The notes under the pieces are model-generated. The model saw nothing but the letters and a program-made list of their open reading frames with translations. It was not told where the DNA came from and did not search any database. This document shows, one piece after another, positions 1-64,000 of a DNA stretch of 64,000 nucleotides. How positions within the stretch are numbered: the first letter of the stretch is position 1; every line of letters starts with the position of its first letter. The stretch spans positions 512,001 to 576,000 of the forward strand of contig CAVQMM010000001.1 in the NCBI GenBank assembly GCA_963713615.1. Reading direction: 5' to 3'. Position numbers and translations under genes: made by a program. The DNA is from an uncultured Chlamydiae bacterium (GTDB taxonomy: Bacteria > Chlamydiota > Chlamydiia > Chlamydiales > JAJFMA01).

Positions 1-71
1 GTTGCTTCATCTGTGAGGTGATTTGCTGAGCTCTTGGCCTCTCAAGAAGCTATGCTAGAGGGGTCTTCCTT

Positions 72-191
72 TGTGGCGCAGTCATTCCATGACTGCGGTT
101 GGGGCAAATCTAATGCCCTTGTGGAGGCGTGAAATGATGGTAACGATGTGTTTTGCAAGCGTCCTCGCAGTCATGGAATGACAGCGCCACA
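72..191. repeat. Palindromic REP/MITE-like element, family A
   Basis: Inverted arms tgtggcgcagtcattccatgactgcg / cgcagtcatggaatgacagcgccaca; the same arms recur near 5711, 6500, 26800, 34940 and 56420. Confidence 0.85.
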
Positions 192-268
192 GGGGAGCAA
201 CTCAAATACTTCTGCAATAACCTCCTATCAAAGAGTTCTTTTTTTGTCGCGTTAAGGTTGGCGGGAAT

Positions 269-712
269 ATGATGTCTGTCCAATATTATCAGGAGATGAG
301 AGATGCACTTCCTGTGGCTGATGGGACTCATCATCGTTTGGGGCTTCGTGGTTACTCCTTAGGAGCTTATGCCGGTGAGGATTTCGAGCAGGTATTGGCG
401 AGGGTTTATTTCGCCTTAGCGCTTATTCAAGCTGGCGACTACGGAAATGCCTATGCCATATTACGTCAAGCCGAAGAACTACAACAGGGCCTGCGTGAGC
501 GATATGACCGATGTTGCGCAACAAGCGACTTTCATTTGCCTGATCTCACTTTCGCCAAGTATCTGTTTGCGCTCTTGTTGGAGAAGCAAGGGGACAAGAG
601 TAATGCTTGCCTCCTTTACCAACAGAGTGGGGCATTGCCCACTCCCGGCGATTGCTCTGACCGAAAGCAAGCGACAGTCTTAGTGCTCAATCTAACTTTT
701 TTGTTAAATTGA
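269..712 (+). pseudogene. Fragment of a TPR-like (COG3014-like) protein
   Basis: YAGEDFEQVLARVYFALALIQAGDYGNA helical motif; short for the family and bounded on both sides by palindromic elements. Confidence 0.4.
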
Positions 713-718
713 GGTTCG

Positions 719-820
719 TCTTGTCACTGGTTGTGTGCAAGATCATGTCTGAGGAACTGCAAAAACTACTTTCTTCACCAACGTCCTCAGACATGATCTT
801 GCACACAACCAGTGACAAGA
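719..820. repeat. Perfect 37-bp inverted repeat with 28-bp spacer
   Basis: tcttgtcactggttgtgtgcaagatcatgtctgagga (719-755) and its exact reverse complement (784-820), between convergent genes. Confidence 0.9.
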
Positions 821-924
821 GATTCTCTCTCCTATCTCTGAGTCTCTGTGCACTCTGTGGTAAAAAAAGCCCTCAACAACTGCGTGTGGTATATGTATGC
901 ACGAAAATGAGCTCTTCTTTGCCC

Positions 925-1383
925 CTAGTCGGGTTGGTAAACGGGATGCACCTCAAAGCCGGCTTGGCGCACGGCAAAGATCGCCTTTAAAATAGGGTCC
1001 CAGTGGGCATCCTTATCGATCTTGACCAGTACCTGTGTTTTGGACTTGTCAGGAGGTAGCAGCCCTTTCTCATACTGCTGAGAAAGTTCTTGAAAAATTT
1101 CCTCTGGCGTGGCCATGGCATAGTCACGGATTTCGGTGATCCACTTATACTGTCCATCAGCCATGATACTGAGGTGGATGACATGAAACTGGCTATCTCC
1201 CGTGGCGGAGGCATCGGCCTTATCTCCACTGGCTTCGACAAGATCGATATCCGTATCTCGGGTTGTGATACGAGTTACGGCGAGACATGCAAAGAACATG
1301 AGCATGAGAAACAGGAAATCGATCATAGGCGCCAGGTTGATACTGCGCTGTCCATGGATCTCTTCTTGAGGTGCAAAGCTCAT
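925..1383 (-). CDS. exbD: ExbD/TolR family biopolymer transport protein
   Basis: INLAPMIDFLFLMLMFF TM motif with conserved Asp; C-terminal VLVKIDKDA motif; overlaps exbB stop. Confidence 0.88.
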   Translation of the reverse strand: MSFAPQEEIHGQRSINLAPMIDFLFLMLMFFACLAVTRITTRDTDIDLVEASGDKADASATGDSQFHVIHLSIMADGQYKWITEIRDYAMATPEEIFQELSQQYEKGLLPPDKSKTQVLVKIDKDAHWDPILKAIFAVRQAGFEVHPVYQPD

Positions 1384-2102
1384 CGGGTGCCTGATTCCTG
1401 CTCGACAAGGTTGATGAGGGCTACAGCTTCGTTTTCGACGTTATTGAGAAGGTTCAGAACGCGAAACTTGAGAGTCGTGTAGAAGATCATGGCTGTAATG
1501 GCGACTATGAGCCCGGCAACTGTGGTACCAACAGCGATGCCGAAGCCATCGAAGATCGACGCTAGACTGTCGGGAGAGTGCTCCGAGTCATAGAAACCGA
1601 TAAAGATACCAAGCACGGTACCCAACAGTCCCAGCATCGGGGCCACTACAGCAACCTCATTGAGCAGCGAAATGCGCTGCCATAGTGAATTTCCCTGTCG
1701 GCGACCCTCTGCTTGAACCACGTCCATCATCACCTGTGGACCATGCCGGCGAGCCGCGATACCACTCGCTAGGATATTAGCACAGAAGTTACGGTTTTCC
1801 TGACAGGTGGCCAAAGCGGCATCGAACTGTTTTTCAGAAAGAAGCTGGCGAACGTGGCTTACGAAGGCCTCCGGCATCAGATCCCTGAGGCGCAAGGTTA
1901 ACAGGCTGTACAACCAGATGCTTAGCGAAGCCACTGACATTGCCAACAATAGCGAATAGATGAGAGGGCTAGCTGTAAAAACCCTATTGAGGTCCAGCGC
2001 CCCGGCGTCTTGCGCCTGAACGAAGACATCATCACCAGCATAGAGACCAACCTGTGCGAGGAGACCAAAGGCTCCAAAGCAGACTAGATTTCGTATACGC
2101 AT
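1380..2102 (-). CDS. exbB: MotA/TolQ/ExbB proton channel family protein
   Basis: APMLGLLGTVLGI and AVGTTVAGLIVAI signature helices. Confidence 0.9.
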   Translation of the reverse strand: MRIRNLVCFGAFGLLAQVGLYAGDDVFVQAQDAGALDLNRVFTASPLIYSLLLAMSVASLSIWLYSLLTLRLRDLMPEAFVSHVRQLLSEKQFDAALATCQENRNFCANILASGIAARRHGPQVMMDVVQAEGRRQGNSLWQRISLLNEVAVVAPMLGLLGTVLGIFIGFYDSEHSPDSLASIFDGFGIAVGTTVAGLIVAITAMIFYTTLKFRVLNLLNNVENEAVALINLVEQESGTR

Positions 2103-2131
2103 GTTTCCTTGCACTTTTTGAGGGGATAGTT

Positions 2132-3415
2132 TTAGGGTATGACCAGCACCAGGCCCACTTTAAGACGATTCTGATCAGTCAGTACGGCTTTATTAGCCTC
2201 ATAAACTTCATGCCAGCGTTGTGCTGTACCATAATAGTGGCGAGAGATACTTGTTAGAGTGTCGCCTTTGCCAATGACATGGTAACGCACATCCTGCTCA
2301 GGACTTGAGGGAGGTGAAATCCGTGATTCCGTTGTCACAGCGACGAAGGCGTTAGTGTCATGTGCGGGAATGGAGTTGTGGTTACGCGCAGAAACGGCTT
2401 GTAATAGCTTGGCATACTTATTTTTGGTGACATCGAGTTCAGCGGCCAGCTCCATGCGAGCTTGGTCCATCTGTTTCATCACCTGTTTGTGGCTTTTTAT
2501 TGCATTGGCGAGCTCTTGGAACGAGCGTTCTTGCGTTGTGAGCTTGGCTTGTTGCTGACTAATCTTGTCCTCTAGCTGAGCACGCTCTCTAAGCATGAGA
2601 TCTTGGCGTTTTGCCAGCTCATCCTGCCGCTTGGTCATTTCCCTTACGCGAGCGTCGGCTTCACGTACTTTAGCATCGTTTTCACGCACTTTGGCTTCGT
2701 TTTGCAAAGCAACATCTTGAGAGGCCCTTAGATACTGCTGGACCTCGGCTAACTGCTGTTCCAGATGACTATTAGTCTTTTGCAATTGCTCATTCTGCTC
2801 ATTTAGGTCAGTGATCGTTTGAGCTTCGCCATTGTCGTCGCGAGGTTCTGTTACCGTAACCACCACGGGTTGAAGGCGTGCAATTTCCAGCTCTTGATTG
2901 AGCACAGCAATCTCTACTTCACGTTGTGCTAAGTGCTCCTCTAATCCACCAAAGTCAATTTTAAGGGCGTCTATTTGCCGTTGCTGAACCTGTACGAGCT
3001 GTTGCAATTCTTTAAGCAAGGACTCCGAATCCGCCACGGCTACATTTTGCGATTCTTCCGGAACTGTATCAGCCTGTTCAGGAGGTTCTTCAGACGTGTC
3101 TTCAGGAGCTGTGTCGTCTACGACTAAAAGCAGTTCAAAGGGCGATGAGCTTTCGATGGCTGGGGCTTTCTTTGTCGAGATATCTTCTGCCGCTATTAGG
3201 GAATCGGGGGCCTTAGTGATTTCCACGATGTCAATTTCAGGCGCATTCGGGTAGGTAGTGAAGTCTGTACGGAATAATGTCCAAAGCGTAAAGGCAATTA
3301 GAACTGAAAAACTGGCTATGCTGACCACTAAGGTCCTGCTTTTTGCCGCACTTCCAGGCTGGCGAGGGGGAAGTTGGGTTGTTTCCGATGCGTTTTCTTG
3401 TTGTTTGTCTGACAT
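2132..3415 (-). CDS. Membrane-anchored coiled-coil protein with C-terminal LysM domain
   Basis: N-terminal TM helix, long heptad region, C-terminal YHVIGKGDTLTSISRHYYG...IP LysM. Confidence 0.88.
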   Translation of the reverse strand: MSDKQQENASETTQLPPRQPGSAAKSRTLVVSIASFSVLIAFTLWTLFRTDFTTYPNAPEIDIVEITKAPDSLIAAEDISTKKAPAIESSSPFELLLVVDDTAPEDTSEEPPEQADTVPEESQNVAVADSESLLKELQQLVQVQQRQIDALKIDFGGLEEHLAQREVEIAVLNQELEIARLQPVVVTVTEPRDDNGEAQTITDLNEQNEQLQKTNSHLEQQLAEVQQYLRASQDVALQNEAKVRENDAKVREADARVREMTKRQDELAKRQDLMLRERAQLEDKISQQQAKLTTQERSFQELANAIKSHKQVMKQMDQARMELAAELDVTKNKYAKLLQAVSARNHNSIPAHDTNAFVAVTTESRISPPSSPEQDVRYHVIGKGDTLTSISRHYYGTAQRWHEVYEANKAVLTDQNRLKVGLVLVIP

Positions 3416-3625
3416 ATGCCATTTCCTTGATGGTTTGCTGAGAATTGGAAAAGATAATCGCCACTCAGCTCAATCTCGTCAACTCCAAAGCGAATCAAGA
3501 AAAAAATAGAGTCCCGCGTCAAATATTGCAACATCGAATTTCACGAAAAGAGAAGAAATGTCTTGATTCGGAGGTCTCGTATGGCATAATGCAGAGAGGC
3601 GTACAACCACTACCCGGCTGTTTTT

Positions 3626-5695
3626 ATGACTGAGCATCAACACACTAATCGCCTGATTAACGAGAAATCTCCCTACCTGCAGCAACATGCTCATAATCCG
3701 GTAGATTGGTATCCGTGGGGGGAAGAGGCTTTTGCAGCCGCTCGTGATCAGAGCAAACCCATTTTTCTATCTATCGGCTATGCCACCTGTCATTGGTGTC
3801 ACGTGATGGAACGAGAGACCTTTGAAGATGCTGAGATCGCACAGATGCTCAACGATGTGTTCATCAACATTAAGGTTGATCGTGAAGAACTTCCGGAGGT
3901 CGATGCTCTTTATATGGAGTTTGCGCAGAGCATGATGTCGGGTGCTGCCGGCTGGCCCCTTAACCTTGTGCTGACGCCGGAACTTAAGCCCTTTTTCGCC
4001 GCCACGTACCTGCCTCCGGAAAGTGGACAAGGCCTCATGGGCATGAAGAGCTTGATTAGTCGGATTAAAGAGGTCTGGCGCAGCGAAGAGCGCGAGCGCG
4101 TTATTGAACAGGCTTCTAAGATTGTCGAAGTTTTCTCTGATAGCATTCATGTCTCGGGAGAACAGCTTCCAGAAAAACATCAGGTAACCGCAGGTGCGGA
4201 AATCTTTTTCAAGATGGCAGATCCTGTGTATGGGGGAATGAAAGGCGCACCCAAATTTCCCATCGGTTATCAGGCTAACTTTCTTCTGGCCTTTGCCATA
4301 AAGGCCAAAGAGAGCCGTGCCTTATTTCTCGTTGAACGCACGCTTGATATGATGCATCGTGGCGGTATCTACGATCATCTTGGGGGTGGCTTCTCGCGTT
4401 ATAGTGTCGATGAAAAATGGCAGGTGCCTCATTTTGAAAAAATGCTCTACGACAATAGCCTCCTAGCCTATGCATACATACAGTTATGGCAGGTGACTCA
4501 AAAAACTATTTATCAGACTGTAACGCAAGAAATTCTCGATTACGTTTTGCGAGATATGACTCATGCCGAAGGGGGCTTTTTTTCTGCAGAAGATGCTGAT
4601 ACTGAGGGTCAAGAAGGTTTGTTCTATACATGGACTCTTGAAGAGGTGGAGAATATTCTTGGACCAAAAGAGTCGCAGCTTTTTTGTCAGTATTACGACA
4701 TCACGAATGCTGGCAATTTTGAGGGACGCAATGTGCTGCACACGAGGTATTCGCTAGAGGACTTTGCGGCGGCGCGTGGGTTGGAGGCTCACACGCTAGA
4801 GCAGAAGTTTGCAGACCAGCGTCGCGTGCTGTGGCTACAACGGGAGCGACGTATTCACCCCTTTAAGGACGATAAGATCTTAAGCTCCTGGAATGGGTTG
4901 ATGATTCACGCATTGGCCGAAACGGGCGCCATCTTAGCGAACAACACCTACTTGGATGCTGCAGAGCGCGCTGTACGCTTCATCAGGATGCATTTGTGGA
5001 GGGATGGACGTCTTCTCAGGCGTTGGAGAGATGGGGAGTCCCTTTTTAGTGCTGGCTTGGATGAATATGCTTTTCTCATCAGAGGGCTCCTCTCATTGTT
5101 TGAGGCGGGACGCGGTTTGGAATGGCTCGAGTGGGCTATTGAGATGACCAATATTCTCGAAGAAGGCTTCAAAGCTCCCGAAGGCGCATTCTTCCAGACC
5201 GATGGCGGTGACAGCAGTCTCATTCTGCGTAAGATTCAATATTCCGACGGGGCAGAGCCGTCGGGGAATTCATTGCACTGCGAGAATCTGCTGCGTTTGT
5301 ATCAGTTGACGTATGATCAGCGTTATCTTAAGCAGGCCAAAGACATCCTACGAGCGGTAAAACGCTATATCGACAGTTACGCTCCGGGATATTCGTATCA
5401 CTTGCTAAACATCCTACATTACTATGACAAACAGGCTCCTCAGTTTATATTAGCCTTAAACAAGGATGAAGAGTGGAAAACAGAGATTTTACAGCTCCTG
5501 GCTCATCGTTTTATTCCCTTTCGAAGCATTATTTTGCGTCGCATGGATGATGAAAAGCTTGTGAAGATGTTGCCTTATCTCGAGCCGCAGATTCCTATCG
5601 AAGGTCGAACTACCTTGTACATTTGCTTCCAAGGTATCTGTAAGGAACCCCTTAACGATCTCGGAGCCATGGTTCAGGCTATTCACGCACTCTAA
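3626..5695 (+). CDS. YyaL/SSP411 family thioredoxin-domain protein (DUF255)
   Basis: [42 protein letters not shown]. Confidence 0.95.
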
Positions 5696-5710
5696 AGAAA
5701 GAGATGTCTT

Positions 5711-6504
5711 GTGGCGCAGCCATTCCATGCATAGTGTTGCACACATCTTGAATAGCGTCTACCCGAATGAACGTAAGGAGCTAAATGCTAAGGCATAACA
5801 TGCGTGAAGCTATACGCATCAGCCTAAGTCTTCACAATCGTTGCTCGGCGCGCAGCGCTTTGGAGTGCGGTCGCTTGCGACCGCTTTTCGGTGTTTACGA
5901 GGATCATGTGAAACGGTATCACGATCATTCGCTAAGGGTAAATAGTTAGCACATGCAGCCTTCACCGAATCTGTGCAACGCCGTTTAGCATTACCGTCGC
6001 AAGGAACCAAAGCGACCGCACTCCAACACGGATTTTCATTACGAATTTGATATTTTTCCCGATATAGCCGTGTTCTATCTTCCATGATGTTCTAGGCTAT
6101 TTTTGGGCTTGGAATATCTTTCGACTTCATAGTAATTATGAGAGTGATCGCACTACCGTATATTTCTTGAATCATGACGTAAAATTCGATGCATGCCCTG
6201 AAGATCTATTTAAAACGGCACAACAAAAAAATCTCGTGTGATGCGACTTAGTTAAATATCATCTTCATTACGATAATTTCATCTCAAATCCATGAAATCA
6301 TACATATCCTGTTAAGGTCCATTTTAGCGATATCTACAAGCCAATTATTGTTAGCTGAGGACATCCCTAGCATTCAAAATAGGCATCTCATCCTGATCGA
6401 GCATTTCTGAATGAAAATCCGTGCCAAAGCGCTTCACGCTGAGCTTACGATTGTGAGTCAAGAAAAAGATGTGTGCAACACTATGCATGGAATGACTGGG
6501 CCAC
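5711..6504. mobile_element. ~790-bp nested palindromic composite element
   Basis: Outer 39-bp inverted arms 5711-5749 / 6466-6504 (2 mismatches); inner family-B arms at ~5832 and ~6427-6457; 5751-5890 resembles 56478-56630. Confidence 0.75.
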
Positions 6505-6539
6505 CGATGATCATGGGATAAGAGTCCCACAAAGGAAGT

Positions 6540-8621
6540 CTACATAGCTTTTCGACGGGGCTTCTGAGCTAGCTGGTTCAAAAAGTAACGAAATGCCTCT
6601 GTATCGCGTAAATCTTGCAGCCATTCGTCGTGACGGAGGTCATCGACTGCGGGCAATGCATCCACAGCATCGGCGCGCTCGAGAAAATGCATCGCAGCAT
6701 CATATCTGCCCGCCAAACTATACACACAGGCAATATTATAGAATGCACTGGTATTGCCTAAAGCAATCGCTTGCAGCAAGCGACTTTCAGCCTGCGCCAT
6801 CAGTTGCAACCAACGCTCTGAATGCGCGGGGTCTCGCACTAACTGTGCAAGGTTTAACAATGTCAAACCCAAGTCATTCCAGGAGACATCGTCTTCACCA
6901 TCTTCATCAACGAGTTCTTCAAAGTACTCGACAGCCTTTTGAAAGAAGTCTAGCTCAGACGTTAATTCTCCAAGATGTGACCAAGCCAATGCAAGGTTAT
7001 AGCGAGCATGTCGATAGGTTGGGTCGAGGTTAACCACATGCGTGAGCACCTGAATGCTCTTTTCATAATGTGACGGATTGTCTGTGTAGTCCCCAAGGAA
7101 ATCTAAGGCACAGCCATAGTTATAGAGCCATTCGGGATCCCCAAAGCCATCCCCCTCTTCAAAGGCGCGTACAGCTTTTTCGAACTTGGCTACGGCAGCT
7201 TCGATATAGCGCCGCTCATGGGTGGCTTCTGTTAGACGCATGAGGCAAACACCCCACTCGTTATAGAGTGGAGGCATGTCAACCTTGTACAGCTCTGAGG
7301 ACCTGTCAAAGTACTGAAGGGATTCCTCCAGGAGTGCAACGTCACCTCTCAAGGTTCCCAGAGCAGTGTAAATGCGTGCTAGGACGGCCCAAAGGGATGG
7401 ATTGCTTTCGTCTTGACGGATAGCGATTTTAATTTTTTCCAGAGCCTCAAGATAGTAGCCTTCGTCACCAAAATAGTAACCCAGTTCCGTTAGACAAAGC
7501 GAATAGGTGCGCCAAACAGCTGGATTGTCAGGTTCAAGCTCTAGGGCTCTGACGATTTTGGCGGCTCCTTCGCGAAGGAGGTGTAGGTTTTCAGTAAGGG
7601 CCCCCAACATGGCCAAGGCTTCGCCCCAGCTACTAAGGATGACAGGATTGTCTGGTTCACATTCGTTAGCTCTTTGAAACTTGGATAGTGCCTCCTTAAG
7701 AGCATCGAGATCGCGCTGACGTTCCGCTTGCTTTGTGAGCAGTATTGCCCATCCTAGCCATGCATCAACGAGATTGGTATCTTTTTCCAGAATAGTTTTG
7801 AAGGCATTCTTGGCGCGGTCAAAGGCAGGTCCATCATTAAACTCGAGAAACAGTCGTAGGTATAGGCTAGCAAGGTGAAGTTGCGCCAACACCAAGGTGG
7901 AATCCAGAGCGAGCGCCCTGCCATAACAGTCTACCGCTTCTTGAAGGAAGTCAGCCCGACCTAGGAGGCTTCCAAGGGCTTCCATAGACTGACCGTAATC
8001 TGTCCATAAGCTTGCATTGCCTTCAGGGATAGTTTTCAGAGCGTTGCGATAATAATCCAAAGCCTTCCAGAAATCGTACGCCTCGCCGGAATGCTCACCT
8101 ATAGCATTCCAGGCTCGGCCAATTTGGACGAAGAGGTCTGCTGGTGGAGTTGTTTTGTTTGTCTCGTAGAGCTTCAAGGCCATATATAGGCTGCGCTCAG
8201 CTTCTTTGAGATAGGCTATTTCATCATACCCTAAGCCCAGCTGAAGCAGTACGACACCGTCCGCTTCCCATGCTGCGATAAGTTGCGAATTCAGCTGGAT
8301 GGCTATAGAAAGCTTGTCGTGAGCCAAGGCGAGGCAGTTGAGATCATGTGAGCAACATGCATAGGCCTGACCAATGCGCAACAATATTTGAGGGCTATTT
8401 GGAGCTATACGAATAGCGAGATCAAAGGCTTCAGCAGGCTCACAAGATCCATCACGAAGCTGCTTTTCTCCCTGACTAACAAACAGAGTGGCCAAGAGAT
8501 CGCGGTCGTCCGCAGCCATCTGTTCCCAGCGCTGAGCGTCTCGATATCCCATGAGTTCCTCATAGGATTGCATTTTTCCAATGCGGTGCAGTTCTTCTTT
8601 GGTGCGCGAGGCTTTTTTCAT
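6540..8621 (-). CDS. Large tetratricopeptide-repeat protein
   Basis: Many TPR-like units (ALELEPDNPAVW, NLDPTYRHARYNLALA, AFYNIACVYSL). Confidence 0.9.
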   Translation of the reverse strand: MKKASRTKEELHRIGKMQSYEELMGYRDAQRWEQMAADDRDLLATLFVSQGEKQLRDGSCEPAEAFDLAIRIAPNSPQILLRIGQAYACCSHDLNCLALAHDKLSIAIQLNSQLIAAWEADGVVLLQLGLGYDEIAYLKEAERSLYMALKLYETNKTTPPADLFVQIGRAWNAIGEHSGEAYDFWKALDYYRNALKTIPEGNASLWTDYGQSMEALGSLLGRADFLQEAVDCYGRALALDSTLVLAQLHLASLYLRLFLEFNDGPAFDRAKNAFKTILEKDTNLVDAWLGWAILLTKQAERQRDLDALKEALSKFQRANECEPDNPVILSSWGEALAMLGALTENLHLLREGAAKIVRALELEPDNPAVWRTYSLCLTELGYYFGDEGYYLEALEKIKIAIRQDESNPSLWAVLARIYTALGTLRGDVALLEESLQYFDRSSELYKVDMPPLYNEWGVCLMRLTEATHERRYIEAAVAKFEKAVRAFEEGDGFGDPEWLYNYGCALDFLGDYTDNPSHYEKSIQVLTHVVNLDPTYRHARYNLALAWSHLGELTSELDFFQKAVEYFEELVDEDGEDDVSWNDLGLTLLNLAQLVRDPAHSERWLQLMAQAESRLLQAIALGNTSAFYNIACVYSLAGRYDAAMHFLERADAVDALPAVDDLRHDEWLQDLRDTEAFRYFLNQLAQKPRRKAM

Positions 8622-8783
8622 TCACCAACCGGTCGAAGGTTTTTAAGTGTCAAGGTTATGATAGATGAGCAGCTCCATTTCTCACAAGTCTGCCGAGGTA
8701 CAGAAAAAAGTAGGATCTATCATTCGCCAGCCAACCTTTTGAGTTACTCAGGTCCAAAGCGCTTCGTGCCGATTGACCATTGC

Positions 8784-8943
8784 GGCCTTATTCACCTTTG
8801 CGGTCAGTTTTCGGTCGACTGCAAAAGGATCGTCTGTCGCGTTTTGCTCCTCGGACATAGCTGGCGCTATGCCCTCGTCACAAACCACGACATCCGACCT
8901 TTTTCGTCCGACCGAAATTCTGACCGTAAAGGTGAACAAGGCC
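8784..8943. mobile_element. 160-bp MITE copy 1 (8-bp TSD accattgc)
   Basis: TIRs ggccttattcacctttgcggtcag / ctgaccgtaaaggtgaacaaggcc; accattgc at 8776-8783 and 8944-8951. Confidence 0.95.
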
Positions 8944-9186
8944 ACCATTGCGACTCCAAAGCGCCCCCAAATTCTTCTCAAGAACCACAGTAATGGACAA
9001 TATGGGTCAATTTAATACAGAAAAATCGGGTTTGTTTACTTCTCTCCCTTATCGTTTATATTTTAAATTGTAACAATATAATTTAATTCAGTTTTGTCTT
9101 TAAAAGGTATTTACTTTTTATTGGTGTCTTTGTATAGTTATTGTTAATTTAACATAACATCAAAAAACATATAAGTAAGGTGTATT

Positions 9187-9789
9187 ATGAACGATTATGA
9201 GACTCTTAGAGCTTGTTTTAATTTAAAAGCAGCTGAAATGGTAAATTATTTACAGGAAAAAACAGTGGATGCAGCCTATACTATAGGAAAGGTCTATCAG
9301 GGGCTTGAGTCACCACCGCAGTATGCTAAGAAAGTTGTGGAATTTTGCGGACCGAAAGTTGCGAACGTGGCTATCGATACCTTTAAAGTGGTACAGGGGG
9401 CGTGGTCTAGCTTTGACCGAGCGACTACTTGTCTAGAAACAACAAAAATGCATTTCTTAGGTGCCATTGGTTTGTGGTGTACTCTAGCAGCCATCTTTGC
9501 CAGAATTTCGGGTCATAAGGCGATGACGGGCGTTGTTGCAGGGTTTGTTTTTACAACGACCCATACAGTTTGGCATGGACTTAGTGAAGGAACCGTTATG
9601 GGCGCCTTGGCAAAACCGATATCGATGGTTGCTATTGCGACCATTTCAGCGCTTGTTACATGGGCGGTCACACCACCGAAAGAGCAGGTTTCACTACCTA
9701 GAGCCTTCCTATTAGTTGGTTCTCCACTCTTGATGGTGGGAGCTCTCTATGCAGGTGCAGGTCTAGCTAGAATTCCATTGGAAGTTTAG
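9187..9789 (+). CDS. Hypothetical multi-pass membrane protein
   Basis: 200-aa ORF with SD (aaggtg), hydrophobic C-terminal helices, AT-rich upstream region, downstream hairpin. Confidence 0.7.
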   Translation: MNDYETLRACFNLKAAEMVNYLQEKTVDAAYTIGKVYQGLESPPQYAKKVVEFCGPKVANVAIDTFKVVQGAWSSFDRATTCLETTKMHFLGAIGLWCTLAAIFARISGHKAMTGVVAGFVFTTTHTVWHGLSEGTVMGALAKPISMVAIATISALVTWAVTPPKEQVSLPRAFLLVGSPLLMVGALYAGAGLARIPLEV

Positions 9790-9823
9790 TTCCAGACTCC
9801 TAATACCATGCGCGGGTATTATC

Positions 9824-9853
9824 AAAGGCAGCCATGTCTCATGGCTGCCTTTA
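9824..9853 (+). terminator. Rho-independent terminator
   Basis: aaaggcagccatg-tct-catggctgccttt hairpin after the 9187-9789 gene. Confidence 0.7.
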
Positions 9854-9945
9854 TGTATTCTTGTCCTGCTCTCTCATTCCCCACTTGCGAAAATAGGCGT
9901 TGTTGTCGATCATATAGGCAATGACTTACTTTTGAGGAGAAACCT

Positions 9946-11559
9946 ATGGCAGCGCCAAGATCAGCAGTATCTACAACGACCCGTTTCCCAGCCTATTCAG
10001 CTTATCAGAAGCTGCAACATTTGGCTGAAAATCCTATAGATTTGACTGTCGATGGCGTTGTTACTCCGCAGCGGTTGAAATCGATGGTAGCAAGTGCCTG
10101 TGGATATAAATTTCTTTATGGCACCGAAAGAGTGACTCCCGAGGTAATGCAAGCCCTTAAGGAACTGTCTGATGAAGCCGAAGCAGTCCCTAAGATGCTG
10201 AAGATGCAACAGGGCGAGGTGATGAACTTCATCGAAGGTCATCCCAGCGACAATCGTGCTGTTTTGCACACGGCGATGCGTGATTTCTTCGAAGATCCCA
10301 TCAACACCCCCAAGGCTAAAGAGGCCACTAAACTCGCTTTGGAGCAGCATAAGAAACTCAAAAGGTTCCTAGAGTCCGTCGGCGATCGCTTTACCGACCT
10401 TGTAGCAGTGGCTATCGGAGGCTCAGACCTCGGGCCTAAGGCTCTCTACCTAGCCCTGCAGCAGCTGCGTCGGCCGAACCGACGTGTCCATTTTGTCAGC
10501 AATATCGACCCCGATGCTGTGGCGCCTGTGCTGCGGGATATCGATCTATCTAAAACGCTGGTTGTAGTGGTGTCGAAGTCAGGATCAACGTTGGAGACAG
10601 TGACCAACGAGCGGTTTATGCGCGAGCAGTTTGAGATTAAGGGCTTGCCATCGGATAAACATTTTGTGAGTGTTACGGCCCAGGGAAGTCCGATGGATAA
10701 TACGCACCACTACCTGGAAGCGTTTCATATGTGGGACTTTGTCGGAGGGCGTTTCTCGGGAACCTCGATGGGTGGGGCTCTGACATTAGCTTTTGCATAC
10801 GGATATGATGTTTTGTGGGAAGTGCTGCGCGGTGCGAATGCCATGGATAAGGCTGCCCGCAATAACGATCTCAAAACAAACCTGCCATTACTGGGTGCTC
10901 TTCTCAGTATCTGGAATCACAATTTCTTGCGACATCCCACCCTGGCATTTATTCCTTATTCCGAGCTGCTTCACCGATTTCCAGCTCACATTCAACAAGT
11001 TGTCATGGAGTCTAATGGAAAGCGAATCGATAAGCACGGTGTGGCGGTAGACTTTGATACTGGACCCATTGTGTGGGGAGAGCCGGGCACTAGCGCACAA
11101 CACTCGTTCTACCAGCTGATTCACCAAGGCACCGACCCTGTTCCGTTAGAGTTGGTGGGTTTTAAGGAAAATGGTTATGGCATAGATACCGAAGTGCAAG
11201 GAACGACCTCGCAGGAAAAATTGTTGGCCAACTTGTTCGCGCAGGCGTTAGCTTTGGCCGTAGGGCATCGTCATGACAACCCAAACAAGGTGTTTCCAGG
11301 TAATCGTCCAAGCCATATTCTTTTGGGCAAGAAGCTCACCCCCTTTGAGTTAGGCGCACTTTTTGCCTATGTCGAGCATAAAGTGGTCTTTGAAGGATTT
11401 ATTTGGGACATCAATTCCTTCGACCAGGAGGGTGTAGAGCTTGGCAAAGTATTAGGCAACAAAGTCCTTGCTCTCTTTGCCAAAAAACGTGGAGCGGCTA
11501 CCAAGGAAGAGGCATACCCTCTTGGAGAGGCCCTATTGTCGCATCTAGATGGCTTATAA
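9946..11559 (+). CDS. pgi: Glucose-6-phosphate isomerase
   Basis: IGGSDLGP, SKSGSTLET, VGGRFS, QHSFYQLIHQG, INSFDQEGVELGK. Confidence 0.98.
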   Translation: MAAPRSAVSTTTRFPAYSAYQKLQHLAENPIDLTVDGVVTPQRLKSMVASACGYKFLYGTERVTPEVMQALKELSDEAEAVPKMLKMQQGEVMNFIEGHPSDNRAVLHTAMRDFFEDPINTPKAKEATKLALEQHKKLKRFLESVGDRFTDLVAVAIGGSDLGPKALYLALQQLRRPNRRVHFVSNIDPDAVAPVLRDIDLSKTLVVVVSKSGSTLETVTNERFMREQFEIKGLPSDKHFVSVTAQGSPMDNTHHYLEAFHMWDFVGGRFSGTSMGGALTLAFAYGYDVLWEVLRGANAMDKAARNNDLKTNLPLLGALLSIWNHNFLRHPTLAFIPYSELLHRFPAHIQQVVMESNGKRIDKHGVAVDFDTGPIVWGEPGTSAQHSFYQLIHQGTDPVPLELVGFKENGYGIDTEVQGTTSQEKLLANLFAQALALAVGHRHDNPNKVFPGNRPSHILLGKKLTPFELGALFAYVEHKVVFEGFIWDINSFDQEGVELGKVLGNKVLALFAKKRGAATKEEAYPLGEALLSHLDGL

Positions 11560-11580
11560 GAGAGCTCGAAGGATGATCAC

Positions 11581-12159
11581 ATGCTGAGCCAGACCCCTAG
11601 ACAGTCGGACATTCGTAACTTCCTGTTTGTGCTCCTTTCCGGTGTGGTGGTTGCATGCGCCGTTGTGGGCGCGATGGCCTACATCTATAGCCCTTCGGGA
11701 CGTTTCTGGTCTCATCATGTGCTGCTTGCCCCTGAAGTCATTGAGGAAGGAGTCTACAATGACTTTGATCCTGCCACGGGTCAGACCAAGCGGTTTGTAT
11801 TCGAACGTCTTGAATTTACTTATTTTGATAAGGAAAAACGCAAGTGGGTGTCCACGACGGTAGACTTGGAAGCCTATCGACGGTTTTGGAAACTGGTAGA
11901 GAGTGACTGGAGCATTCTTCAGCCAACTGAAGATATCACCAGTATCTTTAATGTACCCCACCCATCTCGCTTGATGGTGTGGATGCGCCCAGACCCTGCG
12001 ACAGGTCCCGTGAGGGTTTTCCAAGAGGTCGATTTTGCACCTGGCAAGGATGCCTACCGTGTCGAGCTGCGTGGACAGCAAGACATCACGGGGCAATGGG
12101 CATTCTTTCAGCATGCGTCTATCTTTGAAAACGTGTTAGATCTTTTTGTGACACACTGA
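11581..12159 (+). CDS. Hypothetical protein with N-terminal membrane anchor
   Basis: In operon between pgi and phnP; stop overlaps next start. Confidence 0.75.
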   Translation: MLSQTPRQSDIRNFLFVLLSGVVVACAVVGAMAYIYSPSGRFWSHHVLLAPEVIEEGVYNDFDPATGQTKRFVFERLEFTYFDKEKRKWVSTTVDLEAYRRFWKLVESDWSILQPTEDITSIFNVPHPSRLMVWMRPDPATGPVRVFQEVDFAPGKDAYRVELRGQQDITGQWAFFQHASIFENVLDLFVTH

Positions 12160-12950
12160 TGACATTGACAGGCAAACTACTTTTTTTGGGAACTGGTGGG
12201 TCGATGGGCATCCCAGTGATTGGGTGCGAATGTGCCGTATGCCGTTCCAATTCCGACTTTGACAAACGCTTGCGTCCGTCGGCTTTGGTGACGATTGGTG
12301 AGAAGCGCTTCTTGATCGATACCGGACCGGACCTTCGGCAGCAGGCGCTACGGTATCATCTTAAAGTTTGCGATGGCATTCTTTTAACTCATGCCCACAA
12401 CGATCACGTGGCGGGAATGGATGAGCTTAGGCTCTTTTATTTATATGGTGGACAGAAGCCCCTGCCGTTGTTGCTGTCGCCGGAGACCTATAAGGATGTA
12501 TCGGCACGTTTTGGGTATATGTTTGGGCTAGATCCACGTGTGCAGGGGCTTATGCCCGCCTTTGATGCTCACCTGCTTAAAGAGGAACGTGGGACGACGG
12601 AATTCGTGGGTATAAAGATCGGTTACTGCAGCTATTTTCAGGTGGGCATGAAGGTCAACGGCTTTCGTTTTGGCGATATGGCCTATATCTCGGATATTCG
12701 AAACTATCCCGAGACAATCTTTGAAGATCTCCAGGGAGTACGCACGCTGATTCTAACGGCTCTACGTTTTACACCGTCAAACATCCATTTAAGTGTCGAT
12801 GAAGCCGTTGCCTTTGCGGAACGTGTAGGTGCTGAGCACACTTGGCTGACGCACATTGCCCACGACCTCGATCACAAAAAAACTAACGCCTATCTTCCCT
12901 CACATATCCGTTTAGCTTATGATGGTCTGGAGATTGTGTTTCCCATCTAG
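12159..12950 (+). CDS. phnP: PhnP-like metallo-beta-lactamase-fold hydrolase
   Basis: FLGTGGSMGIPVIGCECAVC and THAHNDH motif. Confidence 0.9.
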   Translation: MTLTGKLLFLGTGGSMGIPVIGCECAVCRSNSDFDKRLRPSALVTIGEKRFLIDTGPDLRQQALRYHLKVCDGILLTHAHNDHVAGMDELRLFYLYGGQKPLPLLLSPETYKDVSARFGYMFGLDPRVQGLMPAFDAHLLKEERGTTEFVGIKIGYCSYFQVGMKVNGFRFGDMAYISDIRNYPETIFEDLQGVRTLILTALRFTPSNIHLSVDEAVAFAERVGAEHTWLTHIAHDLDHKKTNAYLPSHIRLAYDGLEIVFPI

Positions 12951-12967
12951 CAGTTTTAGGAGAATCG

Positions 12968-14284
12968 ATGTCCGAGAAATTTGAAACACCAGTGAATTCC
13001 ACGCTACCTCCCAAGGAGGAACGAAAAGCTCTTTTAGTAACAGCTCCTAGAGGAGATATCTCTAAAGAGCTTGCTCAAGACCATCTGGATGAGCTTGAGT
13101 TATTGGTGGAGACCTATGGTCTGCCGGTTGCCGGTAAAGTGATTTGTCATCTGCGCAAGTTCGCGGCGGCAACATTGGTAACGCCCGGTAAGCTTGAAGA
13201 ATTAATAGAAACCGCTCGACAGGTTGCTGCAGATGTTATCATCTTTGATGACGAGATTTCTCCCGCGCAACAACGCAACCTAGAAAAGGCCTTTGGCGCC
13301 CCTGTCATGGACCGCACTGAAATAATTTTAGAGGTCTTTTCGCAGCGTGCTCAGAGTCGCGAAGCACGTCTACAGGTTGAACTAGCCAAGGTTAAATATC
13401 AGATTCCTCGTTTGAAAAGGTTGTGGACACACCTTGAACGTCAAGCTGGCACTGGAGCTGGGGGGCAAGGAGCCTACACTAAGGGTGCGGGCGAGAAGCA
13501 GATTGAGATAGACCGTCGCTTACTCCGAAAGCGCATTGATAGGCTGCAGGATGAGCTGCTTGAGGCTGATGCACATCGTGAGACAGTGCGTGTGGGACGT
13601 CAGCGATCTGCCATTCCGATCTGTGGGCTTGTGGGCTATACCAATGCCGGAAAATCCACTTTAATGAATGCTTTGACGGAAGCTGGGGTATTTGTAGAGG
13701 ATAAGCTCTTTGCCACCCTAGATACGACCACACGCAAATTCATGCTGCGCAATAAGCAGGAGATTCTGCTCATCGATACAGTAGGATTTATCCGTAAGCT
13801 GCCACATAACCTCGTTGCCGCATTTCGCAGTACATTGCAAGAAGCCGCCTTCGCTGATATTTTGCTGCATGTTGTAGATGTTAGCAACCATGCTGCTGTG
13901 GAACAGGCTGTAACAACCATCGAGGTGCTTAAGGAGCTTGGCGCTGGTGATAGACCCATCATTACCTTGCTAAATAAAATCGATCTTCCCAATACCGCTG
14001 CCATGGCTACGCGGTTACGTACGCTATATCCTAAAACGATTCCGATCTCAGCATTAACTGGAGCGGGTCTGGAAGAGATTGAAGAACGTATCATTGAAGA
14101 GTTGCAAAGCCGTCGCCGGCGGGTCAAATTACGTATTCCTCAGAGCGACTATGGAGTCATTACCGAGCTTATGCGAGTCGGGAATATCATAGACCAAGAA
14201 TATGAAGATAATGATGTGATGGTCGATGTTGAATTGCCACCGGATTGGGCTGAAAGGCTTTCCCGTTACCACGTTAATACATGA
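12968..14284 (+). CDS. hflX: Ribosome-splitting GTPase HflX
   Basis: GYTNAGKST, DKLFATLD, DTVGF, NKID. Confidence 0.97.
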   Translation: MSEKFETPVNSTLPPKEERKALLVTAPRGDISKELAQDHLDELELLVETYGLPVAGKVICHLRKFAAATLVTPGKLEELIETARQVAADVIIFDDEISPAQQRNLEKAFGAPVMDRTEIILEVFSQRAQSREARLQVELAKVKYQIPRLKRLWTHLERQAGTGAGGQGAYTKGAGEKQIEIDRRLLRKRIDRLQDELLEADAHRETVRVGRQRSAIPICGLVGYTNAGKSTLMNALTEAGVFVEDKLFATLDTTTRKFMLRNKQEILLIDTVGFIRKLPHNLVAAFRSTLQEAAFADILLHVVDVSNHAAVEQAVTTIEVLKELGAGDRPIITLLNKIDLPNTAAMATRLRTLYPKTIPISALTGAGLEEIEERIIEELQSRRRRVKLRIPQSDYGVITELMRVGNIIDQEYEDNDVMVDVELPPDWAERLSRYHVNT

Positions 14285-14291
14285 GTGAGCT

Positions 14292-14981
14292 ATGGACAAG
14301 AGCGTAATACACATGTTGCCAGAGAGCGACCGACCACGCGAACGTTTGCGTAGGCATGGGGCAGAGGCTATATCCACTGCAGAATTACTCGCGATCATTC
14401 TAGGGAGCGGCATCAAAGGTAAGTCTGTTCTGGAGCTTTCGCAGGACATCATGACGCAGTTTGGAAGCCTGGAGATGCTTGCACAGGCAACATTGGCGGA
14501 GTTGAGCACGATCAAGGGGTTGGGCCCTGCTAAGGCCCTACAGCTTCTTGCGGCTATCAATCTCGGAAAACGATTGGCTCGTCAGCAACCTGTAGAGCGT
14601 CAGAAGATCGGCTCACCGGCACAAGCATATGCTGCGGTTTGCGATGACCTTGTGGATCAAAAGCGCGAACTATTCCTGGTCGTCCTTCTGGATACCAAGG
14701 GTTGCAAAATTTGCAATGAAACGGTCAGCGTGGGGACCTTGTCGCGAACTTTGGTTCATCCGCGAGAAGTCTTCTATCCTGCAATCCGTCATAAGGCGGC
14801 GCGGATCATCCTAGCGCACAACCATCCCAGCGGGGATCCCACCCCTTCTTATGAGGATGTCACGGTGACCCGCGAGCTGATCGCTGCCGGTAAGATGATG
14901 GGCATCCCGGTGAGTGACCACATCATCGTCGGCAAAAACAATTTCACCTCATTGCGCCAAAATGGTGAGAACTTTGACTAG
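14292..14981 (+). CDS. radC: RadC family JAB-domain protein
   Basis: RPRERL N-terminus, HhH IKGLGPAKA, HPREV and HNHPSG motifs. Confidence 0.95.
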   Translation: MDKSVIHMLPESDRPRERLRRHGAEAISTAELLAIILGSGIKGKSVLELSQDIMTQFGSLEMLAQATLAELSTIKGLGPAKALQLLAAINLGKRLARQQPVERQKIGSPAQAYAAVCDDLVDQKRELFLVVLLDTKGCKICNETVSVGTLSRTLVHPREVFYPAIRHKAARIILAHNHPSGDPTPSYEDVTVTRELIAAGKMMGIPVSDHIIVGKNNFTSLRQNGENFD

Positions 14982-15143
14982 CTAAAAAAAAAGATTTAGG
15001 ACTTTTACCATAGAGAAAGCCGGGACGCCGAGATAAGAGAGAGAAGAAGGAATTTTTCAGCTCGCTCGAGTAGCCACAGTTCCAAAGCCTGAGTGATCGG
15101 TGCGGCACTTCTATCAAGCTGCTCTTGCAACTGGTTGATTCCT

Positions 15144-15243
15144 TGGACTGACTGGACTAATTGGACGACCTGGACAAAAATGGACTTCACTTTTTTGTCA
15201 CAGTCCAGTGCGTCCAATTAGTCCAGTCAGTCCAGTTCGTCCA
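15144..15243. repeat. Inverted array of TGGAC pentamers at 9-bp period
   Basis: tggac at 15144, 15153, 15162, 15171, 15181; gtcca at 15203, 15212, 15221, 15230, 15239. Confidence 0.85.
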
Positions 15244-15312
15244 TGACCCAAAACCATGCGAGATTCCTGTTACTTGGGAGTGCTTGTCGCTTGCGACGCT
15301 TTTTACAGCAAC

Positions 15313-16221
15313 CTATACTTTAATCGCATGCGTCCGTTCATACCAGCTACAGGCAACCAACAGAGCGGCGTCCCCATACAATTCGGCTACAGCATTGATG
15401 TCTTGCAAATTAGAGGAGTCGAGAGCTTTGTCCAGCCACTGGCGACACAATGCTTTCAGGCCCTCCATTTCGGTACAATGCGCCAGACGATATAGTGAAA
15501 GGCAGTATTCTACATTAGTCTGCTTTAAAATTGACCTTTCTGAAGGTTCATGATTGTAAATAAAATATAAGAGGTCTTTGAATAGTGTTGGATCCTGAGT
15601 ATGTTTAAAGATATCTTCTTTAGCTTGCGGGTCTAATGTAGGGTCTAGAAAAAAGTTCTTAAAATAATTGGACTGAGCCGCAAGAACAGCACGATGCACA
15701 GGGATTTTTACCGCAGCACCAGCATTAGGTCCAATGAAGTACGTGAAGTCTGTTAGTTGGCCTTGCGCGGCTAAAGACCACATGGTCTGCTCCATAGATG
15801 CGGGGGCAGGTTCGTATCTGGGTAGTGCAGGTCGCGGTTTTAAATAGGGGTTCGTCTCCGACCACATTATATGTCCTTTTAGTTTACTATGTGCCCTATC
15901 CCAGCTAGCTCGGACCTCCCATTGTAATTCTTCAAAAACAGGCTTTAAATATGCTATTGTGCCTTTGATGGTATTTTCCCTAAGGTCACCCTCAAAATTA
16001 GCGAAGCTAGCCGGTGGGCTTCCTTGAGCACGAGGCAGCGCTAGCAGATATAGGTTGGTGAGTGTTTGCGCCATCCATTCCTGTTCGGCTTGGGGACAGG
16101 CATTCCAAGGGTACACCTTTTCGCGTTCGGGCCAGGTAAACTTGTTAAGGAATTGGAGGGCTTGATTTCTATCGCTTAGATCTATTCCAGGTACAACGGC
16201 TTCCATGACTTTACCTTCCAT
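15313..16221 (-). CDS. BTB/POZ-domain protein (eukaryotic-like, putative effector)
   Basis: TDFTYFIG...IPVHRAVLAAQSNYFKNFF...FKDLLYFIY...LKALC BTB pattern. Confidence 0.85.
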   Translation of the reverse strand: MEGKVMEAVVPGIDLSDRNQALQFLNKFTWPEREKVYPWNACPQAEQEWMAQTLTNLYLLALPRAQGSPPASFANFEGDLRENTIKGTIAYLKPVFEELQWEVRASWDRAHSKLKGHIMWSETNPYLKPRPALPRYEPAPASMEQTMWSLAAQGQLTDFTYFIGPNAGAAVKIPVHRAVLAAQSNYFKNFFLDPTLDPQAKEDIFKHTQDPTLFKDLLYFIYNHEPSERSILKQTNVEYCLSLYRLAHCTEMEGLKALCRQWLDKALDSSNLQDINAVAELYGDAALLVACSWYERTHAIKV

Positions 16222-16450
16222 GTACAGAAAATTTAAATGTTTTGATATGACATATCATTGAGTCGATATTCGTGTAAACACAAAAGTATTTGTTACATTA
16301 AAAATAGAATTTTGAGCTTTCACTCAATGATATGGACCTGATTATGCAAGTAGCCTTGGAAATGATGGGGAGTGATCCCGCCCATCCTGCCACGAAGATG
16401 CGATCCTGTATATCCTGTTAAAGTTCATTTTAGCGTTATCTACAACACCT

Positions 16451-16660
16451 TTAAAGATCGTCCTCTTCTTTGCGATCCATGACTTCCTCCGGACTCAGAG
16501 CCTCTTCTTCTTGATAGTATTGCTCATCTTCATTGTCGCCTCTTTCTTCTTCAGGAGTCATGAAAGGTTCTCGTAAACGATCGCTAGGTCCTGTCTCTTC
16601 ATCATGGTCAAAATTGAGAGACTTGGGATCATCGGAATCTTCTTTTTTTCTACGTGTCAT
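16451..16660 (-). CDS. Small acidic hypothetical protein (69 aa)
   Basis: Strong SD gaggagg before ATG at 16660; D/E-rich. Confidence 0.6.
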   Translation of the reverse strand: MTRRKKEDSDDPKSLNFDHDEETGPSDRLREPFMTPEEERGDNEDEQYYQEEEALSPEEVMDRKEEDDL

Positions 16661-16822
16661 ATCACCCCTCCTCACATCAGACTCTATCTTATTGCTAACA
16701 TGAAATGCGCAATCTAGGAAAGGGAAAGCAGGGGAGCAAGGTATGGTAGGGCGGTTGATGGCTAGGACAATGACGACCCTAAAATCGTCATCGTCTAGCA
16801 CATCCTTTCGTCTACCCAAGCT

Positions 16823-19570
16823 CTATTTGTTTATTTTTTTGAGAAATCTGTCGGCGAGCTTTGTGCTTATCTCTATCATCTGGCAAGTTTCCTGGCAGAG
16901 AGGCTGACACAGCTCTTGTGTTTGCTGTTGCTCGGTGGAAAGCGAAGATTCACTAACCGGTTGCGCGTGACTTTTATTAAGTTGTTGCAAGAAGGATTTG
17001 GCTTCCTTAGCAGTAGCAGCCTGCTTTGCTCGTTTGTTTAACCCACTTTGAAAGTTATTGGTTTTTAGGGTCTCTCCCGCATAGCGAATAACATGGTTTA
17101 TCTCGGAACTGGACCATAAAAAGTCTCGTTCAGGAACTGTTAAGGACTTAGTATTTAACTTGCAGGTCTGAGCCCAATTCAACAGGCTATGAGATCTGTT
17201 TTTTCTTGGAATATCTTCTAATTTGATTTCTCCGCTTTTTTCGCCGATAGCCATCGCTAGCTGGTGGATAGCATGGTACATATAGCGATGAAGAGTGAGG
17301 TAGAAGGCTGAAAGATTATTCGATCGGGATGCTCGGGATAAACGCGCCTTGGCGAGCTCCAGATAGCGCTCTGAGTTTGCCAACAAGGTGTTCGATTCGC
17401 TGTCCTTCTTTAAATTATCAATCGTTGATATTTTTTTTATTCGAACGAGTATCTTATCGATTTTTTCGATGGATTCTCTGACAATTGGCTGGCTCTTTCC
17501 AATGCGTAACTCCTGAGGGTTCCCGATACTTTCCCATACTTGAGCAGTTGAGCCCGTATGTGGCTGGGGCTGATTCAACCATTCGGAGACCCCAGTAGCG
17601 AGGGAATCGATCGTTTCACCCATAAATTGGTAAACTTCATTGACTAATTGTTGAACTTGCTCAGGAGGAACTCTCCGTCCCTGATGCCGCATGTCTTCGC
17701 ATTTGCGTAGCAGCTCTTCATCCATACTTGGAGTGTTCCACTCAGTCATTTCATAGAGATATCGTTCGTATCTCTCTACTCGATCCGTGTCCTGAGTCAA
17801 TTTCAAGAAACGAGTCTTCAAGTCTGCTGAAAGTTGCATACGTCTAATCATAATTGTTAGTTTATGACCAATGACTCGATTGAGTTCTTTCTCAGACCTT
17901 GGGCTGACCTGTTCCAGACGCATAGATGTGATCGTCTGTTCCGTAAGCAGGCTTAACTGAATAAGAAGATGTGATAAATGTTCCGCGGTTTCGGCTGGTG
18001 TCTCTGCCGAGGCTCTATCTCGCATTTCTCTTTTTATCTGCCTTGCCAGTTGATGGGCCGCTGCTGCCGCCTTTTTAGCAAAAGGATTTTGAACAGAATC
18101 GCGAAGCCCTTTGAATAGTTTGACAACCTGGCGGATGGGATCCTCCGTCGGGGCTTCATCAAGAATCGGAGCGACATCAGCATTCATCTCGACAATTTTT
18201 ATATTGTCTGCCTCTAAGATCTGAAGAGGTTGCAAATTGGCAAGGCCTATCTGCATTTGCTGAAGATCGTGACTGTTTTGAGATTCCGTTATGGATCGGA
18301 GTATTGGGCTAGCACTGAGATGACAGATTTGAAGGAGTAGATCTTGATCATTCAAAAGGTCAGAAGCTTCGCTTAAGCTCTTTAGAGTACCTTGATAGTG
18401 AGAAAATCCGCCTTTTTTTATCTGATAACCAGCGATTGCATTTCGTTCTTCTTTTTGTAGAGGTTGTTCCAAAAAGTTTTGATAGTCATTCTCGAGATCC
18501 GCAGTAGTTAAGGTCTCTTCTCTAGCTAGATAGGTAGCTAAGTTCTTCAGTTCGTTGAGCGTTTGTTCTATCTCGTGATTGATCTTTTGAAATTCTTCGC
18601 TGGTGCTTTCAATGTTGGATGCAAGCTGGTGTAGAAAAGGAGTTATATGAGCTGACAGTACTAAAGATTGTTTATAGTTGTTCTGTACTTTAACGACTTC
18701 CTCAGTGAGATATTCATAAGGATAATCTAAATAAGCGGGAATTACCCCCCCCTTAAACAATGCGACATGGTCTTCGCGAAATTCTTGAAGCCTCTCGCTC
18801 ATTTGTTGAAATTTTTGCTGTGCAAAAACGAAAATTTCTAGGCCAGCGCCTTGAATGAGATTTTTAAGGCCTGTTTCATAGTTTTCTATTTGACTTTGCC
18901 ATTCGGAACAAAAAGAGGAATATTCAATTAGGAAAATACTAGTAACAGTAGGCAGATAGATTGCGCTTTGCAATTCACCTGCTACGCGATCGCGTACTGG
19001 ACGCCAATCACCAGGTTCTTGCACGTGCGGAGCATGTAGATGATACAATGGTTTATTCCAAGCGTTGAATAGATTTTCATTCGTTTGAAGATTACCTGGG
19101 GCAGTCTTTATGTACTTTTCTAATTCCGAATGTAAATCATTAAAGAGATTTTTCATTCGTCCATTATCTAATTGTTTCACCTTTTGCACGATCTCGCTGT
19201 GGTTCGTAAGAAGAGGCGCATTGCCTTTTTGAAGCGAGTCCAAAAAATTTAGTAAGTCCTTTTTGTGCGTAGACCAGCTTATGGAATATCCTTGTGAATA
19301 GGAACTATTGCAAAGTCGTTTTTTCATGAGGCTGATCGCATTGATGAAAAATAGCTCCTTTAAGCTAAAGCCAGTAAGGTGGTTAGGTAATCCCCCAATT
19401 GCAACGCACAAATCTTCAGAAAGAGTTTTCATTGCTTCAATTCGGGTTTTAGCTTCAGTTTGAAACAATACAATAGGGACTCCCGAATGGCCTGTTCTAT
19501 TTGCGAGATTTACACTACCAGAATTATTTAAAAATGTAATAAAATTACCAGTATCCATCTTATTTACCAT
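16823..19570 (-). CDS. 915-aa helical orphan with two putative C-terminal HEPN-like domains
   Basis: Long intact ORF; repeats of E/Q...H-x-L...RY pattern (GHKL..ERY; RKNRSHSL..IRY). The domain call is tentative. Confidence 0.8.
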   Translation of the reverse strand: MVNKMDTGNFITFLNNSGSVNLANRTGHSGVPIVLFQTEAKTRIEAMKTLSEDLCVAIGGLPNHLTGFSLKELFFINAISLMKKRLCNSSYSQGYSISWSTHKKDLLNFLDSLQKGNAPLLTNHSEIVQKVKQLDNGRMKNLFNDLHSELEKYIKTAPGNLQTNENLFNAWNKPLYHLHAPHVQEPGDWRPVRDRVAGELQSAIYLPTVTSIFLIEYSSFCSEWQSQIENYETGLKNLIQGAGLEIFVFAQQKFQQMSERLQEFREDHVALFKGGVIPAYLDYPYEYLTEEVVKVQNNYKQSLVLSAHITPFLHQLASNIESTSEEFQKINHEIEQTLNELKNLATYLAREETLTTADLENDYQNFLEQPLQKEERNAIAGYQIKKGGFSHYQGTLKSLSEASDLLNDQDLLLQICHLSASPILRSITESQNSHDLQQMQIGLANLQPLQILEADNIKIVEMNADVAPILDEAPTEDPIRQVVKLFKGLRDSVQNPFAKKAAAAAHQLARQIKREMRDRASAETPAETAEHLSHLLIQLSLLTEQTITSMRLEQVSPRSEKELNRVIGHKLTIMIRRMQLSADLKTRFLKLTQDTDRVERYERYLYEMTEWNTPSMDEELLRKCEDMRHQGRRVPPEQVQQLVNEVYQFMGETIDSLATGVSEWLNQPQPHTGSTAQVWESIGNPQELRIGKSQPIVRESIEKIDKILVRIKKISTIDNLKKDSESNTLLANSERYLELAKARLSRASRSNNLSAFYLTLHRYMYHAIHQLAMAIGEKSGEIKLEDIPRKNRSHSLLNWAQTCKLNTKSLTVPERDFLWSSSEINHVIRYAGETLKTNNFQSGLNKRAKQAATAKEAKSFLQQLNKSHAQPVSESSLSTEQQQTQELCQPLCQETCQMIEISTKLADRFLKKINK

Positions 19571-19780
19571 ATTCTATTGTTAGTAGTTAACTTTTACAGC
19601 TTGTTAATGTTTATGTCAATGGACTTTATATAGAATAAAAAAAACTTTCGAATTCGTAGGGCTTGCCTAGGCGCTGAGTGAGAAGGCGATTCTGGAGAGC
19701 TCAGGTGCGCCAGCCAACCTTTTGAGTTGCCTAGAAAGCCTTAAAGCATTGAAACATAAGCCCAAAGGGCTTGTTAGGTT

Positions 19781-19899
19781 GATGCCATGGCCTGTTGCAA
19801 TATCGACCCTTCGGGCCTGGGAAGGGAATGACTCTCTCTTCACCGGCATCCGATTTTCAGGAAATTGACTTCGGAGAATCGGACTTCTGCAATTACCTC
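19781..19899. repeat. Repeat arm, reverse complement of 41949-42067
   Basis: gatgccatggcctgttgcaatatcgacccttcgggcctggg...tgcaattacctc, near-identical. Confidence 0.9.
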
Positions 19900-20056
19900 T
19901 TATGGACAATAATGGACACAAGGGACAGCATGGACATTTACTAAAAAATGACAAGGCCTATCAAGAGCAGCTGTTTGCCTTAACCCAAGAATCCTAGCAT
20001 TAAACTCCCCCGTGATTGTCGCAGCCGATAGACGGTCATGGGGTTTCATAACACTC

Positions 20057-21250
20057 CTAAGCAGGCGACGGTGTGTGACAACCAAGCGCTTTAAAAACCG
20101 ACACATAGTTTAACAGCTGTTCTACTTGGCCTTGAATCAACAGATCTTGGGCAGAAAAAGTCTCTTTGGAAATTTTCAAATACGATAAGAGGTCATTGAC
20201 ACCCTGCTGATAGAGCAAACTCTCTTGCGTGAGGGATTGTTCAAGAATTCGACAGGACTCTTCCAGATAGCAGAGCTTCTGTTGTCCTTGGGTGTAGGCC
20301 GAAATAGCATTTTCTGCTTCTTCAAGAGCTTCTAAGACCGTCTTTTGATAGGTGTAGAAAGCTTCTTGAGCTGTAGGCTGATTGCATTCTCTCACAAGAA
20401 AGCGGGGGATTAAAGCTATAAGTAGTGGTGAAGTCTGCTGCGTAGCGATAAGCTCTTGTTCGGCTTTTCGGATATCAGGCCGTCTTTGCAATAATTCGCA
20501 AGGAAGACCAATGGGTAGGCAACAAGGCAGTTGAGGTAGTGGATTTGGACAAGACAAGTATTCAAAGAGATCTCCTGGCGCATATCCAAGAAGGGTGGAT
20601 ATGCGGTGGATGGCATTGGAAACTAGCAACTCCAGCATAGGGTGCTCAGCTTGCATGGAGAGCTGATCAAGCGTTATTTCTGAAAAGGCCTTGTCACTGA
20701 TGACTCCACGCTGTTTTAGATCCTGCATCAATTGTGCTTGTTTTTCCCCTTCACTGATTTTCGTCTCAAGAAGGCTAAGGCGGCGCTGAGAGCCTCTCAA
20801 TTCGATGTAGTTTTTTGCAACTTCTGCGGAAAGAGTCACCCAGGTCGCGCAGAAGTCCTCTTCGAGTACTTCTACCTGCGATCGTGCTTGTGAGACACGT
20901 GTTGCAGCGATCTTGAGATCCACATTTTGAACTTCTGCAAGACGCATTAATTCATTTAGAACGGGATCACCCAGCTGATCCCACCATGTCAAACAGGAGT
21001 TATCCTCTATGTCTTGCAGTGTAGGATGAATATCACTAGACCACTCGCATGGTAGGTCAATATCAGGGACATAGACGGCAGGGGAGCAACCTGACAGTGC
21101 TACAAACAGTAAAAGGCTTTTTGCCTTAGCGAACCATTGAATAGGCGCGAAGCGCTTTGAAGTGCGAGTCGCGAGCGACCGCACTCCAAAGCGCTGCGCG
21201 CCGAGCGATGATTGTGAGAGTATAAAGCGTTTCGGATTCAGTGGGCCCAT
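20057..21250 (-). CDS. NodT/TolC-family outer-membrane-factor lipoprotein, internally shortened
   Basis: Lipobox LSGC, WWDQLGDPVL, NVDLKIAATRV, LLQRRPDIRKAE; last gene of ABC efflux operon. Confidence 0.85.
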   Translation of the reverse strand: MGPLNPKRFILSQSSLGAQRFGVRSLATRTSKRFAPIQWFAKAKSLLLFVALSGCSPAVYVPDIDLPCEWSSDIHPTLQDIEDNSCLTWWDQLGDPVLNELMRLAEVQNVDLKIAATRVSQARSQVEVLEEDFCATWVTLSAEVAKNYIELRGSQRRLSLLETKISEGEKQAQLMQDLKQRGVISDKAFSEITLDQLSMQAEHPMLELLVSNAIHRISTLLGYAPGDLFEYLSCPNPLPQLPCCLPIGLPCELLQRRPDIRKAEQELIATQQTSPLLIALIPRFLVRECNQPTAQEAFYTYQKTVLEALEEAENAISAYTQGQQKLCYLEESCRILEQSLTQESLLYQQGVNDLLSYLKISKETFSAQDLLIQGQVEQLLNYVSVFKALGCHTPSPA

Positions 21251-21257
21251 TTTTGTG

Positions 21258-22316
21258 TCATTGTTGTTTGGGGTTTTGAGTTTCGATAAAAACATCCATC
21301 TGTTGACCAACAAAAATCCGGTTTTCTCCCTCTTTAAACGAGTAGATGGCTTGTAGAACTCGCGTATCAACCTTTTCGTGGATATCATTGGTTAAGTTTT
21401 GTTTGGTGACAAAGTAGGGTTCGAGCCTCACAAAATGAAGCAGGAATTTAAGCTCTGCATTGCCTTGTAGAAAGGCAACAGCTGGGGCCTCGGGCTGAAA
21501 GTGAGATGCGTCAAACTGATTGATATTGACCCTGAGATGCATGGTGTCCGTATTTCCTATAATCATTGAGGGGGTACCTGAAGGAGGAAATTCTCCCTCA
21601 TGGATTTTTATCTGTAATACGGTGGCATCGATCGGAGAGGTGATGGTCACACGCTGCATATTCGCTTTCACGTGCTGGATGTCGGCATTCGCCTGTTGCA
21701 CTTGCAGCTTTGCAATTTCTAAATCAGGGCGCCAAGCTCCCGCTTTGATTTTCTCGAAATCAGCGTGTATTTTTTGAAATTTTGCTTCAGCTTCTTGATT
21801 GGCGAAGTAGCGACGAGCGACTTCTTCATCGCTCATGGCTCCGCTTTTTTGTAAGCCTACTACGCGGCTATACTGACTTTTTGCTTGAGCAAGTTCGATC
21901 TCAGCACTCTTTAAAACAGCAGCAGCAGCGATCATATCTTCGGGTCTTGGCAAAGCCTCCAGCTTTTGTAAATTAGCCAAAGCGTTTTCATAGGCTATGA
22001 GACGAGTTTGCAAATCGGCAGTCAAGTCGCGCGATTCTAATCGAAATAAAATCTGTCCCGTTTTTACCTTTTCGCCGGTTTTCACTTCGACCTGATCTAC
22101 AACACGGTTGACAGGTGAGCCTATGAAGATGTTTCCGCTACTGGCCTCAACGATACCTACTCCGGCGATGTAGGATTTAAATGGGGAAACAGGGCGAAAG
22201 GAAAACTCGGTAGGAGCCACAGGATAGTCCTGACCTTCCCTCCACATGAAATTTCCTACAAATAGCAGCCCAATGGCCGCTATCACCAAAATCCATTTAA
22301 AATAATTTCTATTCAC
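21258..22316 (-). CDS. HlyD-family membrane fusion protein
   Basis: GVGIVE, lipoyl half-motifs (VKTGEKVKTGQILF; ITSPIDATV), KVDTRVLQ. Confidence 0.92.
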   Translation of the reverse strand: MNRNYFKWILVIAAIGLLFVGNFMWREGQDYPVAPTEFSFRPVSPFKSYIAGVGIVEASSGNIFIGSPVNRVVDQVEVKTGEKVKTGQILFRLESRDLTADLQTRLIAYENALANLQKLEALPRPEDMIAAAAVLKSAEIELAQAKSQYSRVVGLQKSGAMSDEEVARRYFANQEAEAKFQKIHADFEKIKAGAWRPDLEIAKLQVQQANADIQHVKANMQRVTITSPIDATVLQIKIHEGEFPPSGTPSMIIGNTDTMHLRVNINQFDASHFQPEAPAVAFLQGNAELKFLLHFVRLEPYFVTKQNLTNDIHEKVDTRVLQAIYSFKEGENRIFVGQQMDVFIETQNPKQQ

Positions 22317-22998
22317 GTTTTCCTTCAGGAGTTAGTTCCCCATCGCTCATAGGGATGATACGGTCAGCGTAAGAAAAAATGCGCGAATCGTGTGTCACGA
22401 CCAATACTGTTTTTGAAGAAATTCTTGCAAGATCTTGTAGAAATTCCATGATTTCAAATCCTGCCGTATGGTCAAGGGCACTGGTGGGTTCGTCACAAAT
22501 AATAATGTTTGCTTCGTTGATCATAGCCCGTGAAATGGCAACGCGCTGTTGTTGCCCTCTAGATAAGTCTGCGGGAGATACGTGTGCCTTGTGGCTTAAA
22601 TGAACTTTCTCCAGGTAGTGCATGGCCTTATCTAAGCTTGTCGCTTCATCCATCCCTCCCACAATGAGGGGAAGTGATATGTTTTCAATGACCGTCAGTG
22701 CAGGAATTAAGAAAAGGGACTGAAAAACAATACCGATATTTTTGCATCGAAAGTGTGCTTTTCCGTTTTCATCCATCAAATTCACGTTCTGATCGAGTAA
22801 AATTAATTCTCCTGCATCGGGCGTTAAAATCGTTGCGATGATGGAAATGAGTGTCGTCTTGCCTGAACCCGATGGACCCACGAGCAGCGTTAGGTTCCCG
22901 TTATAAATATCTAGGTCGGTCGACTTTAAGGCTTCGACCTTGTTCTCCTCTTTTCCATAGGATTTCCTTATCCCTCTGCAGCTGATGGAGACATTCAT
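22309..22998 (-). CDS. ABC transporter ATP-binding protein (LolD/MacB-like)
   Basis: GPSGSGKTT, LSRGQQQRVAI, DEPTSALD, VTHD. Confidence 0.95.
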   Translation of the reverse strand: MNVSISCRGIRKSYGKEENKVEALKSTDLDIYNGNLTLLVGPSGSGKTTLISIIATILTPDAGELILLDQNVNLMDENGKAHFRCKNIGIVFQSLFLIPALTVIENISLPLIVGGMDEATSLDKAMHYLEKVHLSHKAHVSPADLSRGQQQRVAISRAMINEANIIICDEPTSALDHTAGFEIMEFLQDLARISSKTVLVVTHDSRIFSYADRIIPMSDGELTPEGKRE

Positions 22999-23000
22999 AC

Positions 23001-24152
23001 CTAGTTCCCCATCAATATTTTGGGATCCGCATGCAACACCTTCTGAATGCTGAGTGCAGCAGTTGCGAGGCAAATAAAGAGGACGATGCCGCCACTGAAT
23101 AGCAATAATTGCCAGGGAAATAAAAAGGCAAGAGTCGTATCCTTGATAGCCATTCCCCAAAGTATGGTAATACTGATGCCGAGGGCATATCCAATGACTC
23201 CTACGGTGAGAGCTTGAAACAGGATCATCTTGAGAATCATCTCCTTCGTTCCACCAACGGCTTTTATTAGCGCATAGTACTTGATGTTGTCGAGCGTCAT
23301 CATATAAAAAATTTGCCCTGAGATCGAAAATCCAATGATGATGCCTAACGCAACAGAAAGTCCAAAATTGATCAAGATGCCGGTTTCTAGGAAAAAATGC
23401 CGAATTGTGCTTTTAAACTCTTCTTTGGTGAGGGCATTTAAGCCTGATGTGACGTCGATTGCATGTGCGACCTCTTCAATGTTTTTATCAGGCCATGTTT
23501 TTACTAAAACAAAGCTCATTCGATCGGCCAAGGCAGGCCTAAAAAGCTGAAACTGGGAGAATGAGGTAAAGATGATCGGTTGGGGGTAAAAGCTCTGCGT
23601 AATTTTGCAAATCCCGACCACAACAGCCCTTACGCCATTGATTTCAAGGGGATCGCCTATATCGAGCGGAATTTTTTTCCCCTTTTTGTCAGTTTTTGCC
23701 AGGCTCTTTTCTGCTGAGTAGACATCGACAATGACGCCGCCTTCACGTCTCAGATCACGAACAGAACCTTTTATCATTTGAGCGGGGGCTCCGATTAGCG
23801 TAGCATCGTCAATTCCATAGAGTTGGCAAATTTCAAATTTTCCCGATGGGGTGACAGCCGGCATTAGCGAAGAACCTAAAGGAACGGCCCATTCAACCCC
23901 AGATGTACCACGCACGACGTCTACATAACCAAGAGGCAAAGTCCTGAGCTTATCTTCGCTTTCTGTAGCCGGATCCATCACCCAGATGGTAGGTTCTGCA
24001 ATGTCCGTGACGATGCGATAGGATCTGCTAACAAGGCCTAGGAAGATGGCAGACTGCTGTGAAATCAGCAGCGTAGCAAGAAAAATGCCAAAAATTACCC
24101 CGATACACGAGGAGCGGTTGCCTACAAGCATTTTAAAAGCTAAAGATATCAA
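23001..24152 (-). CDS. ABC transporter permease (FtsX/DevC-like)
   Basis: One N-terminal TM, periplasmic domain, three C-terminal TMs, YALIKAVG. Confidence 0.92.
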   Translation of the reverse strand: MISLAFKMLVGNRSSCIGVIFGIFLATLLISQQSAIFLGLVSRSYRIVTDIAEPTIWVMDPATESEDKLRTLPLGYVDVVRGTSGVEWAVPLGSSLMPAVTPSGKFEICQLYGIDDATLIGAPAQMIKGSVRDLRREGGVIVDVYSAEKSLAKTDKKGKKIPLDIGDPLEINGVRAVVVGICKITQSFYPQPIIFTSFSQFQLFRPALADRMSFVLVKTWPDKNIEEVAHAIDVTSGLNALTKEEFKSTIRHFFLETGILINFGLSVALGIIIGFSISGQIFYMMTLDNIKYYALIKAVGGTKEMILKMILFQALTVGVIGYALGISITILWGMAIKDTTLAFLFPWQLLLFSGGIVLFICLATAALSIQKVLHADPKILMGN

Positions 24153-24392
24153 GCAACGATCCTTCAGTCATGGGGTGAACTTAGTTCAGCACGTTTCCTA
24201 CCTTCTAAATGGAAGAATAATTTAGTACAAGGAAGGGCCTTGGTGAGGCAATAGATATTTTCATATGCATCGAGATTTATTTCTTCACATCCACCACGTG
24301 TTATAGCATAAGAAAATAATGTAGCCGGATAGGACGAAAGCGAGGTTCCCACGGCATACAGTTTGAACATCGGGAATGAGCTGTAGGAGGAT

Positions 24393-24456
24393 TTATACCA
24401 TGCGCGGTTAGATTTGGCGCAGTCGATTGCGCCAAATCTAACCGCGCATGGTATAA
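24393..24456. repeat. 64-bp palindrome with TTATACC...GGTATAA ends
   Basis: Perfect 29-bp arms; related half-copy at 61235-61270. Confidence 0.9.
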
Positions 24457-24518
24457 CCAGAAAGCTCAAGGGGTAAATGCTTTCAGCCTTTAGCAATCAC
24501 GCTAAAAAGGAGTTGGAA

Positions 24519-25322
24519 ATGTCATTTCAGTTTAATGAAGAGCAAGTCAATGGTTACCATACCAGCACTCTAGATGAGCTAGTGTATTTTAAAACGATCA
24601 TTGAAGGACCTTTCTTTAACGGCAGTTCTTCACTCCTTGATGCAGGGTGTGGTGAGGGTAAAGTCACCGCCTGCATAGCAGAACATTTCCCGAATATGAG
24701 GATTGTTGGATGCGATGCCTCAAAGGCCATGATACAATTCGCATCTCAGCATTATTCGCCCTTGCAATATTCCAATTTAAGTTTTTTTGAAAAGGACATC
24801 TGTTCTTTGAGCATGAATCAAGAGTTTGATCGTGCGATCTGTTTCAACTGCTTGCATTGGATAGAAGACCAAAAGCAGGCATTGAATTCTATCTATAGAG
24901 CTTTGAAAAAAGGCGGTGAAGCGCTCATCATCGCTTCACCAAAACCCGGGGAGATCCAGTGCGATCTGCATGATACCTGCCGTGCGGTGATTTTCAAAAT
25001 GAATTGGCTTCCGCGTTTCATCAATTACCGAACAGGCCATTCCTTTCATACGGAAAGGGAATACCGAAAAATTCTAGAAGATATTGGATTCACTGTCGAG
25101 CGTATAGAAAAAAGAACCAAGCCTGTTGTTTTTCAAAACAAAACGGAGCTCGAAGCGTTGCTAAAAGCAGTGGTAACGCCATTGTCTCATTTATCGGAGG
25201 CAAAAAGACCAGCATTCTTGGACGATATGTATGACGTTTTGGTGAAAAAAGGAAAGGTAAGTCCAACTGGAGAGGTTCGTTTAGAAGTCGGCCAGATTGA
25301 AATGCTAGCTTCTAAAGGCTAA
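24519..25322 (+). CDS. Class I SAM-dependent methyltransferase (Tam-like)
   Basis: LLDAGCGEG motif I, FNCLHWIED, LKKGG; SD aaggag. Confidence 0.9.
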   Translation: MSFQFNEEQVNGYHTSTLDELVYFKTIIEGPFFNGSSSLLDAGCGEGKVTACIAEHFPNMRIVGCDASKAMIQFASQHYSPLQYSNLSFFEKDICSLSMNQEFDRAICFNCLHWIEDQKQALNSIYRALKKGGEALIIASPKPGEIQCDLHDTCRAVIFKMNWLPRFINYRTGHSFHTEREYRKILEDIGFTVERIEKRTKPVVFQNKTELEALLKAVVTPLSHLSEAKRPAFLDDMYDVLVKKGKVSPTGEVRLEVGQIEMLASKG

Positions 25323-25385
25323 ATCTGACTTGACGGAATTAATGACCATATCTATATTTGTCGAAAACATCATTAACAAATAGAT

Positions 25386-25928
25386 ATGGTATTCACAATG
25401 TTTGGTTTAAATAGTTCTTTATCATTTCCTTTTGTTAATAAGGTGCAAAAAGTGATAGAGGATGCACATTCAGATCCACGAATTCTCTATTTTGCGATAT
25501 CAAATGAAGATTCTGTTAGATATCATATAGTGGCGCAGCAGTATGGTATAAAGATATTAATGTTAACCGGAGGAATAGTCTTAACTTCGTTGGGGGATTC
25601 CTTTTTGCATGGTTTTACGGCAATGGTTCAAACAGTTGCCACTTTCCCTGTGAACATTTTGTGCCGCCTCGCAGGCGTTCCCTTCGGAATGCCGGTCCCT
25701 TCAGGTCAGCATGCGCTTAGATCGCTAGCCTTTTTCGCACAAGCGGTCCTTACTGCTGTTGAAATGCCGGTATCTCCTATTCTCCCTGGCCTTTCGATAT
25801 GGACATGCGACTGGCTAAGATTGCGACAGAGCTGGAGCGCGGATGGTCTATCACCGACTGCAAATTTCCTAATTGGTGGGGCTTTTACCTTAACGGTGAT
25901 TGGGACTATTGCCACGCTTGCGAAGTAA
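25386..25928 (+). CDS. Hypothetical membrane protein
   Basis: 180-aa ORF with hydrophobic segments after a ttgacg...tatatt promoter-like region. Confidence 0.6.
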   Translation: MVFTMFGLNSSLSFPFVNKVQKVIEDAHSDPRILYFAISNEDSVRYHIVAQQYGIKILMLTGGIVLTSLGDSFLHGFTAMVQTVATFPVNILCRLAGVPFGMPVPSGQHALRSLAFFAQAVLTAVEMPVSPILPGLSIWTCDWLRLRQSWSADGLSPTANFLIGGAFTLTVIGTIATLAK

Positions 25929-25945
25929 CAGGTATATTGCAGGCT

Positions 25946-26066
25946 GGAGGTTCTTAAAGGCTGGATCACCCCTTCTAGGAAAAGAGTTAAAACGATTCAC
26001 CACTGCGGCCAAGGAGTATTTGTTGTTGATGGCAAACTCATCAAACTCCCGTCGAATAAGAAGTAA
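25946..26066. repeat. ~120-bp dispersed repeat (second copy 37433-37552)
   Basis: ggaggttcttaaaggctggatcacc...cgaataagaagtaa in both places. Confidence 0.85.
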
Positions 26067-26074
26067 GCCTAGAC

Positions 26075-26668
26075 TTATGCCCGCTTGCCTTTTGGTTGCA
26101 AAAATTTCCCTGCAAGGTCGGTGGTGGTAATCATCTGACAAGTATCTTTGAATAGTTCTTGGCTTTCCAGTTGGGCCATAGTCGGTGCAGGTTCGTTAGG
26201 GTCTACAATGTTGCCTTCCTTGAGATCTTGCAAAAAGAGATTGGTGTTCTTAATGCTGGCAGCCTGCCTTGTACGTGTGGGCAAGATTCCATAGTTTGCA
26301 CAGCATTTAGTTCATTCTTCTAAATAACATGATGAGTAGCCCTCTGTGTTATTAAATTTAGCCAAATAATAAAAAACATTTGTAAACAAGAGTTCTTTGA
26401 GGCCTTATCCCATCACGCCGTCTGGAAGGAGTGAAAGGACAGAAGTAAATGTTTTAACCCTTAAAACACCATAGGCTTGTCCTATTGTTGTGCCTTCGCT
26501 TGACGCTATGACCATTGTTTTAGAATTTTCGATGTGTTGCGATTGATCCTCTGCAACCAATTCATGTTTCAATAGGAGGTTTGCCCCCTTATAAGCAGGT
26601 ATATCCGTATACAGTTCCTTAAAGAAGATTTTATTTTTCATTAAATTAAATAGACTGTAATCGTGCAT
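26075..26668 (-). pseudogene. Decayed paralog of the N-terminus of the 915-aa protein
   Basis: One frame with two internal stops; LKELLFTN, EGYS, FLQDLKEGN align with LKELFFIN, QGYS, FLDSLQKGN. Confidence 0.65.
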
Positions 26669-26773
26669 TTATGATATTGTCAACAATATTTAACAAAATT
26701 CAGTGCTGAATATTACTTCGATTGTTTGTTAAGGACCTGCTGAGAAGGTTGTTTCAGTGAACATTCACCACTT

Positions 26774-26977
26774 AAAAGGTTGGTTGGCGCAATTTCCTAT
26801 GTAGCGCAGTCATTCCATGACTGCGGATGGACTTTCACCCACACAACCTCGTGAAAAACAATCATCTGTGGAGATGTGGACAACAACGCCTCATGTGATG
26901 CAAACCGAATCTGTTTCAACCGTCCTCGCAGTCATGGAATGACTGCCCCACATAGGAAATTGCGCCAACCAACTTTT
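26774..26977. repeat. Family A palindromic element with extended arms
   Basis: aaaaggttggttggcgcaatttcctatgtagcgcagtcattccatgactgcg / cgcagtcatggaatgactgccccacataggaaattgcgccaaccaactttt. Confidence 0.88.
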
Positions 26978-26978
26978 T

Positions 26979-27138
26979 GGCCTTATTCACCTTTGCGGTC
27001 AGTTTTCGGTGGACTGCAAAAGGATCGTCTGTCGCGTTTTGCTCCTCGGACATAGCTGGCGCTATGCCCTCGTCACAAACCACGACATCCGACCTTTTTC
27101 GTCCGACCGAAATTCTGACCGTAAAGGTGAACAAGGCC
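26979..27138. mobile_element. 160-bp MITE copy 2 (8-bp TSD aacttttt)
   Basis: One substitution versus copy 1; aacttttt at 26971-26978 and 27139-27146. Confidence 0.95.
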
Positions 27139-27344
27139 AACTTTTTGACATCTATTCGATGGTTTGTGGAAGCAAAAGCGCTCCTAATTCTTCACAAGAA
27201 CCAAAAATAAATGTACTTTATGGAAATTTCTGATATAGATAAGGAAAAATTTAATCTAGTGTTTAATTTATTCAGAGGAATGGATTAAACAGGCTCAATA
27301 GGGATGCTAGGGCATAGCTCGATCCTTAACTAAAGGAGATTACC

Positions 27345-28799
27345 ATGAGAAAAGATGATCCAGAACCGACTACAAATGATGCTGGCATTCCCATAGCTAG
27401 TGAAGAATATTCTCTCACAGTCGGACCGGATGGGCCCATCTTATTGCAAGACCACTATCTTATTGAGCAGATGGCGAATTTTAACCGAGAGAAGATTCCT
27501 GAACGTCAACCACACGCAAAAGGATCCGGAGCTTTCGGTTACTTCGAGGTAACACAAGATGTCAGTGCCTATACGAAGGCGGCAGTATTCCAGCCCGGTA
27601 CAAAGACAGATACCTTGATTCGCTTCTCAACGGTTGCTGGAGAACAAGGAAGCCCTGATACCTGGCGTGATCCACGCGGCTTCGCTTTGAAGTTCTATAC
27701 AAGCGAGGGTATCTACGATATGGTCGGAAACAACACCCCGGTATTTTTCGTTCGTGATCCCATGAAGTTCCAACACTTCATCCGCTCTCAAAAACGCCGT
27801 GCAGACAGTGGCCTGCGTGACAATGATATGCAATGGGACTTTTGGACGCTTTCACCTGAATCGGCACACCAAGTGACAGTATTGATGGGAGACCGCGGAA
27901 TTCCGAAGACATGGCGGAATATGAATGGCTATTCAAGCCATACCTATATGTGGGTGAATGCAAAAGGCGAGCGTTTCTTTGTGAAGTACCACTTTAAGAC
28001 TAACCAGGGGATTGACTTCTTGACCCAGGAAGAAGCCGATCGTCTAGCCGGTATCGATGGCGACTTTCATCGTCGCGACCTATTTGATGCGATAAAGCGG
28101 GGTGATTATCCTAGTTGGACTTTGCGGATGCAGATTATGCCATTTGAGGAAGCGGCGACATACCGGTTTAACCCCTTCGATCTGAGTAAGGTATGGCCTC
28201 ATGGCGACTACCCGCTTCACGAAGTAGGTCGGTTGACGCTCAACCGCAACCCCACTGATTTTCACACAGAGATTGAACAGGCAGCCTTCGAGCCGAACAA
28301 TATGGTGCCAGGAATAGGTCCCAGTCCGGACAAAATGTTGCTCGCTCGCCTCTTTTCCTATGCAGACGCACATCGCGCTCGTTTGGGAGTAAACTACAAG
28401 CAGATCCCAGTTAATAAACCAAGGTGCCCAGTCCATAGTTATAGCAAGGATGGGGCGATGCGAATGGAGAACGTTTCCGATCCGGTATATGCTCCAAACT
28501 CAAAAGGAGGCCCCAAAGCTGATGGCCAGCACTATCCCCAGGTAGAGGTGTGGGATGCAAGCGGTGAGTTTGTACGCGCTGCCTATACTAAACGAAAGGA
28601 TGATGACGACTGGGGTCAACCAGGTAATCTCATACGCAATGTCATGGATGATGCACAGCGTGAACGGCTTGTCTCAAATGTTGTCGGACATCTCAAGAAG
28701 GGGGTCTCAGAGCCTATTTTGGAGCGAGCGTTCGAGTACTGGCACAACATAGACAAGGATGTTGGGGAAAGAATCAAAAAGGGCGTAAAAGGCACCTGA
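27345..28799 (+). CDS. katA: Monofunctional heme catalase
   Basis: [41 protein letters not shown]. Confidence 0.97.
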
Positions 28800-28942
28800 T
28801 TGGTTGTGCAGAGAAAGGATCGGGAACAATTCATCAATCCTACTAAATATTAGCTTGTTACGATCTAAAAGATGTTGTAGCTACTGCTAAAACGGACCTT
28901 AAGGTCGATTTGTGGGCCTAAGGCTGGGGAGCTTTGTGAATA

Positions 28943-30388
28943 TCAGAGACATGACCAGCCACCGCCAAGGGCTTTGATCAATTGGATTGTAGACACATAG
29001 CGGAACCCCTGAAGGGTATTCACAGCTATTTGGTAATTCAGAAGATCCATTTCTGTATTGGCCACATCGATATAATAAATCACCCCTAATGCATAACGAT
29101 CTAAATATAACTGATAAGTTTTTTGCGCCAACTGGGTGGTTGTCAGAGCAAGGTCATACTGCTTTGCATAGGAATCTAAATCTTTCAAGGCGTTTTCCAC
29201 CTCTTGAAAAGCAACAAGCACTTGCTGCTGATATTCTCCAGTGGCTTCTTTGAAACGCGCAATTTGCAATTCCAAATTATAGGGTGTCTTGTATCCATCA
29301 AAAATTAACTGATCGACTTGTGCGCCGAGAAATAAATAACGACTTATCCATTTCAAGAAGTCCTTGAAGATAGGACTCTCAAATCCCCCTGTGGAAGTCA
29401 ATGTCAAGGAAGGGAAAAATTGGGCATACGCATTCTTCACCAACGCATGTTCGGATCTTGTATTATAGTCTGCTTCAGCAAGGTCAGGTCGGCGCAGGAG
29501 AACGTCGGATGGTATGCCATCAGGTATGCACGGAGGTAAATCTTGAAGAGGCATAGGCTCTAAACAAAATTCTGAGGCAGGAACGCCAATTAAAACAGCT
29601 ATTTGATTTTCCAATACCTCTCGCTGGCGCAAAGCTTCATAATATTGCAAAAGCGCACTTTCCACTTCTTCCGCTGCAAGGGTGACATCGGCATAAAAGA
29701 CAATTTCTTCCTCATAACGCGCTAGATTGATTTCATGTGCTTTTTGCCGAGTTTTGAGTACCCCTAGAAGCAGGTCTATTTGAGCATCAAGAGCCCGTAA
29801 CTGATAATAGGCGATTCCAAGGTTTGTGGTCAGCGATAGCATGACAGCCTGGTAATCTTTCTTTTGTGCTGCCCAGTTGTATTTGGCAGCGTCATATTGA
29901 TCTTTGATCTGTCCCCATAAATCCACTTCATAACTCAAATTCACAGGCATAAAATAGAACAGTTCATGTGCCCTGAAAACACTTTCTCCGGAGAGTAGAC
30001 TAGATAACCCAGGGGCATGATAATTTTTAATCAATTCAAGGGTATTGGTATACTGAGGACTCAAGTTAATTTGTGGATAAAATTGCGATGCGGCAATGCC
30101 CATCAATGCACGAGCCTCATTAATTCTTTCAAAGGCAACATAGAGATTTCGATTATTTTCGGTGGCCAACTCCTCTAATTCGTCAAGTTGGGCGTCTTCA
30201 AAAACTTGCCACCAATAGTCAAGGTCGGCCTGGTTTGCGATGCTGTCGGCCTCACACTCTGCACATCCTTCGTTGCTGTTTTTCCATTCTGAAGGCAGAT
30301 CAATACAGGGAGGAACATAGGAAGGTCCAACAGAACAGCTGGCCATCAATACCAAGGGGATCATTAGAAATAAAACAACCTTATTCAG
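28943..30388 (-). CDS. NodT-family RND outer-membrane factor lipoprotein
   Basis: YEVDLWG, LLRRPDL, LIKALGGGW; a likely CTG start at 30388 after SD aggagg gives signal peptide MNKVVLFLMIPLVLMASC (first ATG 30364). Confidence 0.92.
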   Translation of the reverse strand: MNKVVLFLMIPLVLMASCSVGPSYVPPCIDLPSEWKNSNEGCAECEADSIANQADLDYWWQVFEDAQLDELEELATENNRNLYVAFERINEARALMGIAASQFYPQINLSPQYTNTLELIKNYHAPGLSSLLSGESVFRAHELFYFMPVNLSYEVDLWGQIKDQYDAAKYNWAAQKKDYQAVMLSLTTNLGIAYYQLRALDAQIDLLLGVLKTRQKAHEINLARYEEEIVFYADVTLAAEEVESALLQYYEALRQREVLENQIAVLIGVPASEFCLEPMPLQDLPPCIPDGIPSDVLLRRPDLAEADYNTRSEHALVKNAYAQFFPSLTLTSTGGFESPIFKDFLKWISRYLFLGAQVDQLIFDGYKTPYNLELQIARFKEATGEYQQQVLVAFQEVENALKDLDSYAKQYDLALTTTQLAQKTYQLYLDRYALGVIYYIDVANTEMDLLNYQIAVNTLQGFRYVSTIQLIKALGGGWSCL

Positions 30389-30506
30389 AAGCGAGCCTCC
30401 TGTGTCACGGGCATGGCCTTGAAAATCAAAATTGAGTCAGATCGTGGTTGCAAAATCAATTTTTAAAAAGTATGTTAGGTGATTTTATAAAATCTGTGTT
30501 GCTGGC

Positions 30507-33500
30507 ATGTGGATTGTTCAACTCGCTCTCAGGCGTCCCTATACTTTTGTTGTTCTCGCCTTACTTATTGCGCTCACTAGCTGTGTTTTTATGGTTGTAA
30601 CACCTAAAGACATTTTTCCAAATATCAATATTCCCATCGTCAGTGTGATTTGGTCGTACAATGGACTTCCTCCAGAAGAGTTTGCACAAAGGATCACAAC
30701 ATATAGTGAATATACCCTGTCCAACAACGTGAACGATATTGAAAGAATAGAATCTCAAACTTTTAATGGTGTCGGTTTGGTGCGTCTTTACTTTCATCCC
30801 AATGCCGATATTGCTATTGCCATGGCAGAAGCCACAGCAGCTTCGCAAGCTATTTTGAAACGCATGCCGCCAAACGTCCTTCCGCCGATCATTTTGCGTT
30901 ATTATGTGAATACTGTTCCGATTGTGCAAATGATTTTATCAGGCGAAACAGTTTCCCAATCTGAGCTTTATGACTATGGAAACTGGCGTATGCGGCAGTA
31001 TATTGCCACCATCCCCGGAGCCACCTTACCCACACCCTATGGTGGCGTAGTGCGCCAATTAATGGTCGATGTCGACTCCGTAGCTATGCAAACTCGGGGA
31101 TTATCTGCCCGCGATGTCAATAGCGCGTTGCTGAATCAAGTGGTGACTACGCCCCTAGGTGACTCACGCATCGGGAATTTTGATTATAACGTCAACATGA
31201 ACAATACACCGGTTGAGCCTGCCGCCTTTAATGATATTCCCATAGCGATGGTTGACGGGAAAATTATTTTTTTGAGAGATGTTGCGTTTGCCCACGATGG
31301 ATTTGCCCCGCAAACCAATATCGTGCGACGCAATGGGACGGGCTCTGTTTTAATGCAGGTCTTAAAAAATGGAGCTGCTTCAACTCTTGACATCGTCAAC
31401 CAAGTAAAAGAACTCATGCCCACCATACGCGCTGCGGCACCTAAAGGGATGAATATTGACTTGATTTTTGATCAGTCCATTTTTGTTAAAAAAGCTATCG
31501 AAGGTGTCGTTACAGAAGGGCTGTTAGCGGCATGTTTGACAGGGTGCCATGGTGTTGATCTTTTTAGGAAGTTGGCGTAGCACTTTAATGGTACTTATCT
31601 CCATTCCCTTATCGATCATGACTTCCATTATTTGTTTGAGTCTGATAGGAGAAACATTGAATATCATGACTTTAGGTGGACTCGCCTTAGCTATTGGGAT
31701 TTTGGTGGACGATGCTACCGTAGCCATTGAAAACATTCACCGCAATATCTCAGCAGGCAAACCCTTAGAACAAGCTATTTTGGATGGTTCTTATGAAGTG
31801 ACTATTCCTGCTTTTGTATCCACTTTATCGATCTGCATCGTATTTTTGCCTGTTGTCTTACTTGTGGGTCCGGCAAAATTCTTGTTTACGCCATTTGCAC
31901 TGTCGGTTGTTTTTGCAATTATTGCTTCCTACTGCCTTATCCCGTACGCTTGTCCCTGTCATGATCAAATTTATTCTGCCTCCGGAGATGTATTTGTATA
32001 CTGGAGGAGGTCCGCAAACGGCTTTAGACCGCTATCACGTCAAATTTTCCGAAAAATTCCATCGCTTTCGCAAATCCTATGGTTCTGCACTGCAGTGGTC
32101 ATTAGAAAATCGCATCATAGTACTTATCCTCTTTGGATTGATTTTTGCTAGCGCCTTGTTCCTATCCCCCTTTATTGGACAGGATTTCTTTCCCACCGTC
32201 GATGCAGGCCAGCTACGGCTGCATGTCAGAGCACCATCAGGCACAAGAATTGAAGTGACTGCTGAGATATTCAGTGAAGTGGAAAATGAAATTAAAAAAG
32301 TCATTCATCCCGATGATATTGAGATGTTGATAGATAATATTGGCATTAATCCAGTGCCTTATACCCTTGCTTTTGGGGATAGCGCTACTATCGGTGGCTA
32401 TGATGGTGAAATTTTGATCTCACTCAAAGCTGAAAGGAAATATTCAACCCAGCAATACATGACAATGTTACGGGAGCAGCTGAAACATAAATTTCCAAAT
32501 TTACTTTTCTTTTTCCAACCAGCCGATATCGTCAATCAAATTCTTAATATTGGCTTGCCAACGCCCAATCGATATTAAAGTTTCAGGATATGATCACGCG
32601 AACAATTTAAAGGTCGCACAAGAATTAGTCGAAGAGATCTCCCATGTTCCGGGTGCTGTCGATGCCCATATTCACCAAATTGTGGATCTTCCTGAATTGT
32701 TTCTTGAAGTGGATAGAATGCAAATTGCGCTTGCTGGGCTCAATCAATTAAACGTGACCGATGATGTTCTGATCAATTTCAGTGACAGCACAACAGTGAC
32801 TCCGAACTTTTGGCTAGATAGAAAATCCGGTGTCCCTTACCTGATTGCTGTACAAAATCCGAAATACCGCATTAACACTATAGAAGGGCTATTGCATATC
32901 CCTATCTCCAGCCCTGAGACTAAGCAATCACAACTTTTATGCGATCTATGCACAGCTAGAACGTCGTTCGACTGTAGGTGTAGCGAGCCATCTTAATATT
33001 CAACCTGTTTATGATATTTATGCTAATGTGCAAGGACGTGATTTAGGGGGTGTTGCTTCCGACATCCAAGACATGGTGGATAAATATAACCAAAAAATGG
33101 CTCCAGGCAATACCATTATCGTCAGCGGGGTAGTATCAAATATGAAGATCGCTTTTACGAAGCTGGCTATCGGTTTTATTTTTGCCATCTTGTTGGTATA
33201 TTTCATCATGGTGATCAACTTTCAATCCTGGCTGGATCCTTTTATCATCACCATGGCGATACCAGGAGCTATCTCAGGCATTATTTGGGCATTGTTTCTT
33301 ACCGGCACCACGTTTAACATCCCCTCTCTCATGGGATCTATCATGAGTGTAGGAATCGTTACGGCCAACAGTATTTTGCTGGTGACTTTTGCAAATTTTC
33401 AGTTAAGAGAAGGCAAAAACAGTATTCAGGCTATTCACGCCGCTGCCGAAACGCGACTAAGACCAATTTTAATGACAGCCTTGGCGATGATTGTCGGCAT

Positions 33501-33717
33501 GATTCCAATGGCATTGGCACTGGGTGAAGGGGGCGAGCAAAACGCTCCCTTAGGTAAAGCCGTTATTGGCGGGCTTGTTATAGCGACTTTAACCACATTA
33601 TTTTTTGTTCCTGTGATATTTTCTTACTTGCGGCATAAGGAAAATCCCTATCTGCATGCTAAACCACAGCCTTATGTGCCACCTGAACATCAAGCGATTA
33701 ACCAAGACGAAGAATGA
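30507..33717 (+). pseudogene. AcrB/CusA-family RND permease split by four frameshifts (decay or assembly error)
   Basis: Consecutive fragments carry GILVDDA, FFPTVDAG, RLRPILMT; apparent +1 insertions near 31542, 31934, 32565, 32952. Confidence 0.88.
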
Positions 33718-34890
33718 CCGAATCAGTCCAGGATAATAAAATGCGATCCCGGCGAAAATGGAAGCTTATCTGTATGACAGCACTCGTGCTGTCTTTGCTC
33801 TTTTTGTGAGGATGGATCCCGCATCTGATCAATACGAAAAAAATTGACTTCCTAGCGGCTGAAGATCCCTTGCCCCGAGTTGCCATCATGCAGCTTAAGC
33901 CCAATACAAAACCCATTGAGTTGATTCTTCCTAGCTCTGCCCAAGCTTGGCATATCACGCCGATATGGGCTCGGGTCAATGGTTACCTGATACGCTACTT
34001 AGTCGACATTGGCGATGCGGTGAAAGTCGGCGATCTATTAGCTGAAATCGATACTCCAGAAACATGATGAGGAGTTAGCTCAAGCGCAAGCGGATCTAGT
34101 AAATTCCATCGTAGAAAAGAGACATAGCCAAAATCACCAGCGATCGATGGCAAAGACTTTGGAATAAAAATATGGAAGCTGTTTCAAAACAAGAAGTGGA
34201 TCAGATATAATGCTAACTTTAAATCTGCAGAAGCCATTGTGGTCGCCAACGAAAAAAATGTCTCCCGATTGACCTATCAGCAACAGTTCAAATATATCTA
34301 TGCCCCTTTTGATGGCATCATTACCCAACGTCTGATCGACATCGGCCACTTGATTTATGGCAATGTCAATGGAGCCCCGCAAGAGCTCTTTCAAATTGCG
34401 CAAACACATCGCATCCGTTTTTTTGTTGATGTTCCACAAACCTATTTCACGCAAATCAAGGACGGGCTTGAAGCTGAAGTCACCATCCCGCAATTGCCCG
34501 ATAAAATCTTTAAAGGAATTGTCACACGCTTTGCCAAGGCTTTAGATCCTACAGCTCGTACCTTATTGACCGAGGTGGATGTAGAGAACAAGGATGGCAT
34601 CTTATATACGGGGTTGTATGCACGCGTAAAATTTCTGTTATGGCCTGATACAATCACTTTTATTATCCCTACGACAGCAGTCATCATCCGCTCTGGTTTT
34701 CCGCATGTGGCGATTGTAGATGAAAACAATACCGTTCACCTCAGTCAAGTACAAATCGGACGTGATCTACGGCAATCAAATGGAAATCACCTCCGGTCTT
34801 AAAGAGAATCAACGCATTGTTGTTATCCCTTCGGATAGAATCATTGATGGTGCGAAAGTAGACATTATTCCTGCTGCAAAGGATGTGTAG
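33714..34890 (+). pseudogene. RND membrane fusion protein, interrupted
   Basis: ARVNGYL..VDIGDAVKVG, IYAPFDGII, DPTARTLL; in-frame TGA at 33807 plus about four +1 frameshifts. Confidence 0.85.
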
Positions 34891-34897
34891 CGAAACA

Positions 34898-35194
34898 GGC
34901 TCTTGTGAAGTAACTCAAAGGTTGGCTGGCGCAATTTCCTATGTGGTGCAGTGTCATTCCATGACTGCGAGAACGGTTGAAACAGATGCCGTTTGTATCA
35001 CATGGGACGTTTGTTTTGCACGTCTCCACAATTGCAACGGATTGCTCGCAGTCATGGAATGCATGGAATGACTGCGCCACATAGGAAGCCTTGTTACTTT
35101 CAGATATTGGCGACGCAGTCGGTTGGGGCTCCAAAGCGCTTCGCGCTGCGTAACGATTGTGATTCCAAAGCGCCCCCAACTCTTCACAAGAACC
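34898..35194. repeat. Nested palindromic composite (families A and B)
   Basis: Outer ggctcttgtgaag / cttcacaagaacc; inner family A arms; tccaaagcgcttcgcgct...acgattgtga segment shared with 8750-8990. Confidence 0.75.
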
Positions 35195-35198
35195 ATAA

Positions 35199-35654
35199 TT
35201 ATGAGGTTAGTTTGTTTAGTGAATTGGCGAATTGTTTAATATCTTTTGGTCCAAACGCTGCTGGTCCACCAGTCATTGTGCCTGCATCGCGAAGATCTTT
35301 CATAAAATTGCGCATCGATAAAATCGAACAAATATTCTGTTCATTATAAATTTCACCTCTTGGGTTGAGAGCAATAGCCTTTTTTTTCAAAACTTCCGCA
35401 GCTAGGGGAATATCAGCAGTGATGACAATGTCGTGGATTTCCACTTGATCGATAATGTGTTGATCGGCGGCATCAAATCCTTTGTTCACCACAATCAATT
35501 GGATAAGATCGCTGGGAGGAAAAAATTGATACGTATTAGCCACTAATATAATGGGTATATTTAAGCGACGGCTTGTTTTAAAGACGATTTCTTTAACTGC
35601 TTTAGGGCAAGCGTCCGCATCAATCCATATTTTATTGGGCCTAATTTTTGGCAT
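35199..35654 (-). CDS. YaiI/YqxD family protein (DUF188), copy 1
   Basis: IWIDADACP, DAADQHI, VITADIPLAA, NPRG. Confidence 0.93.
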   Translation of the reverse strand: MPKIRPNKIWIDADACPKAVKEIVFKTSRRLNIPIILVANTYQFFPPSDLIQLIVVNKGFDAADQHIIDQVEIHDIVITADIPLAAEVLKKKAIALNPRGEIYNEQNICSILSMRNFMKDLRDAGTMTGGPAAFGPKDIKQFANSLNKLTS

Positions 35655-36021
35655 CTTTCTAAACTCTCATTTATCTCAACTACATTGCTAGATGAAATGT
35701 GGATTTATGGTTTACCCATTTAAAGCTACATCATGGACCATTAAATTGCCATAAATGATGGTCGTTAGGACGGCATTGATAGCAGCGAGCTCTTATGTTT
35801 AATTAGCATCGACTGAAAATAATTTGAGAACGAGATGTCTTTTATACAAGGTCGTCGATAGCGTTAGCAAATGAATGTCGGTTTTGATGAAATAAAGCTC
35901 TTTAAGACACTTTCTGAACGTGAAAATGAACTGCCTCAAAACATCAAGTTCCGGCATAAAGGTGATTGATGAGTCTTTCCCTTACAATACAGAAAGTCAT
36001 GTTATCCATTCAAGCCAAGCG

Positions 36022-37167
36022 CTAAAATGGAAGTTCCTCGTGAAAGTGAGAGAGAACTCGACGCAGTAGCTTTTCCGGTCGATTGCCTCGAAGCTCTTGG
36101 ACGTTCGCTTGAAGGGCCTTTATGTGCTCCTCAACTTCTAGGACTTCTAGCTGCATTGCAAAGGTCGGAGGGATCATCTCGTCAGTACAATAATGCCTTA
36201 TGGGCATATATTGAGGATGGCAAAGGAGTGTTTCGAATCTGTTTTGTAGATCTTCTATTTGATCCTTTAGAATAGAATTATAAATTTTGAGCTGGGCATC
36301 ACTTGAAAGTCTGGTCGAATTTTCTTCATTTCCTACTCGATTCATCCACTCTATCTCGAGCGTCAACAGCGTATGCAAGTCATCATTTTCATAGGCGTTG
36401 GTCAGTTTTTTCATCAGCATTTCTTTTTCGGCTTTCTGAAAAGGGTCTTGCTCTAGGTCAGGATGAAGAGCTTTCGCTAGCTGTTTATAGATACTTGCCA
36501 AGCCTTTTTTTTGAAGATTCTCCAGTTCCTGTACCTTGCTAGCTTTCTCTTGAGCCCTTCTTTCCTTTTCCAGTTCGCGTTTTGTTTTTTTTCTTGTTTC
36601 AGGTTCTCTTTCTTTTTGCGCTTTGGCTGCTACATCGTCAATCAAATCGCGGACCTTTTGCATCGTATCATGAAAATCGTCGTCAACGTTTATTTTGGAG
36701 AGGTCAATGTCAAGTCCATGTTCTTTGAACATGTCTTCCAAATATTCTTTCATATTAGAGAATTCATCGGAAATTATTTGCTTGTAATCCATGCCTTCTA
36801 ATTCTTTAAAAATGGCACAGAGTTCAGGGTCGAAATCGTTGAATATTTCTCCATCAAAGGCTTCATTGATTTTACAACAGATCAATTCTTTGAGAAGCTC
36901 TCGCTCCTTCTTTGTAAGGCAGGATAGATTTTTGTAGTGCCCATACATGAGTTTGATGCAATCCTCAAGGGCCTTGTTAGAGGTCCGTTGTCGTGGTAGT
37001 AGCTCCTTATGAAAAAAATCGAGTGCTTGGTTAAGATATGTTTGAGCGGCTTCTAGCTCTTGTTGGAACTTTTCAATTTTGTTTTTGAGGCGATTGAAGG
37101 TTTTTTGTGCGGTGCTTAGGGAATGCTTGTTAGTTTTTTTCTGTTGAGTTTGAACCAAAGTCTTCAT
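36022..37167 (-). CDS. Coiled-coil protein with internal J-domain-like region
   Basis: IYKQLAKALHPDLE (HPD motif) and LTNAYE. Confidence 0.8.
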   Translation of the reverse strand: MKTLVQTQQKKTNKHSLSTAQKTFNRLKNKIEKFQQELEAAQTYLNQALDFFHKELLPRQRTSNKALEDCIKLMYGHYKNLSCLTKKERELLKELICCKINEAFDGEIFNDFDPELCAIFKELEGMDYKQIISDEFSNMKEYLEDMFKEHGLDIDLSKINVDDDFHDTMQKVRDLIDDVAAKAQKEREPETRKKTKRELEKERRAQEKASKVQELENLQKKGLASIYKQLAKALHPDLEQDPFQKAEKEMLMKKLTNAYENDDLHTLLTLEIEWMNRVGNEENSTRLSSDAQLKIYNSILKDQIEDLQNRFETLLCHPQYMPIRHYCTDEMIPPTFAMQLEVLEVEEHIKALQANVQELRGNRPEKLLRRVLSHFHEELPF

Positions 37168-37287
37168 AAGTGATACCTCGAGATACAAAGTTATGAGAAT
37201 AAATGTGAGTCCATTTTTTCAGAGGGCTCTATTTAAGGTATAAACATGGTAGTTATGACTAGCGGCATAACTGCCAGGGGTCAATAA

Positions 37288-37333
37288 CTCCGGATGTAGG
37301 ATTGGAACCTACGACCAATGGCTTAACAGTCCA
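37288..37333 (-). repeat. att relic: 46-bp copy of tRNA-Asn 3' half
   Basis: ctccggatgtaggattggaacctacgaccaatggcttaacagtcca versus 51430-51475, 2 mismatches. Confidence 0.92.
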
Positions 37334-38174
37334 GTGTGAGGTAAAAATTTACGACAATTTGCAATTCGTATCAATAGGAAAATCAAACACGTAAGACTGT
37401 GGGGGTGTTGTGCCTAGGTATTTGTTCATACCGGAGGTTCTTAAAGGCTGGATCACCTCTTCTAGGAAAAGAGTTAAAACGATTCACCGCTGTGATCAAG
37501 GAGTATTTGTTGTTAATCGCAAACTCATCAATTCCCGTCGAATAAGAAGTAAACTGCTGTGTGGCGAGGGCCGGCTGGCTGTATATGTAGCAACGCTTCG
37601 CTAAGCCATGATCTGCCATATTTTTTGATTCCTACTATCGTTTGCTGTAATTAGTATATTTTCGACATCTAAATCAAATATATTTTTATTACTACAGTGT
37701 TATAATGTATTATATAGCCTTGTGTAGTTAATAAAATGGAAAGGTTTATATGGTTAAAATAGAGGCGTCTGGAGACGGTTCAATCAGAGACTACAACATG
37801 GATGACCCGGTTGATGTTAAAAAACCGTCTAGCAAGGGGCATTATCAACGTTTTGACGCGCAGGATCTTAAGGGCTTTAAGTGCTCCAGCTACTGGGTAC
37901 ACTTCGAACTTTTGATTGGCTCAGTCTTTCTCAAGAATTTTCAACCCTCTCAAAAGTAATAGCTTAAAATTCAGTTGAAAATAATGTATCCCAAAAGATA
38001 CAACGTTTCATGCTTGCTGGTATTGATTTGGATGATGACGGCAGGGTTTGTCGGTGATGGTCTGTTTATTAAAAATATGCGTGAAAATTGCAATATCCGT
38101 ACTATTGTCGATAATCCGTTTGAAATTATCCGTGTTTGCATTGAAAAGTAATTAGTTTTAAGAAGATTGAAAAA

Positions 38175-39614
38175 GTGGAAAATAGAGAGGCTTACTGGAC
38201 TATTTGTCCGAAATGTTATGGATGCGGCAAAAAAAACTTGAAGCTCCGCAAGAAAGCGAGACTCCGCTACCAAACAGCAATTAAGGAATTTGAAAAAGCT
38301 CAAGGGGAAGGGAAGGCTTCGGCTCGCCCTAAGATTACTCAATATTTATGCGATAATTGCAGCGGATCTGGCCTGATTCCTACTACTAGTCACCCCATAG
38401 CAGATACAGAAAACTATCCACATGTAGCAATTATTGGTGCAGGTATAGGAGGCGTGGCTCTGGCTGTAGCTTGTTTGCATCGTGGTATTCCATTCACCCT
38501 TTATGAGCGCGATAGCAGCTTTGATGCACGAGCTCAGGGCTACGGACTTACCTTGCAACAAGCAAGTAACGCAATTAAAGGATTGGGTCTTTTCTCTTTA
38601 AAAGACGCGCGTAATTCCACACGCCATGTGGTGCATACTACAGAAGGAAAAGAAATTATTGAATGGGGAAGGAGGACGCATTCAAACACTAAAAAGTCTC
38701 CAAGGCGTATAAATGTACATATCCCGCGACAGGCCTTGCGCTTAGCGTTGCTTGAGCAATTGGGCGACCATGATGCCGTGCAGTGGGGGCACCGCTTAGT
38801 TGGTTTTAAACGATGTGAAGATAAAAGTGTTGAGCTGAGCTTTCAAGTTAACGGAGAGATGAAGAATACCAAGGCAGATTTGGTGGTGGGTGCCGATGGT
38901 GTTCGTAGTGTTGTGCGCAGCTTGTTGATTGGTGAGGATATTACCCCTTTACGTTACCTGGGTTATGTGGTAATTTTGGGTATTTGTTCTTTAAAGGCTC
39001 TTAAGGGTGTTGAGAGTTCTTTGCTCGACTCAGCCACCGTGTTTCAAACCGTCAATGGCCATGAACGAATCTACATGATGCCTTACTCGTTAGACTTGGT
39101 AATGTGGCAACTTAGTTTCCCCATGCCCGAGGAAGAAGCTAAGGCCTTGAGTGCACAAGGAGCTCAGGCACTTAAAGAAGAAGCATGTCGTAGAACACAG
39201 TGGCATAAGCCCATTCCTCAAATTTTATCAGCAACTCTACCGGCACAAATTTCAGGTTATCCCGTGTACGACCGAGAATTACTCAAGTCGGAATTATTGG
39301 AAAAAGCTGGCGCATTTACTTTGATTGGAGATGCAGCTCACCCTATGAGTCCATTTAAAGGACAAGGTGCAAATCAGGCTCTGTTGGATGCGCTGGCACT
39401 GGCTCGTAACATTTCAATAGCATGTTCTCCCTTGTCTAAATGGAGAGAAACCGGATTGAGAGAAATTGTACTAACTGAATTTGAGGAGGAAATGTTAGCA
39501 CGTAGTGCTTCTAAAGTGGAGGATTCAGCTAAGGTTGTGGAACTTCTACATTCTAAAGGTGTGCTACGTGGTGATGGACCTAAAGGATGGTCTTTGCGAA
39601 GTAACAATCTGTAA
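38175..39614 (+). CDS. FAD-dependent monooxygenase with N-terminal CxxCxGxG zinc finger
   Basis: IIGAGIGG, VGADG, LIGDAAHPMSPFKGQGAN; CPKCYGCG and CDNCSGSG. Confidence 0.92.
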   Translation: MENREAYWTICPKCYGCGKKNLKLRKKARLRYQTAIKEFEKAQGEGKASARPKITQYLCDNCSGSGLIPTTSHPIADTENYPHVAIIGAGIGGVALAVACLHRGIPFTLYERDSSFDARAQGYGLTLQQASNAIKGLGLFSLKDARNSTRHVVHTTEGKEIIEWGRRTHSNTKKSPRRINVHIPRQALRLALLEQLGDHDAVQWGHRLVGFKRCEDKSVELSFQVNGEMKNTKADLVVGADGVRSVVRSLLIGEDITPLRYLGYVVILGICSLKALKGVESSLLDSATVFQTVNGHERIYMMPYSLDLVMWQLSFPMPEEEAKALSAQGAQALKEEACRRTQWHKPIPQILSATLPAQISGYPVYDRELLKSELLEKAGAFTLIGDAAHPMSPFKGQGANQALLDALALARNISIACSPLSKWRETGLREIVLTEFEEEMLARSASKVEDSAKVVELLHSKGVLRGDGPKGWSLRSNNL

Positions 39615-39796
39615 TCAGGCTTGATCGCTTAGGAAACTTTGGCGTTTGCAAAACCTTGCAAGAGGGAGTTTGCGAGCTCAGGATGCATGATGGACCGGGG
39701 ATCAGAATTTATTACGGAAAGATTGGGAATAAGGCCGTAAAATGGTGCACAACTTTATTGACAGTTTCTCGCTTTTCTATCCAGGAACATGGGAGT

Positions 39797-39840
39797 CTCC
39801 GGATTAGGATTCGAACCTACGACTAATGGATTAACATTCC
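39797..39840 (-). repeat. att relic: degenerate copy of tRNA-Asn 3' half
   Basis: ctccggat-taggattcgaacctacgactaatggattaaca; the following ~90 bp resembles the DNA after 37333. Confidence 0.88.
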
Positions 39841-40007
39841 GGCGTAAGCCGATAATCTACAACAAGCCACAAGTCGTAGCAATAGGAAAATCAAACACAT
39901 AAGGCGGTGAGGATGTTGTGGCTAGTTATTTAGCAGTGGATATTTGTGAGCAAGTGCACCACGCAATACGGGCTTTCTACCATGAAAGCTTGGTATAATC
40001 TATCGCT

Positions 40008-40211
40008 CTATGACTTGTTTTTGGGGCCGCTTTTTTTACGCTTAGCTGGTGCGATTGGCACCAGCTCATAGCGAAAAGGAGGTCTATACTTTACGATCTT
40101 ACCATTTTTGCTGAACACGAGAGCCGTGTTGGTGCGGATGGCAGTTTCAAGGGCTCTTTGATAGCTTCTTTTATGCGCCTGTAAAACTGCTTCACATAGA
40201 TCATCGTTCAT
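40008..40211 (-). CDS. Small basic partner of zeta-like ATPase
   Basis: Overlaps the end of the ATPase gene; LVFSKNGKIV motif. Confidence 0.65.
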   Translation of the reverse strand: MNDDLCEAVLQAHKRSYQRALETAIRTNTALVFSKNGKIVKYRPPFRYELVPIAPAKRKKSGPKNKS

Positions 40212-40788
40212 TTGCAGCCTCTGTCAGCTTTTTCCATAACGTTTCGTTTAAAATATTTAATGGACTATTCCCATCCTTCTTCGCTATCAACGCCATCGAT
40301 TTCTGGCTAGAGTTGTCTATTATTAAAGCAGTATCGGCAAGAGGTAGGTAATGAGCCTGGAGGTGCCTGATGCCCGCATAATAACGTCTAATCACTACTT
40401 CGGTAGGCACATGATGCCCACCTTGTTTGACCCTTTGAGAAACCCTTTCGACGGCTTGCTGTGGACTATCAAGCCATAGAAAGGTTAAACTGATTTCATA
40501 ACCCATTGACTTTGCGTGTTGCAAGTGCTTTACGTAATTGACACCAGAGGCTGTTGTTTCGAAGGCAAAGCTTCTATGACCTTCTAAAAGTTCTTTAAGG
40601 CGCTTTACCATCAATTTGCTGGCGGCTAGGGAGACGCTTTCTGGATGGAGTGGTGCGAGGCCTTTGGCAATTTCGTCAGCGTTGATAAAGTCGTAAAGCG
40701 TCTGGTGTTGGGCCTTCATGAGCTCCAGACATATCGTCGTCTTGCCAGCGCCGTTTGGTCCGGCAATCATCAGTATTTTTTTTGACAT
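40201..40788 (-). CDS. Zeta-toxin-like P-loop ATPase (COG4185-like)
   Basis: IAGPNGAGKTT, FINADEIA, SFAFETT, RVKQGGH, IIDNS. Confidence 0.9.
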   Translation of the reverse strand: MSKKILMIAGPNGAGKTTICLELMKAQHQTLYDFINADEIAKGLAPLHPESVSLAASKLMVKRLKELLEGHRSFAFETTASGVNYVKHLQHAKSMGYEISLTFLWLDSPQQAVERVSQRVKQGGHHVPTEVVIRRYYAGIRHLQAHYLPLADTALIIDNSSQKSMALIAKKDGNSPLNILNETLWKKLTEAANER

Positions 40789-41324
40789 ATGACACTCGTT
40801 AGCCTAGTCGCGCAACTCTTTACCATCATTTACATACGATCGAATTCCCGGCGGAGGAGTGATAAAGATTCGTGTTAGCCTCAGAAAAGATTAATTATTT
40901 TTTTTGAGTCGGTTTACCAGAACCGGTGAACGGTTCCACCAGAGATCTTTCTCATTCTCAAGAGGTGTAAAACTAACAGAAGTTCCAGCGAAAGCTTCTA
41001 TGGGCACCTCCAAAATTATCATATCGGAGGACATCATACGCTTTAGGCGTGCATCTTCTGGGTCGGCGAAATAACACCTCTTAGTAAAACCAGAATAAAC
41101 TAAGGTAGGCCCACATTGTAATTCGGAAGGGTGGCAAACAGTGTAAAAAATGGGGGGTAGCAAGACTGTGCTCCAACAATACTCTGAAGAGGTATAATGC
41201 AACAGCTTACAACAAGTCACGATACACAGCAACAGGAAATTCAGTGACTTGGGTATGAATGCTTCTTGCGGGTGGTCGCTGGTTGCTGCTTGTTTTTGTG
41301 GGGCCAGTGCACCGTTCAGGGGCA

Positions 41325-41566
41325 CTTTTCAAAGTCCTTTGTATAGCTTTCAACGGGCGCTTGGGCGACTGGAAAAAGGTGGGGTCATCGTCAGCCATCG
41401 AGAAGGCAAAACCCTGGTATATCAGTTTAATCCACGCTATCCCTTTCTCAAAGAACTGGAAGCCTTCTTGCAAAAAGCATACGCATCCTTTCCTGCAGAA
41501 ATTCGGGAAAAATACTATGAGCCAGTCATTCGAAAGCGGCCGCGTCGCCAAGGAAAACCATTATGA
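41325..41566 (+). pseudogene. Winged-HTH protein, N-terminally truncated
   Basis: LGRLEKGGVIVSHREGKTLVYQFNPRYPF...RKRPRRQGKPL; no credible start; coupled to next ORF; start approximate. Confidence 0.65.
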
Positions 41567-41802
41567 TCGACTGGTCAACGGTATCACTCAAAGAGCTCGC
41601 CGGATTTTTATCAGAAGAACTTAGGAAACATGGGATAGATATCATCCTTGTCGGTGGTGCCTGCGCTACCATTTACTCGGAAAACCGTTATCAATCTTAT
41701 GACCTTGACTACATCACATATGAGGATATGAAGAAGGTAAAAAGGGCTTTGATCGAGCTGGGGTTTTCAGAATCGTTTAGCAAGCTTCTATCACTGGAAT
41801 GA
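41563..41802 (+). pseudogene. Nucleotidyltransferase-like protein, truncated
   Basis: LVGGACATIYS...SYDLDY (GG + DxD); paralog at 50979 continues further. Confidence 0.7.
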
Positions 41803-41948
41803 TAAGCAGGGACTCGAACAGAGGCTTGCTTTCCCATAGGGTTTTGTTTTGGTGCACAATTGGTGCACTAAAAGAAAACCTATGCGAAGGCTAGGCCTTC
41901 ATTGGGTCTCTCAAAATGGGCAGGGACTTTTGTCCCTATTGGGCCATT

Positions 41949-42797
41949 GAGGTAATTGCAGAAGTCCGATTCTCCGAAGTCAATTTCCTGAAAATCGGAT
42001 GCCGGTGAAGAGAGAGTCATTCACTTCCCAGGCCCGAAGGGTCGATATTGCAACAGGCCATGGCATCGCCATGGTATATGCCAAAACGGTTTTAGCAGCC
42101 TGTAGGGCTGCCATAAAGCGCATGCATAAATGGTGTTTGTAAACTGGCGTCTTGTAGCAGTCCTTCAGACTGCGAAATCCCTTCCTGGCATATACCATGG
42201 CGATGCCACATAGGCCTCAACCTAAGCCTAACAATCGTATCTCGGCGCGCAGCGCTTTGGAGTGCGGTCGCTTGCGACCGCTTTGGGTTCCTTGCGACGG
42301 TCGTGTGCAACGGCATTACTATAATTCCCTAAGGGTAAAATAGTTAGTACATGCAGCCTTCGACGAATCCATACAATGCCGTTTAGCATTGCCGTCCCAA
42401 GGAACGAAAAGCGGTCGCAAGCGACCGCACTCCAAAGCGCTGCGCGCCGAGATACGATTGTGAAGTCCTAAGTCATTGAGATATAAGCTCAAAAGACCTG
42501 TTAGGTTGAGGCCTATGTGGCATCGCCATGGTATATGCCAAAACGGTTTTAGCAGCCTGTAGGGCTGCCATAAAGCGCATGCATAAATGGTGTTTGTAAA
42601 CTGGCGTCTTGTAGCAGTCCTTCAGACTGCGAAATCCCTTCCTGGCATATACCATGGCGATGCCATGGCCTGTTGCAATATCGACCCTTCGGGCCTGGGA
42701 AGGGAGAAAAGCCTGTCTTTCCAGACTGGATAGTGCCATACCACTTAAGCTCTCGAGAATCGATTCTCAAGGGCTCAAATAATTTTGCAATTACCTC
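41949..42797. mobile_element. 850-bp concentric palindromic composite
   Basis: Layers: gaggtaattgca / tgcaattacctc; 37-bp inverted arms; two 148-bp units (42061-42208, 42518-42665); cataggcctcaacctaa / ttaggttgaggcctatg; central 231-bp element. Confidence 0.88.
42231..42461. repeat. Family B REP-doublet-like element
   Basis: Perfect 54-bp arms containing ggagtgcggtcgcttgcgaccgcttt; relatives at 5832, 15276, 21145, 56562. Confidence 0.92.
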
Positions 42798-42840
42798 CAT
42801 TTGTCCTTTAGATATTGGCTAGTTTGACAGCGCGAGTTTG

Positions 42841-43000
42841 GGCCTTATTCACCTTTGCGGTCAGTTTTCGGTCGACTGCAAAAGGATCGTCTGTCGCGTT
42901 TTGCTCCTCGGACATAGCTGGCGCTATGCCCTCGTCACAAACCACGACATCCGACCTTTTTCGTCCGACCGAAATTCTGACCGTAAAGGTGAACAAGGCC
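42841..43000. mobile_element. 160-bp MITE copy 3 (8-bp TSD cgagtttg)
   Basis: Matches copy 1; cgagtttg at 42833-42840 and 43001-43008. Confidence 0.95.
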
Positions 43001-43191
43001 CGAGTTTGCTGCCATTTATTGCGGAGGACTGCACCAGGAGTGCACCATGATACAAAAATGGCAGCAGCGGCTCTTACCGCAACTGCCTATAAACCAAAGT
43101 CTCCAGTTACTGGGTACACTTCGAACTTTTGATTGGCTCGGTCTCTCTCAAGAATTTTCAACCCTCTCAAAATTAATAGCTTAAATTTCAC

Positions 43192-43221
43192 TTGAAAATA
43201 ATGTATCCCAAAAGATACAAT
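43192..43221 (+). promoter_or_regulatory. TA operon promoter with operator palindrome
   Basis: ttgaaa-18-tacaat overlapping tgtatc-N6-gataca. Confidence 0.7.
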
Positions 43222-43229
43222 AAGGTTAT

Positions 43230-43574
43230 ATGGAAGAAATCGAAATTGAACTCTACGAAACCGCTACCGGCAAGCGACCCTTTGAGATCTGGATTAAGGA
43301 GATCAAAGAGATCCATACCCGGGCCAAAATCCTGACCAGGCTTGATCGCTTAAAGCTTGGGAATTTTGGCGATTGCAAAACCTTACAAGAAGGAGTTTGC
43401 GAGCTTAGGATTCATTACGGTCCCGGGATTAGAATTTATTACGGGAAGATTGGGAATAAAGTCATCTTGCTTCTTTGCGGTGGCGATAAAGGCTCTCAAG
43501 ATAGGGACATCGTTAAAGCAAAGGAGTATTTGAAGGATTATCAATCAAGGGAGATAGGTCATGGCAAGAAGTAA
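43230..43574 (+). CDS. RelE/ParE-family addiction module killer toxin (HI1419-like)
   Basis: RLKLGNFGDCK..GVCELRIHYGPGIRIYY..LLLCGGDKGSQ. Confidence 0.93.
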   Translation: MEEIEIELYETATGKRPFEIWIKEIKEIHTRAKILTRLDRLKLGNFGDCKTLQEGVCELRIHYGPGIRIYYGKIGNKVILLLCGGDKGSQDRDIVKAKEYLKDYQSREIGHGKK

Positions 43575-43862
43575 AAAATATCAAGAGTTTCTACTCGAGC
43601 ATTTAGCGGATCACGATGAAGCCGTCGCGTATCTAAACGCTGCTTTAGAAGAAAGCCTAAAAGGGGATGAAGAATCACAACACCTTTTCTTGATTGCTCT
43701 TCGAAATGTCGCAGAAGCACAAGGCGGTGTTGGTGTATTGGCTAAAAAAGCTCATGTCGGTCGTGAAAGCCTCTACAAAACGCTTTCAGGGACTGGCAAT
43801 CCTAAATGGCATACCTTGTTTCTTTATGTGTTGCCATGGGGCTAAACCTTAGATTAAGTTAA
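43561..43862 (+). CDS. Addiction module antidote HTH (HI1420-like), frameshift near C-terminus
   Basis: AYLNAALE, LAKKAHVGRESLYKTLS.GNPK; the expected tail SLCVAMGLNLRLS* lies in another frame (as-read stop at 43845). Confidence 0.88.
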
Positions 43863-43900
43863 AATAATTTTTTGAAATTCGATTCTTTTCCAATCATAAT

Positions 43901-45118
43901 ATGGACATAGGCATACAAATGGAACACAACGAGGCTACTCACGAGAAAATGTATGAGTTGCTGATGCATGCCGCATCACAATTACGCAAAAAGTTAGCCA
44001 TTGACGACTTATCATATAGAGTGCAACTTTCTCCCGCGACAGATTCCAAAAAATATTTTTTGCATAATGTTCTCAACGAATTCGACAAAGCCGTATTTGG
44101 TCTAATGTTTGCATGTGGTTTTTTGGCGGACAATCGCAATGCCGCACAACCACAAGAAATAGATAAACCAATGAGCAGCAAGATTTTTCAGACAAAAATA
44201 GATGAACTAGCTCTATGGAGGCGTAAACTTGTCGAAGTCCTAGCTGATTTAATTGGATTTAAGAAAGCGAATGTGGCTACATACTACCACCACTATAACC
44301 TATTACATGAACTCAATAAAAAAAAGAAGGACGCGAAGGATCGAAGAACCTTCTGGGGTTGCACTAATAAGGCCGCAGCAAGAGAAATTAAGGCAATAGA
44401 AGATAATGCCCAGCAAATCTCCATAAACCTAGATCCTCAAAAATGCTGGTACGCTGAAAAAAACAAAGCGGGTCAAATCCAACAAAAACTAAACAACGAA
44501 AGCTCCCGCTTTGAAAGTATCCTGTCGATAGCAAGCAAACATCATAAAGCTCTACTTCTTAGCTATAGGAATGCATTTGGTAAACCAAGCGAACTATTGC
44601 ATCCAGAAAGAATAACAGAAGCCAAAGATACTACGATACAAGACTTCGAACAGGCTATCCGAGGGCTCATCCTCCTTGGATTACACGTCCTTTCGGCCAT
44701 CAAAGATTTGTTAAGAATTCATAATGTTAAAGGAAGCCTGAAACAAGTCGCCAATGCGATCAAAAAAAAACCATTTCCAATCAGCTTATTCACTTTCAGA
44801 ACTAATCCCTCACTTTTCGTAAGAGACTTTGTCATATCACCGATGGGACTAGCTCAAATAATAAAGAAATCTAAATCTCGCTTTGGATACAGAACGTTTC
44901 ATGTGAAATTTCTCATCGCTCAGAAGGGCGTCTCTTCAACAGAAGAGTTCCTGGCCGAAGAGATTAGGCTTCTCGCTCCTTATAAAACCTTAAAGCAAAA
45001 AATATTAAAAATACTTTTGGAGGCTAATCCTTCTATCAAGATAGACAATAGAAAACTCAATAAGGCTATGAAAAACCAAGTTCTTGAATCCTGGCCTCTC
45101 GTGGAAGGAAAGATCTAA
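43901..45118 (+). CDS. Hypothetical protein, possibly HEPN-like
   Basis: Intact AT-rich 405-aa ORF directly behind TA pair; YRNAFGKPSELLHP motif. Confidence 0.75.
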   Translation: MDIGIQMEHNEATHEKMYELLMHAASQLRKKLAIDDLSYRVQLSPATDSKKYFLHNVLNEFDKAVFGLMFACGFLADNRNAAQPQEIDKPMSSKIFQTKIDELALWRRKLVEVLADLIGFKKANVATYYHHYNLLHELNKKKKDAKDRRTFWGCTNKAAAREIKAIEDNAQQISINLDPQKCWYAEKNKAGQIQQKLNNESSRFESILSIASKHHKALLLSYRNAFGKPSELLHPERITEAKDTTIQDFEQAIRGLILLGLHVLSAIKDLLRIHNVKGSLKQVANAIKKKPFPISLFTFRTNPSLFVRDFVISPMGLAQIIKKSKSRFGYRTFHVKFLIAQKGVSSTEEFLAEEIRLLAPYKTLKQKILKILLEANPSIKIDNRKLNKAMKNQVLESWPLVEGKI

Positions 45119-45617
45119 TTTTTCACCTTACTCTTGCCTGTGAAAAGCGCAAATTAGGCTAATAGATAATTTTTTCCATGACTTTACACCAAGTTATTGA
45201 TTGTGGGAAATCAATCTTTTTCTTTTGGATTTGTTCATTCAAAAAAGTCTTGATGTCGATATAATTATCAAAAAAATCAGCTTGTTGAAGTTGTTTTTGA
45301 TAAGGGAAAAATTGTTCCGCTAAATTGATATATCCAAACAGCAAGAAAAGTATGTTATTTATTACAACTTCGGCTAAAGTTTTATTAAAAGTGGGAAGAA
45401 TAGTCAGATCCTGTTTGATTGTAAGCGTCGTGCTGGATTGACGAAAAATTTGTCCTTCATTGAACACGATTCCTTCCGCGGTTGGGCTAGCTCCTTCGTC
45501 AATAGATGCGATGCACTTTCTGGACGAGCAGGAGGCCTTCAGAGGGAGCACTACGGTTGTGGTGCGGAGGAACTGTGGCGTGCAAACCAGGGAATTCTCG
45601 CAAGCTCTGGTTCAGTT

Positions 45618-46475
45618 CTACTCAATAGTTCTTCGAACATAATCGACTATAGCGTCAGGATCAGTTTCTGAAACGGGTTTTATGTTAAAGCCCTCTGAGA
45701 AGGAGTTTCTAATAAACCATTCTTCAAAGGCGAAGCCATCCTGAAAGAGCTTCTCCGCTGTGTTGACATCTATTTTTCTGCTCCTCAGAATGTCGTTAGC
45801 TATTTGTATCGTTTTGCCAAGCTTTTCTTTGGCATATTTGTTGTTCAAGTCGCCATATTTTATTGCATATTCCCTCCAAGGGTTATCGTCAACCGGACCA
45901 ATGGAACGGAGTAGGTAGTTGGCAAAAACAACGTAAGGGATCATGTCCGTTAAAATGGCAAAGTAAAATTCATCGATCGAAGTGGTTTTAGAGAGAAGGC
46001 CAATATGTTTATCACATTCAGGGCTGACGAGCGTATCTTTTGAAGAGAGTCCATATTTTTTCAACCTCTCAAAATGTTCTCCGTAGCCTAAAAACATCTC
46101 CGCAAATTCCCTCAGATTTAAACTATCTTGTTCTTCTTCATTTAATGCTCTCGTAGCCAATGCACGGCCTAGATTATAGATATATAAAGCGTCAGCTCTC
46201 ATGTATTTTCTATCCCATTCTTCTTTGCTCAAGGTTCCCTTGGCCATTCTTTGAACCATTTGAGATTCTATGATGGCGGTCATTTTCTCCGACGCGACCA
46301 TGTTTACTTTTAGCAAGGAGTCGCTTGCCCCAAGACTTTGAAGTATCTTCGGAGATTGCTCCATGGAAAAGGCCTTTGGATCGATGTATCTGTACCCCAT
46401 CACCTGTGTGGATGGTAATAGACAAACTGTAGAGGTAAGTGCGATTTTTGCGTTGGATATCAATCGATGTATCAT
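45618..46475 (-). CDS. Divergent TenA/THI-4 (heme-oxygenase-like fold) protein
   Basis: MVQRMAKGTLS..YMRADALYIYNLGRALA, NPWREY, FEEWF resemble TenA; lies downstream of TPP riboswitch. Confidence 0.75.
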   Translation of the reverse strand: MIHRLISNAKIALTSTVCLLPSTQVMGYRYIDPKAFSMEQSPKILQSLGASDSLLKVNMVASEKMTAIIESQMVQRMAKGTLSKEEWDRKYMRADALYIYNLGRALATRALNEEEQDSLNLREFAEMFLGYGEHFERLKKYGLSSKDTLVSPECDKHIGLLSKTTSIDEFYFAILTDMIPYVVFANYLLRSIGPVDDNPWREYAIKYGDLNNKYAKEKLGKTIQIANDILRSRKIDVNTAEKLFQDGFAFEEWFIRNSFSEGFNIKPVSETDPDAIVDYVRRTIE

Positions 46476-46658
46476 AGCGTCTTCAGAGCTCCTGTTTATT
46501 TAAAAAGAATTGTGTTGCGCATTGTACTTCAGAACATCACTGGCAGCAGGATTCACTCTTCCCTTGCCAGATCAATACACTTAGGGATTCGCCGTCGCTT
46601 CTTTTGGGTAATGGAGCGCAGAAAAGACAAAGCTACGCTATTGTGGATTGGACTCATG

Positions 46659-46750
46659 ATACCTTCCTACGCTGGCATTACCCAGATCAGGTCTAAGGGA
46701 CTCTCTCAGCTAAATCCTTGAAAAACAAGCGATTTAGCACCCCTGGCGTT
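46659..46750 (-). ncRNA. TPP riboswitch (THI element)
   Basis: Minus strand aggggtgc-[P3 gctaaatc..gatttagc]-tgagagagtcccttagacctgatctgggtaatgccagcgtaggaag has all canonical motifs. Confidence 0.95.
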
Positions 46751-47009
46751 AACGAAATATTTACAGCTGCGATAAGCAGCTGAAAAGTCAGTGTAGTTCT
46801 GTATACCAATTTTTTGCAATAACAAATTGATATGTTGTAGCGTATTTTAGCGGCTGTGAAAACTGATTAGCCTGGTCTTTCGGAAAAAACACCTCTAGGT
46901 CTTATTTGCAAAAAGGACTCTCAAAAGAAAATATTTCGCGTCGCTGGCTACCATCTGTTCTCTTCGCCAGAAGAGCGAGTTGAATTAGTCATAGGAATAA
47001 AAAAAATAA

Positions 47010-47465
47010 TTATGAGGTTAGTTTGTTTAGTGAATTGGCGAATTGCTTAATATCTTTGGGTCCAAACGCTGCTGGGCCACCAGTCATTGTGCCCGCATCG
47101 CGAAGATCTTTCATGAAATTGCGCATCGATAGAATCGAACAAATACTCTGTTCATTATAAATTTCGCCTCTTGGATTCAGAGCAATAGCCTTTTTTTTCA
47201 GAACTTCCGCAGCTAGGGGAATATCAGCAGTGATGACAATGTCGTGAATTTCGACTTGATCGATAATATGTTGATCGGCGGCATCAAATCCTTTGTTTAC
47301 CACCACCAACTGGATAAGACTGCTGGGAGGAAAAAACTGATACGTATTCGCCACTAATATAATGGGTATATTTAAGCGACGACTCGTTTTAAAAACGATT
47401 TCTTTAACTGCTTTAGGGCAAGCATCCGCATCAATCCATATTTTATTCGGTCTAAACTTTGGCAT
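47010..47465 (-). CDS. YaiI/YqxD family protein (DUF188), copy 2
   Basis: Differs from 35199-35654 by 4 residues. Confidence 0.93.
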   Translation of the reverse strand: MPKFRPNKIWIDADACPKAVKEIVFKTSRRLNIPIILVANTYQFFPPSSLIQLVVVNKGFDAADQHIIDQVEIHDIVITADIPLAAEVLKKKAIALNPRGEIYNEQSICSILSMRNFMKDLRDAGTMTGGPAAFGPKDIKQFANSLNKLTS

Positions 47466-47672
47466 TTTTCTAAACTCTCATTTATCTCTAGATTACTAGA
47501 ATGAAATGTAACTTACGGTTCACCCAGTTAAAGCTACGTCATGGAATATTAAATTGCCATAAATGATGGCCGCTAGAGGCATTGATAGTACCAGCACTTA
47601 TGGTACGTCGTCAAAAAAATTATGGCAGATCCTTTTCTCTGACAGCTCAGGCTAGGTCTACAAAGATTCCTG

Positions 47673-47702
47673 TTGCGGAATATTCGTCTACTAGAATATA
47701 CC
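47673..47702 (+). promoter_or_regulatory. Putative ArsR operator/promoter
   Basis: atattc-N8-gaatat palindrome (47680-47699) within ttgcgg-18-tatacc. Confidence 0.45.
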
Positions 47703-47740
47703 TCAATTCGAATATGCATTTTCACCCTAGGAAGGTTGCC

Positions 47741-48106
47741 GTGAAACTGATCCAAATTTATGAATGTCTCTGTGACGAAACCCGGTTGCGCATTTTGAAT
47801 TTATTGTCGATTAGGCCGCTTTGTGTTTCGCATCTACAAAAGATCCTACAACTACCCCAGGTAAAGATCTCCAAGCATCTTACATACATGAAGAAGCGGG
47901 GTATGGTGGAGGCTACTCGCCTTGATAACTGGATGCTCTATTCACTGACCAAGGAGGCTTGTCCAGAGCTTGAGAGCAATCTCAAATGTTTGCAGGACTG
48001 TAGCCGCGAATATCCAGTCTTTACCAAAGATTTAAAACGGCTTCAGCTTCTACACAAGGAGATTGATGAGGTTAAGAAGAAAAATTTATCAAAACAAGAC
48101 AAATGA
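47741..48106 (+). CDS. ArsR/SmtB family transcriptional regulator
   Basis: DETRLRILNLL, PLCVSHL, ISKHL, WMLYSL; GTG start after SD aggaagg. Confidence 0.9.
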   Translation: MKLIQIYECLCDETRLRILNLLSIRPLCVSHLQKILQLPQVKISKHLTYMKKRGMVEATRLDNWMLYSLTKEACPELESNLKCLQDCSREYPVFTKDLKRLQLLHKEIDEVKKKNLSKQDK

Positions 48107-48876
48107 GAATTGATATGCGGTGCATAAAAACGTTTCTCTATATTGCCCTGCTAAGTATGCGTTCCCTTTCCGCCTTCGCAGAAAGTGGGATGGAAGCTCT
48201 ACAACGGGCTGAAAGTGAAGGAAAGCCTCTCTATTTATTTTTCTATAAGGAAGGCAATGACACAGTCCAGCGTTTGCAAGCTATATTTAATCTCACCATA
48301 GGGAAGCTTGGTGATCGGGTCTTGGCAAAGAGCATTCAACTCTCGGATCTTTCTGAAGCAAAGGTCGTGGAGAGGTTTGGGTTGAAGCGCTCGCCGATGC
48401 CCTTGGCGTTGGTGATAGCGCCAAATGGAGTGGTGACGGGTGGTTTTCCCGGTTCATTTACTGAGGAGCAGTTGGTCGCTTCCTTTCAGCCTTTAACTGT
48501 TGCGAACTGCTTGAAGGCTTTACAGAATCGCAAGCTGGTCCTTCTCTGCTTGCATAATGACTTCACCAAAGAGAACGCAGAGGCAATGCAAGGAGTTCAT
48601 GAATTCACTGCCGACGCGCGCTTTGGCGCAGCCAGCGAAGTTATCGTGATGAATCCTAAGGGTGTAGATGAACAGTCATTTTTGACACAGCTTGGAGTCA
48701 ATATTCATTCCTCTAAAGCAACGACAGTGATGATTGCGCCCCCGGCGAACATCGTGGGTGAATATCAAGGAGGGGTTACGAAAGAGCGTCTGGTTACCGA
48801 TCTAACAAAGGCGACATCGAATTGCTGCTGTCCTGGAGGATGTTGCCCGGGCGGATGTTGCTCATCAAACCGTTAG
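48103..48876 (+). CDS. Exported thioredoxin-like protein with Cys-rich tail
   Basis: Signal peptide ending AFA; two Trx-like halves without CxxC; C-terminus CCCPGGCCPGGCC. Confidence 0.8.
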   Translation: MRIDMRCIKTFLYIALLSMRSLSAFAESGMEALQRAESEGKPLYLFFYKEGNDTVQRLQAIFNLTIGKLGDRVLAKSIQLSDLSEAKVVERFGLKRSPMPLALVIAPNGVVTGGFPGSFTEEQLVASFQPLTVANCLKALQNRKLVLLCLHNDFTKENAEAMQGVHEFTADARFGAASEVIVMNPKGVDEQSFLTQLGVNIHSSKATTVMIAPPANIVGEYQGGVTKERLVTDLTKATSNCCCPGGCCPGGCCSSNR

Positions 48877-48884
48877 GAGGGAAT

Positions 48885-50105
48885 ATGAATTGGAACACAC
48901 TCGTTTTTCGAGAGCTTTTTCAGCGTAAAAGTAAGCTCGTTACTAGTGGATTGGCCATTATTCTTGGCGTTGCCGTGATTGTGACCATCAATACAATCAC
49001 GATCTACTCTGAGAAGGCGGTGGCAAAGGAGCTAGACGCTTTAGGCGCGAATATTCTTATTCTGCCTCCAACAGCAAGTCTCGTGAATTACTATAGCGCG
49101 GATTTACAGGCTGGAGAGTTGCCCGAGGAGTATGTCACCTTGTTGGCAACATCCAATCTAGAGGGTTTAGACAACTTATCGCCTAAGCTGTCGGTGCCTG
49201 TGACGTTGGATGAGTACCAGGCGACTCTCACAGGCATCCTTCCGAAAAACGAGTTCGAAAGCAAAGCCTGCTGGCAGGGCGCCGGAATCTTTTCCAGGCC
49301 CAAGAGCTGTGGTAATGTTGAAGACATTTTTGGTTTGACTACGCGGTCGCCTAAAGAAACGCTAGTACGTAAACGTGTCATCCAGACCTTGGAGTCAAAC
49401 GAGGTTTTAGTAGGCTCTGAGATAGCCGAGAAGCTGAAGTTGCAAGAAGGCGGGACAATCCCCCTGCTAGGTCGTCATTTCATCGTGTCAGCCATTTTAC
49501 CACAGACAGGCACCGTCGATGATGGTCGCATTTTCGCTCACCTTCATACTGTACAAGACCTGACAGGCAAGGGAGCAGTAGTCAATGCGATTGAGGTTGT
49601 CGGATGTTGCGAGCAGATTTCAAAGGGACTTGTGACCAAGATCAATGGATTGCTGCCTGGCGCTAAGGTGGTAACCATCTCGCAGGTGGTCGACACCCAG
49701 GTCAAAACTAATCGGCTAATGAAAAACTTATCGACACTGTTTCTGTTGATCATTGTGGTTATTGGCGGAATCAGCATGGCGAGCGACATGTACAGCAATG
49801 TATATGAGCGTCGTAAAGAGATTGGAACGCTTGTTGCACTAGGAGCAGGGTCTAATGTTGTATTAAAGATTTTTTTGCTTAAAGCCGTTGGGTTGGGTGT
49901 TTTGGGTGGGATCGGAGGCTACATCCTTGGAACCTTCCTAGCTATTGTCCTAGGACCTCTGGTGGCAGGTGTCCCTGTACTACCTATCCCACTGCTCTTT
50001 ATGCTTGCCATTGGCCTTTCCACAGGAATAACTGTGGCAGCGAGTTATCTTCCGGCAAAATATGCGACACACCTTGATCCAAGTGTTGCTTTACAGGAGA
50101 CTTAG
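48885..50105 (+). CDS. MacB/FtsX-type ABC permease
   Basis: LGANILIL, ERRKEIGTLVALGA, YLPAKYA..LDP; SD aggagg. Confidence 0.93.
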   Translation: MNWNTLVFRELFQRKSKLVTSGLAIILGVAVIVTINTITIYSEKAVAKELDALGANILILPPTASLVNYYSADLQAGELPEEYVTLLATSNLEGLDNLSPKLSVPVTLDEYQATLTGILPKNEFESKACWQGAGIFSRPKSCGNVEDIFGLTTRSPKETLVRKRVIQTLESNEVLVGSEIAEKLKLQEGGTIPLLGRHFIVSAILPQTGTVDDGRIFAHLHTVQDLTGKGAVVNAIEVVGCCEQISKGLVTKINGLLPGAKVVTISQVVDTQVKTNRLMKNLSTLFLLIIVVIGGISMASDMYSNVYERRKEIGTLVALGAGSNVVLKIFLLKAVGLGVLGGIGGYILGTFLAIVLGPLVAGVPVLPIPLLFMLAIGLSTGITVAASYLPAKYATHLDPSVALQET

Positions 50106-50108
50106 AAA

Positions 50109-50774
50109 ATGATTAAGGCAGAAAAGATTCGTAAGGTTTATTCTCAGCGTGGCCATAAAATCAGTGCAGTTGATGACATCTCCTTGGAGATAGCTTCCGG
50201 AGACTTTGTGTCAATCATTGGGCCAAGTGGTAGCGGAAAGAGCTCACTGTTGCTTATCCTAGGAGGGATGCTGTCTCCTTCAGCTGGACAGGTTTGGATC
50301 GAAGGCGTTCCAATCTATGATCTGAATGCCAATGATCGTTCGGCGCTCCGGCAGAAGAAAATGGGCTTTGTCTTTCAAACGTTTAACCTGATCCCTTATC
50401 TGACTGCCTTGCAAAACGTTCAAGTGCCATTGCTACTAGCAGGGCGTCCCACAGATGAACAGGCAGTGCATGGCCTCAAGCTGCTTGAGAAAGTCGGCCT
50501 AGCCGAACGGGCCGACCATATCCCTTCAGAACTCAGTATTGGCCAGCAGCAGCGTGTTGCTTTGGCTCGCATGCTGGCTAACGAACCCGACATCATCTTG
50601 GCGGATGAACCTACTGGCAATCTTGACCCTGCAATGGGACAGCATGTCATTGACTTCTTGACCGAGCTCAACAGCCAAGGCAAGACAGTCGTCATTGTCA
50701 CGCATGACTTAAGGGTAGCTAAACAAACGAAGCGAACGATCACCATCGGTACAGGCGGAACACTTTGTCAGTAG
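50109..50774 (+). CDS. ABC transporter ATP-binding protein
   Basis: GPSGSGKS, LSIGQQQRV, DEPTGNLD, VTHD. Confidence 0.95.
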   Translation: MIKAEKIRKVYSQRGHKISAVDDISLEIASGDFVSIIGPSGSGKSSLLLILGGMLSPSAGQVWIEGVPIYDLNANDRSALRQKKMGFVFQTFNLIPYLTALQNVQVPLLLAGRPTDEQAVHGLKLLEKVGLAERADHIPSELSIGQQQRVALARMLANEPDIILADEPTGNLDPAMGQHVIDFLTELNSQGKTVVIVTHDLRVAKQTKRTITIGTGGTLCQ

Positions 50775-50808
50775 TGGAAGAGGGACTTTATGGCAACTAC
50801 GTTACACG

Positions 50809-50875
50809 CATGATACAAAAATGGCAGTAACGGCTCTCACCGCAACTGCCTATAAACCAAAGTCTCCGGATGTAG
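50809..50875 (-). terminator. Relic tRNA 3' end plus terminator (59 bp repeated at 43046-43104)
   Basis: ctccggatgtag (50864-50875) followed on minus strand by ggcagttgcgg..ccgttactgcc-attttt. Confidence 0.7.
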
Positions 50876-50943
50876 CATAATACCTCCGATAATTCACAGT
50901 GTAAAGCGATAACCTATGGCACTAGACAATATTTGACAACTTA

Positions 50944-51281
50944 ACTAGAAAACGGCCCAGACGGCAAGGAAAACCTCTATGATTGACTGGGAGAACATCA
51001 CGCTAAAAGAGTTGGCGGGCTACGTTTCAGAGGAACTCAGAAAGCGAGGTGTCGAGACAAATCTTGTCGGTGGTGCTTGCGTTACAATTTACTCTGAGAA
51101 CCGCTATCAGTCTTACGACCTGGATTATGTGACTTACGAGGACATGCGTAAAGTTTAGAAAGCGCTACTGGAAATGGGATTCACTGAGAAGGCTCTCTAT
51201 TTTCAACATCCAGGATGTCCTTGGCTTGTGGAGTTTGTATCACCACCGGCAGCTGTGGGAAACGAATATGTGCGTGATTTT
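50944..51281 (+). pseudogene. Second HTH tail plus nucleotidyltransferase pseudogene
   Basis: TRKRPRRQGKPL*, then MIDWENITLKELAG..VGGAC..SYDLDY from 50979 with in-frame TAG at 51156. Confidence 0.85.
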
Positions 51282-51441
51282 GGATCTCTTCGAAAGTTCG
51301 AAATTGTCTGAAAAACGGCAATTGCTGAATTTGGTCTTTTCGAACTTAAAATTGGATGGAAAAAAGCTGTTTGTGACACTGCGAGAACCATTTCTGACCC
51401 TTACCGCAATGTCACATCAACCAGCGAATCTCCGGATGTAG
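51277..51441 (+). pseudogene. C-terminal remnant of a large serine recombinase
   Basis: LFESSKLSEKRQLLNLVFSNLKLDGKKL..LREPF; stop codon lies inside the tRNA 3' end. Confidence 0.7.
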
Positions 51442-51501
51442 GATTCGAACCTACGACCAATGGATTAACAGTCCACTGCTCTACCGCTGAGCTAATCCGG
51501 A
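51430..51501 (-). tRNA. tRNA-Asn (GTT)
   Basis: tccggattagctcagcggtagagcagtggactGTTaatccattggtcgtaggttcgaatcctacatccggag folds as a cloverleaf; CCA not encoded. Confidence 0.98.
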
Positions 51502-51584
51502 ATAAGGAACGCCCCAAGCATAATCTTTAGGCTGAATTTTTCTCAAGGCTGTTTTGCTGCTAACTTAAAAAAAGGCAAAATTTC

Positions 51585-52253
51585 TCAATAGGTTCCCTGA
51601 TATTGAGTAAGTCCACGTTTGCGCAGATGACATGCAGGACAGTCACCACACCCCTCTTTAGGTACTCCAGCATAACAAGTCAAGGTTTCTTTAAGGAGGT
51701 ACTCCAGCACACCAAGGTCCTTCGCTACTTGTAAACTTTCTGCCTTCGACATAAACACAAGTGGTGTTCGAACAACGAAAAATGGATTGTCGAGGTCAAT
51801 ACGCAGGATCTGCTCTTTGAGGTTCATATAGGCACGAGAGCAATCTCTATAACCAGAATTGCCGTCCACACTTTCAAGGACGCCAATCCACACTTGATCG
51901 GCCCCAATCTTGTCGCCATAGATGGCTGCTAGGCGAACAAAGAGGCCATTACGTCCTAGCACAAGTGTGGTAGGAGATTCACCAACTTCTCTTTGCATTG
52001 GCAAACTCGCATCCATGAGAGCATTAGTGGTAATGTGTCGCATGGCATCAATGTCAACAATTTTTTGCTCTATACCCCATGCTTTGCAAATACGTGTGGC
52101 GCATCCAATTTCATTGGAATGTCGTTGTCCGTACCAAAAGGCTAAAGCGGTGACGTTATTCCTGCCCAACTCTTCAATGGCTAAGCGTAAGGTGATAGAG
52201 GAATCCATGCCTCCAGAATGCAATACGACTGCTTTTGTTGGCTTTGAGGTCAT
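51585..52253 (-). CDS. queC: 7-cyano-7-deazaguanine synthase
   Basis: SGGMDS, YGQRH, GYRDC, TCY..GCGDCPAC. Confidence 0.95.
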   Translation of the reverse strand: MTSKPTKAVVLHSGGMDSSITLRLAIEELGRNNVTALAFWYGQRHSNEIGCATRICKAWGIEQKIVDIDAMRHITTNALMDASLPMQREVGESPTTLVLGRNGLFVRLAAIYGDKIGADQVWIGVLESVDGNSGYRDCSRAYMNLKEQILRIDLDNPFFVVRTPLVFMSKAESLQVAKDLGVLEYLLKETLTCYAGVPKEGCGDCPACHLRKRGLTQYQGTY

Positions 52254-52255
52254 GA

Positions 52256-54181
52256 CTATACAAATTGTTCAACGGGTTCAGGGCGGTGACGCGCTTCCCA
52301 TAGTGCTCTGAATGGAGCACAGTTGGCCAGCAGCTCTTGTTTGGAGCCTTCAGCAAGTTTGATGCCTTCATCGATATAGATAATCCGGTCAGCATCTTCG
52401 ATTGTTGAAAGACGATGGGCAATAATGATTTGGGTTACTTGCCCTTTCAGACCTTCTAAAGCTTGTTTAATGCGTATTTCACTCATATTGTCGAGCGATG
52501 AGGTAGCCTCATCAAGGATGAGAATAGGTGCATTCTTTACCAGGGCTCGAGCAATAGCAAGGCGTTGCTGCTGGCCGCCAGATAGGTTTTTGCCAGCTTC
52601 AGCAAGAAACGTTTCATAGCCCTCAGGTAGCTTCTGAATAAATTCATCTGCATAGGCGCGTTTAGCCGCACGCATCACTTTTTCCATCCCAAAGGGTCGG
52701 CCAAAGGAAATGTTTTCAGCAACCGTATCCATAAATAGGAAGGGTTTTTGAGGAACAAAGGCTATGGCATCGCGTAGAGAACGCTGTGTGAACTCCCGCA
52801 CGGGTTTCCCATCAATACGGACGGATCCTTTCTGTGGGTCATATAGGCGGGGGAGTAGCTGAACAATAGTCGACTTGCCGGCTCCTGTTGGTCCCACCAG
52901 AGCGACAGTTTCGCCTTTTCGAACTTTAAAGCTGAGGCCGCGAAGGACCCAACGATCGGCATATTTGAACCAAACATTTTCAAACTCTATCGAGTCTTCA
53001 AATGATCCAAAAGCCAAAGCATTTGGCTCATCTTGAATCTGTGGGGTGATATTCATCACTTCATGCATACGTTCAGCAGCTGCAACACCGCGTTGTATTT
53101 GGTTGTTTTCTTCGGCAAATTTTTTCACAGGTTCATAGAGGAGGTACAGCAGTGCGCAATAGAGCAAGATTGCGGTGAAATCCATTTGCAAAACGTGAAG
53201 ACCATACAGCATGACGGTAGCGATACACATGACGGCGATGGTGTGGACGATGGGTCTAGACGAGAGGTCATAGGTAGCGCCCTTTTGCTCTAGCCTGGCA
53301 AGCATCTGGTTCTGCTCTCGATATTTTTTGAGAGAGAAGTCTTCCATAGCAAAGACTTTGACGGTCTGAATGCCTGCGAAGAAATCGACGAGCACAGAAC
53401 CAAAGCGTTCTTGATTTTTTTGAATCTGTCGGGAGATTTTTTTCACCTGACGTGCGATGAGAAAAATGGGGACTGCGATGAGAGGTAAGCCAAGAAACAC
53501 GAGTAGGGTGAGTTGCCACGAAGCTAAGAAGCACCACAGAAGAGTTGTGAGGATGACAAAAGGCGATTGAAAGTAATTGATGAGTGTGGCGGTGAGAGCT
53601 TCGGCGATCACGCCAGCATCCCCAACGGCGCGTGCGGAAAGGCCGCCGATATCATGGCGTTGATAGAATTCCATGGGGAGCATTTGTAGGTGCTCGAAGT
53701 AGTTTTGTCGTAGGTCACGACTGACGCGAATGGCTACAAGTCGGGTTGTGAAGCGATGTGCGAATTGAGAGATGGCTTTCAGCAGGGCTATTGTCATTAA
53801 GAAGATAGCCAGATAGCCGATTCCTTGTTCAAAATGAAACCAGCTATTAGCATACTCGATAGCGGCATCGACCCTGTCGCTACCATGTTGCCGCATGAAG
53901 TTAGCAACTTCATCGATAGAGACTACATTGGTATGGTTGGGATCAAGGTCATTCCAGCGCGAATCCAAGACGTCTCTGGTAATAGTCTTTTTAGTAACGA
54001 CTTTGCCATTTTCCATTGGGGCGAAAAGCTCGAAGGCATCGGGACCCTTCTTGGTAATAATGGCGAGGGCTAGTGTTTCGAGCTGTGCTGCAAAAGTAAA
54101 CACGATCATCGACACGATGGTGACAAAGAGGAGAGCCAGGTGCCGGCGATTTTGAAGGGCGGCTTTTAGAAGGAGTCTCAT
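52256..54181 (-). CDS. msbA: MsbA-like ABC exporter
   Basis: TMD plus NBD (GPTGAGKS, LSGGQQQR, DEATS); follows accA as in Chlamydia. Confidence 0.85.
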   Translation of the reverse strand: MRLLLKAALQNRRHLALLFVTIVSMIVFTFAAQLETLALAIITKKGPDAFELFAPMENGKVVTKKTITRDVLDSRWNDLDPNHTNVVSIDEVANFMRQHGSDRVDAAIEYANSWFHFEQGIGYLAIFLMTIALLKAISQFAHRFTTRLVAIRVSRDLRQNYFEHLQMLPMEFYQRHDIGGLSARAVGDAGVIAEALTATLINYFQSPFVILTTLLWCFLASWQLTLLVFLGLPLIAVPIFLIARQVKKISRQIQKNQERFGSVLVDFFAGIQTVKVFAMEDFSLKKYREQNQMLARLEQKGATYDLSSRPIVHTIAVMCIATVMLYGLHVLQMDFTAILLYCALLYLLYEPVKKFAEENNQIQRGVAAAERMHEVMNITPQIQDEPNALAFGSFEDSIEFENVWFKYADRWVLRGLSFKVRKGETVALVGPTGAGKSTIVQLLPRLYDPQKGSVRIDGKPVREFTQRSLRDAIAFVPQKPFLFMDTVAENISFGRPFGMEKVMRAAKRAYADEFIQKLPEGYETFLAEAGKNLSGGQQQRLAIARALVKNAPILILDEATSSLDNMSEIRIKQALEGLKGQVTQIIIAHRLSTIEDADRIIYIDEGIKLAEGSKQELLANCAPFRALWEARHRPEPVEQFV

Positions 54182-54226
54182 GAGTATCGTATCGGGTAAA
54201 GGATTCAGATGCGGAGTGTTACGATA

Positions 54227-55201
54227 TCACGTTGGAGAATTTTTTGGTCGGAAATTGACTTGGAAGGCGCCCATGCGGCGGAATTTGAGATAGCGACGTT
54301 CTAACAAGATTTCTTGGGGGAGGTCTTTAAGGATGTCCCACTGTTCTAGAATGAACTGTTTTACGTTACTTAGGGTGGTTTGGGGGTCGTGGTGAGCGCC
54401 ACCAAGGGGTTCCTTGATGATTGCGTCGATGATTTCAAGCTGCAAGAGGTCTTCAGCTGTCAGTTTGAGTGCTGAGGCCGCAATATTCTTTTTATTGGGG
54501 TCCTTGTAGAGAATGGAAGCACAAGATTCTGGTGAAATGACTGAGTAGTAGGCATGTTCCAACATAGCAACGACATCGCCAATAGCGATGCCTATGGCGC
54601 CGCCGGAACATCCTTCGCCAATCACGACGACGATAATAGGTGTCTTCAAGCTAGACATTTCACGAAGATTTTGGGCAATAACCCACGAGATGCCACGTTG
54701 CTCCGCTTCCAGGACGGCATGAGCTCCAGGGGTATCCACTAAAGAGATCACTGGAAGACCAAATTTTTCGGCTAATTTCATGAGGCGTAGAGCTTTGCGG
54801 AATCCTTCTGGCTTGACCATTCCAAAATTACGCTGGAGGCGTGTTTCGGTGTCATAGCCTTTTTCTTGGCCAATAATGACACAGAGTAGGTGGCCAATAC
54901 GCGCAAACCCACCTATTAGAGAAGGGTCTTCGCCGTAGGTTCGGTCTCCACATAGCTCTACGAACTCATCACACATTTCCGTGACGTAATTGATCGTGTG
55001 AGGCCGCGAAGAATGGCGACAGATTTGAACACGTTCCCAAGGAGAGAGGGCTCCATAAACCTTTTCTTTAAGCTTGGCGAGCTTGGACTCCAGCGTGTGA
55101 ATTTCCTTGGAGAAAAGAGGGTCATCCTTGTTTTGTTTTTTTAGCCTTTCCAGGGTTTTAATATATTCCTGAATTGGCTTTTCGTGTGGTAGAGTGTCCA
55201 A
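54227..55201 (-). CDS. accA: Acetyl-CoA carboxylase carboxyltransferase alpha
   Basis: [25 protein letters not shown]. Confidence 0.97.
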
Positions 55202-55221
55202 GGTATCACCTCTTGTGCTGT

Positions 55222-56265
55222 TTAGTTGCGCTGAGCCACTTCTTTGCCCGGAGGGGTGGCTTCATAGAAATTACGCACCAACTCTACAGTTGTTGGTCGA
55301 GATATGATTATCGAGAACAATTCTTCAATATCAGCCGTTGCCATGCGGATGCAGCCATCACTAAGATGCTTGCCAAGACCATTTGTATTGTTGGTATCCT
55401 CACGCCATTGGCTGCTTTTTGGGTCGATGACCCAAGGAACACCATGGATGCCCAAGCCTTTGGCGGGCTCGGTGCAGTCGGCAATTTCCTGTTCAAAGGG
55501 TACCCAACGAGTGCCGAAGACGGATATTAGCTCTACCTTTTCGCCATTATGAAAGCCCTTCATATTGGGGCGGTAGGTTGCGATGCGATCGCCAAGGGAA
55601 TATTTACCAAGGGGAGTAAGAAAACCAGAGGCTCGCGAGGAGTCAATACGGCCGAGGCCTACATTGTAGGTTTTGACCAGTACACGTTCTTTGGCATCGC
55701 GATCGATGTAGTAGAAAAGGAGCTTGCATCGATGAATGTCGACTACGAGATAGAACTCAAAATTCTTATCAGGGGTAAGCACATTGAAACGGTCACCTTC
55801 AGAGATGTCCTGCTTGAGGTAATCGGGTTTGCCATTGAGGCTTCGAGCTATGAAGTGTCGTGAAGTGCGGTAATGGGAGGCATAGTCGGAAAGCCATGCC
55901 GGGCGACCTTTGAGCCAAGGTACTTTGCTGTGGTAAACGATTGTTTCAATGATGGGGAGTTGAGGTGAGCCTTTATTAAAAAATTCGCCGATGCGGTCAA
56001 CTTGAGGTACTTGCCTTTCGCTTTCCGTTGCACGCGGTGGTGTGTGTACTTCTGAGGTTGCAACGACAACTGGACGAGGTAATTTCTCCACAGGAGGTGT
56101 GGGTGTGACTACGCGCACTTCGCCTCCGACTGGAATAGCTACAGACCCAGAGGAGACTGTTGTCGATGGAGAATTTGACGAAGTGTCTCCCTTGAAGAAG
56201 GAGATCAGCCCAATAGTTCCAAAAAGCAACCCGGCAAAGATAAGCAGCAATCGAGGCAAAGACAT
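55222..56265 (-). CDS. L,D-transpeptidase (YkuD) family protein
   Basis: TPLGKY, GLGIHG...SDGCIRM; N-terminal anchor. Confidence 0.85.
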
Positions 56266-56336
56266 AGTCCATCCTTGTTCATAAGGTGTGACACGAGCCA
56301 CGATCATAAGGACTGTGGACTATTTTGCCAAGAGGG

Positions 56337-56672
56337 TTATACCATGCGCGCTTGGGTTTTATGTGAGGCGGTCATTCATGGGCGTGTGAAATCAACAGAA
56401 TTTGTTTCGACCGTCCTCGCAGTCATGGAATGCATAGTGTTGCACACATCTTTTTCCAGACAGCGGCACGTATCCGAAATAGCGTTTATCCGAATGAATG
56501 TAAGGATTTAAATGTTAGCTAAATAACATGAGTGAAGCTGTACGCATCGACCTTAAGCCCTCACAATCGTTACTCGGCGCGCAGCGCGAGTGCGGTCGCA
56601 AGCGACCGCATTCCAATGCGCTGCGCGCCGATTAACGCCATGCATGGATTGGCTGCGGCACATAGGAAATCG
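56337..56672. repeat. Mosaic of repeat families A, B and TTATACC
   Basis: ttataccatgcgcg, cgcagtcatggaatgcatagtgttgcacacatc, cacaatcgttactcggcgcgcagcgc. Confidence 0.75.
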
Positions 56673-56763
56673 CTACAATAAGATGAGGGCGACATCGACT
56701 AGAGTCTTCGATGTCGCTCCTCCCAAGAAGTGCATATCGGCTCCGTCAGGAAACATGCCTAAA

Positions 56764-57090
56764 TTAGGAATCTTCCCGCGCATTAGCAGCTTCGATCAGT
56801 TTGCGCATGCGTTTACCCGGAGTGAATTTCACAGCTTGACGGGCAGGGATTACAATGGGGACTGCTGCATTTTTGGGGTTACGTCCAATTTTGCGCTTTC
56901 TAATTACAACTTCAAAAACGCCAAAATCACGAAACTCCAATCGCTCTCCCTCGGATAGGCAGTGAGTCATCTGATCAAGGAAGGCCTGGATGACGTGTCG
57001 CACATCATTAGGGTGAATGCCTTTTTCCTGCGATATAGAGGAAATTAGCTTTTTTTTGGTCATCGTCTTCTTCTTTGTCAAGGTTGACAT
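56764..57090 (-). CDS. ihfA: IHF/HU family DNA-binding protein
   Basis: LEFRDFGVF, GRNPK, VKFTPGK. Confidence 0.92.
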   Translation of the reverse strand: MSTLTKKKTMTKKKLISSISQEKGIHPNDVRHVIQAFLDQMTHCLSEGERLEFRDFGVFEVVIRKRKIGRNPKNAAVPIVIPARQAVKFTPGKRMRKLIEAANAREDS

Positions 57091-57370
57091 AAGCTCGGTA
57101 CTCCTTGGGTTAAATTGGGGGGTGGGGGTGTTAGGAAAACAGTGAACATTGTCGTATCCTACTCATTTTCAGGCAAGTGTTTTCCCACTCGGGATAGGTC
57201 TTGCTCGTCATTCTCGATAGCACAGGTCTAATGGAATTGGGGGTGACTGTCGAGTTGTCATTAGTCGAGTTACTTACCATCATAGACATAGCGATTTAGG
57301 TTTCAACAATATTTTTTACAGATGATTCTGAGTAGGAGACAAAAAATCTTATGTTGCTGAGGGTAAGGGG

Positions 57371-58645
57371 TCATGCGTCTAGGCGCACAAGAAGCTTATT
57401 CTTCTTCCCGGTAGCCAGCAGCAGCAGTTTACCTTCAATAAGTTGCTGTTCGCCTATGGTGTAGTCGATATTCTCAACTTTAACATTGTTGACATAGGCG
57501 CCACCGCTCTCAATAAGGCGTCTAGCTTGTCCTTTGCTGGTTTGTAAGCCAGTATGAACGAGTAGGTCGATTAATTTGGTATTCACAACTTCATTTCGAT
57601 TGAGTTGACGACTGGGCATATCGTGCGCTAAAGCTTCGAGGGTTATGGCATCCAAGGCTGTATCAGAGCCGGGGGTGACCCCTTTTGTTACGGCCAGAGC
57701 TGTTTGTAGGCCTTGCTCACCGTGGACGATGCGGGTGACTTCTTCAGCCAAACGCTTTTGGATTGTGTTTGGAATATAGTCACTTTTTTTCATCAGGTCT
57801 TCATATTCGCGGATTTCCTTCATATCCAAGAAGGTGAGCATGCATAGGAGGCGGATGACATCGGCATCAGGCATTCTGAAAAGGTGCTGATAGAATTCAA
57901 ATGGTGAGAGGCGCTCTGGTGATAGCCAGATAGCTCCTTTTTCAGATTTTCCAAACTTCTTTCCATCGCTACGGGTGATTAGCGGGAAAGTAATCCCGTA
58001 TGCTGGTTTGTCAGAAACTTTTCTGATGAGGTCAGTGCCAGCGGTGATATTGCCCCACTGGTCGCTACCACCAATTTGTACCTCTACGCCGTGGTTTTGA
58101 AGAAGATAGAGAAAGTCATATCCTTGCAAAACTTGGTAGCTGAATTCGGTAAAACTCATGCCTTCTTCAGACTGAAGTCTGGTTTTTACTGAATCTTTGG
58201 CGAGCATGGGGCCGATGCGGAAATGCCTTCCGATATCGCTCAAAAAGCGAATAAAGGAGTAGTCTTTGTACCAGTCAAAGTTGTTCAGTAGAATTGCTGC
58301 ATTGGTAGGAGAGTTAAAGTCCAATATGGTTTCCAAGTCCCTTTGGATACCTTCGAGGTTGCGTTGTAGGGTGTCTTCATCAAGCTGAGGCCTTTCCTGG
58401 CTTTTACCTCCTGGATCGCCGATGAGGCCTGTAGCGCCACCTACAATGGCTACTGGGGTGTGGCCTAAGCGCTGGAACCAGGCCAAACCCATAATACCGA
58501 CTAGGTTTCCGAGGTGCAGGCTATCTGAGGTTGGATCAAAGCCACAGTAGACACGCATAGGTTCATCAGAACGAGCGCGCACATCTTCGCTCGTCATTGC
58601 ATCAATAAAGCCGCGTTCTTGTAGGATATCAATAATGTTGGCCAT
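57371..58645 (-). CDS. tyrS: Tyrosine-tRNA ligase
   Basis: GFDPT..LHLGN, GGSDQWGN, KFGKS, S4-like tail. Confidence 0.98.
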   Translation of the reverse strand: MANIIDILQERGFIDAMTSEDVRARSDEPMRVYCGFDPTSDSLHLGNLVGIMGLAWFQRLGHTPVAIVGGATGLIGDPGGKSQERPQLDEDTLQRNLEGIQRDLETILDFNSPTNAAILLNNFDWYKDYSFIRFLSDIGRHFRIGPMLAKDSVKTRLQSEEGMSFTEFSYQVLQGYDFLYLLQNHGVEVQIGGSDQWGNITAGTDLIRKVSDKPAYGITFPLITRSDGKKFGKSEKGAIWLSPERLSPFEFYQHLFRMPDADVIRLLCMLTFLDMKEIREYEDLMKKSDYIPNTIQKRLAEEVTRIVHGEQGLQTALAVTKGVTPGSDTALDAITLEALAHDMPSRQLNRNEVVNTKLIDLLVHTGLQTSKGQARRLIESGGAYVNNVKVENIDYTIGEQQLIEGKLLLLATGKKNKLLVRLDA

Positions 58646-58710
58646 AAGTCCCTCGAAAATTCGATATAATGGTCAGAGGTATAATCTGTAAGTGGTTTTC
58701 TGTCAACATA

Positions 58711-59466
58711 CTAAAAGGGATTTTCGGAATCCAAGAAGGTCGTTTGGATTTGTAGTTCATCTTGGATATAAGCTGCGATGGCCTTGGGTCCGATTTTCTC
58801 GGTGGCAGCGTGACCGAGGGCGAAGAAGTGAATCCCTTCTTCCATAGCGAGGTTCCATATGGGTTCATCAAAAGAACCAGTGATAAAGGCATCTATCCCT
58901 TGGGCAATGGCTTCTTTGATGGACCAATGTGCGCCACCTGATACCAGAGCGATCTGTGCGATGAGGGGCTTTCCGCCGGGAGCATGGTGAGCGGGATGAT
59001 CATAGTAGGTTTCTAGATGTTTTTTTAGTTCTTCTACCGGAATATTTGGTACCGAGCCCTTAACACCTATTAGAGATCCTTTAAACATTCCAAAGGGTTG
59101 CAGAGACTGCCAGCCCATCTCCTGGGCTGCTTTCCAGTTATTACCGACTTGAACATGAGCATCGAGCGGAACGTGGTATGCAAGGAGACTAATACCATGG
59201 TCCAGAAGGGCTTGTATTTTGCATTTTTTCACCCCTGAGATAACGGGGCTATCACCTTGCCAGAAAATGCCGTGGTGCACCACCAAAGCATCTGCTTCTG
59301 CAGCGATAGCGGCACCAATGATTTCTGATGAGCAGGATACGGCCGTTACGATGCGTTCGATAGTGGGTTTGCCTTCTATCTGCAATCCATTTGGGCAGAC
59401 GTCGGAGAACAGATCGATGGCCAATAGGGTATTCAGGTGTCGACAAAGTTCTTGTAATGTAATCAT
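58711..59466 (-). CDS. Nif3-like dinuclear metal protein (YbgI)
   Basis: NGLQIEG, VHHG, YHVPLDAH, GHAATE. Confidence 0.95.
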   Translation of the reverse strand: MITLQELCRHLNTLLAIDLFSDVCPNGLQIEGKPTIERIVTAVSCSSEIIGAAIAAEADALVVHHGIFWQGDSPVISGVKKCKIQALLDHGISLLAYHVPLDAHVQVGNNWKAAQEMGWQSLQPFGMFKGSLIGVKGSVPNIPVEELKKHLETYYDHPAHHAPGGKPLIAQIALVSGGAHWSIKEAIAQGIDAFITGSFDEPIWNLAMEEGIHFFALGHAATEKIGPKAIAAYIQDELQIQTTFLDSENPF

Positions 59467-59531
59467 GATGAGCTCCAAAATTCGGTTTAGAGGAACTTTA
59501 TACCACAAAACCCTAGTGTAATTGAAGCGAG

Positions 59532-60275
59532 ATGATGGCTAATACTGACGCTATTTCAAAAGAGTCCCACGAAGAGGCTAAAAAAGCTGCCGGTTTTGCT
59601 GCTGTAGAGATGCTCCGGGATGGTATGAGGGTTGGATTGGGCACTGGTTCAACAACACATCATTTCATTCGCCATCTAGGAAAGCGTTGCTTGGAGGGCC
59701 TGAAGGTTAATTGTGTTGCCAGTTCTAAGGCATCCGAGCAATTAGCTGATCAATGCGGCGTTCCAATGTTAGACATGTCCACTGTCATTGCTCTGGATGT
59801 AACGGTGGACGGTGCTGACCAGATCGACGAGAACCGGAACATGATTAAAGGTGGTGGTGGTGCTTTGCTGCGGGAAAAGATTCTAGCGAGCCTGAGTGGG
59901 GAAATGATCGTGATCGTTGATAGCAGCAAGGTTGTAAAGAACTTTGGATCTTTTCCCCTTCCGATTGAAGTGGTCACTTTCGGTTTTGAGGCTATCCTGG
60001 AACGCATTCGGCGACAAGGGTATCTGGTAAACATTCGTCGCAATAAGTCTGGAACGTATTATATTACGGATGGCGGTAACTGCATACTAGATTTGGATTT
60101 GAGGGAGGTGACTACTCCATTAGAACGAATTCATGAGGAACTAAGAAGTATTCCAGGCGTCATAGAGACTGGATTTTTCACTGGACTAGCAGGGCGAGTT
60201 ATTGTTGGCAGTGATGATGGATCAGTGGAAATATGGGATGCGCGGCCGAGGAGGCGAACGTATGCTGATGTTTAA
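59532..60275 (+). CDS. rpiA: Ribose-5-phosphate isomerase A
   Basis: GLGTGST, DGAD, KGGGGALLREK. Confidence 0.98.
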   Translation: MMANTDAISKESHEEAKKAAGFAAVEMLRDGMRVGLGTGSTTHHFIRHLGKRCLEGLKVNCVASSKASEQLADQCGVPMLDMSTVIALDVTVDGADQIDENRNMIKGGGGALLREKILASLSGEMIVIVDSSKVVKNFGSFPLPIEVVTFGFEAILERIRRQGYLVNIRRNKSGTYYITDGGNCILDLDLREVTTPLERIHEELRSIPGVIETGFFTGLAGRVIVGSDDGSVEIWDARPRRRTYADV

Positions 60276-60681
60276 AGAACTCATTCAGGTTTCATTCGAC
60301 AAGATTGTTCAGACACGTTCTTACACAGTTGTCATCCTCGGAACTGCGCAAAAGCGTTTTGCTATTTATGCGGATTCTTCGGTGGGACGCCGTCTTCAGA
60401 TGCACCTAACCGGCGCTAATAAGCCGAGGCCGCAGACTCATGATCTGATTGTTTCTCTGTTTCAAGGACTGGGTATACGCATCAAACAAGTCGTAATCAA
60501 TGATCTTCAAGATACGATTTATTTTGCTCGGCTTTATCTTGAGCAGCAACGAGGGGATCTGCGGCACATCATCGAAGTTGACGCGCGGCCAAGCGACTGC
60601 ATTACACTTGCTCTAATGAGCAATGCACCGATTTTTTGTACTAAAGAAGTGCTGGAAAAAACGGTGGCCCTGGAGGATTAG
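60262..60681 (+). CDS. Bifunctional nuclease family protein (DUF151)
   Basis: RPQTHDL, DARPSD. Confidence 0.92.
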   Translation: MLMFKELIQVSFDKIVQTRSYTVVILGTAQKRFAIYADSSVGRRLQMHLTGANKPRPQTHDLIVSLFQGLGIRIKQVVINDLQDTIYFARLYLEQQRGDLRHIIEVDARPSDCITLALMSNAPIFCTKEVLEKTVALED

Positions 60682-60719
60682 TACCCACTGATGTGGTACT
60701 TCCTCCGAGATCGGCCTCA

Positions 60720-61037
60720 TTAATACTTGATATAAAAGTTATTTCGCGCCAGGTTAACGATTGTAGCAACGGCTTCCTCAGCATCTTCACCTGTGGCCTC
60801 GACACCGATCTTTGCGCCTTTATGAGCCGCCAGCATGAGAATGCCTAGCAGCGATTTGGCGTTTACCTGACAGTTTTGGTACGACAACTTAACATCAGCT
60901 TTAAATGCTGCTGCGCATTTTACCAACTCTGTCGAGGGGCGGGTGTGCAATCCCTTGTCGTTACCAACGACAAACATGCCTTTGGCTTTCGATATTTTAG
61001 CAGATGCCTTGAGGGACGTTCTGACTGCGTCTGACAT
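60720..61037 (-). CDS. ptsH: Phosphocarrier protein HPr
   Basis: GLHTRPS, NAKSLLGIL. Confidence 0.95.
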   Translation of the reverse strand: MSDAVRTSLKASAKISKAKGMFVVGNDKGLHTRPSTELVKCAAAFKADVKLSYQNCQVNAKSLLGILMLAAHKGAKIGVEATGEDAEEAVATIVNLARNNFYIKY

Positions 61038-61405
61038 AGGTCCTCTCGCCCGTGAATGGTTCCTAATACAACATCTTACGATTCGCTACGTGATCTTATG
61101 ATCCGGCTACATGCATGCAATGACTTACCGCTGAAAGCGCCCAAATAGAGGCGATGTCCTGCTTGTCATTGCGTTAGATGGCATACCCGCCGCGGCTTTT
61201 CTTCGCAACGTAAATGTTTACCTGGAGCGATGAATTATACCGCGTGCGGTTAGATTTGACGCATTCGACTAACGCGAAAACTCCCGCAGTTGTACGATCG
61301 CAATTGGGTTCATAGTTCTAATATTGAATTACTTGCAATCATTCAAATCCGGGGCTTTGTCGCATACGCATTAAGCTAAGAGAATTAAGAATTTTTACCA
61401 CCGGA

Positions 61406-61830
61406 GGTGCATAGAAGCTCGTGGGGCTTTTTTAGGATTTTCACCGCCGAGACACCGAGATAGGAAAGAGAGGAGAGAGGAAGAGGAAAGAATGTTCAGT
61501 TACTACAGACTCTGGACAAAATCCAGTCTAAGGGTTCTCGCAGGAATACGATTCTGTAGTGCCCTTAGACAGGACTTTGTCCAGAGTTGGTAGTAACTGA
61601 ACAGGTCCTCAAAAAAGTTAGATTGAGCACCTGTGCCATTTGTGTGTCTTTGGGCAAAATGCTGTCTAAGGGCTTTACCAAAACGCTAACCCCTCAAGAG
61701 GCCCTTGGGCAGAATTTTGCCCAAGGACACACAAACGGCACATTCTCTCCTAATCCTCTCTCTCCTATCTCGGTGTCTCGGCGCCTCGGCGGTAAAAATC
61801 CTAAAAAAGCCCCACGAGCTTCTATGCGCC
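61406..61830. repeat. 425-bp nested palindromic composite
   Basis: Outer ~45-bp arms; inner hairpin units 61493-61603 and 61632-61742. Confidence 0.88.
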
Positions 61831-61935
61831 TGGACTTGCGATTTTGTGAGGTTGTGCGTGGTCCAAATTCCAAATTTGTGATCAAGTGTGGTATAAACCT
61901 ATTTCATAATAGAGCACACAGTGAGGATGAAGTTA

Positions 61936-63768
61936 ATGGTTAGAAATCGCAGCGAAGTTCCGAAAGAGGATCAATGGTGTGTTGAGGATTTATTTGCCGA
62001 TCTTGGAGCCTGGCAGAAGGCTTTCGATGAAGTGAAGGGATTGGATAAGCAACCCCATTGGCCTGAGATAGCGGCCTATCGTGATACGCTATCTGATGGT
62101 GCCACGCAGGTACGAGATACCTTGGAATGTATCCTGGGATTGGAACGACGGCTTGCTGCGCTGCATACCTATGCACACCTAAGGCACGACGAAGATATTA
62201 CTCATGCAGCACACAAAGATGCCTACGTACGCATTATAGGGCGCTTTCATGATTTTGCGCAGGAGACCTCGTGGTTTGAACCCGAGTTATTGGGGCTTCC
62301 TGAAGAGCTTCTAGAAACGTATGTTCAAGCGCCTGAGCTGGAGAGGTACCGCTTCCATATCGAGAAAATTATTCGTATGAAGCTGTATACGCTGCCACCA
62401 GAGCAGGAAGAACTGATGGCGATGGCTGCTAAAGCCTTTCAAGCACCTCACCGAGCTTTTTCAGCGATCAATGACGCAGATTTTAAATTTGGCAAAGTTG
62501 TTGATAAGGATGGTAGGGAATACGATTTAACGCACGGGTCTTATGGAATCTTCATCCGCTCTCACGATCGAGTCCTTCGAGCTAATAGCTTCAACCGTCT
62601 TCACGGTCAGTATGAGTCCTTTCAGCATACCTTGTGTGAACTTCTAAATGGTCAGGTGCAGCGTCATCTATTTGACGCGCGTGCCAGAGGCTTCTCATCT
62701 TGTGTCGAGGCTGCACTATACCCCAAGAATGTTAATGTTGACGTTTATGATTCTCTCATCAAGGCTGTCAGGGATAACATGGACGTTCTACATGACTATA
62801 TGGGGCTGCGTAAAGAGCTTCTAGGAGTTGATGAGCTACATATGCATGACCTTTATGTGCCACTGACTTCTCAAATAGATCTTAAATTTACTTATGAAGA
62901 AGCCGAACAGCTTGTAATAGATTCTGTTGCTCCTTTGGGTAACGACTATGAGCGATTTTTACGAGAAGGTTTGAAGCAACAACGCTGGGTTGATCGTTAT
63001 GAAAATGCCAACAAACGTTCTGGAGCCTATTCCAGTGGATGTTACGATAGTCATCCCTATATCTTAATGAACTTTAAAGGGGTGCTGCGAGATGCGTTTA
63101 CCTTAGCGCACGAGGCAGGACATAGCATGCATAGTCTGTACAGCCGCCGCACACAACCATTTCATTATTCCAGTTATCCCATCTTTGTTGCTGAAGTAGC
63201 CTCTACGTTTAATGAAGAACTCCTCATGCAACGCCTTTTAGCGCAGGCTACGACTAAAGAAATGCGCATCTTTCTCATCAATGAAAAATTAGAAGACATC
63301 CGTACAACGCTCTTTCGGCAAACGATGTTTGCTGAGTTTGAACGTCAGCTGCACCGATGGGTAGAGATGGACACACCATTGACAGTGAATCTACTAAGCA
63401 CCGAATACGCTAAATTAAATAAAGCGTACTTTGGTCCAGAGGTGATTGTGGATGATGCCGTAAAAGTGGAGTGGGCACGAATTCCACATTTCTACTACAA
63501 CTTCTATGTCTATCAATACGCTACCGGAATCAGTGCGGCACTGGCATTAGTGGATCAGGTCACGCAGGGAGGAGTTGAGGAACAAGCGGCCTACCTCAAG
63601 TTTCTTAAAGGAGGGTGTAGTGCGTATCCTCTTGATCTTCTCAGAGCTGCAGGTATTGACATGCGCTCGCCCCTTCCCGTCGAACGCGCCATTGGTCGTT
63701 TTCGAACTCTGCTTGAGGAACTGAAGACGCTTACTAGGAAAGAGGGCAGTGATCATGACAAAGGATAA
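61936..63768 (+). CDS. pepF: Oligoendopeptidase F
   Basis: KRSGAYS, HEAGH, AEVAS, WARIPHF. Confidence 0.97.
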   Translation: MVRNRSEVPKEDQWCVEDLFADLGAWQKAFDEVKGLDKQPHWPEIAAYRDTLSDGATQVRDTLECILGLERRLAALHTYAHLRHDEDITHAAHKDAYVRIIGRFHDFAQETSWFEPELLGLPEELLETYVQAPELERYRFHIEKIIRMKLYTLPPEQEELMAMAAKAFQAPHRAFSAINDADFKFGKVVDKDGREYDLTHGSYGIFIRSHDRVLRANSFNRLHGQYESFQHTLCELLNGQVQRHLFDARARGFSSCVEAALYPKNVNVDVYDSLIKAVRDNMDVLHDYMGLRKELLGVDELHMHDLYVPLTSQIDLKFTYEEAEQLVIDSVAPLGNDYERFLREGLKQQRWVDRYENANKRSGAYSSGCYDSHPYILMNFKGVLRDAFTLAHEAGHSMHSLYSRRTQPFHYSSYPIFVAEVASTFNEELLMQRLLAQATTKEMRIFLINEKLEDIRTTLFRQTMFAEFERQLHRWVEMDTPLTVNLLSTEYAKLNKAYFGPEVIVDDAVKVEWARIPHFYYNFYVYQYATGISAALALVDQVTQGGVEEQAAYLKFLKGGCSAYPLDLLRAAGIDMRSPLPVERAIGRFRTLLEELKTLTRKEGSDHDKG

Positions 63769-63776
63769 TGATCTGG

Positions 63777-63820
63777 CGGGCGTTTACAAGTAAGCAACAG
63801 GCTAACTTGTAAACGCCCGC
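63777..63820 (+). terminator. Hairpin after pepF
   Basis: gcgggcgtttacaagt / acttgtaaacgcccgc. Confidence 0.6.
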
Positions 63821-63830
63821 TAGGTCACGT

Positions 63831-63857
63831 TTAGCACATTGTTTGTCGATGTGCTAA
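63831..63857 (+). promoter_or_regulatory. CIRCE element (HrcA operator)
   Basis: TTAGCACAT-N9-ATGTGCTAA directly upstream of ttgctc-17-tatctt (63863-63891) and groES. Confidence 0.88.
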
Positions 63858-63952
63858 TTCACTTGCTCAAAATTGAGTTCCCTGCTATCTTTTTGATTTC
63901 GGAAACGTCCTTAGAGGCACTTTAAGATAAACCACAAGAGGAGACTAGACCT

Positions 63953-64000
63953 ATGGCACAGACACAGCAGAATACCAAAATTAAGCTGCGCCCTCTGGGC
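63953..64000 (+). CDS. groES: Co-chaperonin GroES (partial, runs off window)
   Basis: MAQTQQNTKIKLRPLG after SD gaggag; CIRCE upstream; pepF-groES synteny. Confidence 0.8.
   Translation, partial: MAQTQQNTKIKLRPLG

Follow-up and report, generated by a model that had tools for sequence, protein, structure and literature searches.

In the 64,000-nucleotide window analysed here, from the genome of an uncultured Chlamydiae bacterium (G000; 3.97 Mb in 3 contigs, 99% complete), positions 41949-42797 form an intergenic composite of four small repeats, one nested in another, that reads arm-core-Y-core-arm across the locus (Table 1). A weak OmcB-like match in this genome, below the family cut-off, fits an origin in Chlamydiae. 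The repeat cluster is flanked by an ORF for a zeta-toxin/AAA-like protein (40201-40788) and an ORF for a RelE/ParE-family toxin (43230-43574). Each module is present in ~90-480 copies per genome, and 7.1% of the bases in G000 lie within 16-mers that occur at least 10 times. The composite folds well beyond shuffled sequence (z -33; 0/20 shuffles reach the native value), and an Rfam scan of 41949-42797 matched no family.

An earlier note on this DNA had described a palindrome with flanks inverted around its centre and two 148-bp units in direct orientation, each bounded by 23-bp inverted ends. Both observations are borne out: the inverted arms measure 87, 40, 63 and 18 nt, and the two units are identical copies at a spacing of 457. 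Judged by eye, the other sites in the window to which the note had pointed (5.8, 8.7, 26.8, 34.9, 56.4 and 61.4 kb) contain repeat composites as well. Positions 26785-27202, 34917-35179 and 56412-56610 hold another REP-like doublet family (GCGCAGTCATTCC...), which elsewhere is cargo in shells of the A and Y types described below, and 61371-61877 is a large nested palindrome composed of further repeat families that have no relation to A and Y. The window also has an RND efflux permease gene that is apparently split into several ORFs (30507-33717), a TPP riboswitch upstream of a TenA-like gene (46647-46754) and a tRNA (51430-51501).

Table 1. Features of the composite and related loci (window positions unless a contig is given).
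Feature	Position	Strand	Remarks
G array, left part	41917..41948		degenerate 9-bp-period GGAC/GTCC array, target of shell A; terminal CATT 41945-41948
MITE shell A with all cargo	41949..42797	+	17-bp TIRs 41949-41965 and 42781-42797, 15/17 match
Left outer arm B of the long hairpin repeat B-core-B'	42027..42060	+	relatives in the array beside Y1 gene L003
Core copy 1	42061..42208	+	148 bp; 23-bp inverted ends contain the 11-nt Y target; normal orientation
MITE Y	42209..42517	+	309 bp; 17-bp TIRs 42209-42225 and 42501-42517; ends match IS4-family elements
REP doublet e-m-e' inside Y	42231..42461		arms targeted elsewhere by IS66, IS1634 and a second Y-like MITE
Core copy 2	42518..42665	+	identical direct duplicate of core 1; normal orientation
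Right outer arm B'	42666..42699	+	elsewhere target of an IS110, 9/9 copies
Right CATT copy and continuing G array	42798..42810		second half of the 4-bp target duplication of shell A
MITE F, neighbour outside the composite	42841..43000		160 bp; 8-bp duplication 42833-42840 / 43001-43008
Truncated relative: left shell A and B arm	19781..19899	-	runs into degenerate Y-like end
Shell A tandem arrays	G000:C1:476526-478848, 1173286-1175500, 2273505-2277245, 2600817-2603020

The stretch singled out in the earlier note coincides exactly with a single element bounded by 17-bp terminal inverted repeats (TIRs), shell A, here with a CATT target duplication and a right part that is ~40 bp shorter than in the usual 431-433-bp form. 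G000 has 343 shell A ends and 111 end pairs, and 45 of these pairs have an exact 4-bp duplication. Among the 104 pairs spanning up to 3.3 kb, 44 have such a duplication (permutation mean 6.4, maximum 15 in 2000) and 60 do not. GGAC or GTCC lies within 12 nt of 225/287 ends, mostly in two fixed registers, against a background of 4.6%, which argues that shell A targets the 9-bp-period GGAC arrays, of which C1 has 115 with at least three units, compared with 0 in 1 Mb of shuffled sequence. Mirror-image G flanks are found in 31/40 shell A copies that lack a duplication and in 7/38 that have one (p 1.5e-7, which is overstated because array members are not independent; 26 of the 104 pairs were unclassified and left out). 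Shell A also forms four tandem arrays with a period of 455-474 bp and up to nine copies, and one junction of this type is present in a public sequencing run.

Shell A has the hallmarks of a MITE, namely TIRs, a target duplication of fixed length (4 bp) and an autonomous element with the same ends, the last in other genomes only. This element (L173), one of at least 80 loci from a genome-wide scan for the A end motif, is 1510 bp long, has A-like ends and a 4-bp duplication, and codes for a transposase with DUF772 and DDE_Tnp_1 domains that is nearest to the IS1182 and IS5 models (NF033551 and NF033581, both matched below cut-off). Matches to the A end motif occurred in 53 of the 301 genomes searched from the phylum, in many cases as single matches inside genes; relatives of the L173 protein are present in 24 of the 301 and absent from G000, and 14 of 20 inspected loci of such relatives have similar ends, with 11-14 of 17 positions alike. 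From its ends and duplications, shell A is likely a non-autonomous DDE transposon. In another genome, an autonomous A-type element (L239, G281:C1) is inserted in a CCTTTCAGG hairpin, so A-type elements can target hairpin repeats too.

Inside shell A lies a long hairpin repeat, in which the outer arms B and B' enclose the core. The earlier note had taken the 148-bp unit for a separate layer and the related arm at 19747-19899 for one lacking this unit. We found instead that 88/90 cores are flanked on both sides by a B arm or Y, and, hence, that arms and core form one unit, and that 19781-19899 is not an empty site but a shell truncated into a degenerate Y-like end. We found no clean empty B-B' or A1-A2 sites in G000, and for these flanking counts, together with the finding that the sole near-empty B-B' is a Y remnant, we rejected the core as an independent MITE. 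By a strict test, 233 of the 299 B arms have an A flank, 13 lie in the array beside the Y1 gene L003, 10 are cut by IS110, and 43 are others, many of which resemble diverged A flanks; we infer that A carried the hairpin through the genome. A GAGG-ended element with an apparent 4-bp duplication and a reverse-transcriptase-like fragment occupies the inner hairpin of the core at G000:C1:1137410-1138825.

Six or seven diverged B-core-B' units are located directly behind the Y1 transposase gene L003 (G000:C1:3243412). The L003 protein has the motifs DHVH, WQ and Y---Q--HH and scores as IS200-like; the last motif fits the signature of subclass 1.2 of PMC6006769, in Table 1 of which the subclass 1.2 Y1 genes are entered without REPs. 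B-core-B' is REPIN-like in layout; as REPINs are defined by a Group 2/3 RAYT gene, which it lacks, we do not class it as one. L003 and a second gene, L002 (G000:C1:3873041), are both Y1 genes of the subclass 1.2 type, and each has a separate family of long hairpin repeats on its flanks.

In G000, 81/82 copies of MITE Y are in the 11-nt hairpin of the B arm, and 71/82 have an exact 11-bp duplication, with five different duplication words; variant 11-mers are faithfully duplicated at the insertions. The genome has 633 consensus 11-mers, 370 of them in B-arm context. The 81 arm-site copies comprise 72 simple insertions (69 with an exact 11-bp duplication), four copies between two cores, and five that replace the core. 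The ends of Y fit the pattern of the IS231 subgroup (CAT...AA..TAA), and its duplication the length of 10-12 bp, as listed in Table 1 of PMC2266710; they also resemble those of E. coli IS186, where the 10-bp duplication sits in a small G+C-rich palindrome. Y thus shares ends, duplication length and a short G+C-rich palindromic target with these IS4-family elements; it differs from them in that it has no ORF, carries the REP doublet e-m-e', and has no partner transposase that we could find in G000. The Y end motif was matched in 25 of the 301 phylum genomes, where two loci, both in other genomes, lie beside an IS4-family transposase gene (L060 and L075); both proteins score above the NF033592 cut-off and have the YREK motif, with L060 lying in an element without an exact 11-bp duplication and L075 seen with one end only. 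Having 5'-CAT ends with AA..TAA, a duplication of matching length and an IS4 transposase between similar ends elsewhere, Y is likely an IS4-family MITE and, as such, a non-autonomous DDE transposon, its mover being assigned from the ends.

For both A and Y, an end-pair scan, protein queries, a family search and our own profiles run over six frames found no partner transposase in G000 (best six-frame profile E 0.064; the family search gave weak matches to other elements only). Accordingly, A and Y look orphaned, despite the near-identical Y copies. Divergence is 0.3% among Y copies (43 copies) and 7% among shells (68 shells), as the nesting order predicts. One shell haplotype (10/68 aligned shells) occurs with no Y (3), with Y on the left in two orientations (4 and 2), and with Y on the right (1). 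These several Y states of one haplotype, together with the faithful duplication of variant 11-mers, indicate that Y inserted repeatedly. Shell haplotypes are mosaic, and gene conversion between copies could account for part of the scatter in Y states. We rejected insertion of Y into a folded single strand, which predicts Y pairs of opposite orientation, because the two copies in the sole complete double-Y locus have the same orientation.

The REP doublet occurs mostly with Y: 82/88 m linkers adjoin a Y end on one or both sides. The gene L006, which codes for a REP-associated tyrosine transposase (RAYT) scoring above the NF047646 cut-off, has 3+3 e units around it; e-m-e', being an inverted REP doublet whose relatives flank such a gene, is a REPIN. 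The search for Y1/RAYT genes flanked by these motifs that the earlier note had proposed thus gave two such genes, L003 with relatives of B-core-B' and L006 with relatives of e. The e arms are themselves a target. An IS66 lies in the e hairpin in 17/18 copies, at one position, in both arms and orientations, and with an 8-bp duplication; each of the 14 IS1634 ends located adjoins e; and e also hosts a second Y-like MITE, which has duplications of 10 bp. Two long forms (3055 bp and 2192 bp) were considered as autonomous parents of A or Y and rejected, being IS66 and IS1634 insertions into an e arm. The 18th IS66 copy (G000:C1 3362125) is in a hairpin family also present at 61.5 kb in the window. 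The earlier note was right in inferring that repeat families here insert into each other and give rise to composites.

Who builds the layers is a separate matter. The earlier note had named RAYTs as the agents that spread REP/REPIN units, and Y1/RAYT (HUH) transposases could in principle assemble the layers and, by cutting and rejoining single strands, invert a core. Two of the six Y1 (HUH) genes in G000 do have relatives of the two hairpin repeats beside them, insertion of REPINs into or beside other REPINs has been reported (PMC3116915), and a few cores (3/90) are truly reversed. However, the nesting junctions carry 4-bp and 11-bp duplications and DDE-family TIRs, both cores of 41949-42797 are normally oriented, and only 13/299 B arms lie in the Y1-gene array, compared with 233 in A shells. 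A part for Y1 genes beside relatives of two layers therefore stands, while RAYTs as the main builders are unlikely, the shells that do the nesting having DDE-type TIRs and duplications.

The cores are also what was thought to be flipped. Relative to the shell, 70/90 cores in G000 clearly lie one way, and at 41949-42797 both cores have this usual orientation; the mirror symmetry is broken because the core is duplicated, not because one copy is turned round. Core-Y-core is found at four loci, the reciprocal core-lost form arm-Y-arm at five, and a double-Y form at one. The doubled and lost forms would both follow from the two arms offering the same Y site. At 42209-42517, Y is flanked by mirror-image 11-mers and lacks a direct duplication, as expected if its left side derives from an insertion in the right arm and its right side from one in the left arm. 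At two of the other doubled loci, the two cores have private variants in common, arguing that the duplication was local, and the 11-mers around Y match, which a simple left-by-right crossover does not predict; here, the local duplication probably occurred by template switching. The doubled core is thus likely the product of recombination or slippage at two equivalent arms. The shell A copies without duplication, which mostly have mirror-image flanks, and the tandem A arrays follow the same logic one level out.

Because all modules are high-copy, the doubled core might instead be an assembly error in a repeat-rich region. In contigs of six public runs, the modules are present at high depth and the junction types recur, among them those of left-arm Y, IS66 and IS1634; none of these contigs spans 41949-42797, and its unique flanks are barely covered. 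Core-Y and Y-core junctions are present in contigs of several of the runs, although single-core forms also give these junctions. Against an assembly error, the doubled form is found at four loci with different flanks, two of which have private variants in both cores, and the copy at 41949-42797 has a private base at 42023, a private deletion and an intact A target duplication. We therefore regard misassembly as very improbable.

We also weighed whether the host keeps the composite as a functional switch, invertible or regulatory. Its nested inverted repeats could allow inversion, the e arms contain two terminator-like hairpins, and pieces of the composite are present in contigs of one RNA run, which may contain DNA. 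By contrast, the promoter-like sites in 41600-43300 number two, both outside the element, where 2.3 are expected; no recombinase match was obtained among the neighbours tested; and reversed cores are rare. A retained switch is accordingly extremely doubtful, and a host function is unnecessary to explain the composite.

Altogether, we favor, at a probability of about 0.8, a nest of four repeats in which A sits in a GGAC array, the long hairpin repeat in A, Y in an arm of this repeat, and the second hairpin pair in Y, with A and Y likely being DDE MITEs and the core likely doubled by recombination or slippage. According to this model, shell A would once have captured the hairpin repeat and then been copied by an IS5/IS1182-like transposase, spreading a landing site for Y. 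Y, copied by an IS4-like transposase, would have inserted repeatedly in the left or right arm and in either orientation, spreading in turn a landing site for IS66 and IS1634. Core-Y-core and the reciprocal arm-Y-arm could have arisen by exchange between left and right forms, by reinsertion of a 457-bp circle of Y plus core, or by local template switching.

Next to the composite lies MITE F, which in G000 has 122 end pairs, 104 of them with an 8-bp duplication. A long relative with the same ends (L250; G000:C1:1035800-1037682) has an ORF that matches DUF6399 only. In the model of its protein (pLDDT 86), a helical insertion accompanies an RNase H-like core in which D166, D221 and E473 are invariant, and the best fold matches are the Hermes (hAT) and ISCth4 transposases (E ~5e-4, but TM ~0.3). 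The protein has 1563 homologues; among those listed, most are on 2-kb contigs, and one is named a transposase. DUF6399 was found in no paper of the literature searched, which excluded subscription journals. Proteins with DUF6399 are likely DDE transposases.

A DNA search of 40 relatives with the whole locus gave only short partial matches, in four of them. Shells of both kinds recur in relatives: in a genome of another family (G251), A-type shells lie in GGAC arrays with different hairpin cargo, which is also found beside that genome's own Y1 gene (2/8 cargos tested matched one of 18 Y1 loci), and Y-type shells in relatives, judged by eye, carry and target other repeats.

Each ingredient of the composite is known from other bacteria as a MITE, a REPIN or a REP-targeting IS; what is unusual is the number of layers. 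In ISPsy8, ISPa11, ISPpu9/10, ISRm19 and ISRm22, all or nearly all copies are reported at one position of a palindromic repeat, and direct repeats that do not match were attributed to recombination among the copies (Tobes and Pareja 2006; PMC1525189); MITEPpu9 is a further case (PMC12288879). The elements described here likewise insert at a single position in a palindromic repeat, and their non-matching repeats are likewise read as recombination; here, however, a single genome has at least five types of repeat-targeting element, an IS66 among them, and two are MITEs that carry the next target. REPINs and BIMEs are inverted hairpin doublets with arrays beside a Y1 gene and with clusters that arise when units insert into those already present (Bertels and Rainey 2011, PMC3116915; bioRxiv 10.1101/2021.07.10.451892), whereas both doublets here are mostly inside DDE-type shells rather than free, and the gene of the long hairpin has a subclass 1.2 signature. 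Bacterial MITEs such as Correia, RUP, ERIC and Nezha are described as intergenic elements with TIRs, target duplications, strong folding and no transposase (PMC3184786); the cargo here, by contrast, is other mobile repeats, up to whole IS elements, and the terms "nested" and "within a MITE" have 0 occurrences in that review. Repeats within other palindromes are known (PMC3733652). In Drosophila, site preference is reported to lead to double insertions, from which recombination expands arrays (McGurk and Barbash 2018; PMC5932611); here, a palindrome supplies both sites, one in each arm, so that the intervening core is doubled or lost. In the literature searched, from which subscription journals and supplements were excluded, we found no account of MITEs whose REP doublets are targets of other elements, of an IS66 that targets REPs, or of repeats of this sort in Chlamydiae.

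These findings from one genome, with target duplications that can be counted, demonstrate how mobile repeats without coding capacity can create niches for each other. The abundance of a hairpin repeat can stem from a DDE carrier instead of the repeat's own Y1 enzyme, a point that matters for the interpretation of REP and REPIN counts. The IS4-type, IS66, IS1634 and IS110 elements, each with a near-exclusive short target, are compact test cases for target choice, and two equivalent arms that yield doubled or lost cores account for "broken palindromes" without inversion machinery. More tentatively, and with somewhat less than even confidence, we speculate that a recurring relay operates in environmental chlamydiae, in which DDE MITE shells capture Y1 hairpin repeats, take over their spread and seed harmless landing sites (from A to Y to IS66 and IS1634, and also for IS110). 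Such a relay, which would include an IS66 that targets REPs and a Y1 gene of subclass 1.2 with a repeat family of its own, may allow an intracellular bacterium to tolerate ~7% repeat DNA with its genes spared.
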